Source of the DNA: Candidatus Obscuribacterales bacterium
Lineage (GTDB): Bacteria > Cyanobacteriota > Vampirovibrionia > Obscuribacterales > Obscuribacteraceae
Direction of reading: 5' to 3'
Length of the DNA stretch: 64,000 bases
NCBI GenBank assembly: GCA_965228855.1
Contig: CBDDIJ010000003.1
Coordinates: forward strand, 3,360,001 to 3,424,000
Shown: positions 1-64,000 of the stretch, piece after piece
Position numbering within the stretch: the stretch's first letter is position 1
Layout: each line of letters starts with the position of its first letter
The notes under the pieces: generated by a model
Databases searched by the model: none
The model's input: the letters and a program-made list of their open reading frames with translations, nothing else
What the model was told of the DNA's origin: nothing
Translations under genes and position numbers: made by a program

Positions 1-291
1 TTTGTCAGCCTTGTATTGAAGCTTATCGGCATCTTCCTTAATTTCAGCTGCTTTCTTGGCTTCCTTGGCCGCTTTCTTCGCATGGGACGCGGCGCGACCT
101 TCTTTGCCGTCGGCTTGAGCTTCGGCAGAGGCAGCGGATTCATCGCTGGCTACGCCTGCAGTCGCGGCGGCTTCGGCATTCTTCGCATCAGCATCTGCTT
201 GGATTTCAGCTGCATCCTTAGCCAGCGCCGGAGCAAAAGTCGACGCAGAGATGAGAGCGAGCGCCGTGAATGAGAACAAGAAATTACGCAT
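1..291 (-). CDS. Secreted Ala/Lys/Glu-rich protein (3' end runs off the window)
   Basis: Not in the ORF track. ATG at 291 follows an AGGAGG RBS. Translates MRNFLFSFTALALISASTFAPALA-KDAAEIQADADAK... with a Sec-type signal peptide and is open to position 1. Confidence 0.85.
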   Translation of the reverse strand, partial: MRNFLFSFTALALISASTFAPALAKDAAEIQADADAKNAEAAATAGVASDESAASAEAQADGKEGRAASHAKKAAKEAKKAAEIKEDADKLQYKADK

Positions 292-489
292 GAGTTAACC
301 TCCTAGTAGTGCTATACCTTCGTAGTACATAGGCTGCCAAGCATTGCCTGCAACGGTTCCCAGCGCTTGATATATCTACACACGAAACCTGGATGGAAGG
401 CTACATCAGCCACCCGACCGAAGAAAGCCCTTCGCAAGAAACCCATTTTTGCGAGGGTCGGTCAATACCTAAAGAAGTTGGGCCGCAAG

Positions 490-1143
490 TTAAGGCGTCC
501 TGAATCTAATGCAATTTACTTGAGCTAGAACATTCTGAACCGAGACCACCTCGTCAGGTTTTAAATTAGCGACGTCGTGCCCTAAATCAATGGTCAACGC
601 GAGAAGCTCGTCAGCACCGCCTGCGGTGCCAGCTTGCAGCGCATTGTGAATAGTATCACGAAGTGAATCGAAATTCGCAGAAAAAACAATTGAAGCCAAA
701 TCCTTTTCGTTCAGTCGTGGGTTTAAAACGGTGATATTAGGCCAGTCAGGCCACGTAACTGTCTCCGTATCGCCTGTGAAAAAAAGACACTGGTCAAGCA
801 CGGCACTCGAAAAATCACAGTTGCGATAGTAAGCGTTGGGACTTTTCGAGACCCCTCGCTGAAAGCCAAAACTACAATTAATGAACTTTCCACTGATTGC
901 TGACCGCTCGAAAACGGACTCGAGGAACTGCACATTTTCAATGGGCACTTTCGCGTTTATTCTGCAATTCAAAAAATTAGCATCAACAATTTCGAAATTG
1001 GTACCGCCGAAATTAACCTCGCAATTCACGAGAAAAGCGCCACCATATACGGTATCCGTATCGTCGTGAATACCCAACTCCAAGGTCTCGTTTCGGGTGT
1101 TGCCACCGACTATCTCGATGCGCTTCGTGTCTGCCATTGTCAC
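490..1143 (-). CDS. Hypothetical protein with pentapeptide-like beta-solenoid repeats
   Basis: 217-aa ORF with FLNCRI, FINCSF and NCDFSSAVLDQCLF repeats and a WPDWPNITVLNP segment. Confidence 0.7.
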   Translation of the reverse strand: MTMADTKRIEIVGGNTRNETLELGIHDDTDTVYGGAFLVNCEVNFGGTNFEIVDANFLNCRINAKVPIENVQFLESVFERSAISGKFINCSFGFQRGVSKSPNAYYRNCDFSSAVLDQCLFFTGDTETVTWPDWPNITVLNPRLNEKDLASIVFSANFDSLRDTIHNALQAGTAGGADELLALTIDLGHDVANLKPDEVVSVQNVLAQVNCIRFRTP

Positions 1144-1162
1144 CTCAACAAAAACTCCTACT

Positions 1163-2638
1163 TCAGAAGATGCTCATCTGGTCATCCATATTTTCCAAAT
1201 CATCCATGTCCTCTAACAGCTTTGCGTGAACAGAGGTTGTTGTGATTGTTGTAGCCCTCTTGCGCGCAATCTCTTCTCTCAATTTCCCTTGAATATTGTC
1301 CAGAGTCCAGACCCCGGAACCGGCGATGTAAGTAGTTGAAGCGGCGGCGACCAGCGGATAGGATTTGGTTGCTGCGTCAAAGTATTTGAATCCGGCCACC
1401 GCCAACTGAGCTCCACGTGCAACTTGAGTACCACCAACGGTGGTACTGTAGAACATCCTCTCATGATATTCTTTTTTGATACGCTTATCGATTGCTTCGC
1501 GAGTTTCCTCACGGGCGTCCAGCAGCTCATTTTGTAGGTCGTAGACAGTCTTGCGAGCATCGAGAGCTTGGAGAAGCTGCTTATCTGATGAGTCAGCTCG
1601 GGCGATAAGTTCAGCCAATTCTTTGCGATGAGCATCGAAATTTTCAGCGGCTATGACGCGAGCGGTTACTCCAGCACTCTCCAGTTTGGCCCGGGCTCGG
1701 AAGCGAGCGTGATGGCCGGCCCAATGAATCAACATTGGCGAAGCGATTACGCTTGAGCCCGATGTTATGAAGCCAATCCCCGCGACGCCGACTTGCTTGG
1801 GCTCTCGATCGGCGACTGAAAGCAATGACTGCAGGGAGCCGCCGTAAGCTGCCGTCGCTGCACCAAATGCGGTGGTTAAAGTAGCCGCATCGCGCGCACT
1901 ACGCAAGCGCGCAATATCAGAGAACGAATACTGAAACTCTGAAACAGTCAAGTCTCGCAGGTCACGGAGCACCAGCCCGTCCACACGAAGGATCTCTTTC
2001 TGGGATGGCGACAGACCTGGACAGTTTTCAACCAACGAATTGCGCTTAGCAAGTGAACTGTCTAATTGATTTTGCATGTCGAGGAACGTCTGGAGAGCAG
2101 ACTTGAGGTCTAGATGTTTCTTCGCATGCCTGTTCTCGGCTCGCTTATCGAGAAAAGCTTCGAACAACGTACCGCCAAGGAGAATAGAAGCGCCTGTCAT
2201 ATTGACGATGTGACCGGACTTCAAATAAGGGCGTGATGCCGCAGGAGGATTATTCATGTATTGGAATCGCGAGCCGGCAATTAAGCTCATTCCGACGTTC
2301 AACATCGTAGAGCCGGTCATTTTGTACGCGAACACACGCCAGGACTTGCCGCGACTCGGACGCACCCAAGTAGCGTGAAGGGAGGTCGAGTAGCGCATCA
2401 TTTGGATCTCAGCCCGAAGGATCGAATTGGTCAGTTTTTCAACTTCAACCAGCTGAGGATTACCGAAATCATCGAGACTTTTGACATTAGGTTTCGATTG
2501 TTCTAGCTGGGCTGAAGCAGAGTCTTGCGCAGTCCGTTCTGCAGCAGCTGCACATGATGGACCCTGTACTAACAAGATCGAAATCACGCCTAACCGATTG
2601 AGAAAACTCGCGACGCTTCGCACAGACCAGCACCACAA
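1163..2638 (-). CDS. Hypothetical secreted or membrane alpha-helical protein (start uncertain)
   Basis: 491-aa ORF with a signal-like N-terminus and three Gly/Ala-rich hydrophobic segment pairs separated by charged helices. Confidence 0.75.
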   Translation of the reverse strand: MWCWSVRSVASFLNRLGVISILLVQGPSCAAAAERTAQDSASAQLEQSKPNVKSLDDFGNPQLVEVEKLTNSILRAEIQMMRYSTSLHATWVRPSRGKSWRVFAYKMTGSTMLNVGMSLIAGSRFQYMNNPPAASRPYLKSGHIVNMTGASILLGGTLFEAFLDKRAENRHAKKHLDLKSALQTFLDMQNQLDSSLAKRNSLVENCPGLSPSQKEILRVDGLVLRDLRDLTVSEFQYSFSDIARLRSARDAATLTTAFGAATAAYGGSLQSLLSVADREPKQVGVAGIGFITSGSSVIASPMLIHWAGHHARFRARAKLESAGVTARVIAAENFDAHRKELAELIARADSSDKQLLQALDARKTVYDLQNELLDAREETREAIDKRIKKEYHERMFYSTTVGGTQVARGAQLAVAGFKYFDAATKSYPLVAAASTTYIAGSGVWTLDNIQGKLREEIARKRATTITTTSVHAKLLEDMDDLENMDDQMSIF

Positions 2639-2783
2639 AAACTTTGACGCTGATTATGACAGCATTTTTCACGTAAAAACAGATACGACTTGTTTAGAAA
2701 TGCGCCCCAAACAGATGTCCACCTTCGCTGGTTTGCATATAGAAACAAACCTCAATCACTTCAATATTCTGACTTCTACGCCT

Positions 2784-3143
2784 TCACTTCCTTATCAAAC
2801 GTGTAGCAATCAGTCCGGCGAACCTATCTTTGCCTGTGTAAAACCAACCAATATGCCGGTGACACTGACCACATATCGCATAAGTCCATTCGTAGCCTTC
2901 AAACCATGTCGCCAGACTTGAAGGCTCCCCGGCTTCGATGGCACCAGGTGCGGTGCTATAACAAACGACGTGAAACGAGTAGCCGGCAGGATTGCGAAAA
3001 GTGTGTTCATGCGGTTCAATCGCGTACTCGGGCTCGGTAATGTCAAACTCGCAATTTGCGCAACGTACCGTTTGCTTCGGCTCCTCGTCCACAACATCGT
3101 CAAGATGCGTAGAGACTTCATTACCCGCATCATCACGCAACAT
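2784..3143 (-). CDS. Cereblon family (CULT, thalidomide-binding domain) protein
   Basis: CANC and CGQC Zn ligands, NPAG, and WFEGYEW...HIGWFY tri-tryptophan cage motifs. Confidence 0.92.
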   Translation of the reverse strand: MLRDDAGNEVSTHLDDVVDEEPKQTVRCANCEFDITEPEYAIEPHEHTFRNPAGYSFHVVCYSTAPGAIEAGEPSSLATWFEGYEWTYAICGQCHRHIGWFYTGKDRFAGLIATRLIRK

Positions 3144-3158
3144 CTCCGAATCCCCTGC

Positions 3159-3692
3159 CTACCGCGCAGCTGAAACGATTGCCATTATGCCATTGTACTC
3201 GTTTAGATAAACGAAGATTTTGTACTTATGTCCATTGGCCAATTTGAACGTGTGAAAGGTGACCGTATCTCCCGCCCCCGTCTTCCCCTCTTTGCTACCA
3301 AGGCATGATTTCTCCAAAACCACGTTCACCGATTGAGCGTCAACTTTCATAACTTTCATGAAAGCCGCCGCAGCCAGCTGAACAGGTAAAGACGCCACCG
3401 CGGAGGAAGTTAAGGTGTCCATGTAAGCGCCCGGAATATGTACGTCGATTGTGTTCAGGTTCTTCGTGGCAGAAAATCCATCCCCCAACTGAACCGGCGA
3501 TTCCGATTTGAGCAACTCGGGCTTGCGAAGGTCAGCAGTTGAGATTGAAACGATCGGAGCTGTTTTCTTCGCAACCCTTGCGCTCGCATTCTGGGAGTAT
3601 GCGGGAGTTGAGGTTATTAGTAAAAACAGGAGGACAACTGTGGCAATTATTGATTTCATCTTCCTCACCGGCTTGATCACATCGATTTTCAT
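3159..3692 (-). CDS. Hypothetical secreted protein
   Basis: ORF with signal peptide MKSIIATVVLLFLLITSTPAYS; true start may be the internal Met. Confidence 0.75.
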   Translation of the reverse strand: MKIDVIKPVRKMKSIIATVVLLFLLITSTPAYSQNASARVAKKTAPIVSISTADLRKPELLKSESPVQLGDGFSATKNLNTIDVHIPGAYMDTLTSSAVASLPVQLAAAAFMKVMKVDAQSVNVVLEKSCLGSKEGKTGAGDTVTFHTFKLANGHKYKIFVYLNEYNGIMAIVSAAR

Positions 3693-3748
3693 TTTAAGCG
3701 ATACAATGGTCTGTTACTACCGGGCGTGAACACATTCAGAGATAAACT

Positions 3749-4471
3749 GTGATACCAAAACACATATCCCTTGCCCTCAGCGATGGTGTTGAACTCCAGT
3801 CAACCAGTGCAGCAGGTGTGTGCAGAGTTAAATTAATTGATGAAACCAAACGCTTCGACTTAACGTGGGATCGGTTCGTTAGACTACACCGTACAGCTCG
3901 TGAAATTAAGCGACTGGTACCGGACAGCGACACCATCTTAGATGTCGGCGGTTTTGACGGCGCCTTAGCAATGTTTCTCCCAGAATACAAGGTTGAGGTT
4001 GTCGATCCAGCGACAACTTGTGGCACTGTATTTAGTGTCAATGAAAGCTCATATGAAGCGGTCGTGTCGATCGATGCAATTGAACACGTTGAGCCTAAAG
4101 ATAGAAAGGCATTTTTGACACACGTGACGCAGGTCGCGAAGCGAAGCTGTTTCATAAACTTCCCATCCAGACAGACTAAAGACTCACAAGCTTTGGTTCT
4201 CGAACTCACAGATAATCCTCTAGTGAAAGAGCACGTAGAATGGCCACTTCCCGACACCTCCGAAATCAGTAGACATTTGGAGTTACAGGGCTATTCCGTA
4301 GATATACAGAATCACGGCAGCCTGACACAGTGGCTTTCACAATTTGTTCTGCAGGCAGTATCACCCGAAAAGGCTTCCAGAATCAGCCGCCACCTTATCG
4401 AAAGCTATCTAGATGAGCCTTTTGGCGTACCGCTCTACAATCTAGTAATCGGCTTGAAAAGTAGTGAATAA
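3749..4471 (+). CDS. Class I SAM-dependent methyltransferase
   Basis: ILDVGGFDG motif I and YEAVVSIDAIEHV motif. Confidence 0.85.
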   Translation: MIPKHISLALSDGVELQSTSAAGVCRVKLIDETKRFDLTWDRFVRLHRTAREIKRLVPDSDTILDVGGFDGALAMFLPEYKVEVVDPATTCGTVFSVNESSYEAVVSIDAIEHVEPKDRKAFLTHVTQVAKRSCFINFPSRQTKDSQALVLELTDNPLVKEHVEWPLPDTSEISRHLELQGYSVDIQNHGSLTQWLSQFVLQAVSPEKASRISRHLIESYLDEPFGVPLYNLVIGLKSSE

Positions 4472-5861
4472 CATGCGGAGAACGTTAATGCCACTGAGAT
4501 CCGCCCTAAAGAGCAGCATCGCTCAAATTACAATCGCGTCTATCTTGCAGCTAATCGCACTGGGAGCAGACCGAGAAGCGAGCGCAGTGGCAGCGTCACC
4601 GGAAGAAGTGCGCCAGGCAATCACAGCCAATAACGAAGGTATGGTTCTCGTCAACAACGGTGAATTTAAACCAGCAGCGGACAAATTCGAAACGGCTTGC
4701 AAACTCGAACCAGAGCGTTCTCTCTTTCATTGCAACTATGGATTCGCACTGTTGAAACTTGGAAATTTTGACGGTGCGATCGCACAGCTCGAAGAGTCCG
4801 TCAGGTTACAGCCAGATTTCTCCCGAGCCTGGATAAATCTGGCGGTTGCATTCGAGAGCAAAGGGGACACGGCGCGAGCGATCCCTGCTTTGAAAAAAGT
4901 GGTCGAAATCGGACCGCCATCACCTGAGGTCGATCGAATCAAAGCGCACATCGAGTTGCTTTCAAAAGAAAACGAGATTGGCAATCTAGACAAAAGCGAG
5001 ACTGATTATGTCGAGTCAATAAAAGCGAGAAACAAATTCCGCTGGGCGAAAAGCCGCATGCCGATTAAAGTCTTCATGAAATCGGGCGAGGGAGTGGAAT
5101 CTTTCAAACCGGAATACGAGACATTTTTGAAAGATGCATTCGACCAGTGGGTAGCGGCGTCGAACGGACAGCTATCTGTCGAGTTCGTCAAGAAAGCGAA
5201 GGATGCCGACATTACGACCGAGTGGACAACAGATACCACTGGCGTTCTCAACTTATCAGAACTCGGGGATACACGCTACAAATGTGATGGTCAGGGAATG
5301 GCGAGCGCAATGATCCGCATGCTCCTCGTCGACCCAAAACCCGCAAAGTTGACACCAGTCATGGTGCAGTGGGGAGCTCTGCACGAAGTCGGACATGCAT
5401 TTGGTCTGCTCGGTCACAGTCGCAACCCCGGCGACGTTATGTTTTCTGTTTATCCGGCGAACGCTGAAGATCCGAAACTCACCGCCCGCGATATCGCGAC
5501 AATTCAAAAGTTTTACGCAGAAGACCTGGGTGATACCTGGCTCTCTCTAAACGATGCTGGAAACGTCGCCGCAAAGAACGGCGATTATGCTTTGGCGATC
5601 ACGCAGTACGAGAAATCCGTCGCTCTTAAACCGGACAGTAACGTTCCCACGCAAAATCTGATCAGGGCAAACTACAATCAAGCCCTTTATCTCCTCCGAA
5701 AGGGAGACACTAATGGTCCGGAGCAATACTTTAAACGAGCTCTGGAACTTGAAAAAGGTCAGCACGATGAGAACTATCCTGTAATCATCAAGTCCTACTC
5801 GCAATATTTGAAAATGGTCGGTCGCAAGAAAGAGGCTGCCGAAATCGAAAAGCTAAAATGA
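4464..5861 (+). CDS. TPR-repeat protein with matrixin-like (M10, metzincin) metallopeptidase domain
   Basis: N- and C-terminal TPRs; HEVGHAFGLLGHS zinc motif followed by the Met-turn DVM. Confidence 0.88.
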   Translation: MNNMRRTLMPLRSALKSSIAQITIASILQLIALGADREASAVAASPEEVRQAITANNEGMVLVNNGEFKPAADKFETACKLEPERSLFHCNYGFALLKLGNFDGAIAQLEESVRLQPDFSRAWINLAVAFESKGDTARAIPALKKVVEIGPPSPEVDRIKAHIELLSKENEIGNLDKSETDYVESIKARNKFRWAKSRMPIKVFMKSGEGVESFKPEYETFLKDAFDQWVAASNGQLSVEFVKKAKDADITTEWTTDTTGVLNLSELGDTRYKCDGQGMASAMIRMLLVDPKPAKLTPVMVQWGALHEVGHAFGLLGHSRNPGDVMFSVYPANAEDPKLTARDIATIQKFYAEDLGDTWLSLNDAGNVAAKNGDYALAITQYEKSVALKPDSNVPTQNLIRANYNQALYLLRKGDTNGPEQYFKRALELEKGQHDENYPVIIKSYSQYLKMVGRKKEAAEIEKLK

Positions 5862-5913
5862 GACTATTTCAAAGCTGTTTCTGTCGCACGCTCCCATCCT
5901 TATCACTGGCGCT

Positions 5914-7536
5914 CTAATCTTCCGACCTGTTCAATATATCTTGATTAAGGACAGTGGTTCGAGTTTCTGTTTTGAACAGCGAAGCCACTAGAATTGTCGT
6001 GAGCGCTCCAAATGTTATTCGCCAAGGAAAGGAAATTACCGGTATCGCATTCAGTGCATCGCTCGGTTTTAAGTTGAAAGTTTCAACCAACTGAGCAGGC
6101 ATTCCTGTGAGCAAACCGACCATACAAAACCCGCTGACCATGGCGATGCAGTTGCCGACATCGGACCCTCGTTCCTTTGTTAAAAAACCGAGAAGGAAAA
6201 TTCCGAGTAGCGACCCATATGTGTATCCAAAAATTCCTAGCACGATTGGAATGATGCGAGAGTCCGGGTGGTTTATCACGAAAAATGCAGTAATGCCGGC
6301 GACAACCGTCATTAGCGCAGCAAATACGATTGTGAAAAACTTTGCCGCACTTACGGCGCCGTCCTCTGTAGCTGCAATTCGCCTGCGCATGTAAAAGTCT
6401 CTGGTAAAACTAGTAGACAGTGCGTTGAGAGCTGCACTCAGCGACCCCATCGCCGTTGCAAAAATTCCAGCAACGAGCAGACCTCGCAACCCAACCGGCA
6501 TGCGCGTCAGAATAAAGTAGGCAAAAACTTCACTGTTTTTGCCTGGAAGGTTAGGATCCGGCGCTTGTTGATAATAACAATTCATCAGAATTCCAATCGT
6601 CAGAAATACAAATGCAATAGGAATGTCAGCAAATCCAGATGCAATTAGTGAAACACGACTTTTTCTATAGTCGCTTGCCGTGAGCATGCGCTGAACCATG
6701 TCCTGATCGGTGCCATGAGTGGCCATGGCTGTGAAGGTGGACCCAAGAATTGCTGCCCAAATCGTATACTCTGACGTTAAAATGCTCCGAAGGTTAGAAG
6801 AGAAAGAGGCACCACTCTCGGTACCAGTCAGAAAGATTGGTGTGGGCGTCCTTGCGAAGAAATCGGTGATTGTAGAAAAGCCGCCCGGCATCGTGAAGAA
6901 CAAAAGCAAGATCGCACCAAGCGCTCCTCCGAACATGACGCTCGATTGAATGCAGTCTGTCCAAACAACGGCCTTTATACCACCAACGGACGTGTACACT
7001 GCCGTTAGAATCGTGATGAACAGAATCGCGCCGAAGTATATCACCATCTGCTGCTCGATTGTCGGCTGCATGCCGGTGACGAGCTGATACCCGACAGCGA
7101 TGATTATCGCAGCGACGTATAGTCTAGCGCCGGAGGCGAGTAATCGAGTCATGAGAAACAAAGCGCTGCCGGCCGTTCTCGTTTTGCTACCAAAACGAAT
7201 CTCCAGATATTCATAGATAGAAAAAACGTTGTAATCAAAAAACGCTTTTATAAATAACCAGGCAACGATAATTCGGCCGATTATTGCTCCGATTAGAATC
7301 TGCAGGTACGAGTAATTGCAAAGCTGAAAACCTTCACCAGGTGCACCGAGAAAGGTAGCAGCACTGGTCTCAGCAGCGATAATCGACGCTAAAACAGCGA
7401 ACCACGGAATAGATCGACCGCCTAATGCAAAGTCTTCAAAAGACTCCTTACCCTTAGCAAATCGTAAGCCGACGTACACGACGAGAACAAAATACGCGCA
7501 GATAACTAGTAGATCGACGATAACATCCATCAACAA
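5914..7536 (-). CDS. Sodium:solute symporter (SSS family)
   Basis: GGRSIPW, AAETSAATFLG, GGIKAVVWTD and DQDMVQR motifs; many transmembrane helices. Confidence 0.93.
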   Translation of the reverse strand: MLMDVIVDLLVICAYFVLVVYVGLRFAKGKESFEDFALGGRSIPWFAVLASIIAAETSAATFLGAPGEGFQLCNYSYLQILIGAIIGRIIVAWLFIKAFFDYNVFSIYEYLEIRFGSKTRTAGSALFLMTRLLASGARLYVAAIIIAVGYQLVTGMQPTIEQQMVIYFGAILFITILTAVYTSVGGIKAVVWTDCIQSSVMFGGALGAILLLFFTMPGGFSTITDFFARTPTPIFLTGTESGASFSSNLRSILTSEYTIWAAILGSTFTAMATHGTDQDMVQRMLTASDYRKSRVSLIASGFADIPIAFVFLTIGILMNCYYQQAPDPNLPGKNSEVFAYFILTRMPVGLRGLLVAGIFATAMGSLSAALNALSTSFTRDFYMRRRIAATEDGAVSAAKFFTIVFAALMTVVAGITAFFVINHPDSRIIPIVLGIFGYTYGSLLGIFLLGFLTKERGSDVGNCIAMVSGFCMVGLLTGMPAQLVETFNLKPSDALNAIPVISFPWRITFGALTTILVASLFKTETRTTVLNQDILNRSED

Positions 7537-7928
7537 CCGAACAACCTATAGGGTCGACAAATGATACCACGAGGAGCCCGAGTTTATGAGTCTTTTGGCA
7601 TAGACTCAGTGTTTACGTGCGTACCGACTTACCTCTACTGACTGGCAGTCGGGACAAAAATAAACGATGCGCGATTTCTCTTCTGCCTCGTCCTGTTCAC
7701 CCGCAAGTGCGGACGCGTCCACTTTTCCTGTTCGCCTGGCTCCTTCGCCAACACTTGCGACCACCGGCGTATTAGATGGCGTAACTGCCTGGCGAAGCTG
7801 TTTTACGGGAGTGGCGCACAGCATATAATCCGGCGCCAGTTTCGGTCCGATTTCAATGACAGCTCCGCAACAGGCATTGCGCAATATGCTATGAGAGACA
7901 AGCCTGTAGTCTACGAACAATTTCAATT

Positions 7929-8768
7929 ATGCGAACAATCGAAGATTCGACAGCAGAATATGCTCGCGGTCTGGCCGGCGGTTTTCTCCTGAGTCTTCCG
8001 CTGCTCTACACCATGGAGGTGTGGTGGCAGGGTTTTATACTATCGCCGACACACTTGTTAGCTTTTGTCGGTGTGACATTTGTTTTGCTCTTGGGTTACA
8101 ACCGCTTCTCCGGCATGCGGAGAGACGCAAGTTTCATCGAAGTTGTCATCGACTCAGTAGAAGAACTTGGACTTGGAATTATTCTCTCCACTCTCATACT
8201 GTTTTGCCTGAACAAGATTTGGCTCGGCATGCCGATTGAAGAAGCACTAGGCAAGGTGACTATAGAAGCCATGACCGTAGCAATTGGTGTTTCCGTCGGC
8301 ACGGCTCAACTCATGAGCGACGATGAAGACACCGGCATGGAAGGTGACAGCGAAGACAAAAACAGTTTCGACATGCGAACATTCTTCGAACAAATCTTTG
8401 TGAGCTTTTGTGGAGCGACACTCGTAGGAAGCAGCATTGCTCCGACTGAGGAGGTGCTGCAAATTGCGGTGAGCTCATCTACACCTCATCTAATCAGCTT
8501 GATGATTTTGTCACTGGGCGTTATTGCAGCAGTGCTCTACATGAGCAATTTCAAAGGTGCTGACGAAATTGAAGGCGATAAGCTGCTTGCCAACAAGCTT
8601 GAGACCGTATCTGTAGTGTACGCAATTTCGATTGGGTCGGCATTTCTTTTGCTCTGGATGTATGGTCAAGTCTCCGGTGTGTCACCGGCAGTAGTTATAT
8701 CAGAAGCCATAGTTCTAGCATTCGTCACGTCACTTGGCGCATCGGCAGGGAGGTTACTGATTCAATGA
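7929..8768 (+). CDS. TIGR02587/DUF2391 family integral membrane protein
   Basis: GGFLLSLPLLYTMEVW, IAPTEEV and LGASAGRL motifs. Confidence 0.88.
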   Translation: MRTIEDSTAEYARGLAGGFLLSLPLLYTMEVWWQGFILSPTHLLAFVGVTFVLLLGYNRFSGMRRDASFIEVVIDSVEELGLGIILSTLILFCLNKIWLGMPIEEALGKVTIEAMTVAIGVSVGTAQLMSDDEDTGMEGDSEDKNSFDMRTFFEQIFVSFCGATLVGSSIAPTEEVLQIAVSSSTPHLISLMILSLGVIAAVLYMSNFKGADEIEGDKLLANKLETVSVVYAISIGSAFLLLWMYGQVSGVSPAVVISEAIVLAFVTSLGASAGRLLIQ

Positions 8769-9229
8769 CGGCGCGTACAACAAACAAAGATAAGGCCACG
8801 ACCAGGCGCTCTTCGCAAAAGGCAAGAGAAACCAAATCAGCCAAGCCCAACTCAACCTCAGGTGCACGGCTGGAGAAAAACTGGCTTGAGTGGACTGTTT
8901 TTGGCTTTAGCTTGATGCTTGTTCTTGGTCTGGTCGGTTACCTCGTGTACCTCGAAATTACACCTTCCAGTAAAGACTTTCAATATGAAATCAGTTTTGA
9001 AAAACCGCAAGAAATCCATGGCAGATACTTGGTTCCTCTGAAAATCGACAACAAAAGCAATAAGTCTGTGCAGGATGTCGCGGTAGAAATATCGTCCGGT
9101 GGAAACAAGGAGTCGGCCGATTTGCAACTCGATTACCTTCCACGACACTCGCACAGAGAAGCTACTGTGTTTTTCAGAGAAAAACCGACTCAGTTGGAAG
9201 GCCACATCAACTCATTCAACATTCCATAG
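8765..9229 (+). CDS. TIGR02588-like membrane-anchored protein
   Basis: ATGA overlap with the upstream gene; KNWLEW plus one TM helix and an Ig-like domain; usual partner of TIGR02587. Confidence 0.8.
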   Translation: MTARTTNKDKATTRRSSQKARETKSAKPNSTSGARLEKNWLEWTVFGFSLMLVLGLVGYLVYLEITPSSKDFQYEISFEKPQEIHGRYLVPLKIDNKSNKSVQDVAVEISSGGNKESADLQLDYLPRHSHREATVFFREKPTQLEGHINSFNIP

Positions 9230-9285
9230 GGTTGGCAATGCTGCGTATTGCAGCAGATCCCGCCAACTTTTTCATCGTTTTTCAC

Positions 9286-9319
9286 AAGTCACATGAAAGT
9301 CACGTGCCGACTTTAGATT
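9286..9319 (+). promoter_or_regulatory. OmpR/PhoB-type direct-repeat box plus -10 element
   Basis: AAGTCAC-ATGA-AAGTCAC (11-bp period), then 10 nt, then TAGATT at 9314-9319. Confidence 0.7.
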
Positions 9320-9374
9320 TCTGCAACACCGGAACAGAACATAGTTTGCGAAGTTACTATCGAGGTACCAGCCC

Positions 9375-9851
9375 ATGACCGCAGAATCATTTGAACAGCA
9401 CAACTCCCGTGAATTGCAGAATGCAGCACCTGGCGAAGGACTCTCATTTCGCCAGATTATGGAGAGTCTTCCGAACTTCGGCGATCTGACTAACCGCACA
9501 GATACCTGTGCGACCAAAAACCTTCCTAATCTCACAATAGAAAAATGCGTCTCAAACGAAATCATCAATCAGGACAATTCACTGTCCAGTTCTAGAGACT
9601 TCGGCAATCGGGACAAACCAAATCTCAACTCCGATCAGTCACAGGTCAAGCCAGAAAAACCATTTAAGCCAGTTCAGCCACTCGGCGAACTCGACTTACC
9701 TGAAAAAAATCCTCTGAAGCCAGTCCCCAAACCAGGTCTTGGCGGCATCAAAGACTGCCTGCCGGAAAAGCCGCAACGAGAGCCCCACAAACCCATTAAC
9801 AGCCTTGATGGAAAACCGATTGAGGCAAAACCTTATCTGCCAAAGAAATAG
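9375..9851 (+). CDS. Hypothetical Pro/Lys-rich, likely disordered protein
   Basis: 158-aa ORF after a GAGG RBS; repeated PEKP/KP segments. Confidence 0.75.
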   Translation: MTAESFEQHNSRELQNAAPGEGLSFRQIMESLPNFGDLTNRTDTCATKNLPNLTIEKCVSNEIINQDNSLSSSRDFGNRDKPNLNSDQSQVKPEKPFKPVQPLGELDLPEKNPLKPVPKPGLGGIKDCLPEKPQREPHKPINSLDGKPIEAKPYLPKK

Positions 9852-9949
9852 CGCGCTCTCTAAGATGAATTCAATTTTGCCAGGCTGGGTACAATGTGCT
9901 TCAGAGCTCCTCTGAGGCACATCCCACTTGGAGAGCAGAATCGCTGCGC

Positions 9950-11737
9950 ATGAAAAATCGGTTAACGCGGAAACTCTTACTAATTGTCGCAATCCCGGTA
10001 ACTTTTGAGTTGGCGCTTTTTTCGACCTGCGCCGTAATGCTCAATATCGCTGAAATTGAGAGTGCCAACGAGTCTAGAACAATACGCGTGATGGCGCGGA
10101 TGGCACCGGTTCTGGTATCATCCGTCAGTAGCGTGACCCTGACGGCACGCGCGTTGCTCAGGAAACAGGCTGTTGACCCTGCTCATCGCTCGGCCGAACG
10201 ACTTGCCGTACAGCATGAAATAGACTCGTTTTTGAAAGTCGCCACCGATTCCGAGTTCGCAGAATATCAGCGACAAATTCGTGCGATCTGTGATGCGGCG
10301 GAAAAATTAGGCGACTGCCTGGATCAGGTCACAAGTACGATTACGAATCGAACGGAAAGTGTTCGCGCGCTGTTTGACCTTCGCGACGCCGTATCGACTA
10401 TCGACCAAACGTCTCAGATAATTTTGAATGATCTAAAGAGAAACCGCCGGGAGCTTGCAGAAAGTGATGCAGTCGTGCGACGCGCCTTTCACTTCATACT
10501 CTGGAGCAGTCTGGCAATGAGTTTTTGTGTTGCGATAATCGGCTTAATTGCGTTCGAGAAACTACTGTCAAAACCGTTGAAGGAGTTGATCAAGCTATCG
10601 AACGGACTTGCTGAGGGCATCCCGGTCGATGAGATGGAACCGATGCAACACGCTAATGATGAAATTGGAGACTTAGGTCGCGCCTTTGAATCGATGGCAG
10701 CAGAATTGGAAAAGCGGACAGGCACGGAGCGCGCGATCTTTGAAAACAGCGCTGATATTATTTGCACCATCGACAAAGAAAATCGTATTCAAATAATCAA
10801 CAACGCGGCAAAGACACATCTAGGTTTCGAACCTCGTCGTCTGGTTGATTGCGAGATTAGCGAGCTTCTGCCGGAAAAGCAAAAATCTAACGTTTTAAAT
10901 CGACTGGAAGAGATTCGAGAAAAGGAAACTTATGGCTCATTCGAGTCGACTCTTTTGAAAGAAAATGGTATCGAATTTGATGTCGTCTGGTCCGTGCGCT
11001 GGTCAAGTCAAGACGAGCTGCTTTACTGCTGCTTGTACAACATCGACTTTGAGCGAAAAACCGAACAGTTCGCAAAGAACTTAAGAACAATCGTCGTTAT
11101 CGAATTGACCCAGGCGTTAAAGGAAGCAAGATCCTCGGTCCTCAAACTCAAGAGTAGTGAAACAAAAACGACGCAAAAACTTGATCTTCTAGACAGCAAT
11201 TTCTTGAAGACAGTCAATCTTCTTAAAACACTTGGCGATGCAATTTCACAAGAATCAACCGATATTCCTTTGTCGACAAAACCCACCGAAGTTGCTGATC
11301 TACTAAAGGAAAGTCTGGAGTCGGTTTCTTTTCTGGCAAAACAAAAGTCAGTGAATATAATCGTCACTACCAGGAACGTTGATTCAATCGTAATGGACCC
11401 GGCACAGATTCAGAGGGTTGTAGTCAATCTGCTTTCCAACGCGATCAAAGCGTCTCCACAGGGCGGAGAGATAAAGGTTCTAGCAAGACTAGACGGGCAG
11501 TTTATTCACTTTGAGATCGCCGATCAAGGTCCCGGAATTCCCCTCAACAAACAACATATGCTGTTCGAACGGTTCAATCAGGTAGGAAAGCTACAGTCGG
11601 AAGAAGGCAAAGGTTCCGGTTTAGGTTTATACAGCGCAAGACAAATCGTTGAAGCACATGGTGGCACAATTGGTGTCATCAGCGACGGGCAAAACGGTTG
11701 CACTTTTCGGGTGACACTACCGGCGAGGCAGCAATGA
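9950..11737 (+). CDS. Membrane sensor kinase (TM-HAMP-PAS-DHp-HATPase) lacking the phospho-acceptor His
   Basis: N (NLLSNAIK), G1 (DQGPGI), F (LFERF) and G2 (GSGLGL) boxes intact; H-box position reads VVIELTQAL. Confidence 0.9.
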   Translation: MKNRLTRKLLLIVAIPVTFELALFSTCAVMLNIAEIESANESRTIRVMARMAPVLVSSVSSVTLTARALLRKQAVDPAHRSAERLAVQHEIDSFLKVATDSEFAEYQRQIRAICDAAEKLGDCLDQVTSTITNRTESVRALFDLRDAVSTIDQTSQIILNDLKRNRRELAESDAVVRRAFHFILWSSLAMSFCVAIIGLIAFEKLLSKPLKELIKLSNGLAEGIPVDEMEPMQHANDEIGDLGRAFESMAAELEKRTGTERAIFENSADIICTIDKENRIQIINNAAKTHLGFEPRRLVDCEISELLPEKQKSNVLNRLEEIREKETYGSFESTLLKENGIEFDVVWSVRWSSQDELLYCCLYNIDFERKTEQFAKNLRTIVVIELTQALKEARSSVLKLKSSETKTTQKLDLLDSNFLKTVNLLKTLGDAISQESTDIPLSTKPTEVADLLKESLESVSFLAKQKSVNIIVTTRNVDSIVMDPAQIQRVVVNLLSNAIKASPQGGEIKVLARLDGQFIHFEIADQGPGIPLNKQHMLFERFNQVGKLQSEEGKGSGLGLYSARQIVEAHGGTIGVISDGQNGCTFRVTLPARQQ

Positions 11738-13503
11738 AGTTAACCAATTCGATGTTTGCCAAGGTCGCGCTTATGCTGTGCATGCCTATGCTATTCGAGG
11801 TCAGCGTTATCATGACTTCAATCGGTCTGCTAAACCAGATAGATGCCGCGCGCGTAGAGAAGCGAAAAATTGGAAAAGTAGTTTACACCTACATAGATAC
11901 ATTGGATGCAATGATTAGCGACTACACAAAAGTCGCTGTATCTCTAGAAGGTAAAGAGACCGCATCCAGACAAGGATTAAACGCCCAGTTCACGCGGGCT
12001 CAAACGGGTCTAGATGATCTGTTCAAGGTTTGCTCAGAGAATGGTATTCCATGCAAAGACATCAAACGCAAAGTGATGACAAACCGCCGGCGGTTTGTAG
12101 AAGGCCGAAATGCACCTGATGAAATAAATTCTGCGCAGATTCAAAAGAGGACAGAAGCACGAGAGATCGTCAATGACGTCATCGGAATAGTAGACCAACG
12201 AGTAATGGCTCGAGTCAATTCGCTAAAAGAAGCGGAGGAATCTGAAAAAGCTCTGTTTTTGCGTATGAGCGGTTTGCTGTTTCTTGCATTTGCTGTCAGT
12301 GTGGTGTTGACTGTAAGTCTCTGCCTGCTGATCAGCAAAATGATTACCGTCAGGATTGATCATATACGAAAAAATACCGAGCGCCTCGCCAAAGGCGATC
12401 AATTGCTTCCCCCACTACGGGGTAGCGATGAAATTTCGCAGCTTGACCAGAACTTTCATGACATGAAAGATGCGCTCGTTTCAGCTGATCTGAGAAACCA
12501 GATGATTCTGGACAATTCAATAGACCTCATTTGTGCCGTCGATCGGGACCTTCAATTCGTGAAGGTGAGCAACTCAAGCGAAAACTTCTGGCAGATAAAA
12601 CCTGAGGAATTGCTTGGTCGCGCACTCTCAGAGTTCATAACATCAGATTTGCAGCTGAGCTTTATCAAAAATTTCGACGACGCTCGGGAATCTCTGGAAG
12701 TAAAACATTTTGAGGCAACCACGACAGCAGGTGAAAACTCGTTGCCGTGCCTCTGGTCTATTCAATGGTCAGACAAAGACCAGCTGTTCATATGCATCGC
12801 ACATGATAATACAGAACGGAAATCGGCAGAGGCGCGCAGACAAGATCTGCTTGCGGTAATTTCACACGATCTGCGAAGTCCGCTAACAGCAGCCAGACTT
12901 TCTCTTGAGATGTTAGAGCACGATAAGAGTTTGAAAACTCAATCCGAACACCTTGATTCAGCCAGCTCATCAGTCAACTATGTCATCTCGGTGACGAATG
13001 ATCTCATCGACCTGCTTCGAATACAACAATCTCGTTTAACTTTAGAACTTAAATTGAGTACAATCGCCAAGACAAAGGAACTAATCGAAAACCAGATGGA
13101 TAGCCAGGGAGTGGACATTGATATCAATGTAGAGCTCTCGGACGCAGCTTATTTAATGCTGGATGAAGACCAATTGCCCAGAATGATAGTCACTCTTGCC
13201 AAGCACACGAGGCTGGTCTGCGGAGACGCACCTGTTTCTCTGACAATCACTACGCTACCGGCAATCAGATTGTTGAACGATGAAGATGCAGACGACCGAA
13301 TCATCTTTCGACTGGAGCCGGCGAGTCAAAACAGGAAAGATGCCAACAGACGAGTGCAATCGGCGAAAAGAATCAGCTCAGAGATTTCACTGACGCTTTG
13401 TCACGAAATAGCGGAACGCTTGCAAGGACATATTTATACCAGCTGGACGGCTCAGGGACTGCCTACATATGAACTTCGGTTGCCCGCCATCGCATTGGGT
13501 TAA
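11734..13503 (+). CDS. Membrane sensor kinase (TM-HAMP-PAS-HisKA) with degenerate HATPase domain
   Basis: ATGA overlap with the upstream kinase; H-box ISHDLRSPL intact; no N, G1 or G2 box. Confidence 0.9.
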   Translation: MKLTNSMFAKVALMLCMPMLFEVSVIMTSIGLLNQIDAARVEKRKIGKVVYTYIDTLDAMISDYTKVAVSLEGKETASRQGLNAQFTRAQTGLDDLFKVCSENGIPCKDIKRKVMTNRRRFVEGRNAPDEINSAQIQKRTEAREIVNDVIGIVDQRVMARVNSLKEAEESEKALFLRMSGLLFLAFAVSVVLTVSLCLLISKMITVRIDHIRKNTERLAKGDQLLPPLRGSDEISQLDQNFHDMKDALVSADLRNQMILDNSIDLICAVDRDLQFVKVSNSSENFWQIKPEELLGRALSEFITSDLQLSFIKNFDDARESLEVKHFEATTTAGENSLPCLWSIQWSDKDQLFICIAHDNTERKSAEARRQDLLAVISHDLRSPLTAARLSLEMLEHDKSLKTQSEHLDSASSSVNYVISVTNDLIDLLRIQQSRLTLELKLSTIAKTKELIENQMDSQGVDIDINVELSDAAYLMLDEDQLPRMIVTLAKHTRLVCGDAPVSLTITTLPAIRLLNDEDADDRIIFRLEPASQNRKDANRRVQSAKRISSEISLTLCHEIAERLQGHIYTSWTAQGLPTYELRLPAIALG

Positions 13504-13528
13504 AATATAGACTCGGAGAATTGGACCT

Positions 13529-14203
13529 ATGGCGAAAATCTTAGTTGTCGAAGACGACGAGTCACTCGTACTCGAATTGAAGGAGATTCTCTCTCAAGAG
13601 GGTCATGTCGTTGATGTCGTCAATGATGGGCGCTCGGCGCTGGAGTCTCTGAAGAATTTCACTTACGAATTGCTAATTTTCGATGTCAATATTCCTGAGA
13701 TAAACGGCGTCCAACTTTGTACGCAATTCAGAGCCGCCGGTGGTATCACACCGGTGCTGATGCTCACAGGATTATCCTCGGACGCGGACAAGGAAACAGG
13801 CTTGGACTCAGGCGCCGATGATTATTTGACAAAACCATTCAGCTCCCGCGAGTTGCAAGCACGTATCAGGGCTCTGCTCCGGCGCTCTCCCGTCGCGCCA
13901 TCCAGCGCTCTCAAATATCGCGACCTGGTCGTCGACACGACAACCAAATCTGTTAAACGCGGTGAAAAAGATATCAAACTGTGGCCAAAGGAGTACGATG
14001 TCCTCGTTTATCTCCTGAAGCACATCAATCATGTATTCGATGCAGACGCTCTATTGAATCGAGTCTGGCCCATGGAGGCCGAAACATCTCCTGAAGCGAT
14101 TCGACAATGCGTAAAGCGCCTTCGCGAAAAAATAGATATCGATGGAGAGCCCTCGATTATCTCCACAGTCAAAGGCTTCGGTTACACAATCAAAGATATT
14201 TGA
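13529..14203 (+). CDS. OmpR/PhoB family response regulator
   Basis: ILVVEDD, LIFDVNIP (phospho-Asp), YLTKPF and winged-helix LREKI...ISTVKGFGY. Confidence 0.95.
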   Translation: MAKILVVEDDESLVLELKEILSQEGHVVDVVNDGRSALESLKNFTYELLIFDVNIPEINGVQLCTQFRAAGGITPVLMLTGLSSDADKETGLDSGADDYLTKPFSSRELQARIRALLRRSPVAPSSALKYRDLVVDTTTKSVKRGEKDIKLWPKEYDVLVYLLKHINHVFDADALLNRVWPMEAETSPEAIRQCVKRLREKIDIDGEPSIISTVKGFGYTIKDI

Positions 14204-14245
14204 ATCCGCAGGTTGAACGTTACCAAACAAACTTTGACGTAACTA

Positions 14246-14277
14246 AACTGCCAGCCGACTCACATCGACTGGCAGTT
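14246..14277. terminator. Hairpin between convergent genes
   Basis: AACTGCCAG...CTGGCAGTT inverted repeat. Confidence 0.55.
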
Positions 14278-14313
14278 AGTCTTCGCTGCACTAAAATCTA
14301 TATAGAGGAACAG

Positions 14314-14808
14314 TTACTTCCGTCCTTGACCTTCCGCCTCGACAGAAAGGACACGGCTATTGGTTTCTAAATCGAAAACCGATACGGTATAACTACTCAC
14401 AGGCATGCGCCCTTCTTCCGGTACAACCTTAACGACTCGACCAGAAGGCTCAAGACGCTGGTTAAGCTGCTCCGCTACGCAATCCATGGTGGCACTACCG
14501 GACGAAGAAGCATCGCTGAATAGCTCCTCGAGGCGGGAAGCAGGCTGCGATTTATTATTCAGTTTTCCATCACTCAATTGGTCGGCGAGCTTGTCCAAAC
14601 CGGCAGCAGGTGCAGCGCCGTTACAAATATCCAGTGCTGGAAGAATCCCCTGCAGGTTTTCCGAACCTTGACCGGTTGTTCGTCCCCCTTTAACGAAGTC
14701 CTGACGGATTTCGTCAAACAGTTGTCGACCCAAATTTTGCTCGTTGCTATTAGTAAGTGTTTTGCCATCAGAGCTGGCATCAAACGGTCGTTCAATGAAT
14801 GTAGACAT
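14314..14808 (-). CDS. Hypothetical protein
   Basis: 164-aa ORF after a GAGGAG RBS; no signal peptide. Confidence 0.75.
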   Translation of the reverse strand: MSTFIERPFDASSDGKTLTNSNEQNLGRQLFDEIRQDFVKGGRTTGQGSENLQGILPALDICNGAAPAAGLDKLADQLSDGKLNNKSQPASRLEELFSDASSSGSATMDCVAEQLNQRLEPSGRVVKVVPEEGRMPVSSYTVSVFDLETNSRVLSVEAEGQGRK

Positions 14809-14849
14809 TTTAGAAACTCCTCAGAACATTCGTTCGCTGGACAAGGAGG

Positions 14850-14883
14850 AGCCTAAAATCAACGCGTGACTTTCGTGTGACTC
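14850..14883 (-). promoter_or_regulatory. OmpR/PhoB-type direct-repeat box plus -10 element
   Basis: Minus strand GAGTCAC-ACGA-AAGTCAC, then 10 nt, then TAGGCT; 16/18 identical to the box at 9286. Confidence 0.7.
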
Positions 14884-15159
14884 TAAAGTCATGCTGGCTG
14901 GAGTTCCAGAAGCGATGCGTAAATACGCAGATCTAATGCGCGAACTCTCCTTCAATCTATTCGTTTCTACTAATAAACTGAACACATACAAGAATCTCGA
15001 ACGAGATCAACCCCGACCGCATCCGCCCTCCCTGACTGCTCGAATTGAACGACCATCTGCCGCTGAAGCGGAACTTTATTACCACCACTCGCTCTAACAT
15101 TCGTGACGGGAACTGCTCAATCCGCATTTCCGATTCCCACACGAACGGAAGGACTATAT

Positions 15160-15690
15160 ATGAGAATTGAACATTTTAACCATGCCACCGCCAGTGATGC
15201 TGGCACATCAGGAATCGCACGCAGATTGCTGGACGACTCCTGGACGCCACCATCTGAGAAACAACAAACGAAGCCAATTGAAAAACCGGACGCGCTTAAC
15301 AGTCCTGAGCAGCGCTTCAAAGATATGATAGAAAGCGCCAAAGAAGGCCGAATCGACTCGACAGCAAAATTGATGATGCTCAATGCTCTGGTGGAGGGCA
15401 ACGTACCTGGAATGTATGCGGCAGGAAACAAACTGAATCAAGCGCTTACAGAAGCCGGAGCAGACTACCGCGTCAGACTCGGCATAATGGAAGACGAGTC
15501 AGGCGCAGCGGACATAAGTTTCGCGCTTGTCAAATCGGACGAGAAAGCCGAAACAATTCTCCAGGATCTCGTCGACAAAGGTGACAACAGCCAGTATCGA
15601 GAGCGCGGCATGCACATCAGCATTCCGGCACCTGAGCAAGAAGAGCCTCAAATCATGATGCCGGAGCCGCGTCGCCAGTTCGACATCTAA
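15160..15690 (+). CDS. Hypothetical protein
   Basis: ATG at 15160 after a GAAGGA RBS; 176 aa. Confidence 0.75.
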   Translation: MRIEHFNHATASDAGTSGIARRLLDDSWTPPSEKQQTKPIEKPDALNSPEQRFKDMIESAKEGRIDSTAKLMMLNALVEGNVPGMYAAGNKLNQALTEAGADYRVRLGIMEDESGAADISFALVKSDEKAETILQDLVDKGDNSQYRERGMHISIPAPEQEEPQIMMPEPRRQFDI

Positions 15691-16607
15691 CTTTTGCCGG
15701 CAGCACTCAATTGCTTGAATCTGGCCACATCACGCATAGGTGGATCGCCAAACAAGCGCTTATACTCGCGCGTAAACTGCGAAGCGTCGTCGTATCCGAC
15801 CCGCAGAGCAGCACTGCTTGCATCGACATCTTCAGACAACAGCAAGCGCCGAGCCTCCTGTAAGCGCAGCAATTTTTGAAATTGCAACGGACTCATTGAG
15901 GTGGCTGTTTTAAAATGTTGATGAAAACTGGATACGCTCATTCCCAGGTCACGAGCCAGATCCTCGATGCTAAGCGCTTCATTGAAACGCGTTCGCAGCG
16001 TTTGTACCGCTTTACCGATCCTATTAGTATGTCCATTGTATGCGGCCATTTGCCGCAAACGAGGACCGTGATCGCTCATCAATAACCTGTATATGATTTC
16101 ACGAATCACCAGAGGCGATACCACGCGGTAGTCACTCGGACAATCCAACAATCGAAACAATCTTACAAACGCATCCAGAAGCTCACCTTCCAGACGTCCC
16201 ACATCGATCGATTTCACACAATCATTTTTCCCGGGCGACACACCAGCTTCAACACTCACAGATGCGATAAGAGTAGGCTCCAGATCCATTTTCAAACCGA
16301 GAAACGGCCTGTCCGGACTAGCTTCGACAATGCGAGTTGAAACTGGGACATCAAATGACGTTAGCAAAAATTGCGACGGATCATAACGGAACAGATGCTC
16401 TCCCATCTGCACTTCTTTGGCGCCTTGAGCAATAATGCATATCGACGGAGAATAGACACCATGATGTGGGTGCACCGGCGGCGTCACATGCTTGAAAAAA
16501 TTCAGCCCGTCGGCGACTTCGTTGGTTCCTTCAAGAACTGCGCGCCTGCTGACAATTTCAACAAGTTCAGTTTTATTGTTATCGTCCCGCAACTTTTGAG
16601 TCGTCAT
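15687..16607 (-). CDS. AraC family transcriptional regulator (YqhC-like)
   Basis: CIIAQGAK N-terminal domain; MSPLQFQK and VGYDDASQFTREYKRLFG HTH motifs. Confidence 0.93.
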   Translation of the reverse strand: MTTQKLRDDNNKTELVEIVSRRAVLEGTNEVADGLNFFKHVTPPVHPHHGVYSPSICIIAQGAKEVQMGEHLFRYDPSQFLLTSFDVPVSTRIVEASPDRPFLGLKMDLEPTLIASVSVEAGVSPGKNDCVKSIDVGRLEGELLDAFVRLFRLLDCPSDYRVVSPLVIREIIYRLLMSDHGPRLRQMAAYNGHTNRIGKAVQTLRTRFNEALSIEDLARDLGMSVSSFHQHFKTATSMSPLQFQKLLRLQEARRLLLSEDVDASSAALRVGYDDASQFTREYKRLFGDPPMRDVARFKQLSAAGKS

Positions 16608-16843
16608 AAAATTCAATCCAATTCCGTACCTTCTTAGAGCGTATCGCACGTTTCAGCCACTATCAATCTATTCCAGTCACTTTTGGAGGAATGTCCAATG
16701 ATTCTGGAATTTTGTTATAGCCCAGGGCAACAAACCCAGCATATCATTGAAAGGTCGGTTGCGGCTGTTGCATTTTTAGCCAAGCAACCTATTCAATATA
16801 ATGCGTACCGCATTCATGCGATAAACCAACTTTCCGCGTCTAA

Positions 16844-17919
<1,076 letters not shown>

Positions 17920-17948
17920 TCATCAGAAATAGAATCAGGAGCAAACAA

Positions 17949-19010
17949 ATGTTAAAAACAGGAATCAAAACAAAAGCTTACGCGGCTTTCAGCACCGAAG
18001 GCGATACCAAGCCACTAGAGATTGTGAGACGAGAACCTGGTCCGACCGACGTTCTTATCGATATCAAGTTTTGCGGTATATGCCACTCGGACATTCACAT
18101 GGCAAAAGGCGAGTGGGGACAAACAGTCTACCCCGTCGTTCCCGGTCATGAAATTGCCGGTATCGTGAATAGCGTCGGCGATAAAGTAACGAAATTCAAA
18201 GTCGGCGATCACGTCGGTGTCGGCTGCATGGTCGATTCATGCGGCGAGTGCGATGCCTGCGCCGAGGGTGAGGAGCAGTACTGCAGCAAAATGGTTCTAA
18301 CCTACGGAGTCCTCGAACGTGATGGAAAAACAATGACATACGGCGGATACTCAGAACGAGTTACGGTCGATGAGCGATTCGTAGTCCGCATTCCTGACGA
18401 GCTACCTCTGGACAGAGCTGCGCCATTGCTTTGCGCAGGCATCACAACATACTCGCCGCTTACTCATTGGAACGCGGGACCTGGCAAAAAGGTGGCGGTA
18501 GTAGGAGTCGGCGGTCTGGGTCATATGGGTATCAAGCTCGCGGCGGCTCTCGGCGCGGATGTGACTTCCATCAGTCGCTCAGACAGCAAGAAAGCCGATG
18601 CACAAAAGATGGGAGCGACAAACCACATCGCCACATCAGACAAAGCAGCGTGTGAAGCCGCGGCAGAACAATTCGATCTGATCATCAATACCGTTTCGTC
18701 AGCTGCGGATATGAATCTCTATCTCGGCATGTTGAAGCGCGATGGTGTAATGGTGCTTGTAGGTGCTCCCCCGGACACCCTGCCCGTCCATCCATTCGCG
18801 TTGATACCGAGACGTAAATCGCTTGCCGGCTCCACCATCGGTGGCATTCGCGAAACTCAAGAGATGCTCGACTTCTGTGCCAAACATAACATTGGTTCAG
18901 ACATCGAACTCATCACCATCGACCAGGTCAATAAAGCCTACGAACGCATCGAGAAAAGCGATGTTCGTTATCGCTTCGTGATCGACATGTCGTCTCTTAG
19001 CGGCAAGTAG
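17949..19010 (+). CDS. Zn-dependent NAD(P) alcohol dehydrogenase (cinnamyl ADH/YahK-like)
   Basis: CGICHSD, GHEIAG, four-Cys structural Zn, GVGGLGH and YRFVID motifs. Confidence 0.95.
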   Translation: MLKTGIKTKAYAAFSTEGDTKPLEIVRREPGPTDVLIDIKFCGICHSDIHMAKGEWGQTVYPVVPGHEIAGIVNSVGDKVTKFKVGDHVGVGCMVDSCGECDACAEGEEQYCSKMVLTYGVLERDGKTMTYGGYSERVTVDERFVVRIPDELPLDRAAPLLCAGITTYSPLTHWNAGPGKKVAVVGVGGLGHMGIKLAAALGADVTSISRSDSKKADAQKMGATNHIATSDKAACEAAAEQFDLIINTVSSAADMNLYLGMLKRDGVMVLVGAPPDTLPVHPFALIPRRKSLAGSTIGGIRETQEMLDFCAKHNIGSDIELITIDQVNKAYERIEKSDVRYRFVIDMSSLSGK

Positions 19011-19081
19011 TTCGTAAACGTTCATCGAACGATAAAAACGCAGATCTAGTTCATCACTGACAAACCAGGAGAAGCGACAGT

Positions 19082-20152
19082 CTATCGTATTGCAGCTCTG
19101 ATCCCGTACTGGGCAGCCCGCATCAATAACGATTTGCCCTGTCGCTTCACTTGTGTTTTAACAGGATGAGCAGCCGGATCATTGCCAATAGCTTTGCCCT
19201 CTCCTCGTTGTTTCGTTGTCTGACCGTTACTGGCGACAAGTTCTTCCTCATTCTTGTCATACATCGGCCGGCCATAATCGCTATAGGCTTTCACATCGAA
19301 GTCTTTGTATTGAACAAACGGACGAGAAGCCATTCTCTGATGCATAATCACATCACATGTTTTCACCGCATGTGGTGGCAGGTCCATTTTGACAGGATCG
19401 AAAGTTCTCGGATTGATGACTGTTCTGTTAAACACATCGGACGTCAGAAAGCGTTTCTTCTTTTCATACGCAACATCAAAATGCTGCATTTCGCTGCGTT
19501 TACGCTCCGCCGCCGTATGCTGGCTCAGATGCTGCTTCTGCATCTCACTGAACTTCGCGTTTTTCTCGTCGCGGCTCAGAGCCGGATCGACCCAGACAGC
19601 ATTGAGAGTCTTGGCGAATTCCAGTTCGCTAGCCAGATCCTTAGAATTCCAATAGCCCGGCAGACAGGTCAAGACTGTACCGTCCGACGCCATAACGAAC
19701 ATTTGAATATTATGCGGACCGGCTCCGTTTGTCGTGTCGACGGCCTGTCCATTGGGACTGTGTTTACGCGAACTTCCGGCATATCCCTTGTTCTCGATAT
19801 CCTTATAGCCGCATACAAATTCGTTCTTAAGCAGACTAAAAACTGGATCTTGCGAGAGCGACACGGCTCTCAAGCTGTTCCCGGCGCTTCAAGTAAAACC
19901 ATCGAGCTTTCCGACCATATGCACCCAGAGTATCAGCTTGTCTTGCGCCGCCGCCTCTTCTTGCAATTTATCAAGGTCTCGGCTCCAGGTGATCTCATTT
20001 GTCAGTCGTCCAACATTCTCCGAACAGATTTGTCCGGAATAGACCGGTGACGCCTGTAATGGCGAATTCATACCGGATGAAACGATACCAGTCGCTAAAG
20101 AAACAGCCAGAAGAGCCGAAAGCAACGGACGAGCGGCAAGTGGATTTCGCAT
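19082..20152 (-). CDS. Candidate exported thioredoxin-fold selenoprotein (SelN-like), in-frame TGA at 19889-19891
   Basis: ORFs 19889..20179 and 19082..19873 share a frame; readthrough gives GKLDGFT-U-SAGNSLRAVSL. Signal peptide present and a SECIS-like hairpin lies downstream of the TGA. Confidence 0.72.
19849..19874 (-). promoter_or_regulatory. Putative bacterial SECIS hairpin
   Basis: CUUGAGAGC-CGUGUC-GCUCUCGCAAG; the apical loop starts at nucleotide +24 after the UGA and has GU at loop positions 2-3. Confidence 0.62.
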
Positions 20153-20223
20153 GTTCCATCTCCGAGAGCTAACATGCATTGTACACCGAGATGCTTCGGA
20201 CTGCTGACGCTATTCCAGCCACC

Positions 20224-21756
20224 CTAGCTAATCAGGACAGCAGCCTCCACTTCATCTACCTTCTTATTCACGGCAGCAGCCGCAATGCCGCTTATCATGC
20301 CGTTAAACACAAAATGATGCAGCGGAGAAACAGCCTTCCAGTAAGCCAGACCCAGAAGTCCAGACGGTAGAAATTTTGCGGTTTGAATCAGCTTGCTCCT
20401 GCCAGGCGAAATTTCTTCGATAGTAAACTCCAATACCGCCTCACCAGGCAAAATCATCTCAGCAACGAGGACCAGTGCTTTGTTTTTCTCCACACGCTTC
20501 ACGCGCCAGAAATCGAGAACATCACCGGCAGAGAGTTCACTGGGACTGCGCCGTCCCCGTCTCAAACCTACGCCGCCTATCGCCTTGTCCATGATGCCAC
20601 GCAGGCGCCACAACCAGTTGCCGTAGTAGTAGCCGGTGCTTCCGCCCAGGCGAACGAGTGGATTCCAGATTTGCTCCGGCGTCCTATCCAGCGTCAACTC
20701 CCGCCGATCCATGTAGACCGTGCCACCTGACCACTTCGCATCGGCTTCACTGCTCCAGGCCACTGGCCAGATTTTGCCTGCGTCCGTCCAGTGACTTTCC
20801 ACGAGATAATTTTGCGTTTTGTTCAACGCATTGCGAATCGCGCCGCGGCAGCTTAGAAGGTCCTGTTTGATGATTTCTCTTATGTCATTCTCTCGGCACA
20901 CGGTAGGATTCTTCAAGCCTTCAGCCAGAGGGCGCCCAAGGTAGGCAGGGACGGGCGTGACCAGATGTATCCAGTATGAGCTGAGTGTGGGCGTGAAAAA
21001 CGGAATCGGGATGATCAATCGCGGGCCAAGCCCGGCAACATCGGCGTAAATTTCCATGAGGTCACGGTATCGGAGAATATCCGGGCCACCGATGTCAAAA
21101 GTCCGCCCCCTTGTTTCCGGATGAGTTAAACAACCGGCTAGATAGTTGAGAACGTTTACGATTCCTATAGGCTGCGTTGGCACCGATACCCATTTAGGCG
21201 TGATCATCACAGGAAGCCGCTCCACAAGATAGCGGAGAATTTCAAACGACGCACTGCCGGAGCCGATTATCATCGCAGCTCTGAGAGTAGTAAGAGGAAC
21301 CTTACTCCTCGCGAGAATCTCGCCGACCTCAGCGCGCGATCTTAGATGTTTACTCAGATTTGGTGAGTCCTCACCCAGACCGCCGAGGTAGATTAGTTGG
21401 TCAAGACTGGAATTATCCGCAGCTCTCACCATATTCTCGGCGGCAGTACGGTCATCGTCTGCAAAATTTCTTGACTGGGCGTTCATAGAATGGACAAAAT
21501 AGTAAGCCTTTTTGCACCCTTGCAGGGCCGCCTCGATTGACCCCTGTTCAAGCACATTCGTCTCGACTAGCTCGACATTCGGATGATCGGCCCAGTGGCG
21601 CCCTCGTAATTTGTTGAGGTCACGAGAGGTTGCTCTCACAGTCCAACCTTCGTCCAGAAGCTTTCGAACCAGTCTGGTTCCAACATATCCTGTTGCGCCG
21701 ATCACGGCGACTTTGTCATTCATTGTCACCACTCCAGCCGACTTCTCTATTACCAC
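20224..21756 (-). CDS. Atypical SDR NAD(P)-binding oxidoreductase with DUF2867 domain (YbjT-like)
   Basis: GATGYVG, HLRSRAEVG, GSGSASFE, LDFWRV and AEMILPG motifs. Confidence 0.92.
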   Translation of the reverse strand: MVIEKSAGVVTMNDKVAVIGATGYVGTRLVRKLLDEGWTVRATSRDLNKLRGRHWADHPNVELVETNVLEQGSIEAALQGCKKAYYFVHSMNAQSRNFADDDRTAAENMVRAADNSSLDQLIYLGGLGEDSPNLSKHLRSRAEVGEILARSKVPLTTLRAAMIIGSGSASFEILRYLVERLPVMITPKWVSVPTQPIGIVNVLNYLAGCLTHPETRGRTFDIGGPDILRYRDLMEIYADVAGLGPRLIIPIPFFTPTLSSYWIHLVTPVPAYLGRPLAEGLKNPTVCRENDIREIIKQDLLSCRGAIRNALNKTQNYLVESHWTDAGKIWPVAWSSEADAKWSGGTVYMDRRELTLDRTPEQIWNPLVRLGGSTGYYYGNWLWRLRGIMDKAIGGVGLRRGRRSPSELSAGDVLDFWRVKRVEKNKALVLVAEMILPGEAVLEFTIEEISPGRSKLIQTAKFLPSGLLGLAYWKAVSPLHHFVFNGMISGIAAAAVNKKVDEVEAAVLIS

Positions 21757-21935
21757 ATTACATCCTCGACGTGAGCAAGAGGTGAACTACCGGAGCCGTT
21801 AGCAAACTTTCTACAAACCGCAAGTAAGTAAACGAATCTGCGCTCGAAACCGGCAAACAGTTTTCAAACTGTTTGGACCCTCGCAACCGTCACGACCAGA
21901 GCAATATACTGTCCGAGTAAACTTGGTAACGAGTC

Positions 21936-22961
21936 ATGTCAGACACGCTAAAAGTGACGCTTTCTGCGTCGATAGCTACTAGTTTCTTAATCTCGACGAT
22001 CAGCCCCGCGTACTGTGCCAGGGCAGCTGCCGGTGACGATGCACCACCTGTGGTGAGACGCGAGAAAATCAAATTTGGTCGTACGCGGCACACGATGGTA
22101 CTCGACGGTTTGTTCCGAGCTTATTACCTTCACATTCCCAAAGGTTTTTCCAGAGAAAAACGATTGCCACTCGTTCTTGTTTTGCATGGCGGGCTCGGCG
22201 ACGCTCGTTCAGCAGAATGGGACAGCGTGATGTCCAAACAAGCTGACAAAGAAAACTTTGTGGTCGCATATCCCAATGGGCATCTGCGCACATGGAACGC
22301 TGGCGAGTGCTGCGGCATTTCTCGCGTTCAAAATGTCAACGACGTCAATTTCGTTCGCACCTTGATTAAGAAACTGCAGACTGACCTCAACATCGATCCG
22401 GATCGCGTGTACGTCGCGGGTCTCTCAAACGGTGGCATGATGGCTTATCGTCTGGCCAGCGAACTATCAAACTTGATAGCGGCAGTGGCGCCGGTTGAAG
22501 GATGCATGTACGAGCAATCGCCAGAGTTCAGAGGACCAGTGAGCATTATCGCCTTTCACGGATTGGCTGATACTGTCGTCAAATACGCTGGCGGCACCGG
22601 TCGGGTCGGTACCTATCAACTGACAGCGACGCCCGTTATACCGACAATCGAATACTGGACGAAACGCAATCAGTGCGATGCCAAGCCGGTTCGTGAAGAA
22701 GATGAAAACCTGATTAAGGAGCTGTATCGCAACGGGAAGAATGGAACTGAGGTCTGTTTATACACGATAAAGGACGGCGGCCACGCATGGCCAGGCGGTC
22801 GGCGCGCGTCATTTTTATTCGACAAGCCCAGCAAATACGTTTCCGCGACAGAGGTGATGTGTCAATTTTTCTGGGCTCATCCACGCAGAATGCCCATGCC
22901 GGACACGGCATTTACGTTGCGTCGCGATAATCAACAATCGAGTGAAACTGGTCTACAATAG
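21936..22961 (+). CDS. Secreted alpha/beta-hydrolase, PHB depolymerase/LpqC family esterase
   Basis: LVLHGG, WNAGECCG, GLSNGG nucleophile and GGHAWPG motifs. Confidence 0.9.
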   Translation: MSDTLKVTLSASIATSFLISTISPAYCARAAAGDDAPPVVRREKIKFGRTRHTMVLDGLFRAYYLHIPKGFSREKRLPLVLVLHGGLGDARSAEWDSVMSKQADKENFVVAYPNGHLRTWNAGECCGISRVQNVNDVNFVRTLIKKLQTDLNIDPDRVYVAGLSNGGMMAYRLASELSNLIAAVAPVEGCMYEQSPEFRGPVSIIAFHGLADTVVKYAGGTGRVGTYQLTATPVIPTIEYWTKRNQCDAKPVREEDENLIKELYRNGKNGTEVCLYTIKDGGHAWPGGRRASFLFDKPSKYVSATEVMCQFFWAHPRRMPMPDTAFTLRRDNQQSSETGLQ

Positions 22962-23112
22962 TTCCAACCGGTACGATTTCCTTCGCTCCCTCCGGGTGGT
23001 CATCGGTGCGATCGCCTTCGCACGTTCCGGCTCTAGATGCTCCGGTAGTTTCTTCGCTCTCTGCGCGTCGCAATAACTCCACCAGAGCGATTCCTCTCCC
23101 TCTCCCGCCCGA

Positions 23113-23553
23113 ATGACCAACGAATCCGCAGAACTAGACAAAACAGCTCCGTGCTCAATCGCCGCTGACGATAGAGACTTCCTCACGCAATTCGACGAAT
23201 GCACTCTGGGCAAAACGTGCTGGTCGCACGAAGCTCACATACGAATGGCGTGGCTGCGCATGGAACAGTTTAAGACCTACGAAGAAGCACTGGAGCGCAT
23301 CAGAACCGGGATTCAAGCCTATAATTCGTCGGTCCAGAGCGTAGGCTACCATGAAACAATCACCGTCGCATTTGCACGACTAATCTATGCAAAACGAGCC
23401 GAAACCCGTGCCGGGACCTGGCAGGAGTTTCTGCAACATCACCCGAATTTATTGCAAAAGCGCTGTTTACTCGAATTCTACAGCAAGGAAATTCTGGCGA
23501 GTGAAAAGGCTCGACACGAGTTTGTAAAACCGGATAAGAAGCCGCTCCCGTGA
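23113..23553 (+). CDS. Hypothetical protein with HxxH...YHETxT motifs
   Basis: WSHEAHIRMAW, YHETIT and FYS...PD motifs; 146 aa. Confidence 0.8.
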   Translation: MTNESAELDKTAPCSIAADDRDFLTQFDECTLGKTCWSHEAHIRMAWLRMEQFKTYEEALERIRTGIQAYNSSVQSVGYHETITVAFARLIYAKRAETRAGTWQEFLQHHPNLLQKRCLLEFYSKEILASEKARHEFVKPDKKPLP

Positions 23554-23770
23554 GCTAATCAACAAATCTTAGCCTGGTTGTTATTAATGCAGAAGCCTCA
23601 GCAATTCGGAGTTTCAGAACTTCAAAGAAGCTGAGTCCAGGCGGGTTTCGGATAATCACTCGATCGAGTGATTGCTAACTTCCACGACCTCGTTCGTAAT
23701 GAAATAAGGCACCCCTACTTATTTTTGAAAAAACAGCTTGCCGGGACGACTTCATTCCGGGGAGGTTACT

Positions 23771-24304
23771 ATGAACGCATTACGTGATTTGGTTTCGCAG
23801 TTTCTGACGCGCGTCGGCCGAATATGCACCCAAACAAAACAACAGAATAAACCTAGACAGGTAGTTACCTGTGACGAGAAGGTCGCGCAGGTCCAGGAGG
23901 CGATTCAGAATGGTGAGGAGGTCCGGAAGGTAACCGACATCAAAACCGGCAGAGCAACTCTGAGGAAAACCTTACACGACATGCCAGTTGCGACGTCGCA
24001 CAAAAACAATTTCGGCAAAGAACGACACTGGTTCGACAAAGCGGAGTATGACCCCAGATATAGTGGCAAGCCGTCAAACACCATGAACCGCCTGGAGGCA
24101 TTCCTATCGAATACAGATCCCGACCAACTCAAAGCACTTGATCCGCAATGGATTCAAGGACTGGTTGGTGCGCCGGACGACAGACCACAACCGAAGCAGG
24201 AACCGGTAGACTTGCCAAAGATTAAGAGAGCTCCAGTAGACGAAGTTAGACCGGCTGAATCTGCGAACTGGCATGAGGGTGCGCTATCGGAATCAATCTC
24301 CTGA
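23771..24304 (+). CDS. Hypothetical protein
   Basis: ATG at 23771 after a GGGGAGG RBS. Confidence 0.75.
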   Translation: MNALRDLVSQFLTRVGRICTQTKQQNKPRQVVTCDEKVAQVQEAIQNGEEVRKVTDIKTGRATLRKTLHDMPVATSHKNNFGKERHWFDKAEYDPRYSGKPSNTMNRLEAFLSNTDPDQLKALDPQWIQGLVGAPDDRPQPKQEPVDLPKIKRAPVDEVRPAESANWHEGALSESIS

Positions 24305-25024
24305 CGAAACAGCAAGCCAGTTTTTCATCAGCCTCTGCGGCCAGAAATGTTGAGGCAGTACCATTGCGGCCTCGGTTTCCTTCGCGTTTGAAACGATCGG
24401 AAATCTTCGCTTGGTCAGAAGACCACCAGGCAAGTGGCTGGGCTGGATCAAAATGGTGGAGTAGAAAACCGAGCGCCCGTCGCAAAGCATGCGAGGCATT
24501 TCGAGTTTCAAAATTCGTTCGAAGTCTTTTCTAATAGTCCGCATAAAGATACCAAATTCGGTATCATCGTCGACCGTATTCTTTGAGCTCGATAATCCCT
24601 GTGCAATCTTTTCAAGCGTTCCAGGATTTCCATCATAGATAGGGTCAGGACTATATATGATTGCGGCCGGCAGAGTGTGCTCGTTGTTTGGTCGGCTAAG
24701 AAGCGGATTCGCTTCAACCAATTGTCCCCAGCAGACATCACCGTGTTCATACAATTTAGCCTGGTCTTTGATGATGCTGAGCAAAACGTCATCACGCCGG
24801 CGGAGCAATTCCTGGAACTCTAGTCCAAGCGAAATTCGAAAAGCGTGTCGATCGCTTTCAAGCAGCGGAATTCTATAAGCGGCGCGACACTCAGCGAGGA
24901 GTTCTCCCCACTGCTCATCCGAAATCTCAGCTTCGCGGCGTTCGGCTTCTCGCGCAGCCTGCTCCAAAACCTCCGGCGAAGGCTTTTCTGTATTCTTGGT
25001 GTGCTTTTTGTAGAACTCTTGCAT
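24293..25024 (-). CDS. Hypothetical protein (start uncertain)
   Basis: Globular-looking ORF with WGQLVEAN, HLPGG and LPQHFWP segments; the longer upstream extension overlaps the next gene. Confidence 0.75.
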   Translation of the reverse strand: MQEFYKKHTKNTEKPSPEVLEQAAREAERREAEISDEQWGELLAECRAAYRIPLLESDRHAFRISLGLEFQELLRRRDDVLLSIIKDQAKLYEHGDVCWGQLVEANPLLSRPNNEHTLPAAIIYSPDPIYDGNPGTLEKIAQGLSSSKNTVDDDTEFGIFMRTIRKDFERILKLEMPRMLCDGRSVFYSTILIQPSHLPGGLLTKRRFPIVSNAKETEAAMVLPQHFWPQRLMKNWLAVSSGD

Positions 25025-25118
25025 GTCAACGCATCCGTTTTTCACACGCCTTTGAACAACGATACACCAATTCATTGAAGAATTGGAATCCACTGCTTGA
25101 CAATAGAGAAACTTGGAT

Positions 25119-25150
25119 GTCACAGTTCGGTGACATTGATATTCAATAAT
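25119..25150 (+). promoter_or_regulatory. GTCAC-N6-GTGAC box plus -10-like element
   Basis: GTCAC AGTTCG GTGAC, then 10 nt, then AATAAT, about 50 nt before ATG 25201. Confidence 0.5.
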
Positions 25151-25200
25151 TGTCGTACGTAACAAACGCCCTTTGTCGACTGAGCTTACCAGGTAGAAAA

Positions 25201-25857
25201 ATGCTAAAACCATCCATTTACACGTTGTCCGTGGTCGCTTTGGCTGCTCTGATTTATGGCGAGCCGGCATTTGCCCAGGCTGCTTCGCAAGCCCGCACAG
25301 GCACTTTCGGTAACACCTCCACCACCACCAATAATTTTCGCCGTGCCAACGCACAATTCACCCGAAATCAGCGGCTGCCGCAGGTGCGCCCAACCGGTCT
25401 GGGTGGTCTGGCGCAGATACATGGACGAACCGGCCGCAACGGACTGCCCGTCACAAGCCTCGACAGTTTTGTTCTTAACGCAGGCGGAGCCGCCGATCAA
25501 ATCTACGGCGACGAAGGCACCGAAGGTCCGCCACCTTTCGAGGAATTCACAGCAGGTCATCGGATTCAAGCAGGGATACAGGGCAACGCGAGCGGTTTAA
25601 CGACCGGGCATGGAAGCTATCTGCCATGCGCATGGGGCGGCGATGAATTCGTCGATGGTCCGGAATTTAGCCAATCGGCTCCGCGCGGCGGCAACAATTA
25701 TTGGGCAAACCAACCGCAAACCGGCGCGAATCCCGGCACACAGAATACAGACACGCAGAACAACGACTCTGACAACTATCGAGATTACGTCGCTCCAGAC
25801 CAATATTATATGTCTGACACCGATAACTCTCTTTACCAGCAGGTCTACGGTCAATAG
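25201..25857 (+). CDS. Hypothetical secreted Gly/Asn/Gln-rich protein
   Basis: Signal peptide ending PAFA; IYGDEG...GLTTGHGSYLP core. Confidence 0.8.
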   Translation: MLKPSIYTLSVVALAALIYGEPAFAQAASQARTGTFGNTSTTTNNFRRANAQFTRNQRLPQVRPTGLGGLAQIHGRTGRNGLPVTSLDSFVLNAGGAADQIYGDEGTEGPPPFEEFTAGHRIQAGIQGNASGLTTGHGSYLPCAWGGDEFVDGPEFSQSAPRGGNNYWANQPQTGANPGTQNTDTQNNDSDNYRDYVAPDQYYMSDTDNSLYQQVYGQ

Positions 25858-25995
25858 CGGCGACACGACGAGCAAACGAACTTACAGGCTCTCTTTGGAA
25901 TCAAAAGCACAAACCGGCTCGCCGTCGCTAGAGGAAGAGTGCGAAATGCGATACCGGTTTGTGTTTGCTAGCCTCGATCAGGCGAATGTCCTGAC

Positions 25996-28215
25996 CTAGA
26001 GACTCGACATTTTTGTTTTTCCTTCGCGCTCCCAGAAGCGCAGCTTCCGGCAGTTTTCGATGAAGGTCGACGCATCAGCCGCTTTACTGAGTTGAATCAT
26101 TCCAGCGTCGTCGTTGCCAGCGACTCCGGCTTTGGTGAACAAAACAGATGCGGCCTCGTTGTAACCAATGAACTTTTGATGAGCGAACGCATCAGAAACA
26201 AAGTCTTTTGCAGTCGCATCAGTGGACAACTTGGTGGCACCCTCAGGTGATACCAGAATAGCAACTGCATCGAATAGCACTGAAGGACCGCCATTCAAGC
26301 GGATGTCTGCGTCTATGTGCGAGCCGTCACTTGCATCCACACCACCAATTTTCGGAGCCACGATTTTTACCTCGGCACCTTCCCTGGTGGCAGCCTCTTT
26401 CAACGCGGCAACGAGCTTGGCATCAACGCCGTCGCTCACGAGTATACCGAGGCAGCGGTCTTTGAACGAGTCCGGACCGTTCTTCAAAATGCTCAAAGCA
26501 TTGGAAGGAGGCAATTCTTTTGTTGCCTTTGCAGCTTTAGCCGGGGCTGGCAATGATTTCATTCCCAGACCATCCGCTACACGTTTGGCAAGATCGCCAT
26601 CAATGTTTAACAGATGTGAAACGACTCGTTCACGTATCGACGCCTTTTCGACCTTCGAGAGTTCGAATGTCAAAGCGTCCGCCATATGAGTTTGCTCGAT
26701 AGGCGTTTGACTGATGTAGAACTGCCTCGCCTGGCTGTAATGATCAGCAAATGACTCGGGTCGTTGCCTGATTTTTGGGCCATTAACTTGTTGAGGATGA
26801 GTCTTGAAGCCTTCAGCAAGATTCTCTCTGGAGCCACCCCACGAATTCGGTTCGTAGTTGGCCCTTCCTTTTACGTTGACGAAATTCATGTGTCCGTCCT
26901 GCTGAAAGTTGAAGACTGGACATTTAGGAGCATTGATCGGCAATTGAGTGAAGTTAGGCGAACCGAGCCGCTTTAGCTGTGTATCGAGATACGAGAAGTT
27001 TCTGATTTGCAGCAATGGATCGTCCGTGAAATCGATTCCAGGAACGATATTTTGCGTGCAAAAAGCGACTTGTTCGGTTTCCGCAAAAAAGTTATCGACA
27101 GTTCTATCGAGAACCATCCTTCCGACTTTCCTTACGGGAACTAGCTCTTCTGGAATTATCTTTGTCGCATCCAGAACATCGAAATCGAACTTATTTGCAA
27201 ATTCTTCATCGAAGACTTGCATTCCTAACTCCCATTCAGGGTAGTGACCGCCTTTGATCGCATTCCAGAGATCGTGTCGATGGAAGTCAGGGTCGGCACC
27301 GTTTATCTTGACGGCTTCATTCCAAACAACTGACTGCATGCCTTGCTTTGGCTTCCAGTGAAACTTCACAAATCGGCTCTTGCCGGAAGCATCAACCAGT
27401 TTGAAGGTGTGAACGCCAAAGCCTTCCATGAATCTAAACGATCTCGGAATTGCGCGGTCAGACATTATCCACATAACCATATTCATGGACTCTGGAGTCA
27501 GCGAAATAAAATCCCAGAAGTTATCATGCGCAGTTGCCGCTTGAGGGAAAGCACGATCCGGCGCTTCTTTCGCAGCGTGGATCAAATCCGGGAATTTGAT
27601 TCCGTCTTGAATGAAGAAAACAGGAATATTGTTTCCGACCAGATCCCAATTGCCTTGCTTTGTATAAAACTTGACCGCAAATCCGCGAACGTCTCGAGCG
27701 AGGTCAAATGACCCCTTGTTTCCTGCGACAGTGGAGAAGCGGACAAACACTGGAGTTTTCTCGCCTGCTCGCTGGAAAAGGTCTGCCTTGGTGACGTCAG
27801 CTTGGGATTTGTACAGTTCAAAGAAACCGTGAGCACCAAAACCTCGAGCATGGACGACGCGTTCAGGAATACGCTCATGATCGAAGTGAAAAATCTTCTC
27901 TCGCATCATCTGATCTTCAAGCAACGCCGGACCACGCGGGCCAACTCTTAAGCTGTTTTGATCGTCTGATACGGGCACTCCGAGTTGAGTGGTCATAGTC
28001 GGCAATTTACCGCCTGATTGTTGGTGAGCCTCTCCACCTGTATGTGATGGATTTACGTCAGGCTGACCAACTGCGGTCGCCCCCTTATCGGACGGACTAT
28101 TGATGGCAAAATCAGCTGCTAAAGCCAGATTGTTTTGAATAGTTCCGATCGACAGAGAAACGGCCACAATCAAGCTCATTATTTTTCGATTCGAGCATTG
28201 ATTCAAAATCATCAT
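25996..28215 (-). CDS. katE: Large-subunit monofunctional catalase (HPII) with C-terminal DJ-1/GATase-like domain
   Basis: [28 protein letters not shown] and RNFSYLDTQ motifs; N-terminal signal-like segment. Confidence 0.96.
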
Positions 28216-28505
28216 TAAAAACTCCCCATTGAAAGAAACACGAATAGAAGCTCACTTGGCGCAGTTGCGCACAGATGGGCTTCACTTGAATTTACGGCTT
28301 CATCATTCTAGACGGTTTCATTACCTACGTGGATAAATCGTTGCAAGCAAATTTAACTACCCAGAACTGAGCTGCCCTAGACGAGCTTCAGAAGCCAGAC
28401 TTCGAAGATCCTCGTTTAGCAGATTCGCGAAGAAAAGTTTCGCGACTTAAGCAGAGGAAAGTCGGTGTCCAATGAGTAAGTAGCAGAAAATGATTCCCGT
28501 GATGT

Positions 28506-30212
28506 TCACTTAGAGAGCGTGCGACGAGGAGGTTTATTCTCGGTCTTCACTTTCTCGTGAGGTTGATCGTAGAAGGCAATCTGCACGGCCAATGCAAAAC
28601 CGCCAATTGCAGCCGCTACGAAACAAACTATAGCGATGGTCGGGTAGCCCCATAAGGTAAAGGATGTCGGAACCCTCATAAGAAGAGCAGCTCCAATGAT
28701 TAAAGCAGCTAGGATTAAAGACAAACTGATCCTGTTAGCGACTTTCTGGAATGAATCGATAAGAATTGGTTCGTCGATCACTTTCATCTCGAACTTATTG
28801 CTTGATACCAGATCAAGGATTTTATTGATTCGCTTAGGCAAGTTTTCGAGAAAGTCTTTAGTCTCAATCAAACTATCACCTAAATGTCCTGGCGATAGAT
28901 CGTTGCGCATGCGCTGTTCCATAATGTGCGCGGCGTTTCTTCTAACAGAAGCATTTGGTTCGAACGACGGATCGAGAGTTCGACCGATCTGATCGAGATT
29001 CATAAGCGCTTTGCCGACCATTGTCAGTTCGGCCGGTACACGAATCCCACAGTCACCAGCGCACTTCGTGACACCGAGCACAACGCGGCCAACCTGCATA
29101 CCTTCAATATCAGCGTTGAGATCGTTTTGAACAAGGTCCGCAATCTGCATGCGAAATGATTGCTCGTCGAAATTGTCCTTGCGCTCTCCTATATCAATTC
29201 CGACATCCGCTACGCTGTCAGCTCGACCTTCGCTGATAGCAATGACCATGCGCAACAACTTTTGCTGCAGTGGTGGTGTTAAATGTGCCACCATTCCCAA
29301 ATCGAGCAGTCCAATCGTTTTATCATCCGTGAGAAACACATTCCCTGGATGCGGATCTGCGTGAAAGAAACCGTCGACTAGTATTTGTTTCAAATAAGCC
29401 CTGAAGATTTCCTCGGCAAGAGCGGCTCCATTGATCTCCAGAAGGGCTAACCGAGTAATGTCCGTGACCTTCTTCCCAGTCACAAAATCCATGGTTAAAA
29501 CAGTATTACTGGTGTAATCCCAGACCGGGCAAGGAACGTGAATTAGCTCGAATTCCTTGAGGTTGGCGCGAATGGTTTCGAGATTGTGGGCCTCTTTTCT
29601 GTAATCGAGCTCTTCCAGAACCGATTTTCGGAACTCGTCCGCGATGACAGTGAACTCGTACTTCTTCCCAGATTCCGTATGCTGATCGTAAAACTCCGCA
29701 ATCTCGGACAAAATTTGCAGGTCTTCCATGATGCCGTCTTTGATACCAGGTCGTTGAACCTTGACTGCAACTTCACGACCATTACGCAGAACGGCTCGGT
29801 GAATTTGTCCAAGTGAAGCCGCTGCAATTGGCGTACTTTCAAACTCTCTAAACCCTTTAGAAATTCTGACACCAAGTTCGGTGACAACGCGCTTCTCTAT
29901 TAAATCGAAAGGGACAGGTTCACAATTATCTTGCAGTCTCGACAAAGCAGCTAAATACGTTGGAGGCAAGAAGTCGGAACGTGTCGAGAGGAGCTGTCCG
30001 AGCTTCACGAATGCGGGACCGAGCTCCTCTATATCTCGAGCGAGGTCATCTGCGGTCTTCTCCGCATCCTTGGGTACGGACGGGACGCCTTTTGAATCCG
30101 TGACATACTCGTCGAGCCCAGCATTCTTGACTAGATCGGAGTTACCATATTTTACGAGCAGCATCGCGATATCTTTGTACCGCTTCACATGTGGTCCCAG
30201 ACCAATACCCAT
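28506..30212 (-). CDS. ABC1/AarF/UbiB family atypical kinase
   Basis: KLGQLLSTR, AAASLGQIH, VAVKVQRP, FHADPHPGN and LDLGM motifs. Confidence 0.95.
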   Translation of the reverse strand: MGIGLGPHVKRYKDIAMLLVKYGNSDLVKNAGLDEYVTDSKGVPSVPKDAEKTADDLARDIEELGPAFVKLGQLLSTRSDFLPPTYLAALSRLQDNCEPVPFDLIEKRVVTELGVRISKGFREFESTPIAAASLGQIHRAVLRNGREVAVKVQRPGIKDGIMEDLQILSEIAEFYDQHTESGKKYEFTVIADEFRKSVLEELDYRKEAHNLETIRANLKEFELIHVPCPVWDYTSNTVLTMDFVTGKKVTDITRLALLEINGAALAEEIFRAYLKQILVDGFFHADPHPGNVFLTDDKTIGLLDLGMVAHLTPPLQQKLLRMVIAISEGRADSVADVGIDIGERKDNFDEQSFRMQIADLVQNDLNADIEGMQVGRVVLGVTKCAGDCGIRVPAELTMVGKALMNLDQIGRTLDPSFEPNASVRRNAAHIMEQRMRNDLSPGHLGDSLIETKDFLENLPKRINKILDLVSSNKFEMKVIDEPILIDSFQKVANRISLSLILAALIIGAALLMRVPTSFTLWGYPTIAIVCFVAAAIGGFALAVQIAFYDQPHEKVKTENKPPRRTLSK

Positions 30213-30360
30213 CAAACAATCCTCGCCGACCCAATACCGTAATGATTTACATAGCACTCGAATTTAATATTCATGCGGTGAGCTATACTGGAGCGCTCGG
30301 TCTCCAAGTGAAAAACGCTTGACACCGAGTTCGGAACAGCCTTAACAGCTAAGGAACGAA

Positions 30361-30615
30361 ATGAAGACCAATCCAGCAAACGACTCAGCAAATGACTCAA
30401 CTAACGAGCAGTCATCATCCGATTTCATAAGGCTTGATCAGTTTTTGAAGTTGAATAACCTGGTGGCTTCCGGCGGCGAGGCGAAGCATCTAATTCAAGA
30501 CGGCAACGTCAAAGTTAACGGACAGATCGAGACCCGTCGGGGAAAGAAGTTGCGTGCAGGCGATGTAGTCGAAGCCTTCGGTCAAAAACTTCGAATTGAA
30601 TCGGATTCGGAATAG
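30361..30615 (+). CDS. S4-domain RNA-binding protein (YbcJ/YaaA-like)
   Basis: IRLDQFLK...SGGEAK...VNGQIETRRGKKL. Confidence 0.93.
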   Translation: MKTNPANDSANDSTNEQSSSDFIRLDQFLKLNNLVASGGEAKHLIQDGNVKVNGQIETRRGKKLRAGDVVEAFGQKLRIESDSE

Positions 30616-30634
30616 ACCTGCAGTCTGTCGGCTA

Positions 30635-30904
30635 TCAAACGAAAACTTCGGCATCATTGGCTTCGTAGCACTCCCGAACAAGAATCTCACCGTGCTCCGA
30701 ATGTACAAAGAATTTGGAGTGTTCGCGACGAGCAATTTCGCGACCAAAGTTTTCCGCTTCGACTAATGAGTCAAAGTAGTTTTCATCAGTACCAGCCGTT
30801 GTCACTATCCAGCCGCCTTCCAGGCAGAGAATATGTACATCTCGTCGCGCAGATATTGAGTAAACAGAATTACCTTCTTCTTCTGGTTCAATCATGATGT
30901 TCAC
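30635..30904 (-). CDS. DUF2188-like small protein
   Basis: HI...GGWIV...F...AE..GR.IA...VH...GEI pattern. Confidence 0.65.
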   Translation of the reverse strand: MNIMIEPEEEGNSVYSISARRDVHILCLEGGWIVTTAGTDENYFDSLVEAENFGREIARREHSKFFVHSEHGEILVRECYEANDAEVFV

Positions 30905-31165
30905 CCGATGTTGTATCTAATAACATCTGAGCCGTCCAGCTAGCTGAGATATGACATGAATAGCATCAGGTCGAACTGCTGAAGCAAGTTTGTTCAGGTT
31001 TGGTGATTGCCCGGCAGGAAGAATTGCTTCCACTCAGCAGTCCCGAGCAAAATTTCGGTTCGGCAGATTTATCGCCTTCGTGTCCACGGCACGGGAACCA
31101 TAGGCTATTAAGCTTACAGAATGAAGGGAAGAAAACAGAACCACTAAAGTGGATAAGAGCTAACG

Positions 31166-31194
31166 AAAAGGACGGGTGGCAGCCCCGTCCTTTT
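31166..31194 (-). terminator. Rho-independent terminator (bidirectional)
   Basis: AAAAGGACGGG-N7-CCCGTCCTTTT just past the stop at 31221. Confidence 0.8.
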
Positions 31195-31220
31195 CCACTT
31201 CAATCGCTCCCTGTTTTATT

Positions 31221-31826
31221 TTATCCAGCCTGAGATGCGGAGGCATCACGCTCCTTTAGCTCGCCGACGGCTGCTTTTGCGAGTTTCGAATATTTTCTCT
31301 TTATTTCATCGAGCTCTTCTTGTGATTTCTCCTCTAGATCCATCACATCATTCTGGGCATCCCCTACGGCGCGAATCAACTCATCGAGTTTCAACTGAAC
31401 GGCTTCACTGTCTCGATTTTGAGTGTTCTGAATCAGAAACACCATTAGAAACGTGACAATCGTGGTGCCCGTGTTAATGACGAGCTGCCATGTGTCGTTG
31501 AATCCAAATATCGGACCGGTAACTCCCCACAAAACAATAATTCCGAACGCGATCAGAAAGGTGGAAGGCTGTCCCGTTCTTACAGCAACACGCCTGGCGA
31601 TGGAACCAAATATATCTCGTTTCTTCTCGTCAGATTCATCGGAGTCTTCTGGCTTCTGTCTTCTTGTCTCCATTTTCCGATCTTTCGACTTCTCACCAGC
31701 CTCGCCGATTCCATCGATATTTTCAGAGTCGCTTACCTTCGCTTTAGTTATGCTATCCATTTCAGAAATCCTTTTATCAACGTCAGGCGTTAGTTGTATA
31801 GCACCTGAAAGCTGATAGATGGACAT
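31221..31826 (-). CDS. Low-affinity iron permease (Fet4-like) family protein; true start probably internal
   Basis: DTWQLVINTGTTIVTFLMVFLIQNTQNRD...KLDELI signature. Confidence 0.9.
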   Translation of the reverse strand: MSIYQLSGAIQLTPDVDKRISEMDSITKAKVSDSENIDGIGEAGEKSKDRKMETRRQKPEDSDESDEKKRDIFGSIARRVAVRTGQPSTFLIAFGIIVLWGVTGPIFGFNDTWQLVINTGTTIVTFLMVFLIQNTQNRDSEAVQLKLDELIRAVGDAQNDVMDLEEKSQEELDEIKRKYSKLAKAAVGELKERDASASQAG

Positions 31827-31923
31827 TCTTCGCGCATTACGATCACAGAATAATCACATCAAAGGACCAAGCCGACGTTCATCAAATGCAAGCCCAACTG
31901 AAATCGCAATCAATTTCAAATGG

Positions 31924-31954
31924 AAAACGGGAGACAGCTATTACCGCCTCCCGC
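31924..31954 (-). terminator. Probable terminator
   Basis: CGGGAG...CTCCCG stem with a T-tract on the minus strand after the AKR stop. Confidence 0.55.
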
Positions 31955-31976
31955 TTATTTAGTCCATTAGCTTCGG

Positions 31977-32981
31977 CTACTTTGCCGCAGCTGGCTCTAG
32001 CTTCAACGAATCCAGATGTTTGTTGATTTGCTCGACTTCTTCTTTGGAGAGCTTAACCCGGTCTGCGATCATGTTTTCTTTGCACTGCTGGGCGTCGCGT
32101 GCACCAACAATTGCCGATGTTACACCCGGCTGAGCGATAGTCCAGGCGATAACCAACTGTCCGAGCGTCACATTGTGAGACTCGGCAATGGGTTTGATAT
32201 TTTCAAGGAACGCGTTGACGCGCTTGATGTTTTCCGGCTGAAAATGTTTTTCATTGGCGCGGTGATCGCCTTCTTTGAACTTTGCGTCCGGCTTGAATTT
32301 GCCTGTAAGCAAGCCGCGTTGAAGGGGACTGTAGACTATCACGCCGATGTTTTCCTTTCGGCAGTACGGCAGCACATCTTTTTCGATGTCGCGGAGAACC
32401 ATACTGTAGGGAGGCTGATCGGAGGCAATTGGACAGACCTTGCGAGCTCTCTCCATATCTTCGACAGTAAAATTACTCACGCCCGCCGCCTTGATTTTGC
32501 CCTCTTTCAATAGTTGGTTGAGCGCTTCCATGGTCTCCTCCACTGGAGTCGACGAGTCGCGCCAGTGGCACTGATAGAGATCGATATAGTCGGTTCCCAG
32601 ACGCTTGAGACTTTGTTCGCATTCATGAATGATGCTCTTTTTGCGAGCGTTGCGATAAATTGTTTTTGCGCCATTCTCCTCGTCGTCCCAATCGAAGAAG
32701 TGCTGACCTTCAGTGGAGTCCCATCGCAAGCCGAATTTCGTAAGAATCTGCACTTTATCGCGCTTACCTTTTATTGCCTTACCAACGATTTCCTCGCTGC
32801 GACCGTATCCATATATAGCTGCAGTGTCTATCGAGGTTGCACCACCTTCAATACTAGCGTGAATCGCTTCGATGGCGTCCGTCTCTTCTGCGCCGCCCCA
32901 CATCCAGCCGCCGATTGCCCAGGCACCAAAAATGATTGCGGAGACCTGAACATCGCTATCACCCAACTGTCGAACTTGCAT
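31977..32981 (-). CDS. Aldo/keto reductase
   Basis: GAWAIGG, DTAAIYG, DLYQCHW and YSPLQRGLLTG motifs. Confidence 0.95.
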   Translation of the reverse strand: MQVRQLGDSDVQVSAIIFGAWAIGGWMWGGAEETDAIEAIHASIEGGATSIDTAAIYGYGRSEEIVGKAIKGKRDKVQILTKFGLRWDSTEGQHFFDWDDEENGAKTIYRNARKKSIIHECEQSLKRLGTDYIDLYQCHWRDSSTPVEETMEALNQLLKEGKIKAAGVSNFTVEDMERARKVCPIASDQPPYSMVLRDIEKDVLPYCRKENIGVIVYSPLQRGLLTGKFKPDAKFKEGDHRANEKHFQPENIKRVNAFLENIKPIAESHNVTLGQLVIAWTIAQPGVTSAIVGARDAQQCKENMIADRVKLSKEEVEQINKHLDSLKLEPAAAK

Positions 32982-33054
32982 CCCAACCTCCTTCTCTAGT
33001 AGTTGAACCCAGTACCGCTGCTTGCGAACGTTCGCAAATGCGCGCGTGGTTTAA

Positions 33055-36000
33055 TCAATGACGGTCCGAATGCACCACATCCGGCTCAGTCTTCTCTTCA
33101 GTGTCTATGGATTTCTTCGGCGCATTTCCCGTTTTTTTGAAAAGGTGAGCGATCGAATCCTTTAGAACGTAAACAACCGGAACAACATACAAGCTCATGA
33201 TCGAAGAAACGATCATTCCGCCGCACACCGCCGTTCCCAGAGAGTGACGGCTGTTTGCACCAGCGCCTTCAGCGAAGACCAGAGGAATAATACCCATTAC
33301 GAAGGCGAAGGTGGTCATGAGGATAGGACGAAGTCGGATAGTTGCCCCCTGCACGACTGCCTCGTGAGCAGGAAGCCCTTCCCGCTTCAAATGATTAGCG
33401 AACTCGACAATCAGGATCGCGTTTTTACAAACCAAACCGATCAGCATCACAAGTCCAATCTGACAGAAAACATCGTTCTGCAAACCTCGAAGGTATTGGG
33501 CGGCGATGGCTCCGAAAAGTGCGGTAGGAACTGTCACGAGGATGATGACCGGATCAGAAAAGCTCTCGTATTGTGCAGCGAGTACTAAAAACACGAATGT
33601 GATACCGAGTCCGAACAAAATAATCGCTTGCGAGCCGGCCTCGATCTGTTCAAGAGAAATACCCGCCCAACGATACGTCATCGTGGCTGGAAGGACTTCA
33701 TTCGCCAGTTTTTCCATAGCCGCCATCGCCTGCCCTGAGCTGAATCCCGGTGCAGCGGATCCGTTGATCTCAGTTGCGCGGAAAAGATTGTAGTGGTTTA
33801 TGGATTGAGGAGCTGTGGTCTCTGACAACTTGACGAGGTTCGATAGCGGTATCATCTGACCGGACATGCTCGTGACGTAGAACTTCGTGATGTCGTTCGG
33901 ATTGGAACGGAATTTGCTATCAGCCTGCACGTATACGCGGTAAACGCGAGTACCGATGTCGATATCGTTGACGTAAAAGGAACCTATATAGGTTTGCAAC
34001 GTATCGAAAATTTCGGCAAGATTGACGTTGAGAGTTTTAGCCTTATTGCGATCAACCTCGACTTGCACCTGTGGACTGTTTGCTGCAAAGCCGGAAAACA
34101 CGCCAGCCAAGCCAGGCGTCTGGTTAGCTTTAGCACAAATTTCATTGGTTGCTTTTTCAAGGTCACCAATATTGGTACCACTCTGGTCCAGGACTTCAAA
34201 AACGAAACCACCGAAGTTTCCCAACCCTTCAATCGCAGGTGGATTGAACGGTATGACGCGAGCGTTGGTCACTCCCGCCAGCGGCCCGCGAACTCGATTG
34301 ATTATGGCGTCCAGGGATTGATCATGTCCGCGCCTGTGGTCCCATGGATGCAGGTTCGAGAACAAGATGCCGTTGCTTGGCTTATTGCCAGCAAAACTGA
34401 AACCAGCAACACCGAACGTTGAATGAATTTCGGGAATTCCCTCGAATATCTTCTCGACTTTCTTGATTGTCTCGACGGTGTAATTCAGCGAAACCCCCTC
34501 CGGGGCCTGAACGAGGGTAATGAAATAGCCCTTGTCCTCATCGGGAATGAAGGAACTCGGAACAAGCTGAAATAGATACCAGGTCGCTGCCATCGTGGCC
34601 ACGAATAAAATCAAAGCAAACGCTTTCAGTTTTAACGTCCATTCAAGCGTGACTCGGTATGCATCCTTTACAAGGTCCAGCAATTTGTTGAATGAACGGA
34701 AGAAAAAGTTGTTATTGGCTGCATCATGATCTTCGGCTTTGAGCCACAGAGCAGAAAGCGCCGGGGTTAGAGTCAATGCTGTGAATGCTGAGATCGAAAC
34801 AGAACATGCGATGGTCAAGGCGAACTGCTTATACAACTGACCGGTAGTGCCTGGAAAAAATGCGACCGGAATAAATACGGCGACAAGCACGAGAGAAATC
34901 GCGACAACGGCGCTTGCAACTTCACGCATCGCTTCTCTAGCCGCGTTGAACGCAGAAAGGCCTCTCTCCGCCATCAGCCGGCTTATGTTCTCAATTACAA
35001 CGATCGCGTCGTCAACCACAAGTCCGGTGGCAAGCACTAAACCGAACAACGTCAGGGTGTTGATTGAAAAACCAAGAGCTTGCATGCAAGCGAACGTTCC
35101 GACAAGCGAAACGGGAATTGTGAAAACAGGTATCAGGGTACTGCGCCAGTTCTGCAAGAAGACAAAAATAGTCAGAACGACAAGACCAATAGCCTGGGCA
35201 AGTGTAAACAGCACTTCGCGTATCGATTCGGTAACAGCGAGCGTCGTGTCAAAAGCATATTCATATTTGATACCAGGCGGCAATTTCTTTGCCAGACGAG
35301 CCATCTCGGCGCGCACGCCTTTTACGACCTCAAGGGCGTTCGAGCCCGGACGCTGCATGATGCCGATACCAACTGTTTCCTGTCCGCGATACCTAACAAT
35401 AGTTTGATAGTCCTCAGCGCCCAGTTCGGCTCGACCAATATCACTTAAGTGAATGATGGTGCCATCCTTGCCAGTCCGGATGATCAAGTCCTCAAACTCG
35501 GCTGCCGACTTCAATCGACCGAGCACACGCACGCTCATCTGATACATTTGACTTGATGGATTGGGCGGCTGTCCGATTTGACCGGCGGCGACCTGAACGT
35601 TCTGTTCTCGAATGGCGTTCACGACCTCTCGAGTTGAAACCTTATTTTGCGCCATTTTTCGAGGGTCTAGCCAGATGCGCATGCAATACTTTCGTTCACC
35701 AAATATGATGACATCGCCGACGCCGTTTACGCGCTTCAGTGCGTCCTTGATATATACATCGGTGTAATTGCTCAAGAATTGCGAAGTATATTTGTCACCA
35801 GGAGCGGTTAATCCGATCGCCAGAAGAAAGGCTGATGAGACCTTTTCGACCGCAACGCCGGTTCTGCGAACTTCGTCTGGAAGCCTTCCTTCAGCTTTAG
35901 CGACTCGACTTTGAACATCGACTGAAGCCAGGTCGGGATCGCGTTCCAAATCAAACGTAATACTGATCTGGGAAGTTCCGTCATTGCCGCTTGCCGATGT

Positions 36001-36237
36001 AATGTACTTGCCCTGCTGAATACCGTTGACTTGCTGTTCCAGAATGGTCGTGACAGCGGATTCCACGACTTGAGAATTGGCGCCGATGTAGTTTGACGTG
36101 ACAGTAACGCGCGGCGGCGCTACTTCCGGATATTGCGAGAGTGGCAAAATCGGAATACTGACGGCACCGGCAAGGACAATAATGAGCGCACAAACCGTTG
36201 CGAAAATCGGTCGCTTGATGAAGAAGTCTAGATTCAT
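33055..36237 (-). CDS. RND (HAE1) efflux transporter permease
   Basis: FFIKRPIFA, GLVVDDAIVVIEN, KNAILIVEFA and RLRPILMT motifs. Confidence 0.96.
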   Translation of the reverse strand: MNLDFFIKRPIFATVCALIIVLAGAVSIPILPLSQYPEVAPPRVTVTSNYIGANSQVVESAVTTILEQQVNGIQQGKYITSASGNDGTSQISITFDLERDPDLASVDVQSRVAKAEGRLPDEVRRTGVAVEKVSSAFLLAIGLTAPGDKYTSQFLSNYTDVYIKDALKRVNGVGDVIIFGERKYCMRIWLDPRKMAQNKVSTREVVNAIREQNVQVAAGQIGQPPNPSSQMYQMSVRVLGRLKSAAEFEDLIIRTGKDGTIIHLSDIGRAELGAEDYQTIVRYRGQETVGIGIMQRPGSNALEVVKGVRAEMARLAKKLPPGIKYEYAFDTTLAVTESIREVLFTLAQAIGLVVLTIFVFLQNWRSTLIPVFTIPVSLVGTFACMQALGFSINTLTLFGLVLATGLVVDDAIVVIENISRLMAERGLSAFNAAREAMREVASAVVAISLVLVAVFIPVAFFPGTTGQLYKQFALTIACSVSISAFTALTLTPALSALWLKAEDHDAANNNFFFRSFNKLLDLVKDAYRVTLEWTLKLKAFALILFVATMAATWYLFQLVPSSFIPDEDKGYFITLVQAPEGVSLNYTVETIKKVEKIFEGIPEIHSTFGVAGFSFAGNKPSNGILFSNLHPWDHRRGHDQSLDAIINRVRGPLAGVTNARVIPFNPPAIEGLGNFGGFVFEVLDQSGTNIGDLEKATNEICAKANQTPGLAGVFSGFAANSPQVQVEVDRNKAKTLNVNLAEIFDTLQTYIGSFYVNDIDIGTRVYRVYVQADSKFRSNPNDITKFYVTSMSGQMIPLSNLVKLSETTAPQSINHYNLFRATEINGSAAPGFSSGQAMAAMEKLANEVLPATMTYRWAGISLEQIEAGSQAIILFGLGITFVFLVLAAQYESFSDPVIILVTVPTALFGAIAAQYLRGLQNDVFCQIGLVMLIGLVCKNAILIVEFANHLKREGLPAHEAVVQGATIRLRPILMTTFAFVMGIIPLVFAEGAGANSRHSLGTAVCGGMIVSSIMSLYVVPVVYVLKDSIAHLFKKTGNAPKKSIDTEEKTEPDVVHSDRH

Positions 36238-36250
36238 CGTTCTCCTCGCC

Positions 36251-37477
36251 TTACGACGCAGGGCTGATTGGCGAGCCATCAGCCAGGTTCATAATTCCGG
36301 ATGTGACGATCTGGTCACCAGCGCTAACGCCGGTAATGACCTGGTATTCATTATCTTTGATAGGTCCGAGTTTGACCGCGCGCTGCGAGGCTGTCAATTT
36401 TCCATCGTTGCCTTTTTTGGCGACAAACACAAACTCCTGTCCACTAAATCGGCTCACGGCGGTGACAGGTATGGTAACGGCGTTCACACGCCCCCAGATA
36501 ATCCGGCAGTTAGCGGTCTGCCCGGAACGCAGTCGACCTGTAGCATTCGGCAACTCCGCTTTCACTAAGACGGTTTGTTGGTTCGAATCGACCTGACTGG
36601 AGATGAAAAAAATCTTTGCGGCCTCGACGGTTTTGCCGGTATCATCCACGATATCAGCCAGCAATCCGATTCGCAGCTTAGATGAAATCGACGTAGGCAC
36701 ATTTACATAAACTTCAAGAGGTTTCGTCTGGTCAACCGTCGTGAGGGTCGTTTCCGTCGTCACATAGTCACCGATGCGAACCGGGACGTCGCCAACCATT
36801 CCGGCAAACGGCGCTCTGACCGTATAGTACTTGAGTTGCTCCAGCTGCTCGTGTTTTGCCGCTTTAGCCTGGCTGATCAGTTTGGCAGCCCGCGCAACTT
36901 GAGCCTCCTGAGCGTTTATCTGTGCATCCACAGCTTCAAGTTCCGCACGACAGATGGAAAGGTTGTTGCCTTTTTCATCTTTGCTCTCAGCTGAAACAGC
37001 ACCGTCTTCCAGCAAAGCCTTATATCTCTTGAACTGGGTCTCGGCAAATTGCAGATTGGCAACCTTCGTCATACGGCTTGCCTTCAACGATTTGAGAGTC
37101 GCCTCAGCGTTCTTCTCCTCTGCGAAAGCCGACTCAATGGCGGCATCGGTATTCTCGACCAGCGTCTCCTGTTTGCTCTTGTCGAGAACCATTAGCGGTT
37201 TCCCGGCAGCGACAAGGTCTCCGCTTCGCGCGTTGATTTCGAGCAGCCGCCCTTCCACCTGCGGCTTTAGATTCACCGATTTACGAGACTTCAGGGTTGC
37301 AACGAAGGTTGACGCGTCATCTAAAGTTTTCTCAGAGACGGTCTGGAGTTGCACAGGCATCGCCGGTATAACTGGTGGCGCAGCAGTTTGCGCCGAAGGA
37401 GCGCAGCCCTGAAGCGCGATACAGTTCGCGAAAATTAAAGCTGATAGTGTGAACCACTTAAGGTTGAAGGATGCCAT
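36251..37477 (-). CDS. RND periplasmic adaptor (MFP), probable lipoprotein
   Basis: LQGC lipobox, lipoyl-like halves, coiled-coil hairpin and VRAPFAG motif; directly upstream of the permease. Confidence 0.93.
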   Translation of the reverse strand: MASFNLKWFTLSALIFANCIALQGCAPSAQTAAPPVIPAMPVQLQTVSEKTLDDASTFVATLKSRKSVNLKPQVEGRLLEINARSGDLVAAGKPLMVLDKSKQETLVENTDAAIESAFAEEKNAEATLKSLKASRMTKVANLQFAETQFKRYKALLEDGAVSAESKDEKGNNLSICRAELEAVDAQINAQEAQVARAAKLISQAKAAKHEQLEQLKYYTVRAPFAGMVGDVPVRIGDYVTTETTLTTVDQTKPLEVYVNVPTSISSKLRIGLLADIVDDTGKTVEAAKIFFISSQVDSNQQTVLVKAELPNATGRLRSGQTANCRIIWGRVNAVTIPVTAVSRFSGQEFVFVAKKGNDGKLTASQRAVKLGPIKDNEYQVITGVSAGDQIVTSGIMNLADGSPISPAS

Positions 37478-37660
37478 ATTCGGCGCCTCGCTGGGAAGCC
37501 CGGTACGAAAAGTATACAGCGGCTGGCTGTCGTTATGATCGGGATGTTAATTGGATTTTTGCCAGGATTTGTGCCAGTTTCGCAACCTTTGCCACAGTCA
37601 TTTTCTCCAAATGGCGCCAAGAATGTACAATTACGGTTTCTTTCTCCACGGTTTCGCAAC

Positions 37661-38932
37661 ATGCGGACAGTAATGCGGAAGCCTCACATACACCTTCAAA
37701 ATTCAAAGAATTCCGCTACAACCACGGATACAATCGACAGCAATCGTCGTTTCGAACGAAACGAGCTGACCTGGACCGGCTACCTTTTATATGGATACTG
37801 GTCGTACTTGTGGGCAGCATTTGGCGCATTCGTGCCGTTCCTGATTTCCGAATTCAAGATAGACTACGCGACGGCAGCTTTGCACTTCAGCGCTCTGGCC
37901 TTCGGTCCGTTTGTCTCGGGATTCTTTGGCGATAAGATTATTCGAGGCTTGGGTTTAGCCAAAACCATCAAGCTCGGAATTGTGATAATGCTCGGCGGAG
38001 CCCTGCTCACCATAACCGGACGAGAACTCTGGTGCACCATATCCGGTGCGCTACTGATTGGCTTTGGCGGCAACATCATGAGTCAATCGCTCACATCATC
38101 AATGTCGGAACGCTTTGGAAAAGAACGCGCCATCGGTATATCCGAAATTCAATTGATTGGCAGCGTGTTCACCCTGCTCGGTCCGCTCGTAGTCAGTACG
38201 GTCTGCAAGTTCGGACTGGGTTGGAGAAACGCGCTCGGGTATTCATTGGTCGCCGCCTTGCTACTTTTGGTCGTCTGTCGTAATTCGTTGAAACAACTGC
38301 CCACGGCATCAGAACAGAAGAAAGCAGCGCAACTCTCATCCAGATTGTCACCAACCTACTGGCTGTTTTTCACAGTTATATTTTTCAGCGTTGCCAGCGA
38401 GTGGTCGATCGCATTCTGGTGCCCGGAATTCCTTGGTAAAACGTTCAATCTTTCCAAACCAGACGCCGCTTTCGGCATGAGCCTCTTCGTGTCGGCAATG
38501 ATCGCAGGCCGAATGCTCGGGCCGAGACTACTGAAATACATTTCGGAATCAAAACTGCTTGCAACGTCGGCAACGCTCGCCGCTGCAGGCTTTCTAGCCT
38601 TCTGGCTGGCACGAGATCTGCCTGTCAACTTGATTGGTCTATTCATTCTTGGACTGGGCGAATCGAATGTTTATCCGCTTTGTTTGTCTCAAGCGATTGC
38701 CTCGAGCTCTGGCACGGTAGAAAAAGCAGCCGCTCGCATGTCACTAAGCACGGGCAGCGCCATCCTGCTAGCACCTCTCCTTCTGGGTATGCTGGCTGAC
38801 AAAATCGGCATAAAAAATTCGTATGGCATGATTGCATGCAGCCTGATTTTGGCAGCTATCTCAGTCGTAATAGTTCAAACATTCGCCATGAAACAAAAAG
38901 GCGAAGCACCGGCTTTGCAAACTGCGACTTAG
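37661..38932 (+). CDS. MFS transporter (start uncertain)
   Basis: About 12 hydrophobic helices; GFFGDKIIRGLG motif-A-like segment and LLGMLADKIG. Confidence 0.9.
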   Translation: MRTVMRKPHIHLQNSKNSATTTDTIDSNRRFERNELTWTGYLLYGYWSYLWAAFGAFVPFLISEFKIDYATAALHFSALAFGPFVSGFFGDKIIRGLGLAKTIKLGIVIMLGGALLTITGRELWCTISGALLIGFGGNIMSQSLTSSMSERFGKERAIGISEIQLIGSVFTLLGPLVVSTVCKFGLGWRNALGYSLVAALLLLVVCRNSLKQLPTASEQKKAAQLSSRLSPTYWLFFTVIFFSVASEWSIAFWCPEFLGKTFNLSKPDAAFGMSLFVSAMIAGRMLGPRLLKYISESKLLATSATLAAAGFLAFWLARDLPVNLIGLFILGLGESNVYPLCLSQAIASSSGTVEKAAARMSLSTGSAILLAPLLLGMLADKIGIKNSYGMIACSLILAAISVVIVQTFAMKQKGEAPALQTAT

Positions 38933-38972
38933 GACTGCAACGTAGAACTGCAACGTTGTACAGCAACGTTGG
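38921..38972. repeat. 13-bp tandem repeat x4
   Basis: ACTGCGACTTAGG ACTGCAACGTAGA ACTGCAACGTTGT ACAGCAACGTTGG. Confidence 0.75.
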
Positions 38973-38982
38973 AATTTTGCAA

Positions 38983-40758
38983 TCACCTGGTTTCGCTTAC
39001 CGAGCTTACCTCGCCAAGCCCCGTCTCACCGACCGCCCTGATTCTAAAATAGTATGAGGAGTCTACGTTCAGTGAGTGCAGCGCTTGCTTAGTGTCATAC
39101 ACAAGTATGGAACTGTACAGCTTGTCCGGCTTAACACCGAAGGTTACTTCGTAAGCGTAGGCGTTGGGAACTTTGTCCCAGGTAAGCATTACATTGCGGC
39201 GGTCCGAATCATTGCGCACAACGTTGAAGTTATCTACACTGGCGGGCACCGCGCCTGGTGCTCGCCCAAAAACGCGAAGATCGCTAATGGCAAAGTGTCC
39301 AGTCGGCATTTCTAGATTTACGAGTTTGAGAAATTGCGTACGAACCGGCTCGGACAGTTCCACATAATCGTGCGGGACGTCCCTGGTGTTTTGACTTTTG
39401 TCGACCAACAATGTCCAATCTTTCCCATTCTCAGACTGGAAAATTTGATAGCGATGTTTCACTCCGAGATGTTTTTTTCGAAATGCGACGGCCTCGTCTG
39501 CATAGTTTATTTGTATGGCGTGAACATCGCAAGGCTTGCCGAGGTCGACTGCGAGAAACTGGTCATCATCTCCACTGGGCGCGGTCCAGTAGGTTTTAAT
39601 ATCCTCATCGAAAGCAAGGGCGGTATCACTAAAATGCTGTGATGCCCATGATTTTTTCTTATAAGAGAGCAGCGTCCAGCCCTTAAAAGTTTGCTGTTGA
39701 TTGCGTTTTCCGGTCGCGAGGGTCTGAGGGTAATCACCGAATGCGGTGTTAGCCCACATGACGCCATCCTTATCGACTCCGGCAGGAAATAAACCAAGGC
39801 GACGCTCAAAGGTCTGCTTTACGCTGATGACCATGGTGGCGACGTGCCAAAGATTGTCGAACCGGTCAGTGAATGTAGAACCGTGACCTGCACCGCGGGC
39901 GAAACCAGTCGGCTTCCAGGAAAACGGATTGTGCTCCTGATATGTAAACGGTCCAAGCGGCTTATCGGAAACGTAGACGCCATCACCATAGACATTCCAT
40001 TCGGTTCCCGGCGCACCATACTGCAGGTAGTACTTTCCGTTAACCTTATTGACCCAAGCACCTTCCATGAACGGATCCATCTTGCCATTCTGGTTGTCTT
40101 CACCGAACTGCTCCCAACCGTGCTTTTTCGGATCGAGCTTCAACAACTCAACGCGATTTCCAATCGCTTTATAGCCATTATCAGGATCAAGCTCGACGCC
40201 ATAGAGCGGATACAAATTGCTTGACCCCCAGTAAAGATAAAGCTTACCGTCATCGTCTTCGAAGAAACTGGGATCCCATGCCTGAATCGGAAATTCTTTG
40301 ACAGCCTCGGTCCATTTATTGCCAGCCAGATCCGTACTCAAGTACAGAGGCATCGTGTCTTTCTCCGTGAAACACGGCAAAAACAGGACGCCTTTTTTCG
40401 TTGGCCAGGCGCCCGGCGCGCAAACATCGTCCATGGATGCGTTCTGTTTAAAATTATGAGGAATAAAGTTCCAGGTAGCCATGTCGTTTTTCGAGCACCA
40501 GTATCCCTCCTGGTTCGTTGAAAACAGGAAGTACTTTCCTTTGTACATGAAAGCGACGGGGTCAGCAGTGGACCGATGATTCAAGCGCTTGTCACGAGTA
40601 TGGAGTTCGAAATCGTAATCCAGGTTCATCGGATTGCAGAAGGTAGTCGGCACTTCCAGTACTTTTGGTTTCGCCAGTGCTGGAGACGAAGAAAGGGAGA
40701 CTAGAACGACGGTAGATAAGAGCGTCTTATTTATTGCTGACAATCGCATGAAAACCAT
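38983..40758 (-). CDS. Secreted GH43 glycoside hydrolase with F5/8C (CBM32-like) and FN3 domains
   Basis: Signal peptide; TADP, WDPSFFEDDDGK, EGAW and GAGHGS motifs; C-terminal discoidin and FN3 patterns. Confidence 0.9.
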   Translation of the reverse strand: MVFMRLSAINKTLLSTVVLVSLSSSPALAKPKVLEVPTTFCNPMNLDYDFELHTRDKRLNHRSTADPVAFMYKGKYFLFSTNQEGYWCSKNDMATWNFIPHNFKQNASMDDVCAPGAWPTKKGVLFLPCFTEKDTMPLYLSTDLAGNKWTEAVKEFPIQAWDPSFFEDDDGKLYLYWGSSNLYPLYGVELDPDNGYKAIGNRVELLKLDPKKHGWEQFGEDNQNGKMDPFMEGAWVNKVNGKYYLQYGAPGTEWNVYGDGVYVSDKPLGPFTYQEHNPFSWKPTGFARGAGHGSTFTDRFDNLWHVATMVISVKQTFERRLGLFPAGVDKDGVMWANTAFGDYPQTLATGKRNQQQTFKGWTLLSYKKKSWASQHFSDTALAFDEDIKTYWTAPSGDDDQFLAVDLGKPCDVHAIQINYADEAVAFRKKHLGVKHRYQIFQSENGKDWTLLVDKSQNTRDVPHDYVELSEPVRTQFLKLVNLEMPTGHFAISDLRVFGRAPGAVPASVDNFNVVRNDSDRRNVMLTWDKVPNAYAYEVTFGVKPDKLYSSILVYDTKQALHSLNVDSSYYFRIRAVGETGLGEVSSVSETR

Positions 40759-40860
40759 ACTCGCAATTGGGAGTTATCCATGCGATTTTAAACGACTGGA
40801 AACCAAAATACCCGTATACTATCGACATCAAAAACCCCGTGGATAGCCAGGAGAAGCCAA

Positions 40861-41352
40861 GTGAAGCGTTTTGTTGTCATGTCGTTAATTGCATTAAGTG
40901 TAGCGATTCCAGGAGCAGCGGTTTTGGCACCATATGCAATGGCAGGTGAAGCACCGCCAAAAACAGTTTTTAAAGACAAGACTCAGCGCGCAAAACTTTT
41001 AGGTAAACACATGTTGTCGCTGCAATGGTTGCAATTCCAAAAAGCGATGTATGGGACAGCGACCATTGAAGACAGAGGCGGGGTGCTGTACTTGAAAGGC
41101 GAGCAAGTTAATAAAGGCAAAGAAAAGGGATATTTGAAAGTCGAGGGCCGAATCACGGAAGTCGGTAAAAATTCATTCAAGTTTAACGGCACAATCAAGA
41201 CCAGCGTCAGTCACATCAATAACGGCGAAGAGTGTGTGCGTGAAGGAGACATGAACTTTCTTGCCAAGGGAGCGCGCAAGTACTGGCGCCTTCAGGAGAT
41301 GAAAAGCCCTTGCTCTGAAGTCACCGACTATGTCGATGTGTACTTTCACTAA
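40861..41352 (+). CDS. Hypothetical secreted protein
   Basis: GTG after an AGGAG RBS; signal peptide; LSLQW, YWRLQ and DYVDVYF motifs. Confidence 0.8.
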   Translation: MKRFVVMSLIALSVAIPGAAVLAPYAMAGEAPPKTVFKDKTQRAKLLGKHMLSLQWLQFQKAMYGTATIEDRGGVLYLKGEQVNKGKEKGYLKVEGRITEVGKNSFKFNGTIKTSVSHINNGEECVREGDMNFLAKGARKYWRLQEMKSPCSEVTDYVDVYFH

Positions 41353-41369
41353 AGTTGAGCAGAAAGTTC

Positions 41370-42377
41370 TTATTTCATGATGTCATCAAGAAAGGTTCCA
41401 GAACCGGATGCTGGAGAAATTCTGATTTGCCGCTTAGACATCTCGTAGAAATTTTTGAGATTATCGTCGAGTTTTGATTCGACTCCGAGACGTTCTCTCA
41501 GTGCCGAAGTTGTCCTCCAGCTAGCAACGTCCTTTGCGGTAATACCAGCCGCATTTTCATGAAAGGTCATTCGGAATCTACCCAATCCTATATTTCGGAT
41601 TGCACCGTCAGCAGTATCAAAGCTTGTCAGCAACGAATGGTTGGCGATCATACTGTTAAACATCTGACGCTCTCCGGGGTCGGACGCCTTTGCGGACTCA
41701 CGTTGCAGGTCAGAGATTTTCAGACCAGAGTTAACCGATGGATCGTCCAGATCGGAGAAGTGCTTATCCAGATATTTCATCTCCGAGTCAGCGACACTCT
41801 TGGAACGAAGTTCGTTAAGATTGACACCAATCTCCCTGAGCTCTCGGCGAGATAAGCCTGGGAAACCATCACCTGATTTGGGCAGCTCAGACATATGCTG
41901 GCTCAAGTACGAAAGTATTGCTTTCTCTAGCGGCCCCGCATCTTGGCGGCTTTGTGCATAAGACTCAAATTGCAGAGCAGTGAGACCGTCATTGTCGGTA
42001 ATCTGATCAAAACGGTCCGTCAAATATCCTACCGAGGCGAAAGGCAACGCGGCTTTCGTCAGCGGACTGTCAGCTATTTCTTGAGACGTCTTATCGTCGA
42101 GAAAAAACGTTTTGTTGAAGTAGGGTTGGTCCGGGTAGCGTTCAAATCCGTTTATCGATCTGATGTTCTGAACTCTTCGAATTTCTTCCGGCGTTGTAGG
42201 ATTTTCTCCCAGGTAGATCAAACCGCTCGCCAACCGGTGGCTACCGCCACTCTGCGAATCTTCGTACAGGCTCAAAGAAACTCTAAGCGCCAGATCCGTA
42301 GTTGTTCCATTGTCACCGTTCGAGCCATCTGAAACGTTTTCAGCTTTTCGATGAGCTAACATATCCGGACCAGTCAT
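41370..42377 (-). CDS. Hypothetical protein with degenerate EF-hand-like repeats
   Basis: Repeated G[LI][ST]xx[DE][LV]-type segments (DGLTALQF, PGLSRREL, SGLKISDL, AGITAKDV). Confidence 0.72.
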   Translation of the reverse strand: MTGPDMLAHRKAENVSDGSNGDNGTTTDLALRVSLSLYEDSQSGGSHRLASGLIYLGENPTTPEEIRRVQNIRSINGFERYPDQPYFNKTFFLDDKTSQEIADSPLTKAALPFASVGYLTDRFDQITDNDGLTALQFESYAQSRQDAGPLEKAILSYLSQHMSELPKSGDGFPGLSRRELREIGVNLNELRSKSVADSEMKYLDKHFSDLDDPSVNSGLKISDLQRESAKASDPGERQMFNSMIANHSLLTSFDTADGAIRNIGLGRFRMTFHENAAGITAKDVASWRTTSALRERLGVESKLDDNLKNFYEMSKRQIRISPASGSGTFLDDIMK

Positions 42378-42405
42378 AGCACGCCCCTCACGCCCTAACG
42401 ATCAC

Positions 42406-42437
42406 ATGATACGTGCGTGAAGTCACCGCAGCGTGAC
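42406..42437 (-). promoter_or_regulatory. GTCAC-N6-GTGAC box plus -10 element
   Basis: Minus strand GTCAC GCTGCG GTGAC, then 10 nt, then TATCAT, about 30 nt upstream of ATG 42377. Confidence 0.55.
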
Positions 42438-42570
42438 TGCGGGAACTACGAAAACAGTCCAGCAATCACCGTTTCGAAAGACGATTGCGACAAACGTCAG
42501 CTTTAATTTACGATGATTTTTTTCCTGCGATATTCGGAATTGCAGTAGATTTGAAACTTAACGAGCTCGA

Positions 42571-43857
42571 TTAGCCCATGTAGCGAAAATGCCATGGATC
42601 ACCTTTAATTTGTCCGTTACCATCGCCGTGAACGAAGCCGGCAGCAAGCAAATATGGTTTGGCTTTACTGTAGTTTCGAACGTCAATCGCCTCACCGGTT
42701 TCATGATTCGATGTGCCGGGTTTCGCCACTGGACTCTTGCCTTTCAATTCGCGGTAAAGTTGCGCTTGCTCCTGGTACGAGCGCCCAGCTGATGAAACAT
42801 CGATCTTGACGCCATCTCGAGCGGCTAGTTGCTCGGCATAAGCGAATGCCTGTGTGGCCTCTGGAGTGAGGCGCATGCTCGCAAGTTCCGGGTCTGCGTA
42901 GCGCTGGTAGTCAGACTGCGAATAGCGCTGTTGTTGCGGCTGGTAGTCATAGCTGTAACCGTGGCGATGTTGATGGCGACCGCGGTTTTGGTTTTGCGAA
43001 TAGTCGCCTTGATTGCTAAAACGATGGTGACCTGGAGAAGTCCATCCGTTCTGTTGCTGTATGCGGGCGCGATATTCCTGTTGCATCTGCCACCGATCTT
43101 GCGGCGACATTTGATACTGCGTATTGCGTTGTTGCTGTAGCCATGCCAGTTCTTGCTGGCGCTGGTAGGCTAGCTCTTGCTGTTGGCGCTGCCAGGTGTA
43201 GTCCTGGGGTTGCTGGTAGTCATAGCGTTGTTGTTGATTACGATAGTCCTGGGTTTGCCAGTAGCCACCATAATTACGAGTCTGATTGTAGGCTTGCTGC
43301 CACTGGTCTTGCGCCAGATACCTTGGATCTTGCTGATAGTAGCGAGAGTCCTGCTGGTAGTAGCGCGAATCTTGCTGGTAGTAGCGCGGGTCCTGCCGGT
43401 AGTAGCGTGGATCCTGTTGGTAGTAGCGTGGATCCTGCTGGTAATAGCGCGGGTCCTGCCCCTGCCAATTGCGCTGGCCGCCACGATAATAATCACCGCC
43501 GTTTTGACTTGAAATTATGACCGCAATACCTTCGCTGGAGCATGGCTGCCTGTAAGTATTGTAGCCATCGCTTACGTTTTGATAGTCAACCGCACGAACT
43601 CTCGTGATGGTCTCACCGTTGCGTCCGTAGCTGCGCTGCGCTTCGACGTCAGAGCCGCGTCCTTTCTGCTCGTAATTATCTACCAGCGCGATGAGCTGTT
43701 TCTGCGCATCGGGGTAACCTTGCATCTGGAGTAAGTCTTGTTGCAGTCGCTGAACCGCAGAGTGCGCGTTGCCGTAATCCATCTCTTGAGCGATGAACTG
43801 GGCTTCTTGCACGAGCGGGTTTTGCCGCGATTGCGGTTGATACCGTTCGTATGTCAT
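42571..43857 (-). CDS. Q/Y-rich protein with C-terminal M15 (VanY-like D-Ala-D-Ala) metallopeptidase
   Basis: RSYQEQ...AKPGTSNHETGEAIDV...DPWHF. Confidence 0.88.
   Translation of the reverse strand: MTYERYQPQSRQNPLVQEAQFIAQEMDYGNAHSAVQRLQQDLLQMQGYPDAQKQLIALVDNYEQKGRGSDVEAQRSYGRNGETITRVRAVDYQNVSDGYNTYRQPCSSEGIAVIISSQNGGDYYRGGQRNWQGQDPRYYQQDPRYYQQDPRYYRQDPRYYQQDSRYYQQDSRYYQQDPRYLAQDQWQQAYNQTRNYGGYWQTQDYRNQQQRYDYQQPQDYTWQRQQQELAYQRQQELAWLQQQRNTQYQMSPQDRWQMQQEYRARIQQQNGWTSPGHHRFSNQGDYSQNQNRGRHQHRHGYSYDYQPQQQRYSQSDYQRYADPELASMRLTPEATQAFAYAEQLAARDGVKIDVSSAGRSYQEQAQLYRELKGKSPVAKPGTSNHETGEAIDVRNYSKAKPYLLAAGFVHGDGNGQIKGDPWHFRYMG
43312..43458 (-). repeat. 21-bp coding tandem repeat x7 (QDPRYYQ)
   Basis: Visible in both the DNA and the translation. 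Confidence 0.9.
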
Positions 43858-44047
43858 TTTTTCAGTTAAGTGCAGCGTTAAGGCTTTAAATAGCGACCTC
43901 TATTCTACGAAAACCAGCAACGATGTCACTTGGGGAAATTACGATATTGCCGAATATTTTTTCCTTAAACCATTGGCGCGCAGGAGTTCACGGAAGACCA
44001 TGCCACCGCGCCTCAGGCGCCTTGAACTTTCGAAGCCTGACGGGAGG

Positions 44048-44734
44048 CTACTTATAGGACTTGCAAGTCTGCTCCGCAATTTCCATGATGCGTTTGCAGC
44101 GTTCCTCGGCATCGCGATTGATTTCCGCCTCACGGTCGTCACTTATATCGTATTTCACAGATCCGTCCGAATGCCTAAACTGTTGGTTGGAATTCTGTTG
44201 CTCATTCTTAATTTGCTCCGCAGCCTGACTGCGAATCGCAGCACACTCTGCGCGAGCTTTGGACATAATCTCGTCCCGCCGCTTAGCGCTACCAGCAGAG
44301 GCTTTAGCGGCCTCGGCAGCCGCAGGGCTGTATGCGGCACTCGAAGAACTGGAAGAAGATCCACTTGAGCCACTACGTGCGGTACCAGTTGCTGAACTAC
44401 CGGCAAGCATTTTATTCACGCGCTCCAGGCCCTCGCGGCATCGACGCCCGATCTCCGGGTTAGTCGTAATCTTAGAAGCGGTGGTAAACTCGGTTCGCGC
44501 GCCCTGCAAATCTCCCGTAGCCATCATCGTACTAGCCAGGTAGAAGTGAGCCTGCCATGACATTGGAGAGTTGCGCGCCGCAGTTTCGAAATGAGGTTTG
44601 GCGCCTCTGTAATCTTTGGCGTTATAAAGTTTGATCCCATCTTCTAAACTCCCGGCATGTGCTGATTGAACCGATGATGCGATACAAAAAACGAGCGCAA
44701 GGTTAGCGCTGAAAACACCAAATTTTGTCTTCAT
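44048..44734 (-). CDS. Secreted TPR protein
   Basis: Signal peptide ending AHA, TPR pair, Ser-rich linker and helical C-terminus. Confidence 0.82.
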   Translation of the reverse strand: MKTKFGVFSANLALVFCIASSVQSAHAGSLEDGIKLYNAKDYRGAKPHFETAARNSPMSWQAHFYLASTMMATGDLQGARTEFTTASKITTNPEIGRRCREGLERVNKMLAGSSATGTARSGSSGSSSSSSSAAYSPAAAEAAKASAGSAKRRDEIMSKARAECAAIRSQAAEQIKNEQQNSNQQFRHSDGSVKYDISDDREAEINRDAEERCKRIMEIAEQTCKSYK

Positions 44735-44895
44735 CTAAGAGCTCCGGAAGTAGAATCTGAGTTCATATATACCATGAGGCATTGAAGTCAAACAGCTGTG
44801 CCGATTCGGATTATCACCGAACTCGAAGCGAAACTCTTTAATCGCCTGAATCAAACTGGTTCAAACGAGCGCGTGCTCTTCCCGGGCGCATCGAC

Positions 44896-46152
44896 TCAAG
44901 CGATGTTGTACTGGCGTTGCGGAGTTCGCAGTATAGTGCGCACAACGGTCACATCATCGGTTTCCGCTAGCTTTAGCATAACTTTAGTGGTTTCGTCAGC
45001 AGCATCGAGCTGTTCGAGACAGAGCTGAGTTACGGCCAGTGTGTCCAGATCACTTAAGGCACACCGTACCGAAGTTTGTTCAGGCAATCGACGATAAACT
45101 TTTCGAACATGAGCGGACATCATTATTAATGGCATAAGCAAGCGCAAGAACACTATGCCTGGAAGAGCCAGCAATCCCATTGTCCATAGAGCATATGGCT
45201 CCGCAGGTCCTCGATGGTGTGGTCCTCTAAGCGTCGTATAGTGACGGTCATGAATGCCCATCATTCGTCCCACGGAATATATCGAACGATAATTCCGCCG
45301 GCGCACCATGGGCTCCATATGTGATACCGTCGATAGTGCCTCTGAAAAATAGCTGTAACTGTCAGCTCGATCGCCCATCAAATGATTGCAATATGACAGT
45401 TGGGCGAGCGTATCTATGTATCCTGCAGATGCACCAAAATCGCGATAAATATCGAGAGCATTCAAATATCGGCTCTCTGCGTAATAGACTGCTTCAGCGG
45501 CTTCCGGGGAACCGAATGGAGATGTGCGCATAAGCTTCAAGGAATTGTCGCCTAGCTGCTTGAACCGCCGCGCCATTTGTCGGCTATCAAATCCATAAAC
45601 ATTAGCGATTGCATCGTTAACCGCGCGTGTCTTCTCGCTTTCATAACGACCAGGAGTGAGCGGCTCAACGTCTCGTTCGTTATCGAATAAGCCGACTAGC
45701 GTCTCGTCATTCCAGGAAGTAGAAACGCGAACAGCCTTTGAAATTCGCTCGCCAGTCTCGTACGCGCCAAGACTACAGGCTGTAAACGCAAGGTGCTGGC
45801 CGGCAGTCCAGTACAAGCCATAAACAGGAATAGCCGTCACTGTCAGTACGATGGCCACAAGCATAAAGTCGGCCATGCGAATTAGTGGATTGGATAATCC
45901 CAGATGCTCTCTGGCTATGACTCGGAAAGTCTCCTTCCATTGAGCTTTTCGTCCCAAGCACATTCGACCGACGGCCTGCGGAAGGAGACTGAATAATCCT
46001 GCCAGAGTCGCAGTTATCACAACGTAAGTACAACCCGAAAACGCTCCAATAATTCCTTTCTGCAAATAAAGGAATGGAATTGCCGTCGTCGAAACGGCGA
46101 ACCAGCTGAAAAGCCAGACATAAGAGCAGCGAACCAGCAAGCTCGTGATCAT
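44896..46152 (-). CDS. Hypothetical membrane protein with TPR-like region
   Basis: Several TM segments flanking a helical-repeat domain. Confidence 0.72.
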   Translation of the reverse strand: MITSLLVRCSYVWLFSWFAVSTTAIPFLYLQKGIIGAFSGCTYVVITATLAGLFSLLPQAVGRMCLGRKAQWKETFRVIAREHLGLSNPLIRMADFMLVAIVLTVTAIPVYGLYWTAGQHLAFTACSLGAYETGERISKAVRVSTSWNDETLVGLFDNERDVEPLTPGRYESEKTRAVNDAIANVYGFDSRQMARRFKQLGDNSLKLMRTSPFGSPEAAEAVYYAESRYLNALDIYRDFGASAGYIDTLAQLSYCNHLMGDRADSYSYFSEALSTVSHMEPMVRRRNYRSIYSVGRMMGIHDRHYTTLRGPHHRGPAEPYALWTMGLLALPGIVFLRLLMPLIMMSAHVRKVYRRLPEQTSVRCALSDLDTLAVTQLCLEQLDAADETTKVMLKLAETDDVTVVRTILRTPQRQYNIA

Positions 46153-46377
46153 AAGTTATCCCATGCGAGGCGCGACGCGCGCTGAAGTTTCTATTGTAAG
46201 CCCATTAACGAAGACGCACAACCCCTCAAAAGCCGCGCTGAAAGCCAGCGGAAGAAGTTTAAATCCGTCATTGCTGACGCCCGAAACTAGTTGCCCTGAT
46301 TCATCGGAGGCTTCATCCTAAATAGACCTGTCAGACGAGTCGGATGGAATGTCTCCTCTCCTTATCCAGGAATCTAA

Positions 46378-47745
46378 ATGAAACTCGAGCTTCTAAAGTC
46401 CTCTCTCCGTTTACGGGCGAACATGTGCCTGTGCGCGAGCATCAGCCTAACCGTTCAAGTCGCAGCACAATCAGCCGCGCAAGCCGCACCGCACTCAGCC
46501 GCAGCGACGCAATCGGCGGCTCAAGCCGAGTCGCAATCAGCAGGCCAAGTCGCGGCGCAATCAGCAGCCACGACGCAATCGACCGGTCAAGCCGAGCCCC
46601 ACTCAGCCGCAGCGAAGAATGATGTGCCACCTGGGACCTTACAGGTTAAAACCGTTCTCGACGACAAAAACGTTGAACTCTACTCGCCCCGGTTCATTCC
46701 TAAATCAGACAACCTGGTGATCGTCAGAAAGGCACACGAGCCCGATTATCACGAAGCCGAAGCGTTCTCCAGCAAGGAGTTGGAAAAGGGCAGAAATCAG
46801 AAAGATACGAATCCACGCTGGGCGGACCCTGAAATTACGGTGATCTCAAACAATGGCTCAGCACGCAAAATCATCGACTACGGCTGGTGTCCCGAACCCA
46901 ATGCCAACGGAAACAGAATCTATTACATTCATCAGCTCAAGCCAATCAGCGGCTTAAGAGTGCTAGCCGAAAACCAGAAGGGCAACGAGTTGTACTCATA
47001 TGCCATCACAGACGGCAAGAAGCAGCTGCTTGTAACTCCAAGCCTTGGTTACATCGATAGTCCTATGCCGCACCCTACTGAGGATAAAGTTGCATACGAG
47101 ATCAGCGACAACACCAACGGCGCATATGGCGGAGCCGTCGGTATCGGAGTCTTCGAAGAGTCCAGCGGAAAGGCGCTCACTTTGCTGGAACCGGCGAAAC
47201 ACTTCAAACTCTATGATCTTGTAGGACCTACGTCATGGATTCAATCCAATCTCGTGACCTTGCGCAAGACACCGCAAGAAGGGGGCACCTGGCTCGCAGA
47301 CTCATACAAGTGGGATATTCTGCGGCTGGCAAACGGAACACAAACTTCTATTTACGCCAGAGAACAGCCAATCAAGATTCACGAGAAAATACTTCGCGTC
47401 GGCACTACACCTGACGGCAATATTGAACTGATTGACGACGACAATCTCATCAAACTCAGCATTGATGGAAATGTCATTGAATCAGTTCCCTTGCCAGAGA
47501 CACGAGGTTTGTCGAGTCCGAATAACAAACTAGAAGCAATTCTCACAGAGGACGATGCCGTCGAGGTCACCGTCATAGCAACGGGGAAAAGGTACAAGCA
47601 AAAACTTCACGGTCAAGTTCAGACTTTAGAATGGTCACCGGACTCTAAACAGCTCGCAGCCGTCGTCACAAAGAACAAGACAAAGAGCGGCATGGACGTT
47701 TTCGACCGCGATTGCCTGATGTTGATTTCAATGCCGGAAAAATAA
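46378..47745 (+). CDS. Secreted TolB-like beta-propeller protein
   Basis: Signal-like N-terminus, Ala/Gln/Ser repeats, and WSPDSK / SPNNK blade motifs. Confidence 0.8.
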   Translation: MKLELLKSSLRLRANMCLCASISLTVQVAAQSAAQAAPHSAAATQSAAQAESQSAGQVAAQSAATTQSTGQAEPHSAAAKNDVPPGTLQVKTVLDDKNVELYSPRFIPKSDNLVIVRKAHEPDYHEAEAFSSKELEKGRNQKDTNPRWADPEITVISNNGSARKIIDYGWCPEPNANGNRIYYIHQLKPISGLRVLAENQKGNELYSYAITDGKKQLLVTPSLGYIDSPMPHPTEDKVAYEISDNTNGAYGGAVGIGVFEESSGKALTLLEPAKHFKLYDLVGPTSWIQSNLVTLRKTPQEGGTWLADSYKWDILRLANGTQTSIYAREQPIKIHEKILRVGTTPDGNIELIDDDNLIKLSIDGNVIESVPLPETRGLSSPNNKLEAILTEDDAVEVTVIATGKRYKQKLHGQVQTLEWSPDSKQLAAVVTKNKTKSGMDVFDRDCLMLISMPEK

Positions 47746-47967
47746 GCTGTCGACCTAGCCTGTAGCAATCGAACCACGCTGGAAGTGACTATGCTTCGGC
47801 AGTCGAGATAGGTCATGGCCGGCTGCGGTTGCTAAGACTGGGCTTAAGAAAAGTTCCGGTGAGCGGGCGAGAGTCACCCAGGTATGAACAACAGATCAGA
47901 TTCCCCGGTAAAACGGCAATAACAAATCACCAGCGTACGATCAACAGATTCCCCGATTAAGGAATAA

Positions 47968-48015
47968 ATTTCACCCGGGTAAAATTGTGGTATAGTAAAT
48001 TTACCCGGGTAAAAT
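47968..48015 (+). promoter_or_regulatory. Extended -10 promoter bracketed by two palindromic operators
   Basis: TTCACCCGGGTAAA at 47970-47983, TGgTATAGT at 47988-47996, TTTACCCGGGTAAA at 48000-48013. Confidence 0.8.
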
Positions 48016-48050
48016 ACTGCTAAATTAGGGAAGGTTGAAGGTGTAAGGAG

Positions 48051-48650
48051 ATGGAGATGCTTAGAAACAGATACTGCGCGGCTTTTGCGGCAGACAAACA
48101 TCAGATTGCCTCGGGCGATCTGCGCGAGGTGGCACGCGCAACCAAAGAATTCATAGATTCGAATCCCACTTCAAGCGTTCTAATTTTCGATGCAAACAGC
48201 GAACTCGTCGAAATTGACTTTCGAGGCTCCGCGGAAGACGTCCTAGAGCGAATTCGCAAAGCTCAAGGGCCGACGCCGGCGACCGAAAACGAGGTGAAGC
48301 CTGGTCCCGGGCGCCCGAAGTTGGGAGTGGTATCAAAGGAAGTGACACTGCTTCCTCGTCATTGGGAGTGGTTGGCTACTCAGCCAGGAGGCGCATCCGT
48401 AACTATCAGAAGGCTGGTAGATGCGGCCCGAAAGCAAGGCGAAGAGCCAGATCGCGTAAGAAGGACCAGAGAAATCGCATACAAGTTCATGTCAGCAATG
48501 GCAGGAAATGAGATCAATTTCGAAGAAGCTTCGCGCGCTCTTTTTGCGGGAGATGAGAAACGTCTCAAAGATCTGATAAAAGGCTGGCCGGTCGATCTTC
48601 GCAATCACATAGAGTCTTTGCTGGACACCACTAGCGGTGCCCATCCTTAA
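48051..48650 (+). CDS. DUF2239 family protein
   Basis: GRPKLGVVSKEVTLLPRHWEWL.QPGGASV and FEEASRALFA motifs. Confidence 0.92.
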   Translation: MEMLRNRYCAAFAADKHQIASGDLREVARATKEFIDSNPTSSVLIFDANSELVEIDFRGSAEDVLERIRKAQGPTPATENEVKPGPGRPKLGVVSKEVTLLPRHWEWLATQPGGASVTIRRLVDAARKQGEEPDRVRRTREIAYKFMSAMAGNEINFEEASRALFAGDEKRLKDLIKGWPVDLRNHIESLLDTTSGAHP

Positions 48651-48654
48651 AAGC

Positions 48655-48690
48655 TCAACCCGCGCTCTTCCTCCGAGGAGCACGGGTTGA
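48655..48690. terminator. Hairpin between convergent genes
   Basis: TCAACCCG.GCTC...GAGC.CGGGTTGA inverted repeat. Confidence 0.6.
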
Positions 48691-48713
48691 TCGATTCTCA
48701 ATGCTGTGAAAAC

Positions 48714-50435
48714 TTACCTTTGAAGCAGATTGTCCGCTCCTACGCCGCCGAGTACGACAGGTGCTGCGTCAGTTGCGCCGGTATCCGTCTTCGATGGCTT
48801 AATGCCAACATCGCCCCAGGCTTGCTCGAGTTTGGCGACGGCATCCGGGTGACCGAGACGCTTGGCCGATTCGACGGTTTCAAATGCGAATTGTGCAAAG
48901 CTGGGCGATGAACCTGCGGCCTTCCGTGCGTCGTACCAGATTTTCGCTGGTGTCTCATAGGCTTTTCCGCCCATGGCTTCCGCAAAGAGAGCGAATGCAC
49001 GGTTTGGAATTCCAGAGTTGTAGTGCACGCCGCCGTTGTCACCGCGGGTGTGATTGTAGTCCTTCATGTGCGCAGGCTGCGGGTCTTTACCGATCGCTGC
49101 ATCATCATATGCGGTACCAGGTTTCTTCATATCACGCAGAGCTCTGCCGTTCACGTTATCCTTCCAGATACCCTCACCGACAAGCCAGCTTGCTTCATTG
49201 GCGTTCTGCCCGCGAGCGCGCTGCTCGACCAGTGCTCCGCCTACATCTGAGATATGTTCGTTGAGTGCGCCAGGCTGATTGCGATAAACCAGTTTCGACT
49301 CGAACTCAGTCACACCGTGTGTGATCTCATGTCCGGTTATATCTCTCAGCACAAATGTTTTGAACGGGCTCTGAGTGCCGGGTTTGCCGTAGAACATGCC
49401 TTCGCCATCCCAGAATGCGTTTTCATAATTCTGACCATAGTTTGTGGTCGAGCGCATCTTCATGCCCTTTCCATCGATGGAATTTCGGCCGTGCACGTCA
49501 GTGTAGAAGCCTCTTACGTCGCCGGTAAAGTCGTAGACGTTATCAACGTCGGCGTTTCCGGTCTTTGCCTCGCCCTCGACACGCGCGCGAGTGCCTACGC
49601 TCTCAGTACCTTTCGCGTCAAAGACCTCTCGTGCACCTTTGTAGTCCACTTGAACAAAACCTTCTCCGGGCTGCTTCGGTTTGAGGTTAGCGGCAAGCGA
49701 CTCGGTCTTGTGAATTGTGTCCGTCCAGACCTTATCTTTGGTGTTTTTCGCCAGAGTCTCCAACAGATAAGGTGGAATGACACCGGCTCTGTGACCAGGC
49801 TCAAGTTTCATGAGAGGCGAACCGACACCAAGTTGCTCGAAGGCGGCCGTTCTTATTGTGGCATTCGCGCCATCATATTTAGTGTCAAGCTTTGCCCACT
49901 GATTATCCCGCCAGTTCACAAACGGTTCTGCCGCTTTCGTACTGAGAAGTCTTGCAGTCCCCATGGAGCCTAGCTTGGCACCAATACCACCTTCCACTGC
50001 AGCGACCGGCAATCCGCCGACCATATCACCAAGATGTGTGGACGCGAGATCCATTTGAAGCATGTTCGTCGCTGTTCCAGCCTGCCAATAGGACTCGACT
50101 AGCGGTTTTCCTACGAACCAGGCACCCAGCGCACCAGCCGCGACTTTTCCAGCGGGTCCGGTAGCCGGCAAGAATGCTTTGGTCGCAACACCAATAGTGG
50201 CGCCAATTGCCAGGTTCGGCATGATATTTCTGGGATCGAGAGAGTGCACGAAGCCGTCCGGCACCTTCTTGATGCCATTGACGGTGTTATCCCAGAGGCG
50301 GTCGCTGAGCGCCGAGGGCGCAGGAGCGAGGGCATCCGCCAGTAGATGTTGCCTGGACTCGTTACTTACCTGATGATCAATAATTTCTTGTACGCGCGCG
50401 GCTTTGGAGCCGTCTCCGGCATCGTTTTGTCCCAT
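48714..50435 (-). CDS. Protealysin-like M4 metallopeptidase with long N-terminal Gly/Ala-rich extension
   Basis: IPPYLL propeptide motif, NAFWDG, HEITH, GALNEHISD and GVHYNSG; GGAG RBS before ATG 50435. Confidence 0.9.
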   Translation of the reverse strand: MGQNDAGDGSKAARVQEIIDHQVSNESRQHLLADALAPAPSALSDRLWDNTVNGIKKVPDGFVHSLDPRNIMPNLAIGATIGVATKAFLPATGPAGKVAAGALGAWFVGKPLVESYWQAGTATNMLQMDLASTHLGDMVGGLPVAAVEGGIGAKLGSMGTARLLSTKAAEPFVNWRDNQWAKLDTKYDGANATIRTAAFEQLGVGSPLMKLEPGHRAGVIPPYLLETLAKNTKDKVWTDTIHKTESLAANLKPKQPGEGFVQVDYKGAREVFDAKGTESVGTRARVEGEAKTGNADVDNVYDFTGDVRGFYTDVHGRNSIDGKGMKMRSTTNYGQNYENAFWDGEGMFYGKPGTQSPFKTFVLRDITGHEITHGVTEFESKLVYRNQPGALNEHISDVGGALVEQRARGQNANEASWLVGEGIWKDNVNGRALRDMKKPGTAYDDAAIGKDPQPAHMKDYNHTRGDNGGVHYNSGIPNRAFALFAEAMGGKAYETPAKIWYDARKAAGSSPSFAQFAFETVESAKRLGHPDAVAKLEQAWGDVGIKPSKTDTGATDAAPVVLGGVGADNLLQR

Positions 50436-50827
50436 GTTTAGCATCTCCGCAAAGGCTTTATAGACGCGACAGGCTCGAACGACCACAAACCAGGGTGCCT
50501 GTCGTTTGATTTCGTATTCATTAGCGCCACCGATTGCAGAATACGATACGTTACGAGACATGTCGAGTGGTGGAATTACGTTTAACACATTAATCCTCAA
50601 AACCCTGTACTAGCAAGAGTTTTCGCCGTTGTGATATTGTCAAAATTCTCCGTACAATGGAGCTGATCACAAGTCCCACACAAGTTCTCGCTAGTTCAAA
50701 AGAACTATCCCGGTGACACAGACTATTGCAATCACTGCGGATTCATTTAAACTCGACCGATGATTTCCAGAACCCGGCCGACACGGCCAAACAAAATGAA
50801 TCACGCATTCATATATACAAAAGGATA

Positions 50828-52723
50828 ATGAGCGAACAGGACACAATAACAAAGGAGATGTTCGCGTCATTAGTATTGAACCTGCTAAGCGAGGCAGGTG
50901 AATCCAATTGGGCCGTTAGCTATAGTAGCTTTTCAGTGGCTTCGAACAATGGCGAAGGTCCTCAGTTCATGAGCCTCGCGCGTATGTATCACGAGTACCT
51001 GACACTCGAAAGTCCCGACAACTTTCTTACTCTGAATAAACAAATCAATCTTTTGTTGAACGCTCGTCACTCTAATCGCGAGATGGATACGAAACTGGCA
51101 TCGCTTTTGCCATGCGTGCGCACCCTCTCAAGTTTTCAGCAAGCAAATATCACCTTTCGGAAACAGCCGTCGTATTCCGCCGAGAAAGAGATCATATTCT
51201 TTCCTTACGCAGAAGTTCTGGCTATGGGTCTTGTTTTCGACGATCCTGAGACGATGAAGCATCTGCGCTTTATCGATGTCGAGGAACTCGGACTGGAAGT
51301 CGAAGATGCGATAGACATAGCCGTGGGCAATTTGCGTACTATTAGCGCGGGTCCAATGCGAGTAGTGCAGCCCGGTTTTTACACATCGCCATGGAAAGAC
51401 TTTTACGACGGTTCGCGCTTGATGCTGCCGGAACTATTCGAAGAGCTTGAGGTAGCGGGCGATGTGGTAGCCCTTTCGCCTGCGCCGGATGCCCTCTTTG
51501 TTACAGGCTCGAAGGATTTGATTGGTTTGGAGCTGATGTCCGCACTCGGTCAAAGCCTGATGCGTCACCCCCGTTCAGTTTGGTGCATGCCGCTGGTGTT
51601 GAAGGATGGCGTTTGGCAGGCATTCGTGGTCCAACCTGATGATGCCGCATTTGATACCATCAATACTTACAGAATGAATGTGCTCAACAGTTTATATCAA
51701 TCACAAGAAGGTATGCTTGAAGATGTGGCGAAGGATACTGGCGCATTTATCGCTCCATTTGTAATTGAAACGGATGCAAACCGCGATTATCTGTTTAGTA
51801 AAACGAATGTGATTGAGGAAAAGGTTTGCATCATACCGGAAGCAGATGTAATCGAGTTCTTCACACGGGAGCATAGTGGTATCCGCGACTGCGTCGGACG
51901 CGCTCCGCTTGAAACTGTTTCGCAAATCCTCGGCGATAAACTCGTGCCGGATACGGCCTTTCGGCCAAAACGCTGGCACCTGAGCCAGTTTCCATCGAGC
52001 GATGATTTGCGCGCGATAGGCATGATGCCACCACATCAATCCCCGCTGCAATCAACGACGGTAGCTGACCTGACCGTGCTCACTCGCTTGTTCTCGCTCC
52101 CCGTACCGGAAGGGACTAGAATAGATTCAGCACTACGGTCAAACAACGACAACAACGAACTATCAATCGACTTTGTGATTTCATGCACGCCGGTTGATTT
52201 GAGTGCATTCTACTTAAAGCGATTGCCGATAGGTAGCTACATGATGATTGGGACGGAACAAGGCGATTTCCATGTTGCTGAATTGATTGGCGCCGGCTGC
52301 AAGAGAGAGATCTGGTTTGGCCCAAGTAGAAAGCGAGGTGAGACGCTTCTGCGCTGGGTAAAACGTTTAAACCTAGACACACCAAGCGTCCTCACGGCCC
52401 TGACAAAGCAGACAGACGAACTCTATTCCCTCGAACAGCTCTTTGAGATGTCGATTATCAATGATTCCAGCCCGCAGGGTGATCTGCGAATAACCGAGAA
52501 AAATGTGCGTCAAAACTTCATCACTTCGCACAGTCCTGAAGCAGTTACAGAATTCTTTCGCTGCCAGATGTCGGCGATGAAAACGGTTTACATGCAGCCA
52601 GAGCACGGGAGCCCCCATTTGATTCTCGACCCGGCGCTCGGAATATCCGTCACGGTAAAGTCGAGCCAATCATCACAAGGGACCCAGTACTGGCTCTCGA
52701 AAGACTTGAAATCCACTAAATAG
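50828..52723 (+). CDS. Hypothetical protein with DUF1444-like N-terminal region
   Basis: LVFDDPETM...AVGNLR...YDGSRLMLP...P.PDALFVT pattern; ATG after AAGGA. Confidence 0.72.
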   Translation: MSEQDTITKEMFASLVLNLLSEAGESNWAVSYSSFSVASNNGEGPQFMSLARMYHEYLTLESPDNFLTLNKQINLLLNARHSNREMDTKLASLLPCVRTLSSFQQANITFRKQPSYSAEKEIIFFPYAEVLAMGLVFDDPETMKHLRFIDVEELGLEVEDAIDIAVGNLRTISAGPMRVVQPGFYTSPWKDFYDGSRLMLPELFEELEVAGDVVALSPAPDALFVTGSKDLIGLELMSALGQSLMRHPRSVWCMPLVLKDGVWQAFVVQPDDAAFDTINTYRMNVLNSLYQSQEGMLEDVAKDTGAFIAPFVIETDANRDYLFSKTNVIEEKVCIIPEADVIEFFTREHSGIRDCVGRAPLETVSQILGDKLVPDTAFRPKRWHLSQFPSSDDLRAIGMMPPHQSPLQSTTVADLTVLTRLFSLPVPEGTRIDSALRSNNDNNELSIDFVISCTPVDLSAFYLKRLPIGSYMMIGTEQGDFHVAELIGAGCKREIWFGPSRKRGETLLRWVKRLNLDTPSVLTALTKQTDELYSLEQLFEMSIINDSSPQGDLRITEKNVRQNFITSHSPEAVTEFFRCQMSAMKTVYMQPEHGSPHLILDPALGISVTVKSSQSSQGTQYWLSKDLKSTK

Positions 52724-52827
52724 AACCGGCTCTTGGCAGGAAGAAACTGCGCCAGCCCCGTGAATGAAATTGCACACAACGAGGTACAATCTCATCGAGT
52801 CGAGGTTCTCCTCATAGGTGTTTTAAG

Positions 52828-53688
52828 ATGGCTTTTAAGAAACGGATAGCACTAGCTCTGGGCATATTTCTAACCAGTCAATCTAATGCGGCACTCGCAG
52901 TAATGACCGCAGACGATAAAGGGAATCCGGTTGTTCAACAATTGATCAACCGTGCAGTTAGTTTTGCCAAAGCCGGACGAACGCAAGAAGCTGATGAAAA
53001 CTACAGATCTGCGTACAAACAAGCGCAAATTTTAAAGCTTCCGGAAGGCTGGCAGACCATTCGAATCTACGAGGGTTTGCGCGACCTGAATTTGAAACAA
53101 AAGAAGTACGATCAAGCAATCGAGTATGCAAAAAAGATTACTCAGCTGGATCAAAATCGCTTTGGCGAACAGAACATCCTGGTAGCCGAAGATCAAAAGA
53201 AAGTTGCCGACTTGCAATTCGAACAAGGGAAGTGGGATGAAGCCAGGCAATCATACTCAGATGCGATTGCCACCGCGACTGGTGCCCCTTCTTTTGGTTA
53301 TGGTTTTGCAGGAGTCAACGCCAAAGATCCCGTAGCCCACGCAGCAAAGGTGGCGTCGAACCAGAACGCAAAACGCACGCTCCTGACCTATGCTTATGAT
53401 GGGCTCACCAAGTGTTTGGATAAACTCGACGATATCACGACAACAGAAGACTTGTACGTCTCAACCATTCATCAGTTGTCGCAAGTGAAGGATACCGAGG
53501 TGCCGAAAAATGGTTTGCGAACAATGGTGCTCAGCAGATACCATGCCTATCTCGACTCGATACAACGTCCGGATGATGCGATCGCGCTGGATACGGAATT
53601 GACGGAGATGAATCGTAGACAAGAAGCCAACCGTGTTTACGAGGCTCCGAAATTTCGACCCGAAGGTGCGCCGATACCTGGCAGATAA
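52828..53688 (+). CDS. Secreted TPR protein
   Basis: Signal peptide ending ALA; TPR repeats. Confidence 0.82.
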   Translation: MAFKKRIALALGIFLTSQSNAALAVMTADDKGNPVVQQLINRAVSFAKAGRTQEADENYRSAYKQAQILKLPEGWQTIRIYEGLRDLNLKQKKYDQAIEYAKKITQLDQNRFGEQNILVAEDQKKVADLQFEQGKWDEARQSYSDAIATATGAPSFGYGFAGVNAKDPVAHAAKVASNQNAKRTLLTYAYDGLTKCLDKLDDITTTEDLYVSTIHQLSQVKDTEVPKNGLRTMVLSRYHAYLDSIQRPDDAIALDTELTEMNRRQEANRVYEAPKFRPEGAPIPGR

Positions 53689-53724
53689 CTTCAGAGCACT
53701 TCGAACCGATTTCAGAAACTTCCG

Positions 53725-55320
53725 CTAATCGCGCTCGCGCTCCGAACTTTCCTCGCGTTCACGCTCGAGTTGGTGCCGACGCGCCTCGCGCTCGCGCTCG
53801 AGCTGGTGTTCACGTTCCTTACGTTCCTTTCTTTCTAATCGCCGACGCTTATCTTCTTCGTCGTCATCGTCATCATCATCGTCGTCATCGTCGTCATCCT
53901 CATCTTTGTTTCGTTCCGAATCAGTCGCACGTCTACTACTTCTCTCATTTTCTTCTTCTCGCTTCAGATTTTCTTGAGCCTTCTCTTCGACAACTCCATT
54001 ACTACGTTTGAAATCGTCGGTTCCGACATTCCCGCTAGCCGCATCGCGTTTTGGCTTACCGGCATTTCTCAAGACCGTACGAGCAGCATCACGCTCTGCG
54101 GCTTCCTTCTCCTCGCCTGCCTTTTCCAGCGCCGCTTGCGCAGCCGCCTGTCGTGCAGCTTTATCAAGCTCGGTTGAAGACAGATCGTCGGGCAACGCGG
54201 GAGTCTGCGTTTTTGAAACAGGAGACTCAACGGGCGACGCGAGAGTCGGCGTTGTGGAAACCGGAGACTCAACGGGCAACGCGGGAGTCTGCCTTTTTGA
54301 AACAGGAGACTCAACGGGCGACGCGAGAGTCGGCGTTGTTGAAACCGGAGACTCAACGGGCGACGCGGGAGTCGGCGTTGTGGAAACGGAAGACTCGACA
54401 GGCGACGCGGGAGTCGGCGTTGTGGAAACGGGAGACTCGACGGGCGACGCGGACATCGGATTTGTCATCGTCGCCGGACTCGGAGTATCTGCAATCACCA
54501 GTGGTGGCACAACCGGCTGACCCATCTCATGAATCGAAGCAATAATTCCGCCTACCGGCTCATATGTTTTAGGTGCAATAGTGGAATTGACATTCTTTAC
54601 GACCCCCATTTTGCCCGCGCTGATAATAGATTCATGGTGACCTTGAGCGTTGGCCGGTCCGAAAGAACAACCAAGGAGATTGACCCACATGTTCTTCTCG
54701 ACCGAGTGAATTTTGAATCCCTTGATCTCAGTGGCCCTTACGGTGCCATCGGCATCCTCTACGATTTTGAAAGTGCACTCTTTCTCAAGACCCATCTGAT
54801 CGATTTTGTCGCTGTTCAACGTCTTTTCGAAACGCTGCGGGAGAGCAATTGTGACAGCGTAACTCGTCCCGCTCTTTAAAATGGTGATGACAGCAGAATT
54901 ACCTTTGAGCGTGTTGGCCGAACCCGGTCCTAACTTATCGAGATCGACGATTTTGCAATCCTTAGATAGTTCGAAGAACTCGGAGTTAACCTCTGGGTCG
55001 CCGGACCCGATTGCTTTGCAGATGGCAATCGCCTTATTGAGATGCTGACCGGCTTCACCGTATTTCTGATTGTGCCTGCAAGACTGCGCAAGACGCTTCA
55101 GGGCGATCGCGTAAGTCTGATTGTCCGTATTGCCGGCGCTCTCCAATTCCTTCACGGCCTTCAAGAAACTAGCTTCAGCTTTAGACCAATCACCTGAATC
55201 CGCGGCTTGCTGACCCGATTGAAGATATTTATCAGCACGTCCGACCTCGGCAGAGACTTCCGAAACACTCATGCAGAGAAGCAAAGCTATGCTCACCGTC
55301 GACCAGTAATTTCGCTTCAT
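53725..55320 (-). CDS. Secreted TPR protein with Pro/Ser/Thr repeats and acidic/charged tail
   Basis: Signal peptide, TPRs, 14-aa repeats, poly-Asp tract and Glu/Arg-rich C-terminus. Confidence 0.82.
   Translation of the reverse strand: MKRNYWSTVSIALLLCMSVSEVSAEVGRADKYLQSGQQAADSGDWSKAEASFLKAVKELESAGNTDNQTYAIALKRLAQSCRHNQKYGEAGQHLNKAIAICKAIGSGDPEVNSEFFELSKDCKIVDLDKLGPGSANTLKGNSAVITILKSGTSYAVTIALPQRFEKTLNSDKIDQMGLEKECTFKIVEDADGTVRATEIKGFKIHSVEKNMWVNLLGCSFGPANAQGHHESIISAGKMGVVKNVNSTIAPKTYEPVGGIIASIHEMGQPVVPPLVIADTPSPATMTNPMSASPVESPVSTTPTPASPVESSVSTTPTPASPVESPVSTTPTLASPVESPVSKRQTPALPVESPVSTTPTLASPVESPVSKTQTPALPDDLSSTELDKAARQAAAQAALEKAGEEKEAAERDAARTVLRNAGKPKRDAASGNVGTDDFKRSNGVVEEKAQENLKREEENERSSRRATDSERNKDEDDDDDDDDDDDDDEEDKRRRLERKERKEREHQLEREREARRHQLEREREESSERERD
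54190..54450 (-). repeat. 42-bp coding tandem repeat x6 (ASPVESPVSTTPTP)
   Basis: Visible in both the DNA and the translation. Confidence 0.9.
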
Positions 55321-55524
55321 AGGACCTCTTGACACAATCCGGGTGATACTTTGAACCGAATATTCTACCCGAAGAAGATCACCCACCCCCTGAGGTGCCA
55401 CAGGCACGAGGTTTCAAAAGATCATCCCTGCCAGTCACCCAAATTAGCGATTTAAAACGGTTCACAAAACTGTACTGTTGGGTTATGGCAAATTTCAGCC
55501 GACCGGAAACCGTGCAGGACAGTC

Positions 55525-57039
55525 ATGGAAAATGTGGAGATATTTATGCATTCGACAGATCCTATTTCGGTGCTCCTGGTAGAGGATCAAAACTTTCTCA
55601 GGCTAGGAATAAAAACCTCAATCCTCTCAGACCAATCAATTTCGATCGTCGGCGAAGCTACCAATGGCGAAGAGGCAGTCAGTAAGGCGATAAACCTGAA
55701 TCCGGACGTCATCCTCATGGACATCGGTATGCCGGTAATGGACGGAATTGAGTCATCGCGAATGATCCGAAGAAACAACAAACGATCCAAAATAATAATG
55801 CTCACTTCTAATGACAGCGACAGCGCAGTTCAATCAGCATTGTCGTCGGGAGCTAGCGGATATTGCCTTAAAGATGTCGACGGAGAGCGGCTCTGCTCCG
55901 CCATCAAGGCGGTGCACCGCGGAGACGTCTGGCTCGATTCAGGTATTGCCGACAAGGTTTTAAACCTTTGCGCTCGTAGTGGGGCACACGCGGCAGTGGA
56001 ACAGTTGGAAGGAACGGTCAGTTTGAGCGACTTGGAACGAGAGGTTTTACAGATTCTTCTATCGGGCGCGACGCCGCAAGGCATAGCCAAAGACTTGAAC
56101 ATCTCGGATGGAATTGCCAAGTCGAAGATACTCAGTATTCTAAATAAGTTGTCTAAAGGCGGCAGCGATACCGACTTCACCACGAACACCGACACCGTCA
56201 AAACTAGAGCTGTTCAATCCGGCGAAACACTGAGTGACAAATATGAACAATGTGGCGTTCTCGGACAAGGAGGCATGAGCGTTGTCTATAAGGCTAGACA
56301 CAGAATGCTCGACAAGTACTTTGCGATTAAGATTCTTTCGGAGAATTTTCACCATGGCGCTTCGTTTGAAGCACGGTTTATGCAGGAAGGCAAAATTACA
56401 AGCCAGCTTTCGCATCGAAACATAATCGGAATTCACGATGTCGGATTTACTGCCTACGGTGCACCGTTCCTCGTGATGGACTTCGAAAGTGGGCCCACAC
56501 TGGCCGACATACTGGCTAAAGAAAAGCAGATTAAAGAAACCTACGCGCGTCCTTTATTCAAACAAATCGTCGACGGCCTGGCGCACGCACATTCGCGGGG
56601 GGTTGTGCACCGCGACATAAAACCAAGCAACATAATCCTTTCGAAAGGCGAAGACGGACATTCGACCGTGAAAATATTGGATTTTGGCTTAGCCAAAATG
56701 ATTGCGCAAGATCCATTGCTAGACCAAAGTTTAACGCAGTCAGGGCAAGTCTTCGGCAGTCCAATTTACATGAGCCCCGAACAGTGCCGAGGTGACCTCG
56801 TCGATCAAAGAACGGACATTTATGCGCTCGGATGCCTGATGTACGAAGTTATTTGTGGAAAACCTCCGTTCAAAGGTGGCACCGCTATTGATACCATGAC
56901 GATGCACCTGAGTGAGGAGGCAGCACCGCCGGATCAGAGCCTTTGCTCTCCGACCATGCGTGGAATCCTTTACACGTGCCTGCGCAAAAATCCCAGCGAA
57001 CGCTTCAGTAGCGTCAGTCAAATTCGCGAGCTGCTCTAG
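55525..57039 (+). CDS. NarL-type response regulator (REC plus LuxR-like HTH) fused to a Hanks-type Ser/Thr kinase
   Basis: LLVEDQ, LMDIGMP, YCLKD; LSDLEREVL; LGQGGMS, AIK, HRDIKPSN, DFG and YMSPEQ. Confidence 0.93.
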   Translation: MENVEIFMHSTDPISVLLVEDQNFLRLGIKTSILSDQSISIVGEATNGEEAVSKAINLNPDVILMDIGMPVMDGIESSRMIRRNNKRSKIIMLTSNDSDSAVQSALSSGASGYCLKDVDGERLCSAIKAVHRGDVWLDSGIADKVLNLCARSGAHAAVEQLEGTVSLSDLEREVLQILLSGATPQGIAKDLNISDGIAKSKILSILNKLSKGGSDTDFTTNTDTVKTRAVQSGETLSDKYEQCGVLGQGGMSVVYKARHRMLDKYFAIKILSENFHHGASFEARFMQEGKITSQLSHRNIIGIHDVGFTAYGAPFLVMDFESGPTLADILAKEKQIKETYARPLFKQIVDGLAHAHSRGVVHRDIKPSNIILSKGEDGHSTVKILDFGLAKMIAQDPLLDQSLTQSGQVFGSPIYMSPEQCRGDLVDQRTDIYALGCLMYEVICGKPPFKGGTAIDTMTMHLSEEAAPPDQSLCSPTMRGILYTCLRKNPSERFSSVSQIRELL

Positions 57040-57270
57040 GAGCTTTGAACTTTCTCATTAAGTTGCACAGGCATTACAAATAGATGCTTTTCAGGCTTTT
57101 GTCGAGTACAATCTGACAACTCCTGGCGTTTCTACTGAGTTCAAACTCATCGGGCGAGTTCGCCGATAAGCGCGTGTTTTTGCGTTCGACAGTGAGCGCA
57201 ACTATGGAAAACCGCGCCGACACTTTCCCCGTGAAACAGCTGGAACCATTCGTCCTTTGGGAGGGGCATA

Positions 57271-60200
57271 ATGAGTTGGCAAAGTACGCCTGCGTCTAGA
57301 AGATTGGTTTTAACATCGATGTTCTGCCTGGTATCCACTCAGCAGGCGCATGCCGCCCAGGAGCAACTCGGGAGACACAATAGCGATCACGCAGCGCGAG
57401 CACAGAATCAGCTCGCCGCGGAGGCGCGACGCGAAGCAATGGAGCAAGCTCGCGAAGCACTGCACGGCGCTCGGGAAGCCATGAATAACGCTCGCAGGTC
57501 GCAAATAGAATTGCGAACTCCTGGTTTCAACGCCGTTGAGAGTAATCGTGCCGCACGCATAGAGCTCCGCGAAGATTATCGCCAGACACGTAGAGAATTG
57601 CGGCTCGAACATACTCTTTTGCACAATGCATCGCGTGACGCAGGAAATAAAACATTGGCGAGTTCCCCGCGTCTCAATTCAAAGTCTAACGAATCGGCTG
57701 GAAGTAAGCACTTAAACAAGAGTGCGGGTCGTACTTCAACGCGAGAGACTCGACCGCCGAGCGCTGTCAGCACCATATCCGATACCGGCGCTCTCGACAG
57801 AGTCATTGATCTGGATTTGACCTCGGCGGACTCGAACATCGTGCTTGGGCGAAAAATGTTTCGCGGCGAAGATTCGGTAACTATAAGAGTAGGTGCCGAG
57901 GACAAAACCTTTTCAGCCGGATCACAAGTTACCGCAGCTGAGTATGTCGCAATTCGGCAAAAACTTGACGGCGGCTCGCAGCTTCTGGAACTCAACGCTC
58001 AAGGTTCAGCGATCGGCGGCTCTTTCGAACTCGATACTGTAGTATCGCGGCAAGTGGACGACCTCGTCATTCCAGCGAATGTGTCCGGCATCGAATATTT
58101 CACGCGCAACAATTCCACCATTCGCGTCGGCGGCGACCTCACCAATTATGGTTCTCTGATAGCGGCCTCCGCTAAGAAGAATGTTGACAGTGGCACTATC
58201 GCCGGCAACAACATTTTCAATATGGAAAACGGAATCATTGCAACCGGATTTCCTGAGCAAATGGACGTTACGATAATTTCGGGTGGCGGCGGAAGCATCG
58301 ACATCGGCGGAGGCTCCCCACAACCAGAACAACCGGAGCCACAGTTCAGGAACTCACTGAACTTGAATTTGACTCTGAAAGCCGACGATGACATCGTTAA
58401 TCTCGGGAAAATCGCAAGCAATCGCGCAATTAACATCGAAGCCGGTGGCTCAATCGTTAACGGGACTGCAGGACAAGTCAGCTACGAACCGATAGTAGAA
58501 CCACCGACCGGACCTTCGGACAACGGGTCAATTATTGCAAGCGGTTCTATCACTCTCATCGGTTCCTCTGGTGGTGGCATAAACCTGCCGGGCGGCAAAA
58601 TCTACTACCTACAGGATGATCCGGTCTACCGTCAACGCGAGTTATTAAACGGGTCAATCACCGCCCGCGGTGACATCAACCTCTCATCCGGCAACGGCAG
58701 CTTAACCAACTACGGAAATATTACCGCTGGTTCCAACCACGAATATCCACGCGACATCAACGTAACCACTCCCGGCAAAGCAACGGACGTCAATATCGAG
58801 GGGACAGGCGGAGTCTTCAGAACAGACTTCGGCAACATCAACGTGCGCGACGCATCCTACAAAGGTGCATCGAATATCAACATGGTCGGCGGAGACTATC
58901 TCTCGAAACAGCTCAATCTATTTTCGGGAAGCGGCACCATTGAAGGAAACGTCGGCAAAGTCACCGGAACATTGAATACTGTCGCCGGCATCGAGCACTT
59001 CTACGCTGCGACTGAAATGCTCACTATTGGCAATAACTGCATAACCGGAGATCCGACGTTCGCGAACACTACCGGAGACATTCAGATTGTCGGATTAAAC
59101 ACCTTCGGCGAAGCGGTTGCATTTCTTGCAAATGGCAACATCACCGCAGACAGTAGCGCGCAAATAGTCGCAAACGGTTTCAACGTTTATATGATCGCAG
59201 GAGCAGCGATAACGGTGAGCGCAGGTCCGGAAACAAACAGCGTTCCCGGCACTGCAATTGGCGCGGGAACCACAGCAACAGTAGATTTCAGCAACGGCAA
59301 CGGTGGGTCAATAAATCTGTCGACCAGTAATGCCGGCACCATAATCGATACCAGCAGTTCCACCGGCAACGGCGGCGATATCGTTCTTGCCGCGAGAAGC
59401 AACGGCACAGTCGGCGGTTACGTCGTGCTAGACGTTGGCACGACGATCGATTCGAGCTCGACGTTTGCCGATGCGAATGGCGGAAGTATCACTGTACTCG
59501 CCGGCGCCAATCCAGTCACTGCGGCCCCGAGCATTCAAGGTGGTAATTTCCTTTCGAGCGCGCTCTCCGGGACCGGCACCGCGGGCACCATCACGTTAGC
59601 CACAGCGCAGCCGACAGCGACAGGCGGCACCTCTATCACGTTCGACAGCTTCGGTCAGGTGACAGCAGGCGGTCCGGTCGTTGCTCAAGCTCTCGCACCG
59701 AACGCTCAAATCAACATTGGAACCGTAACCGCTCAATCGTTTTCATCAGCCAATACAGTCAATATATCCGCTGGAGACTCCGTTATCACTGGAGCGATCA
59801 CTGCAGCAAATGATGTGACTATTTCAAGCGGAGTCAGCATCGACGCGTCCTCGATTGTATCTGGCGGCAACGTATTCCTGACCACTCCAGTGCTAATAAA
59901 TGATGGCACGATTACTTCCAGTAAGACGGGCGGATTGATTACGGTTCAAAATGCGGCCGGTCTATCACTGGGTGGAACAGGCAGCATCTCGCTAACTGGC
60001 GGCGGTGCCGGCGTCATCCTTCTCGACGCGGGAGCAAACAATGCACTGGCATTTACCACGTCGCATACATTCAACCCCGGCGCAAGCGGCTCACTGACCT
60101 GGCTTTCAGAAGATGAGGGTGGCTCTATCACGATCGCTCCAGCAATCACGCTGACCGTGAACGATGGTGGCACTCTGAACATCGGAACACCGAAACTGCG

Positions 60201-63200
60201 CTTCCTTGGCAACGGCTCGCTAATCGACGCAGCCATGGCCTCGACTATCAATATAAACTCCGGTGGGGGTCCGAACTCGCTTACGATAGAACTCCCAGAT
60301 AACGGAACAGCTACGATTGTCACCACAGGCGGCACCATAAACATCGAGCCGACTGACGGCATGGACTTGTCCTTCACCAATCCTGGTGGCACCGGTCTAG
60401 CCGAGCTGAATCTGAACGGCGGTCCCGTTTTTACTGAAACATCCGCAGCCTCGACCTTTGTGAATGAAGGCGTGGCCTTGCGCTCCAATAATGCGCTTAC
60501 AATGGACGCGGGAAGCGGCGGAGGAATTAACGGATACGGTTTTCAACCCTACGTTGGCGATTATTTCAATGGCAATATGTTGCCGCAGTTTAACGCCTAC
60601 GACTTAGCCACTGTAAAAGCGCTTCTTCAGCAGTTAAAAGACGATGGCATAACAAATGTTTCCACCTACGGTCAGGGTAGTTTCACTTTCGCTGGAACGT
60701 TTTATGGTCCCGATACCTCCTCGGCAGGGTCGAACAAATACATAATTCAAGCAGCATACGAGCTTGGAATGACGGTCTCCGCCGGCGCGTTTCAACAAGA
60801 TCTCGTCGGCGATAATTTCGATATCAACAAAACTAAAGTCGAAATTCAATACATTCTCGACCAGGCGCAGAAATATCCTGGCACAGTGAAGGAAATCATT
60901 GTCTGCAATGAGTCGATTATGGGTTTAAACTCAACCAATCAACTCATTCAGCTGATTAGTGATGCCAAAGTCATGCGCGATAACACACCAGTTTCGGCGG
61001 GCTCAGATACAAAATTCAATGCCTCGACGCTACCTATTACGACGAGACAACAGTGGGGTGCGCTCGCCGGTGTGGATTCATTGCCGAATGGTGACCCGCT
61101 TAAACCAGTAATGAAGACACTGGTCACCACAGTCGAAGGACATATTTATGGAAATATGTATGCGTACTTCGACGGAGCACTCCCACAAAGTTATAACACC
61201 GCACCGGACGGTCAAACGGCTTTCGTCACGGCTGTCACCAACAGTATGACGGGAACGCTGAACGCGTTTCGAACCGCCTTTTCCAATCAGGGCGTAGCGA
61301 CGGAAATTCGAATCGGTGAGACTGGCTGGCCGAGCCTCGGTCTTAGACTCGGACCGCTTCCTCCGGCTCCGGCTCTTGGTGATTTGACTTTGGCGAAGTG
61401 GTACTACCAGGCTATGCGTGAGTGGGCTGCGACAGCAAACGTCACCACTACTTACTTCCAGAGCTACGATCAACCGTGGCAAACAGTTCCACTAGCAAAT
61501 GTCCCGACCAGCGTCGGATCTAGTGAGGGATATTTTGGTTTGTACCGGGCTATCGGAAACAACACAACGACGCAATTCACTTTGACAAGCATAGAATCGA
61601 AATTCGGTCCTGGTGCGGTCAATTCGCTGGGCAGCAACACTCGTATGCTCTCGAACGACGGTATAATCGCCGCCAACAATGTGTCAATAGCGACGCAACG
61701 CTTAGACAACGATGGAACGATATCCGCATTGAGTTCAACAGGCGGAGTTGCGGTGAGTAGCGTTACAGATCTAGCAGTGGTAGGGTCCGGCACGGTAAAT
61801 CGCACCGGCGGCGGTACCGGTGGAATTTCATTCACCTCGGCGGGAGCCAACGACATCGTCGTCGAAGGAAATCACACCTTCGACGCAGGGGCGGGAAATC
61901 CGGTCGCATTCAATGCTATCGCAGACGGCGCCTCATTTACTCTTGCCCAGGGCGCGTCGATCAATCTGCCGACCAACAATACCGCATTCAGTATCAACGC
62001 AGAACATATCATTTATAACGGAACGATCAACGACAATAGTATCGTCAATCCCGGCACAACTGTAACCTTCAACTCTGCAGATTCAAGCACGATTTCGAAT
62101 AGCGTCGGTGACCTGGATCTGAAAGGCGTTACAGTAAACGTTGCTACCGGCCATCTCGCCATACTAGCGAAAGGCAGCATCATTAACACAGGAGAGACCG
62201 CAAATATAAACGTCTCTTCCAATGTTGGTGCTGGCGGTAACGTTCTTATGATTGCCGGTCATAGTTTCCAAACTATCGATTTGGACGGAGAAGATGCAGT
62301 CTACGCCCTCGATGATGTAAGTACGTCGTCCGGTAATGTAGTTCTCACCGCGGCGGGTCATGAGATAAACATCAATACCTCGGGCGCGACAGATGCAGGC
62401 AACATCGAAATTTATGCAAATGGTTCCATATCGCTAAATAACATCACCGCAACCGGTGGCACAGGTAGTGGTGGCAATCTTACGATCCGAGGCTCCGGAA
62501 TTACAGTTCAGGGAGCGATCGATACGGCGGGCGCAACCGGCAGTGGAAGCGGCTCCGTAGACCTGCAATCGGGCGTTGTCGTACACAGCGGCGTTGATGT
62601 ACATGGTGGCAGAACCGAAAGCGGTACATTCTCGTTGGCTTCGTTTGCAGGAGATATTACTGTCGGCGATATTGCGACCAGTGAAGGTTCAGTAAGGCTA
62701 CAAACAGATGGAACCGGCACAATCAGACTCACTGGCGCGACGCCCGTGGCTCACGACATCAGTTTATTAGCTGGAACTGGAACGCTTGATCTTCCAACGA
62801 ATACAATAACCGCAGTTGAGGACACTGCAGGAAACGGCGGCGAGGTTCGCGTCAGTGCCTCTGCATTCACAAATCCGGCCACAATAATATTGAATGCAAT
62901 AGGCACTAACACTGGCGGTGCCGCGCATTACATAAACACATCAACAACAGCGCAGCAGCTTGATTCGACAAAAGTCCAGATTCACGCAAGAGGAGCTAAC
63001 GGAGGCTCCGCAGAGATCACCACGGGTGGTGACCTTACAATTGTGTCAGACGGTATCTTTGATGTTCAGCCTACTGGTGCAAATGGAAACGGGGCAGCTA
63101 TCAGTATTACTGCTGGTGCACTCGCGCCGGGCAATCTGCTCGTGTCCGGCAGCTTAAACGCCGGAGCAATGGGAACCGGCATCGGCGGCACCATAGAGCT

Positions 63201-64000
63201 AAACTCTAATTCTTCAGCGGATTTCGAGATCGGAAACTTCCGATCGAGCAATGGACTGACAGGCAGTATCGTGACTCAGGGAGCAGGCACGTCAACACCC
63301 GCATCTCTGCTCATCACAAATAGAGGCGGCGGCATCTACATCAAAGACATCTTGCCGGTCACTAGCAATTTGACTCTCAGCACCACGGGCGCAACAGCGG
63401 GAGACATAACCCTAAAGAAAGAGGTAACCGCAGCCGGGCATCTAACGATTTCGCTCGGGGGCACCGGACGTTTACAGTCAAAACTCTTGAGCGCAGACAC
63501 CATCCAACTACAGAGCGATTCTTCGAACATATCAGCGACGCTCCGAACCGATAGTCTGTCGGTCGCCTCTGGTGGTTCTGTCACTCTAAAAGTTATAGAA
63601 GACCTAAATGGCCCGCCGCCGGGTTCTCCTTTTTCGATAACAGCAGCGACAATCGCAGGCGATTTCAAAATTAGCGTTCTCGATGACATCCATGTCGATG
63701 GAGACATTGAAGCAGCCAACGTTTCACTTACTGCGAAAAATCATTTTATATACGCAAACGCAAACATCACGGCAAACGACACTAATGGTGTCGCCAGCCT
63801 CTACGCCACTGGCGCTATCGACGGACCAGCAACATCCGCAGTGATTCAAGCAAGCAAAGTCGAACTGATTGCAGGAGGAATCGGTGTAGGAAATTCGGTG
63901 CGAGTAAACACATCTCAACTCATCGCAGAAAGCGACGACGTTGTAAACGTCAACAGTGTGGGTTCCGCGTCCTTAAATCTCACGAAGGCATCCGCAAACA
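57271..64000 (+). CDS. Giant secreted FHA-like beta-helical protein with internal GH17 domain (3' end runs off the window)
   Basis: Not in the ORF track because there is no stop in the window. ATG after GGGAGG; signal peptide ending AHA; frame open for >2240 codons; G/N/T/S-rich repeats; GH17 motifs at about 60526-61548. Confidence 0.92.
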   Translation, partial: MSWQSTPASRRLVLTSMFCLVSTQQAHAAQEQLGRHNSDHAARAQNQLAAEARREAMEQAREALHGAREAMNNARRSQIELRTPGFNAVESNRAARIELREDYRQTRRELRLEHTLLHNASRDAGNKTLASSPRLNSKSNESAGSKHLNKSAGRTSTRETRPPSAVSTISDTGALDRVIDLDLTSADSNIVLGRKMFRGEDSVTIRVGAEDKTFSAGSQVTAAEYVAIRQKLDGGSQLLELNAQGSAIGGSFELDTVVSRQVDDLVIPANVSGIEYFTRNNSTIRVGGDLTNYGSLIAASAKKNVDSGTIAGNNIFNMENGIIATGFPEQMDVTIISGGGGSIDIGGGSPQPEQPEPQFRNSLNLNLTLKADDDIVNLGKIASNRAINIEAGGSIVNGTAGQVSYEPIVEPPTGPSDNGSIIASGSITLIGSSGGGINLPGGKIYYLQDDPVYRQRELLNGSITARGDINLSSGNGSLTNYGNITAGSNHEYPRDINVTTPGKATDVNIEGTGGVFRTDFGNINVRDASYKGASNINMVGGDYLSKQLNLFSGSGTIEGNVGKVTGTLNTVAGIEHFYAATEMLTIGNNCITGDPTFANTTGDIQIVGLNTFGEAVAFLANGNITADSSAQIVANGFNVYMIAGAAITVSAGPETNSVPGTAIGAGTTATVDFSNGNGGSINLSTSNAGTIIDTSSSTGNGGDIVLAARSNGTVGGYVVLDVGTTIDSSSTFADANGGSITVLAGANPVTAAPSIQGGNFLSSALSGTGTAGTITLATAQPTATGGTSITFDSFGQVTAGGPVVAQALAPNAQINIGTVTAQSFSSANTVNISAGDSVITGAITAANDVTISSGVSIDASSIVSGGNVFLTTPVLINDGTITSSKTGGLITVQNAAGLSLGGTGSISLTGGGAGVILLDAGANNALAFTTSHTFNPGASGSLTWLSEDEGGSITIAPAITLTVNDGGTLNIGTPKLRFLGNGSLIDAAMASTININSGGGPNSLTIELPDNGTATIVTTGGTINIEPTDGMDLSFTNPGGTGLAELNLNGGPVFTETSAASTFVNEGVALRSNNALTMDAGSGGGINGYGFQPYVGDYFNGNMLPQFNAYDLATVKALLQQLKDDGITNVSTYGQGSFTFAGTFYGPDTSSAGSNKYIIQAAYELGMTVSAGAFQQDLVGDNFDINKTKVEIQYILDQAQKYPGTVKEIIVCNESIMGLNSTNQLIQLISDAKVMRDNTPVSAGSDTKFNASTLPITTRQQWGALAGVDSLPNGDPLKPVMKTLVTTVEGHIYGNMYAYFDGALPQSYNTAPDGQTAFVTAVTNSMTGTLNAFRTAFSNQGVATEIRIGETGWPSLGLRLGPLPPAPALGDLTLAKWYYQAMREWAATANVTTTYFQSYDQPWQTVPLANVPTSVGSSEGYFGLYRAIGNNTTTQFTLTSIESKFGPGAVNSLGSNTRMLSNDGIIAANNVSIATQRLDNDGTISALSSTGGVAVSSVTDLAVVGSGTVNRTGGGTGGISFTSAGANDIVVEGNHTFDAGAGNPVAFNAIADGASFTLAQGASINLPTNNTAFSINAEHIIYNGTINDNSIVNPGTTVTFNSADSSTISNSVGDLDLKGVTVNVATGHLAILAKGSIINTGETANINVSSNVGAGGNVLMIAGHSFQTIDLDGEDAVYALDDVSTSSGNVVLTAAGHEININTSGATDAGNIEIYANGSISLNNITATGGTGSGGNLTIRGSGITVQGAIDTAGATGSGSGSVDLQSGVVVHSGVDVHGGRTESGTFSLASFAGDITVGDIATSEGSVRLQTDGTGTIRLTGATPVAHDISLLAGTGTLDLPTNTITAVEDTAGNGGEVRVSASAFTNPATIILNAIGTNTGGAAHYINTSTTAQQLDSTKVQIHARGANGGSAEITTGGDLTIVSDGIFDVQPTGANGNGAAISITAGALAPGNLLVSGSLNAGAMGTGIGGTIELNSNSSADFEIGNFRSSNGLTGSIVTQGAGTSTPASLLITNRGGGIYIKDILPVTSNLTLSTTGATAGDITLKKEVTAAGHLTISLGGTGRLQSKLLSADTIQLQSDSSNISATLRTDSLSVASGGSVTLKVIEDLNGPPPGSPFSITAATIAGDFKISVLDDIHVDGDIEAANVSLTAKNHFIYANANITANDTNGVASLYATGAIDGPATSAVIQASKVELIAGGIGVGNSVRVNTSQLIAESDDVVNVNSVGSASLNLTKASAN

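Follow-up and report, generated by a model that had tools for sequence, protein, structure and literature searches.

Architecture of the locus

In an uncultured Obscuribacterales bacterium, the window (the entire 64,000-nucleotide stretch of DNA analysed) holds two overlapping sensor-kinase genes, HK1 and HK2, followed by the gene of an OmpR-type response regulator (Table 1). The ATGA overlap of the kinase genes, pointed out in the sequence-only reading, is indeed present; it likely reflects translational coupling, and according to the locus coordinates a 4-base overlap is common to six of the seven orthologous loci. The ATG at 9950 as start of HK1 is backed by the ortholog N-termini, MKNRLTR/MKHRLTR. 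Congruent with that reading, both frames are full length and the products share a TM-HAMP-PAS-DHp-CA layout, as seen from the Pfam domains, from two hydrophobic segments per kinase, consistent with a TM-sensor-TM arrangement, and from a full-length alignment of HK1 with HK2 (22% identity, E 3e-25); the stretch originally quoted for the pair aligns without gaps. Both proteins also align full length with intact paralogs, pointing to homology of the whole transmitter, DHp and CA fold included. The trees differ on a sister relationship between HK1 and HK2: IQ-TREE joins them (SH-aLRT 82), and a FastTree module tree separates them, with weak support.

The regulator matches Response_reg (97.5 bits) and Trans_reg_C (69.7 bits), and thus displays the OmpR-family combination of a receiver, in which the acceptor Asp is retained as claimed, with a winged-helix output domain. 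Its gene adjoins the kinase pair in all seven loci.

Table 1. Genes and functional elements of the two-kinase locus, in window coordinates.
Feature	Position	Strand	Remarks
HK1	9950-11737	+	595 aa; ORF and translation; TM-sensor-TM-HAMP-PAS-DHp-CA
HK1 Ile384 codon (ATC)	11099-11101	+	occupies the phospho-His column
HK1 CA (HATPase_c) domain	11396-11728	+	all four boxes present
HK1 N box	11426-11452	+	intact
HK1 G1 box	11522-11539	+	intact
HK1 F box	11561-11575	+	intact
HK1 G2 box	11606-11629	+	intact
ATGA overlap	11734-11737	+	HK2 start codon on HK1 stop codon
HK2	11734-13503	+	589 aa; ORF and translation; TM-sensor-TM-HAMP-PAS-DHp-pseudoCA
HK2 His378 codon (CAC)	12865-12867	+	predicted phospho-acceptor
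HK2 pseudo-CA, residues 438-589	13045-13500	+	retains the CA fold without the N, G1, F/lid and G2 motifs
OmpR-type response regulator	13529-14203	+	224 aa; Response_reg and Trans_reg_C
Regulator Asp52 codon	13682-13684	+	receiver acceptor Asp present

Reciprocal loss of kinase motifs

In textbooks, histidine kinases are homodimers whose chains each bear an acceptor His and an ATP-binding domain. We set the motif columns of the two proteins by alignment to the solved VicK structure (4i5s) and to 14 paralogs, 13 of which have all motifs intact. In Pfam, HK1 displays HAMP (205-254), PAS (261-357) and HATPase_c (483-593, 96.2 bits) without a HisKA match, while HK2 displays HAMP, PAS_4 and HisKA (369-432, 47.7 bits) without a HATPase_c match, so that the profile comparison called for at the outset returns only one half of a transmitter per protein.

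The assignment of an isoleucine to the phospho-His position of HK1, next to intact N, G1, F and G2 boxes, proved exact for codon and alignment alike. No His is present in residues 360-445 of HK1, and the seven orthologs have I, I, R, R, R, N and G in that column. On the other hand, N493, N497, D525, G527, G529, F539, G557 and G559 of the HK1 CA domain are invariant in a 46-sequence alignment. The H-box acceptor of a canonical HisKA kinase is instead found in HK2, where His378 is invariant in 7/7 orthologs, and it is HK2 that lacks the four canonical boxes: the N box carries His in place of Asn, with a single residue deleted alongside, G1 has lost its DxGxG, the F-box region is short of some 11 residues, and G2 reads SSEISL. 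Retention of the His and loss of N, G1 and G2 had been anticipated, and the F/lid stretch can be added to the losses. Despite this, the HK2 pseudo-CA is confidently modelled as a kinase CA fold (AlphaFold2, mean pLDDT 85.4, pTM 0.81), and the best Foldseek matches of the model are histidine-kinase CA domains (E ~1e-7, TMq 0.6-0.7). The residue at His+4 of HK2 is Ser, rather than Thr or Asn, in six of seven orthologs; E/DxxT/N is given as the phosphatase motif of histidine kinases in the available text of PMC3591291.

Conservation and selection

Among 107 Obscuribacterales genomes, seven, from three genera, encode the pair with the same reciprocal pattern. HK1 orthologs are confined to the same seven genomes as those of HK2, a perfect co-occurrence, and the two are adjacent in every case. 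All seven HK2 orthologs combine the His with a motif-less CA, and each locus, as judged by sequence motifs, thus comprises one gene with the CA, one with the His and one regulator. The pair is evidently dispensable, since its distribution is patchy, also within the window's own genus (2/7 genomes).

The pattern is retained across genera at 37-48% protein identity, and of 14 ortholog genes inspected, 13 are open over their full length. The exception, from a 64%-complete assembly (G103), has an in-frame TAA in HK1 shortly before the G2 box, explained either by an assembly error or by decay of the gene in this lineage. Estimates of dN/dS (NG86), confined to domains with unsaturated dS, range from 0.02 to 0.24 overall. 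The His-less DHp of HK1 yielded 0.07 (G000-G007) and 0.20 (G009-G116), the HK2 pseudo-CA 0.21 and 0.11-0.14, and the HK1 CA 0.03-0.14. Thus, both degenerate domains are kept by purifying selection. Moreover, comparing G000 with G009, HK1 is 27% identical in DHp and 44% in CA, while HK2 is 53% identical in DHp and 38% in pseudo-CA; the conservation of the two domains is reversed between the proteins, matching the prediction of a shared kinase.

Recurrence as tandem pairs and fusions

The arrangement is repeated in the same genome. Among its 101 kinase ORFs we recovered eight tandem pairs, HK1/HK2 and seven others, in which a member with a live CA and no His adjoins one with a His and a dead CA, overlapping by 4 bases in seven pairs and by 8 bases in one. 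In Pfam, the A members of the seven other pairs score 103-113 bits for HATPase_c, with HisKA absent or at 20.5-31.8 bits, and the B members 42.6-62.4 bits for HisKA, with HATPase_c absent or at 21.6-49.8 bits. Four pairs arose by duplication of whole units, with one topology common to the A1-4 (99*) and B1-4 (100*) clades. Conservation and recurrence together exclude a chance origin of the pattern.

Analogously, 65 of the 150 best HK2 relatives (representatives) are two-module fusions of about 1,250 aa. Reciprocal loss is found in 53 of them, and in 53 of the 54 with any degeneration: 49 carry a His-less module with live CA followed by a His-bearing module with dead CA, and four the reverse order. 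Both modules are intact in 11, one combines an intact first module with a second that has lost only its CA, and none of the 65 joins a completely dead module to an intact one. These counts, from an HK2-seeded search with related clusters, are neither unbiased nor independent. For eight of the 49, the dead-CA call denotes that no CA stretch could be aligned; two of these eight, of 779 and 1,070 aa against the usual 1,200-1,350 aa, may be incomplete. Stop-free fused frames of ~1,220-1,350 aa, each with four hydrophobic segments, occur in genomes of several genera, and in the module tree reciprocal loss of both orientations nests beside intact fused relatives. Judged from these sequences, the reciprocal-loss arrangement has arisen repeatedly in the family, single-chain fusions included. 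The reciprocal pattern itself also favours phosphorylation in trans, because under a cis mechanism a chain that lost its His would have no further use for its own CA, leaving one wholly dead and one intact module, a form that was never seen.

A proposed composite kinase and its alternatives

Considering these patterns, we propose that the locus probably encodes a composite kinase, in which His378 of HK2 would receive its phosphoryl group in trans from the HK1 CA, likeliest within a DHp heterodimer, before transfer to Asp52 of the regulator. HK1 and HK2 would bind each other, with the His-less DHp of HK1 completing the four-helix bundle as its other half; the phosphorylation would be an inter-subunit reaction, and the HK2 pseudo-CA may serve a structural or regulatory role. 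Phosphorylated HK2 would then hand its phosphoryl group to the adjacent regulator, so that two different extracytoplasmic sensor domains would feed a single output; that the inputs are combined as an AND gate is speculation. The mutual dependence suggested in the sequence-only reading, with the CA of HK1 serving the His of HK2, gains strong comparative support from the three genera, the co-occurrence, the seven other pairs and the fusions, while for a heteromer as such the co-occurrence, co-duplication and fusions offer indirect support.

The same functional complementation could be reached with a different quaternary structure: homodimers of HK1 and of HK2 might lie side by side in the membrane, the HK1 CA phosphorylating a separate HK2 bundle, as for CheA4 and CheA3. 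Kinases split between separate proteins are known from the latter system, and isolated EnvZ domains act in trans in vitro, as described in the available text of PMC3591291. All the comparative evidence is as much in keeping with such an assembly as with a heterodimer, and the gene overlap and fusions are equally compatible with two tethered homodimeric bundles, as fused proteins could dimerize module-to-module. It explains less simply, however, why purifying selection maintains a His-less DHp in HK1 and a motif-less CA fold in HK2, and the lack of any wholly-dead-module form among the 65 fusions is what an intimate trans bundle predicts. Furthermore, the streptococcal FasB and FasC gave no homodimers in the two-hybrid assays described in the available text of PMC12675982. 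We consider separate homodimers unlikely, if the strongest competitor to the heterodimer.

Complementation might also be lacking altogether. HK2 would then act on the regulator as phosphatase or phosphotransfer protein, supplied by small phosphodonors or a different kinase, and HK1 would be a His-less regulatory pseudokinase, an ATP-binding modulator or scaffold that influences HK2 but does not phosphorylate it. DivL is such a pseudokinase (in the accessible part of PMC4211667), RetS inhibits GacS (likewise for PMC8498467), and about 100 further kinases are present in the genome. Yet a scaffold has no need for invariant ATP-binding and catalytic motifs, nor for a CA under such constraint, and neither the strict reciprocity of the eight pairs and the degenerate fusions nor the perfect co-occurrence finds a reason here; we regard this as improbable. 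Finally, each protein is devoid of a motif essential to a canonical kinase, and one HK1 ortholog contains a stop, as expected if one or both genes were pseudogenes from a recent tandem duplication. The check for recent decay proposed with the original reading came out against it: reciprocal loss prevails in 7/7 loci, nearly all ortholog frames are open, the pattern spans genera, and dN/dS is far under 1 wherever dS is unsaturated. Decay is hence barely credible.

The composite-kinase proposal may be extended, tentatively and with some doubt on our side, to a scenario for the order: initially intact tandem or fused double kinases of the Obscuribacterales may repeatedly, in either orientation, have lost one His and the opposite CA, becoming fixed as asymmetric, trans-only heterodimers with two inputs and one output, HK1/HK2 being one unfused example from a large class so far undescribed. 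If the composite kinase is real, it would supply direct natural evidence on trans phosphorylation in this lineage, on whether a dimer can make do with a single His and a single CA (half-of-sites asymmetry), and on how duplicated signalling proteins turn mutually dependent, a significance strengthened by the occurrence of eight pairs within a single genome and of dozens of two-orientation single-chain fusions. Such pairs may represent ready-made scaffolds for two-input sensors, and in annotation their genes should not be labelled pseudokinases or orphan kinases in isolation.

Comparison with known systems

The view that nothing comparable exists does not hold, with FasB/FasC and the split CheA3/CheA4 as precedents in the available texts of PMC12675982 and PMC3591291. 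FasB/FasC/FasA of group A Streptococcus is the closest precedent in print, by analogy: two adjacent kinase-like membrane proteins share one regulator and heterodimerize in a two-hybrid assay, FasB supplying the kinase domain and FasC the His, a split shared by HK1/HK2 at the level of motifs. H246 of FasC is required while its kinase domain is dispensable, and FasB retains a DHp His (H284), a role for which the authors could not exclude, as opposed to the His-less DHp of HK1 (all from the available text of PMC12675982). By that paper's description FasA is ComE-like, whereas the regulator here is OmpR-type (Trans_reg_C), and by regulator class the likeness is one of mechanism rather than of family or common descent. 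Unlike the streptococcal proteins, HK1 and HK2 have each retained their sensor, HAMP and PAS modules in full, and their arrangement is multiplied in one genome and extends to single-chain fusions; FasB/FasC was studied by experiment, HK1/HK2 from sequence.

RetS-GacS and HrrS-ChrS likewise involve contacts of the DHp region between different kinases, but, in the parts of PMC8498467, PMC9491836 and PMC12189002 available, the partners also homodimerize, and the contact represents inhibition or cross-talk between separate systems, without reciprocal motif loss. In Rhodobacter sphaeroides, neither CheA3 nor CheA4 autophosphorylates alone, and as proposed for HK1/HK2 the ATP-binding kinase domain and the phosphorylatable domain reside on separate proteins with one regulator (available text of PMC3591291). 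However, these belong to the CheA rather than the HisKA class, are not full-length paralogs with two sensor domains, and physically lack the complementary domains; HK1 and HK2 keep both the DHp and the CA fold in degenerate form, and are thus not a split kinase in the strict sense.

Rv0600c and Rv0601c of Mycobacterium tuberculosis are each a fragment with one domain, in contrast to the full-length HK1 and HK2 with their degenerate counterpart domains. With TcrA they constitute a similar three-gene unit of two sensor kinases and one regulator (available text of PMC3544749). Finally, the conserved pair resembles, and if the proposal is correct would be, the classic EnvZ mutant complementation fixed in nature. 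There, the subunit that lacks the His but has a live CA is said to phosphorylate its partner in the same dimer, which has the His but a dead CA. That dimer was a laboratory construct from one gene, whereas HK1 and HK2 are two natural genes, diverged to 22% identity, with different sensor domains.

Reciprocal motif loss in HK1 and HK2

The overlapping sensor-kinase genes HK1 and HK2, followed by an OmpR-type regulator gene, encode paralogs that can be aligned end to end (22% identity, E 3e-25). In Pfam, HK1 matches HAMP, PAS and HATPase_c (96.2 bits) and gives no HisKA match, whereas HK2 matches HAMP, PAS_4 and HisKA (47.7 bits) and gives no HATPase_c match. Ile384 of HK1 was placed on the phospho-His column by two independent alignments, one with the solved VicK and one with 14 paralogs (13 intact at every motif), and no His is found in HK1 residues 360-445; the N, G1, F and G2 boxes of its ATP-binding catalytic (CA) domain are all present. 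HK2 retains His378 in the acceptor (DHp) domain, and in the alignments its CA domain displays a His in place of Asn in the N box with a one-residue deletion beside it, lacks DxGxG at G1, has lost about 11 residues in the F box region and reads SSEISL at G2. Indeed, the sequence-only reading had described the Ile with intact boxes in HK1, the retained His with lost CA motifs in HK2, and the ATGA overlap, and each was recovered at exactly the bases named. The reciprocal motif loss is thus confirmed.

Coordinates of the operon, its surroundings and the related kinase pairs
Feature	Position	Strand	Remark
DUF2391 gene and small membrane ORF	7929-9229		upstream of locus
158-aa ORF	9375-9851	+	flanking
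HK1	9950-11737	+	kinase gene
HK1 Ile384 codon (ATC)	11099-11101	+	on phospho-His column
ATGA	11734-11737		HK1 TGA and HK2 ATG overlap
HK2	11734-13503	+	kinase gene
HK2 mosaic block	11851-12300		extracytoplasmic sensor region
HK2 His378 codon (CAC)	12865-12867	+	predicted phospho-acceptor position
Regulator	13529-14203	+	Response_reg + Trans_reg_C (Pfam)
164-aa ORF	14314-14808	-	flanking
Reciprocal pairs L052-L058, first three	G000:C2:1242991-1247378; C2:1694448-1698793; C3:2329369-2333750		window's genome
Reciprocal pairs L052-L058, last four	G000:C5:940969-945416; C5:787192-791072; C3:1906928-1909803; C3:509244-512175		window's genome
Intact kinase pairs	G000:C2:2414976-2418676; G000:C3:2881627-2885222		4-base overlap
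L019	G018:C35:5208-9923		other genus

Two hydrophobic segments in each kinase enclose a sensor region roughly 150 residues long, to which no Pfam family was assigned in either protein; the sensors of paralogs gave CHASE3 matches only, all sub-threshold. In HK2 this region contains a mosaic block relative to the same-genus genome G007, with nucleotide identity of 69-78% compared to 91-99% in the remaining operon. With dS at 1.68 and dN/dS at 0.05 for the sensor segment, the block looks like a divergent allele imported by recombination rather than a product of positive selection.

The operon is flanked by two small ORFs without a Pfam family, which occupy the same positions at all seven orthologous loci; homology, compared with the other-genus genome G009 only, was found for the 164-aa form (36% identity, E 4e-15, with a common C-terminal AEGxGRK) and the 158-aa form (E 1e-4). 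The system may act on them as targets or use them as accessories, and a role as general companion of such pairs is ruled out, since neither has a paralog in the window's genome. Further upstream, a gene whose product matches DUF2391 (252 bits) encodes an integral membrane protein, and a small ORF that overlaps and follows it, also of membrane type, matches DUF2393 weakly; both are conserved in G007.

Conservation and age of the loss

Orthologs of HK2, searched with its motif-less CA domain, were recovered in seven of 107 genomes of the order, spanning three genera, and the N-terminal 440 residues of HK1 retrieved orthologs in exactly the same seven; a scan of the genome collection with the HK2 alignment found six loci and no orthologs beyond those known. 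At every one of these loci HK1 and HK2 adjoin each other and the regulator comes next, and six keep the 4-base overlap. Protein identity is 37-48%, and the reciprocal pattern is kept throughout: all seven HK2 orthologs hold the His together with a motif-less CA, and the residues at the His column of HK1 are I, I, R, R, R, N and G. Variation at this site while its neighbours are conserved points to an old, tolerated loss.

Selection was assessed by dN/dS according to Nei-Gojobori for domains with unsaturated dS, giving 0.07 and 0.20 for the His-less DHp of HK1, 0.03 and 0.14 for its CA, 0.02-0.16 for the DHp of HK2, and 0.21 and 0.11-0.14 for the HK2 pseudo-CA. Recent decay, which would leave intact motifs in close relatives, is contradicted by these low values and by the same pattern in three genera. 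Moreover, between the window's genome and G009, DHp is the least conserved domain of HK1 (27% identity, compared to 44% for CA) and the best conserved of HK2 (53%), a flip as would be predicted from a division of labour. The pseudo-CA is modelled with a kinase CA fold (pLDDT 85.4, pTM 0.81), and the best Foldseek matches of the model are histidine-kinase CA domains. One HK1 ortholog (L032 3285, G103:C102) has an in-frame TAA one codon before the G2 box, past which frame and conserved sequence go on; this is either a sequencing error or lineage-specific decay, which the 64%-complete assembly does not distinguish.

Recurrence as tandem pairs

Scanning all ORFs of at least 250 aa in the window's 8.2-Mb genome with a profile built from intact paralogs yielded 101 kinase ORFs, among them eight tandem pairs, the window's included, in which a member without the His but with a live CA (A member) stands beside one whose His is kept and whose N and G1 boxes are degenerate (B member). 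The genes overlap by 4 bases in seven pairs and by 8 in one, and the His column of the His-less members is occupied by R, Q, E, T, N, S, D and I. In the seven other pairs, the A members score 103-113 bits for HATPase_c and, for HisKA, either nothing or 20.5-31.8 bits; the B members score 42.6-62.4 bits for HisKA and either nothing or 21.6-49.8 bits for HATPase_c (Pfam). The His-less gene is upstream in six of the eight, as in the window, and the order is reversed in pairs 6 and 7. An OmpR-type regulator adjoins two of the seven (pairs 4 and 5); the remaining five are orphan pairs.

In an IQ-TREE phylogeny of 49 proteins, pairs 1-4 form an A clade (99, starred) and a B clade (100, starred) of identical internal topology, and were therefore duplicated as units. 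An intact kinase joins pair 5 (96, starred), and the starred branches imply that each label changed three times at a minimum. The HK1 and HK2 clades of the window are sisters in this tree, at a modest SH-aLRT of 82. FastTree does not recover this grouping, so tandem duplication is the likely, though not established, origin of this pair.

The same genome also holds two intact kinase pairs, whose upstream members cluster (100, starred) as do the downstream ones (99, starred; IQ-TREE), and hence these too were duplicated as units, a hint that pairing precedes reciprocal loss. In another genus, the His column of a paralog at locus L019 is occupied by Glu (LAEDLRTPL), its CA motifs are intact, and a second kinase match directly adjoins it; L019 is probably another reciprocal pair.

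Fused double kinases

Fusions came to light in an exhaustive HMMER search of 1.84 billion representative proteins with HK2. Two complete kinase modules, each of TM-sensor-TM-HAMP-PAS-DHp-CA layout, are present in 65 of the best 150 matches (the fusions lie within P0014-P0123), mostly of about 1,200-1,350 aa; the four hydrophobic segments per protein place both kinase cores in the cytoplasm. Classified by motif columns, 49 of the 65 have a no-His/live-CA module followed by a His/dead-CA module, four have the reverse order, 11 are intact in both modules, one has lost the second CA only and none combines a wholly dead module with an intact one, all counts coming from a list seeded by a B-type query and from clusters related to one another. 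Eight of the 49 were scored as dead-CA for want of a CA stretch that could be aligned; two of these proteins, at 779 and 1,070 aa, fall far below the length of the others and may be incomplete. Ser occupies the His column of the His-less module in 28 of the 49. Several genera of the same family also have genomes with long stop-free fused frames (L040-L051).

In a FastTree phylogeny of the modules, the fused proteins all fall in a single clade (100, starred), divided into module-1 (99, starred) and module-2 (96, starred) clades, each of which resolves the reciprocal, the reversed and the intact forms as sublineages of their own. Thus, intact fused ancestors gave rise to reciprocal loss in either orientation.

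Proposed mechanism

The core of the sequence-only reading, that neither kinase would autophosphorylate by itself and that the CA of HK1 would serve the His of HK2, is supported by motifs, conservation, selection, co-occurrence, co-duplication and fusion. In such a complementation, the CA of HK1 would bind ATP and phosphorylate His378 of HK2, which in turn would serve Asp52 of the regulator. Were the enzyme to work in cis, loss of a His would idle the CA of the same chain, and one dead beside one intact module would be expected; this combination is absent among the eight pairs and the 65 fusions of the best 150 matches, a pattern that argues for inter-subunit (trans) phosphorylation. In the simplest geometry, the DHp helices of HK1 and HK2 would form one mixed four-helix bundle, which would explain why both a His-less DHp and a motif-less CA fold are retained. 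Two homodimers acting within one complex would give the same comparative signal, and CheA3/CheA4 offer a precedent in the available text of PMC3591291. An AND gate of the two sensor inputs, also raised in the sequence-only reading, is a speculative possibility.

Comparison with known systems

Our literature search, with subscription journals outside its scope, found no description of a reciprocally degenerate full-length HisKA pair, of fused reciprocal double kinases or of kinases of Obscuribacterales. It recovered only RetS-GacS, HrrS-ChrS, FasB/FasC, DivL, split CheA and a mycobacterial three-gene system. For two-component specialists, the interest lies mainly in the family-wide recurrence and the single-chain fusions, which allow natural proteins to be used for testing cis/trans directionality and half-of-sites asymmetry. 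RetS-GacS and HrrS-ChrS represent inhibitory or cross-talk contacts between self-sufficient kinases, as far as the accessible portions of PMC8498467, PMC9491836 and PMC12189002 describe them. Among published systems, FasB/FasC/FasA of group A Streptococcus, with a ComE-like regulator, FasA, comes closest. In the available text of PMC12675982, FasB retains its DHp His, a role for which the authors do not exclude, FasB and FasC form heterodimers and no homodimers in two-hybrid assays, and FasC, termed a pseudokinase by its authors, requires H246 while its kinase domain is dispensable.

Follow-up and report, generated by a model that had tools for sequence, protein, structure and literature searches.

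Does a TGA codon that separates two open reading frames in the genome of an Obscuribacterales bacterium terminate one gene, or is it read as selenocysteine (Sec) within a longer gene? The question was raised by a first-pass annotation of a 64,000-nucleotide stretch of this genome (hereafter, the window), which proposed that the two frames together encode an exported selenoprotein similar to selenoprotein N. Selenoprotein N (SELENON, also known as SEPN1) is a human muscle-disease protein. Here, we examine the reading of the TGA, the protein that would result from it, and how that protein is related to SELENON.

A single in-frame TGA divides the gene

The gene is located on the minus strand of the window (19082..20152), where it begins with an ATG at 20152 and ends with a TAG at 19082, and both halves lie in one frame in homologs. 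As the first-pass annotation had described, the two open reading frames share this frame and are split by a single TGA (19891-19889), which is the sole in-frame TGA of the gene and corresponds to codon 88. Readthrough yields a protein of 356 aa with Sec88 (P0001), and the translation is identical to the one quoted at that time. Translation table 11 splits the gene into 19889..20179 and 19082..19873, the second of which has the TTG start that had been pointed out. A GGAGA sequence that resembles a ribosome-binding site (20159..20163, minus strand) lies 6 nt ahead of the ATG, and a homolog that is 92% identical (L019) has its start codon at the same place. The genome is 8.2 Mb and 95% complete. 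Sequencing error had been raised as a concern; the codon 88 TGA is unchanged in assembled contigs from two public runs, one of which is possibly the source of the assembly. No RNA run was listed among the sequencing runs that hold this sequence. The expectation that annotation splits such genes was borne out by the protein databases, which mostly hold halves: in one search 115/120 matches begin after U, and in a second search with 150 matches, 118 begin after U and 11 end at U. The gene is also overlaid by an antisense open frame of 299 codons (window 19151-20050, plus strand), with similar frames in about 22 related loci; it is most likely a by-product of the true coding sequence on the opposite strand.

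The TGA is conserved and occurs with the Sec machinery

Four paralogous genes in the genome, including the one described here, have TGA at this column; three belong to a subfamily A with the motif T-U-S and one to a subfamily B with the motif C-U-T. The genome collection contains 214 confirmed loci. Of the 80 that match best, 79 have TGA at the column and the remaining one lacks coverage of the site; these loci are mostly from Obscuribacterales and show 42-92% identity. In an overlapping set from this genome and its relatives, 32 of 33 loci map TGA to the column. The 33rd (L047, in genome G033) is a frameshifted gene copy in which the TGA is retained but lies in a different frame, and its SECIS stem is decayed.

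Among proteins that span the site, Cys is the commonest residue at the column (7/14 and 2/5 spanning full-length homologs), which answers the first-pass question of whether homologs carry TGA or Cys there, and one Cys paralog has TGT in place of TGA. Spanning homologs of subfamily B have Cys in 11/13 cases, with S in one other. The cluster of Cys-type homologs contains a Planctomycetota record. In some full-length homologs (P0068, P0170, P0234, P0248, P0257) the column is occupied by S, A or P, so that redox activity at this position does not extend to the whole family.

The first-pass annotation had also suggested a search for selA, selB, selC and selD, and all four are encoded in the genome: the tRNA-Sec gene selC exceeded its cut-off of 47 with a score of 73.5 bits, SelA was detected at E 9e-132, SelD, which is of the Cys type, at E 8e-111, and SelB scored above its cut-off. 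The family is present in 30/61 related genomes, all 30 of which encode SelA, and in 0/26 of the genomes that lack SelA, although Fisher p-values for this co-occurrence are overstated because the 61 genomes are related and not independent. Five of the 61 encode SelA and no subfamily A member. Within one genus, the family occurs in two SelA-positive genomes and is absent from the SelA-less one. In a profile search over 151 genomes of the class, 31 genomes matched, all of which fall in two families of one order. The idea that G033 is in the process of losing Sec altogether was dropped, as this genome retains tRNA-Sec (SelA is apparently split there).

A conserved SECIS hairpin follows the TGA

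Downstream of the TGA lies a bacterial SECIS hairpin with comparative support (19854..19871, minus strand). Its 6-bp stem pairs 19871-19866 with 19859-19854 (+18..+23 with +30..+35), and its 6-nt loop spans +24 to +29 with G at the second position, in agreement with the stem-loop and loop start that had been described. The CUUG/CAAG extension proposed along with it did not stand, as its G is shared with the upper stem and its register is not conserved among 84 distinct homologous stretches. Folded alone in four windows, the hairpin is no more stable than shuffled sequences (z 0.64, 0.50, -0.01 and 1.01). The published bSECIS model specifies a loop of 3-9 nt, a stem of 4-16 bp, G in the first two loop positions, a distance of 16-37 nt from the UGA, and an MFE of -7.5 or lower; this hairpin lies within all those limits, with a loop of 6 nt, a stem of 6 bp, G as the second loop nucleotide, a spacing of 23 nt and an MFE of -9.6 kcal/mol. 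A check for a bacterial SECIS thus came out in favor of the first-pass proposal on four published constraints (PMC13188914) and on synonymous constraint besides.

The synonymous constraint is apparent in the codons that form the hairpin. In 30/30 aligned genes the A96 and V97 codons are invariant, and the codons for S98 and L99 show a pairwise identity of 0.81, compared with a mean of 0.31 and a maximum of 0.63 for 47 other conserved degenerate sites; the Arg95 codon is always AGA or AGG. The six stem pairs are kept in 80, 84, 84, 84, 84 and 79 of the 84 distinct subfamily-A stretches, and the +22/+31 pair, which is G-C in 84/84 of subfamily A, is A-U in 14/15 of subfamily B. The Cys paralog keeps the residues L-R-A-V-S-L-S and encodes them with different codons. 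Judged from these sequence comparisons, the hairpin is a conserved SECIS element, and the constraint on it is gone in the Cys-codon copy. Genome-wide, a loose SECIS pattern produced 351 matches, mostly by chance; with a tighter pattern and long flanking frames, three of the four paralogs are the only stems of seven or more pairs. The recoding system shares SelA, SelB, SelC and SelD with other bacterial Sec/SECIS systems and shows no mechanistic difference from them.

Codon 88 is most likely read as selenocysteine

We weighed Sec at codon 88 against two other readings. If UGA were read as another residue such as Trp or Cys, through local or global recoding, then the W found at the column in three database proteins (P0037, P0077, P0176) would be accounted for. 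However, the context of P0037 is identical to that of locus L041, where the DNA has TGA, so that its W most likely reflects the code chosen by the gene caller, and the W in all three proteins looks like such a choice. Furthermore, W76 is encoded by TGG in 28/28 homologs, and TGA is an ordinary stop in this genome, where it ends 773/2486 open frames of 400 or more codons, which upholds the earlier view that global recoding is unlikely. Because the family also tracks SelA and has a SECIS hairpin, we consider a reading as Trp or Cys highly improbable. Still harder to credit is that the TGA genuinely terminates translation or is erroneous, which would make the locus two genes or a pseudogene. Gene callers do annotate the downstream part as a protein of 250-260 aa, and TTG and GTG starts are available right past the TGA, but a stop at codon 88 would sever the thioredoxin domain described below past its first core strand, the codon is shared by 79/80 loci at 42-92% identity, the Cys homologs are intact, and the contigs of two runs agree. 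Taken together, these sequence comparisons lead us to put the probability that UGA at codon 88 is read as selenocysteine, with the split halves forming one gene, at about 97%.

The protein is a predicted exported thioredoxin-fold protein

The N terminus contains a predicted cleavable signal peptide (residues 1-34; 20051..20152, minus strand), with a basic start, a hydrophobic core, an L-Q-A end and no lipobox Cys. Hydropathy peaks at 2.31 at residue 10, with a next best value of 1.28, and the leaders of homologs resemble residues 1-34. Based on this leader, the protein is very probably exported. Residues ~46-188 (19589..20017, minus strand) comprise a thioredoxin-fold domain homologous to the C-terminal domain of SELENON. 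The structural model has a mean pLDDT of 82.9 and a pTM of 0.75, with pLDDT 86-98 over the thioredoxin domain, and the modeled domain aligns with 3f9u at Z 11.3 and an rmsd of 2.5 over 110 residues. The top 50 structural neighbors are nearly all thioredoxin-fold chains of the DsbD-gamma/DsbH/AGR type; Foldseek returned no match at E<=0.001 (best, 1.9e-3). By the secondary structure of the model, Sec88 falls between a strand (73-79) and a helix (89-98), and it is predicted to occupy the start of the helix past the central strand, which is the position of the attacking Cys of thioredoxins. A CxxC or UxxC dithiol motif is absent, with T-U-S-A-G/A present in 79/79 homologs. The first-pass annotation had read the site as TUS rather than CUG, which is correct for this gene (F-T-U-S), with the subfamily-B paralog having F-C-U-T.

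The thioredoxin domain is followed in the model by a family-specific helical domain (residues ~190-300; 19253..19585, minus strand), which is absent from SELENON and which the fold search barely tested. Within it, R219, S220, D226, E230, D267, H271, R273 and Y298 are invariant, and H208 and H212 are near-invariant. A basic C-terminal helix (residues 330-355; 19088..19165, minus strand) has low model confidence and is variable among paralogs.

P0001 matched no family in Pfam or NCBIfam at E<=1, and a sequence search of the PDB with P0001 yielded none, while the family alignment as query gave only amyloid-precursor noise at E>=1.1. In the ESM Atlas, two natural Cys homologs fell near unnamed clusters (0.92-0.93) whose commonest phyla are Cyanobacteriota and Myxococcota, and Thioredoxin_7 clusters followed at 0.77, which we take as a lead only. 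The Thioredoxin_7 and Thioredox_DsbH types (PF13899, PF03190), for which we took the structures 3f9u, 2lst, 3ira, 3ph9 (AGR3) and 2ju5 (DsbH), have their fold and domain layout in common with P0001, and the paralogs and Cys homologs have weak Pfam scores to them below the cut-offs, whereas P0001 itself has none. In contrast to these types, P0001 lacks CxxC and has a longer loop ahead of the active residue. NF041199 (Trx7/PDZ) and NF041383 (VPGUxxT thioredoxin-like) are bacterial thioredoxin-like (seleno)proteins too, but their motifs (CxxU, VPGU) differ, and P0001 matches neither. The subfamily-B paralog touches the first ~25 positions of NF041199 (E 0.15) and NF041383 (E 0.013) in a stretch that ends ahead of Sec, and reaches 11-15 bits where the cut-offs are 300 and 275.

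The thioredoxin domain is related to that of SELENON

The profile comparison with SELENON that had been suggested aligns U with U. Using hhalign, subfamily A matched the SELENON domain at 96.5% probability (E 7e-10, 22% identity); against full-length animal SELENON, the match (94.7%) was confined to residues 42-165. A profile built from 20 animal SELENON proteins was searched against 80,620 six-frame segments of the genome in which TGA was read through. This gene was the top match (E 1.2e-5), the three paralogs filled the next three ranks (to E 0.077), and nothing else, ordinary thioredoxins included, scored below E 2.9. The reverse profile found 15/20 animal sequences over the Sec region at E 1e-5 to 0.02. 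When 16 motif columns were masked, the four paralogs still ranked first, at only E 0.5-1.2. The models of the SELENON domain and of P0001 both have thioredoxins of the DsbD-gamma/DsbH/AGR type as structural neighbors, and the top one is 3f9u in either case. A DNA pattern derived from the subfamily-B paralog retrieved 44 metagenome stretches, 37 of which read as a SELENON-type site and 7 of which are chance matches; one stretch (L125) retrieves many animal Selenoprotein N proteins at E 1e-92 or better. In a 57-row tree, SELENON and the bacterial Sec and Cys rows split from 8 CxxC-type outgroup rows with support of 100/99, and SELENON forms its own branch with a bacterial homolog (L127; 99/97), separate from subfamily A; the alignment is short, long branches were flagged, and the order among subfamilies is not settled by the tree. 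L127 (1170-2396, minus strand), which comes from a metagenome, encodes a lipoprotein-like homolog of SELENON with 408 aa and no introns, and it also has the middle region of SELENON and a bacterial-type hairpin.

Several features are common to the two proteins. Both have Gly 7 residues before Sec and Arg 7 residues after it within the homologous C-terminal thioredoxin-fold domain, and the latter is the counterpart of human SELENON R469, which is listed as a disease site in PMC3541580. SELENON resides in the ER lumen, and P0001 is predicted to be likewise extracytoplasmic, in the periplasm. In contrast, P0001 lacks the membrane anchor, the EF-hand and the N-terminal ~400 residues of SELENON, with ~45 residues preceding its domain, and has instead a helical domain after the thioredoxin domain; it is 356 aa long compared with ~560-590 aa. 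The site is T-U-S-A-G, without a vicinal Cys, rather than S-C-U-G-S-G-R, and decoding involves a bacterial SECIS rather than one in the 3'UTR. The earlier label of "SelN-like" thus fits the thioredoxin domain and not the remainder of the protein. As only the C-terminal domain of SELENON is shared, the family is a sibling of SELENON and not an ortholog. The SCUG motif of SELENON is described as a redox site in PMC12839072; our searches found no solved structure of the SELENON catalytic domain.

Predicted function

We propose that the protein is probably an exported single-selenol oxidoreductase of the cell envelope, with redox catalysis at Sec88 likewise probable given the fold, the position of Sec and the Cys substitutions. 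In this mechanism, the SelB and tRNA-Sec of the cell would read the UGA as selenocysteine with the downstream SECIS hairpin, and the signal peptide would be cleaved so that the protein acts in the periplasm. Sec88 would then attack either a peroxide or an oxidized Cys, present as a disulfide or sulfenic acid, in a protein of the envelope. Because T-U-S-A-G contains no second Cys and no vicinal Cys is present, C163 or an external partner, for example a reductase of the DsbD type, would have to reduce the oxidized selenium; C163 is present in 75/79 homologs and C114 in 60/79. Substrate choice would fall to the family-specific helical domain.

For both the kinship with SELENON and the chemistry of the selenium, we considered an alternative. 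The likeness to SELENON could be a generic thioredoxin likeness of the DsbH/AGR type combined with a chance motif in what would still be a selenoprotein, and the 22% identity, the weak scores after masking of the motif, the flagged long branches and the unsettled order among subfamilies are in line with that idea. However, the genome has 10 Thioredoxin_7 matches above the cut-off, and yet the SELENON profile places the four TGA paralogs in ranks one to four, the reverse profile finds 15/20 animal sequences, and the 8 CxxC outgroup rows split off at 100/99. We judge a generic likeness improbable and hold with good confidence that the P0001 domain is specifically homologous to the SELENON domain. 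A more substantial alternative, although still an unlikely one, is that the selenium serves as a metal ligand or sensor rather than as a thiol-disulfide catalyst, with Sec88 and invariant His, Asp and Glu residues forming a metal or substrate site. H131, H147, H208, H212, D226, E230, D267 and H271 are indeed invariant or near-invariant in 79 homologs, no CxxC partner exists, and Ser variants persist. By secondary structure, however, Sec is at the active-site position of thioredoxins, Cys is its usual substitute, and a redox role has been described for the homologous site of SELENON, which together favor the oxidoreductase.

Paralogs, other candidate selenoproteins and gene neighborhood

The other two subfamily-A paralogs, both with TGA and SECIS, are found at G000:C3:1903135-1904022 (plus strand), with a long low-complexity tail that is rich in W-G repeats, and at G000:C5:1052040-1053089 (minus strand). 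The subfamily-B paralog (L018/L048; G000:C3:1338083-1339270, minus strand) has the motif G-A-L-D-D-x-x-C-U-x-x-x-R, which is the closest to SELENON with its vicinal Cys and Arg at +4 and +7, and about 15 related genomes encode close homologs of it that also have TGA. A further subfamily-B relative, encoded at G000:C5:354741-355157 (minus strand), lacks the TGA; in the G007 copy of that relative (L072), Glu occupies the Sec column and the hairpin is absent, and this copy is likely a non-Sec variant. In related genomes, six loci of other thioredoxin-like subfamilies (L069, L078, L079, L081, L082, L083) contain in-frame TGA within the motifs R-C-U-V, C-T-U-N-N-G, D-C-U-L-G and A-T-U-G-N, followed by hairpins in other registers, two of which retain a C-G-U-G loop. 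The genome also encodes a Sec-type MsrA (L076; G000:C2:2345595-2346017, minus strand), in addition to three Cys-type MsrA genes. In L076, Sec takes the catalytic position (G-U-F-W-G), a hydrophobic segment lies near the N terminus, and the UGA is followed by a hairpin of 9 bp. A coding-score scan for further readthrough genes produced 191 candidates, and the 140 viewed include only 1/4 known paralogs, so that any count of the selenoproteome is a lower bound.

No conserved neighborhood was detected, as the commonest neighbor occurs in 15/80 loci, and no neighbor points to a substrate. In the window, the neighbors are a DUF2867 NAD(P)-binding gene, an alcohol dehydrogenase, an aldo-keto reductase and an AraC regulator. 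The DUF2867/NAD(P)-binding gene (window 20224-21756, minus strand) ends 71 bases ahead of the start codon, and co-transcription with it is possible, although this neighbor is not conserved. A search for a promoter-like site for the gene found none. Elsewhere in the genome, tRNA genes form arrays of 21 (G000:C3:724518-727973) and 5 (C3:1529761-1530653), the larger of which resembles the tRNA arrays of mobile elements or phages.

The SECIS hairpin and the SELENON SRE share a position

SELENON mRNA contains an in-frame hairpin past its UGA, the SRE, within which disease mutations are located, according to PMC3541580 and PMC6844570. In both SELENON and the P0001 gene, the in-frame hairpin is centered about 26 nt past the UGA. 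Subfamilies A and B and the full-length bacterial SELENON homolog L127 use register i+j = 53 past the UGA, and 25 distinct eukaryote-type SELENON stretches use register 52, with some at 53. Register 52 in the eukaryote-type stretches has 10.5 expected pairs compared with 1.5 after synonymous recoding, and across these groups the expected pairs after such recoding number at most 1.5. Hairpins of other subfamilies pair in different registers (36, 42, 48, 55), with a range of 36-55 across the six further superfamily loci and MsrA, so that coincidence is possible. The hairpin position is shared; common descent of the SRE and the SECIS is a guess that we regard as rather doubtful. The broader scenario is equally tentative, namely that the catalytic domain of SELENON came from a large and uncatalogued superfamily of bacterial exported selenoproteins and that the SRE is a relic of its bacterial SECIS.

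Significance

The recoding system is standard, and the selenoprotein family appears to be uncatalogued. Its members, with 1-6 copies per genome across most Obscuribacterales, are halved by annotation. A 2025 paper by Haft and Tolstoy reportedly describes new selenoprotein families, and an unpublished thesis is said to mention a SelN from Poribacteria. Within the literature we searched, which was mostly outside subscription papers and did not include Haft and Tolstoy, no description of the family was found. The part of the BSepDB supplement that was searched contains no "SELENON", no "Poribacteria" and no Obscuribacterales genome. Likewise, a 2026 paper with a table of 119 prokaryotic families lists no SELENON-like family and makes no mention of cyanobacteria (PMC13188914). 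The finding thus adds a selenoprotein family that is absent from Pfam, NCBIfam and that table.

The finding also offers a testable origin for the SELENON SRE and provides small, soluble bacterial relatives of the SELENON catalytic domain in natural Sec, Cys and Ser variants, with and without a vicinal Cys, which makes the chemistry of that domain easily testable. An early survey, as reported in PMC9312934, listed Cyanobacteria as lacking Sec, and the host Obscuribacterales sit in that phylum, Cyanobacteriota. The family places Sec use inside Cyanobacteriota, in non-photosynthetic relatives of cyanobacteria, and the expanded superfamily may be a main reason that Obscuribacterales keep the Sec machinery.
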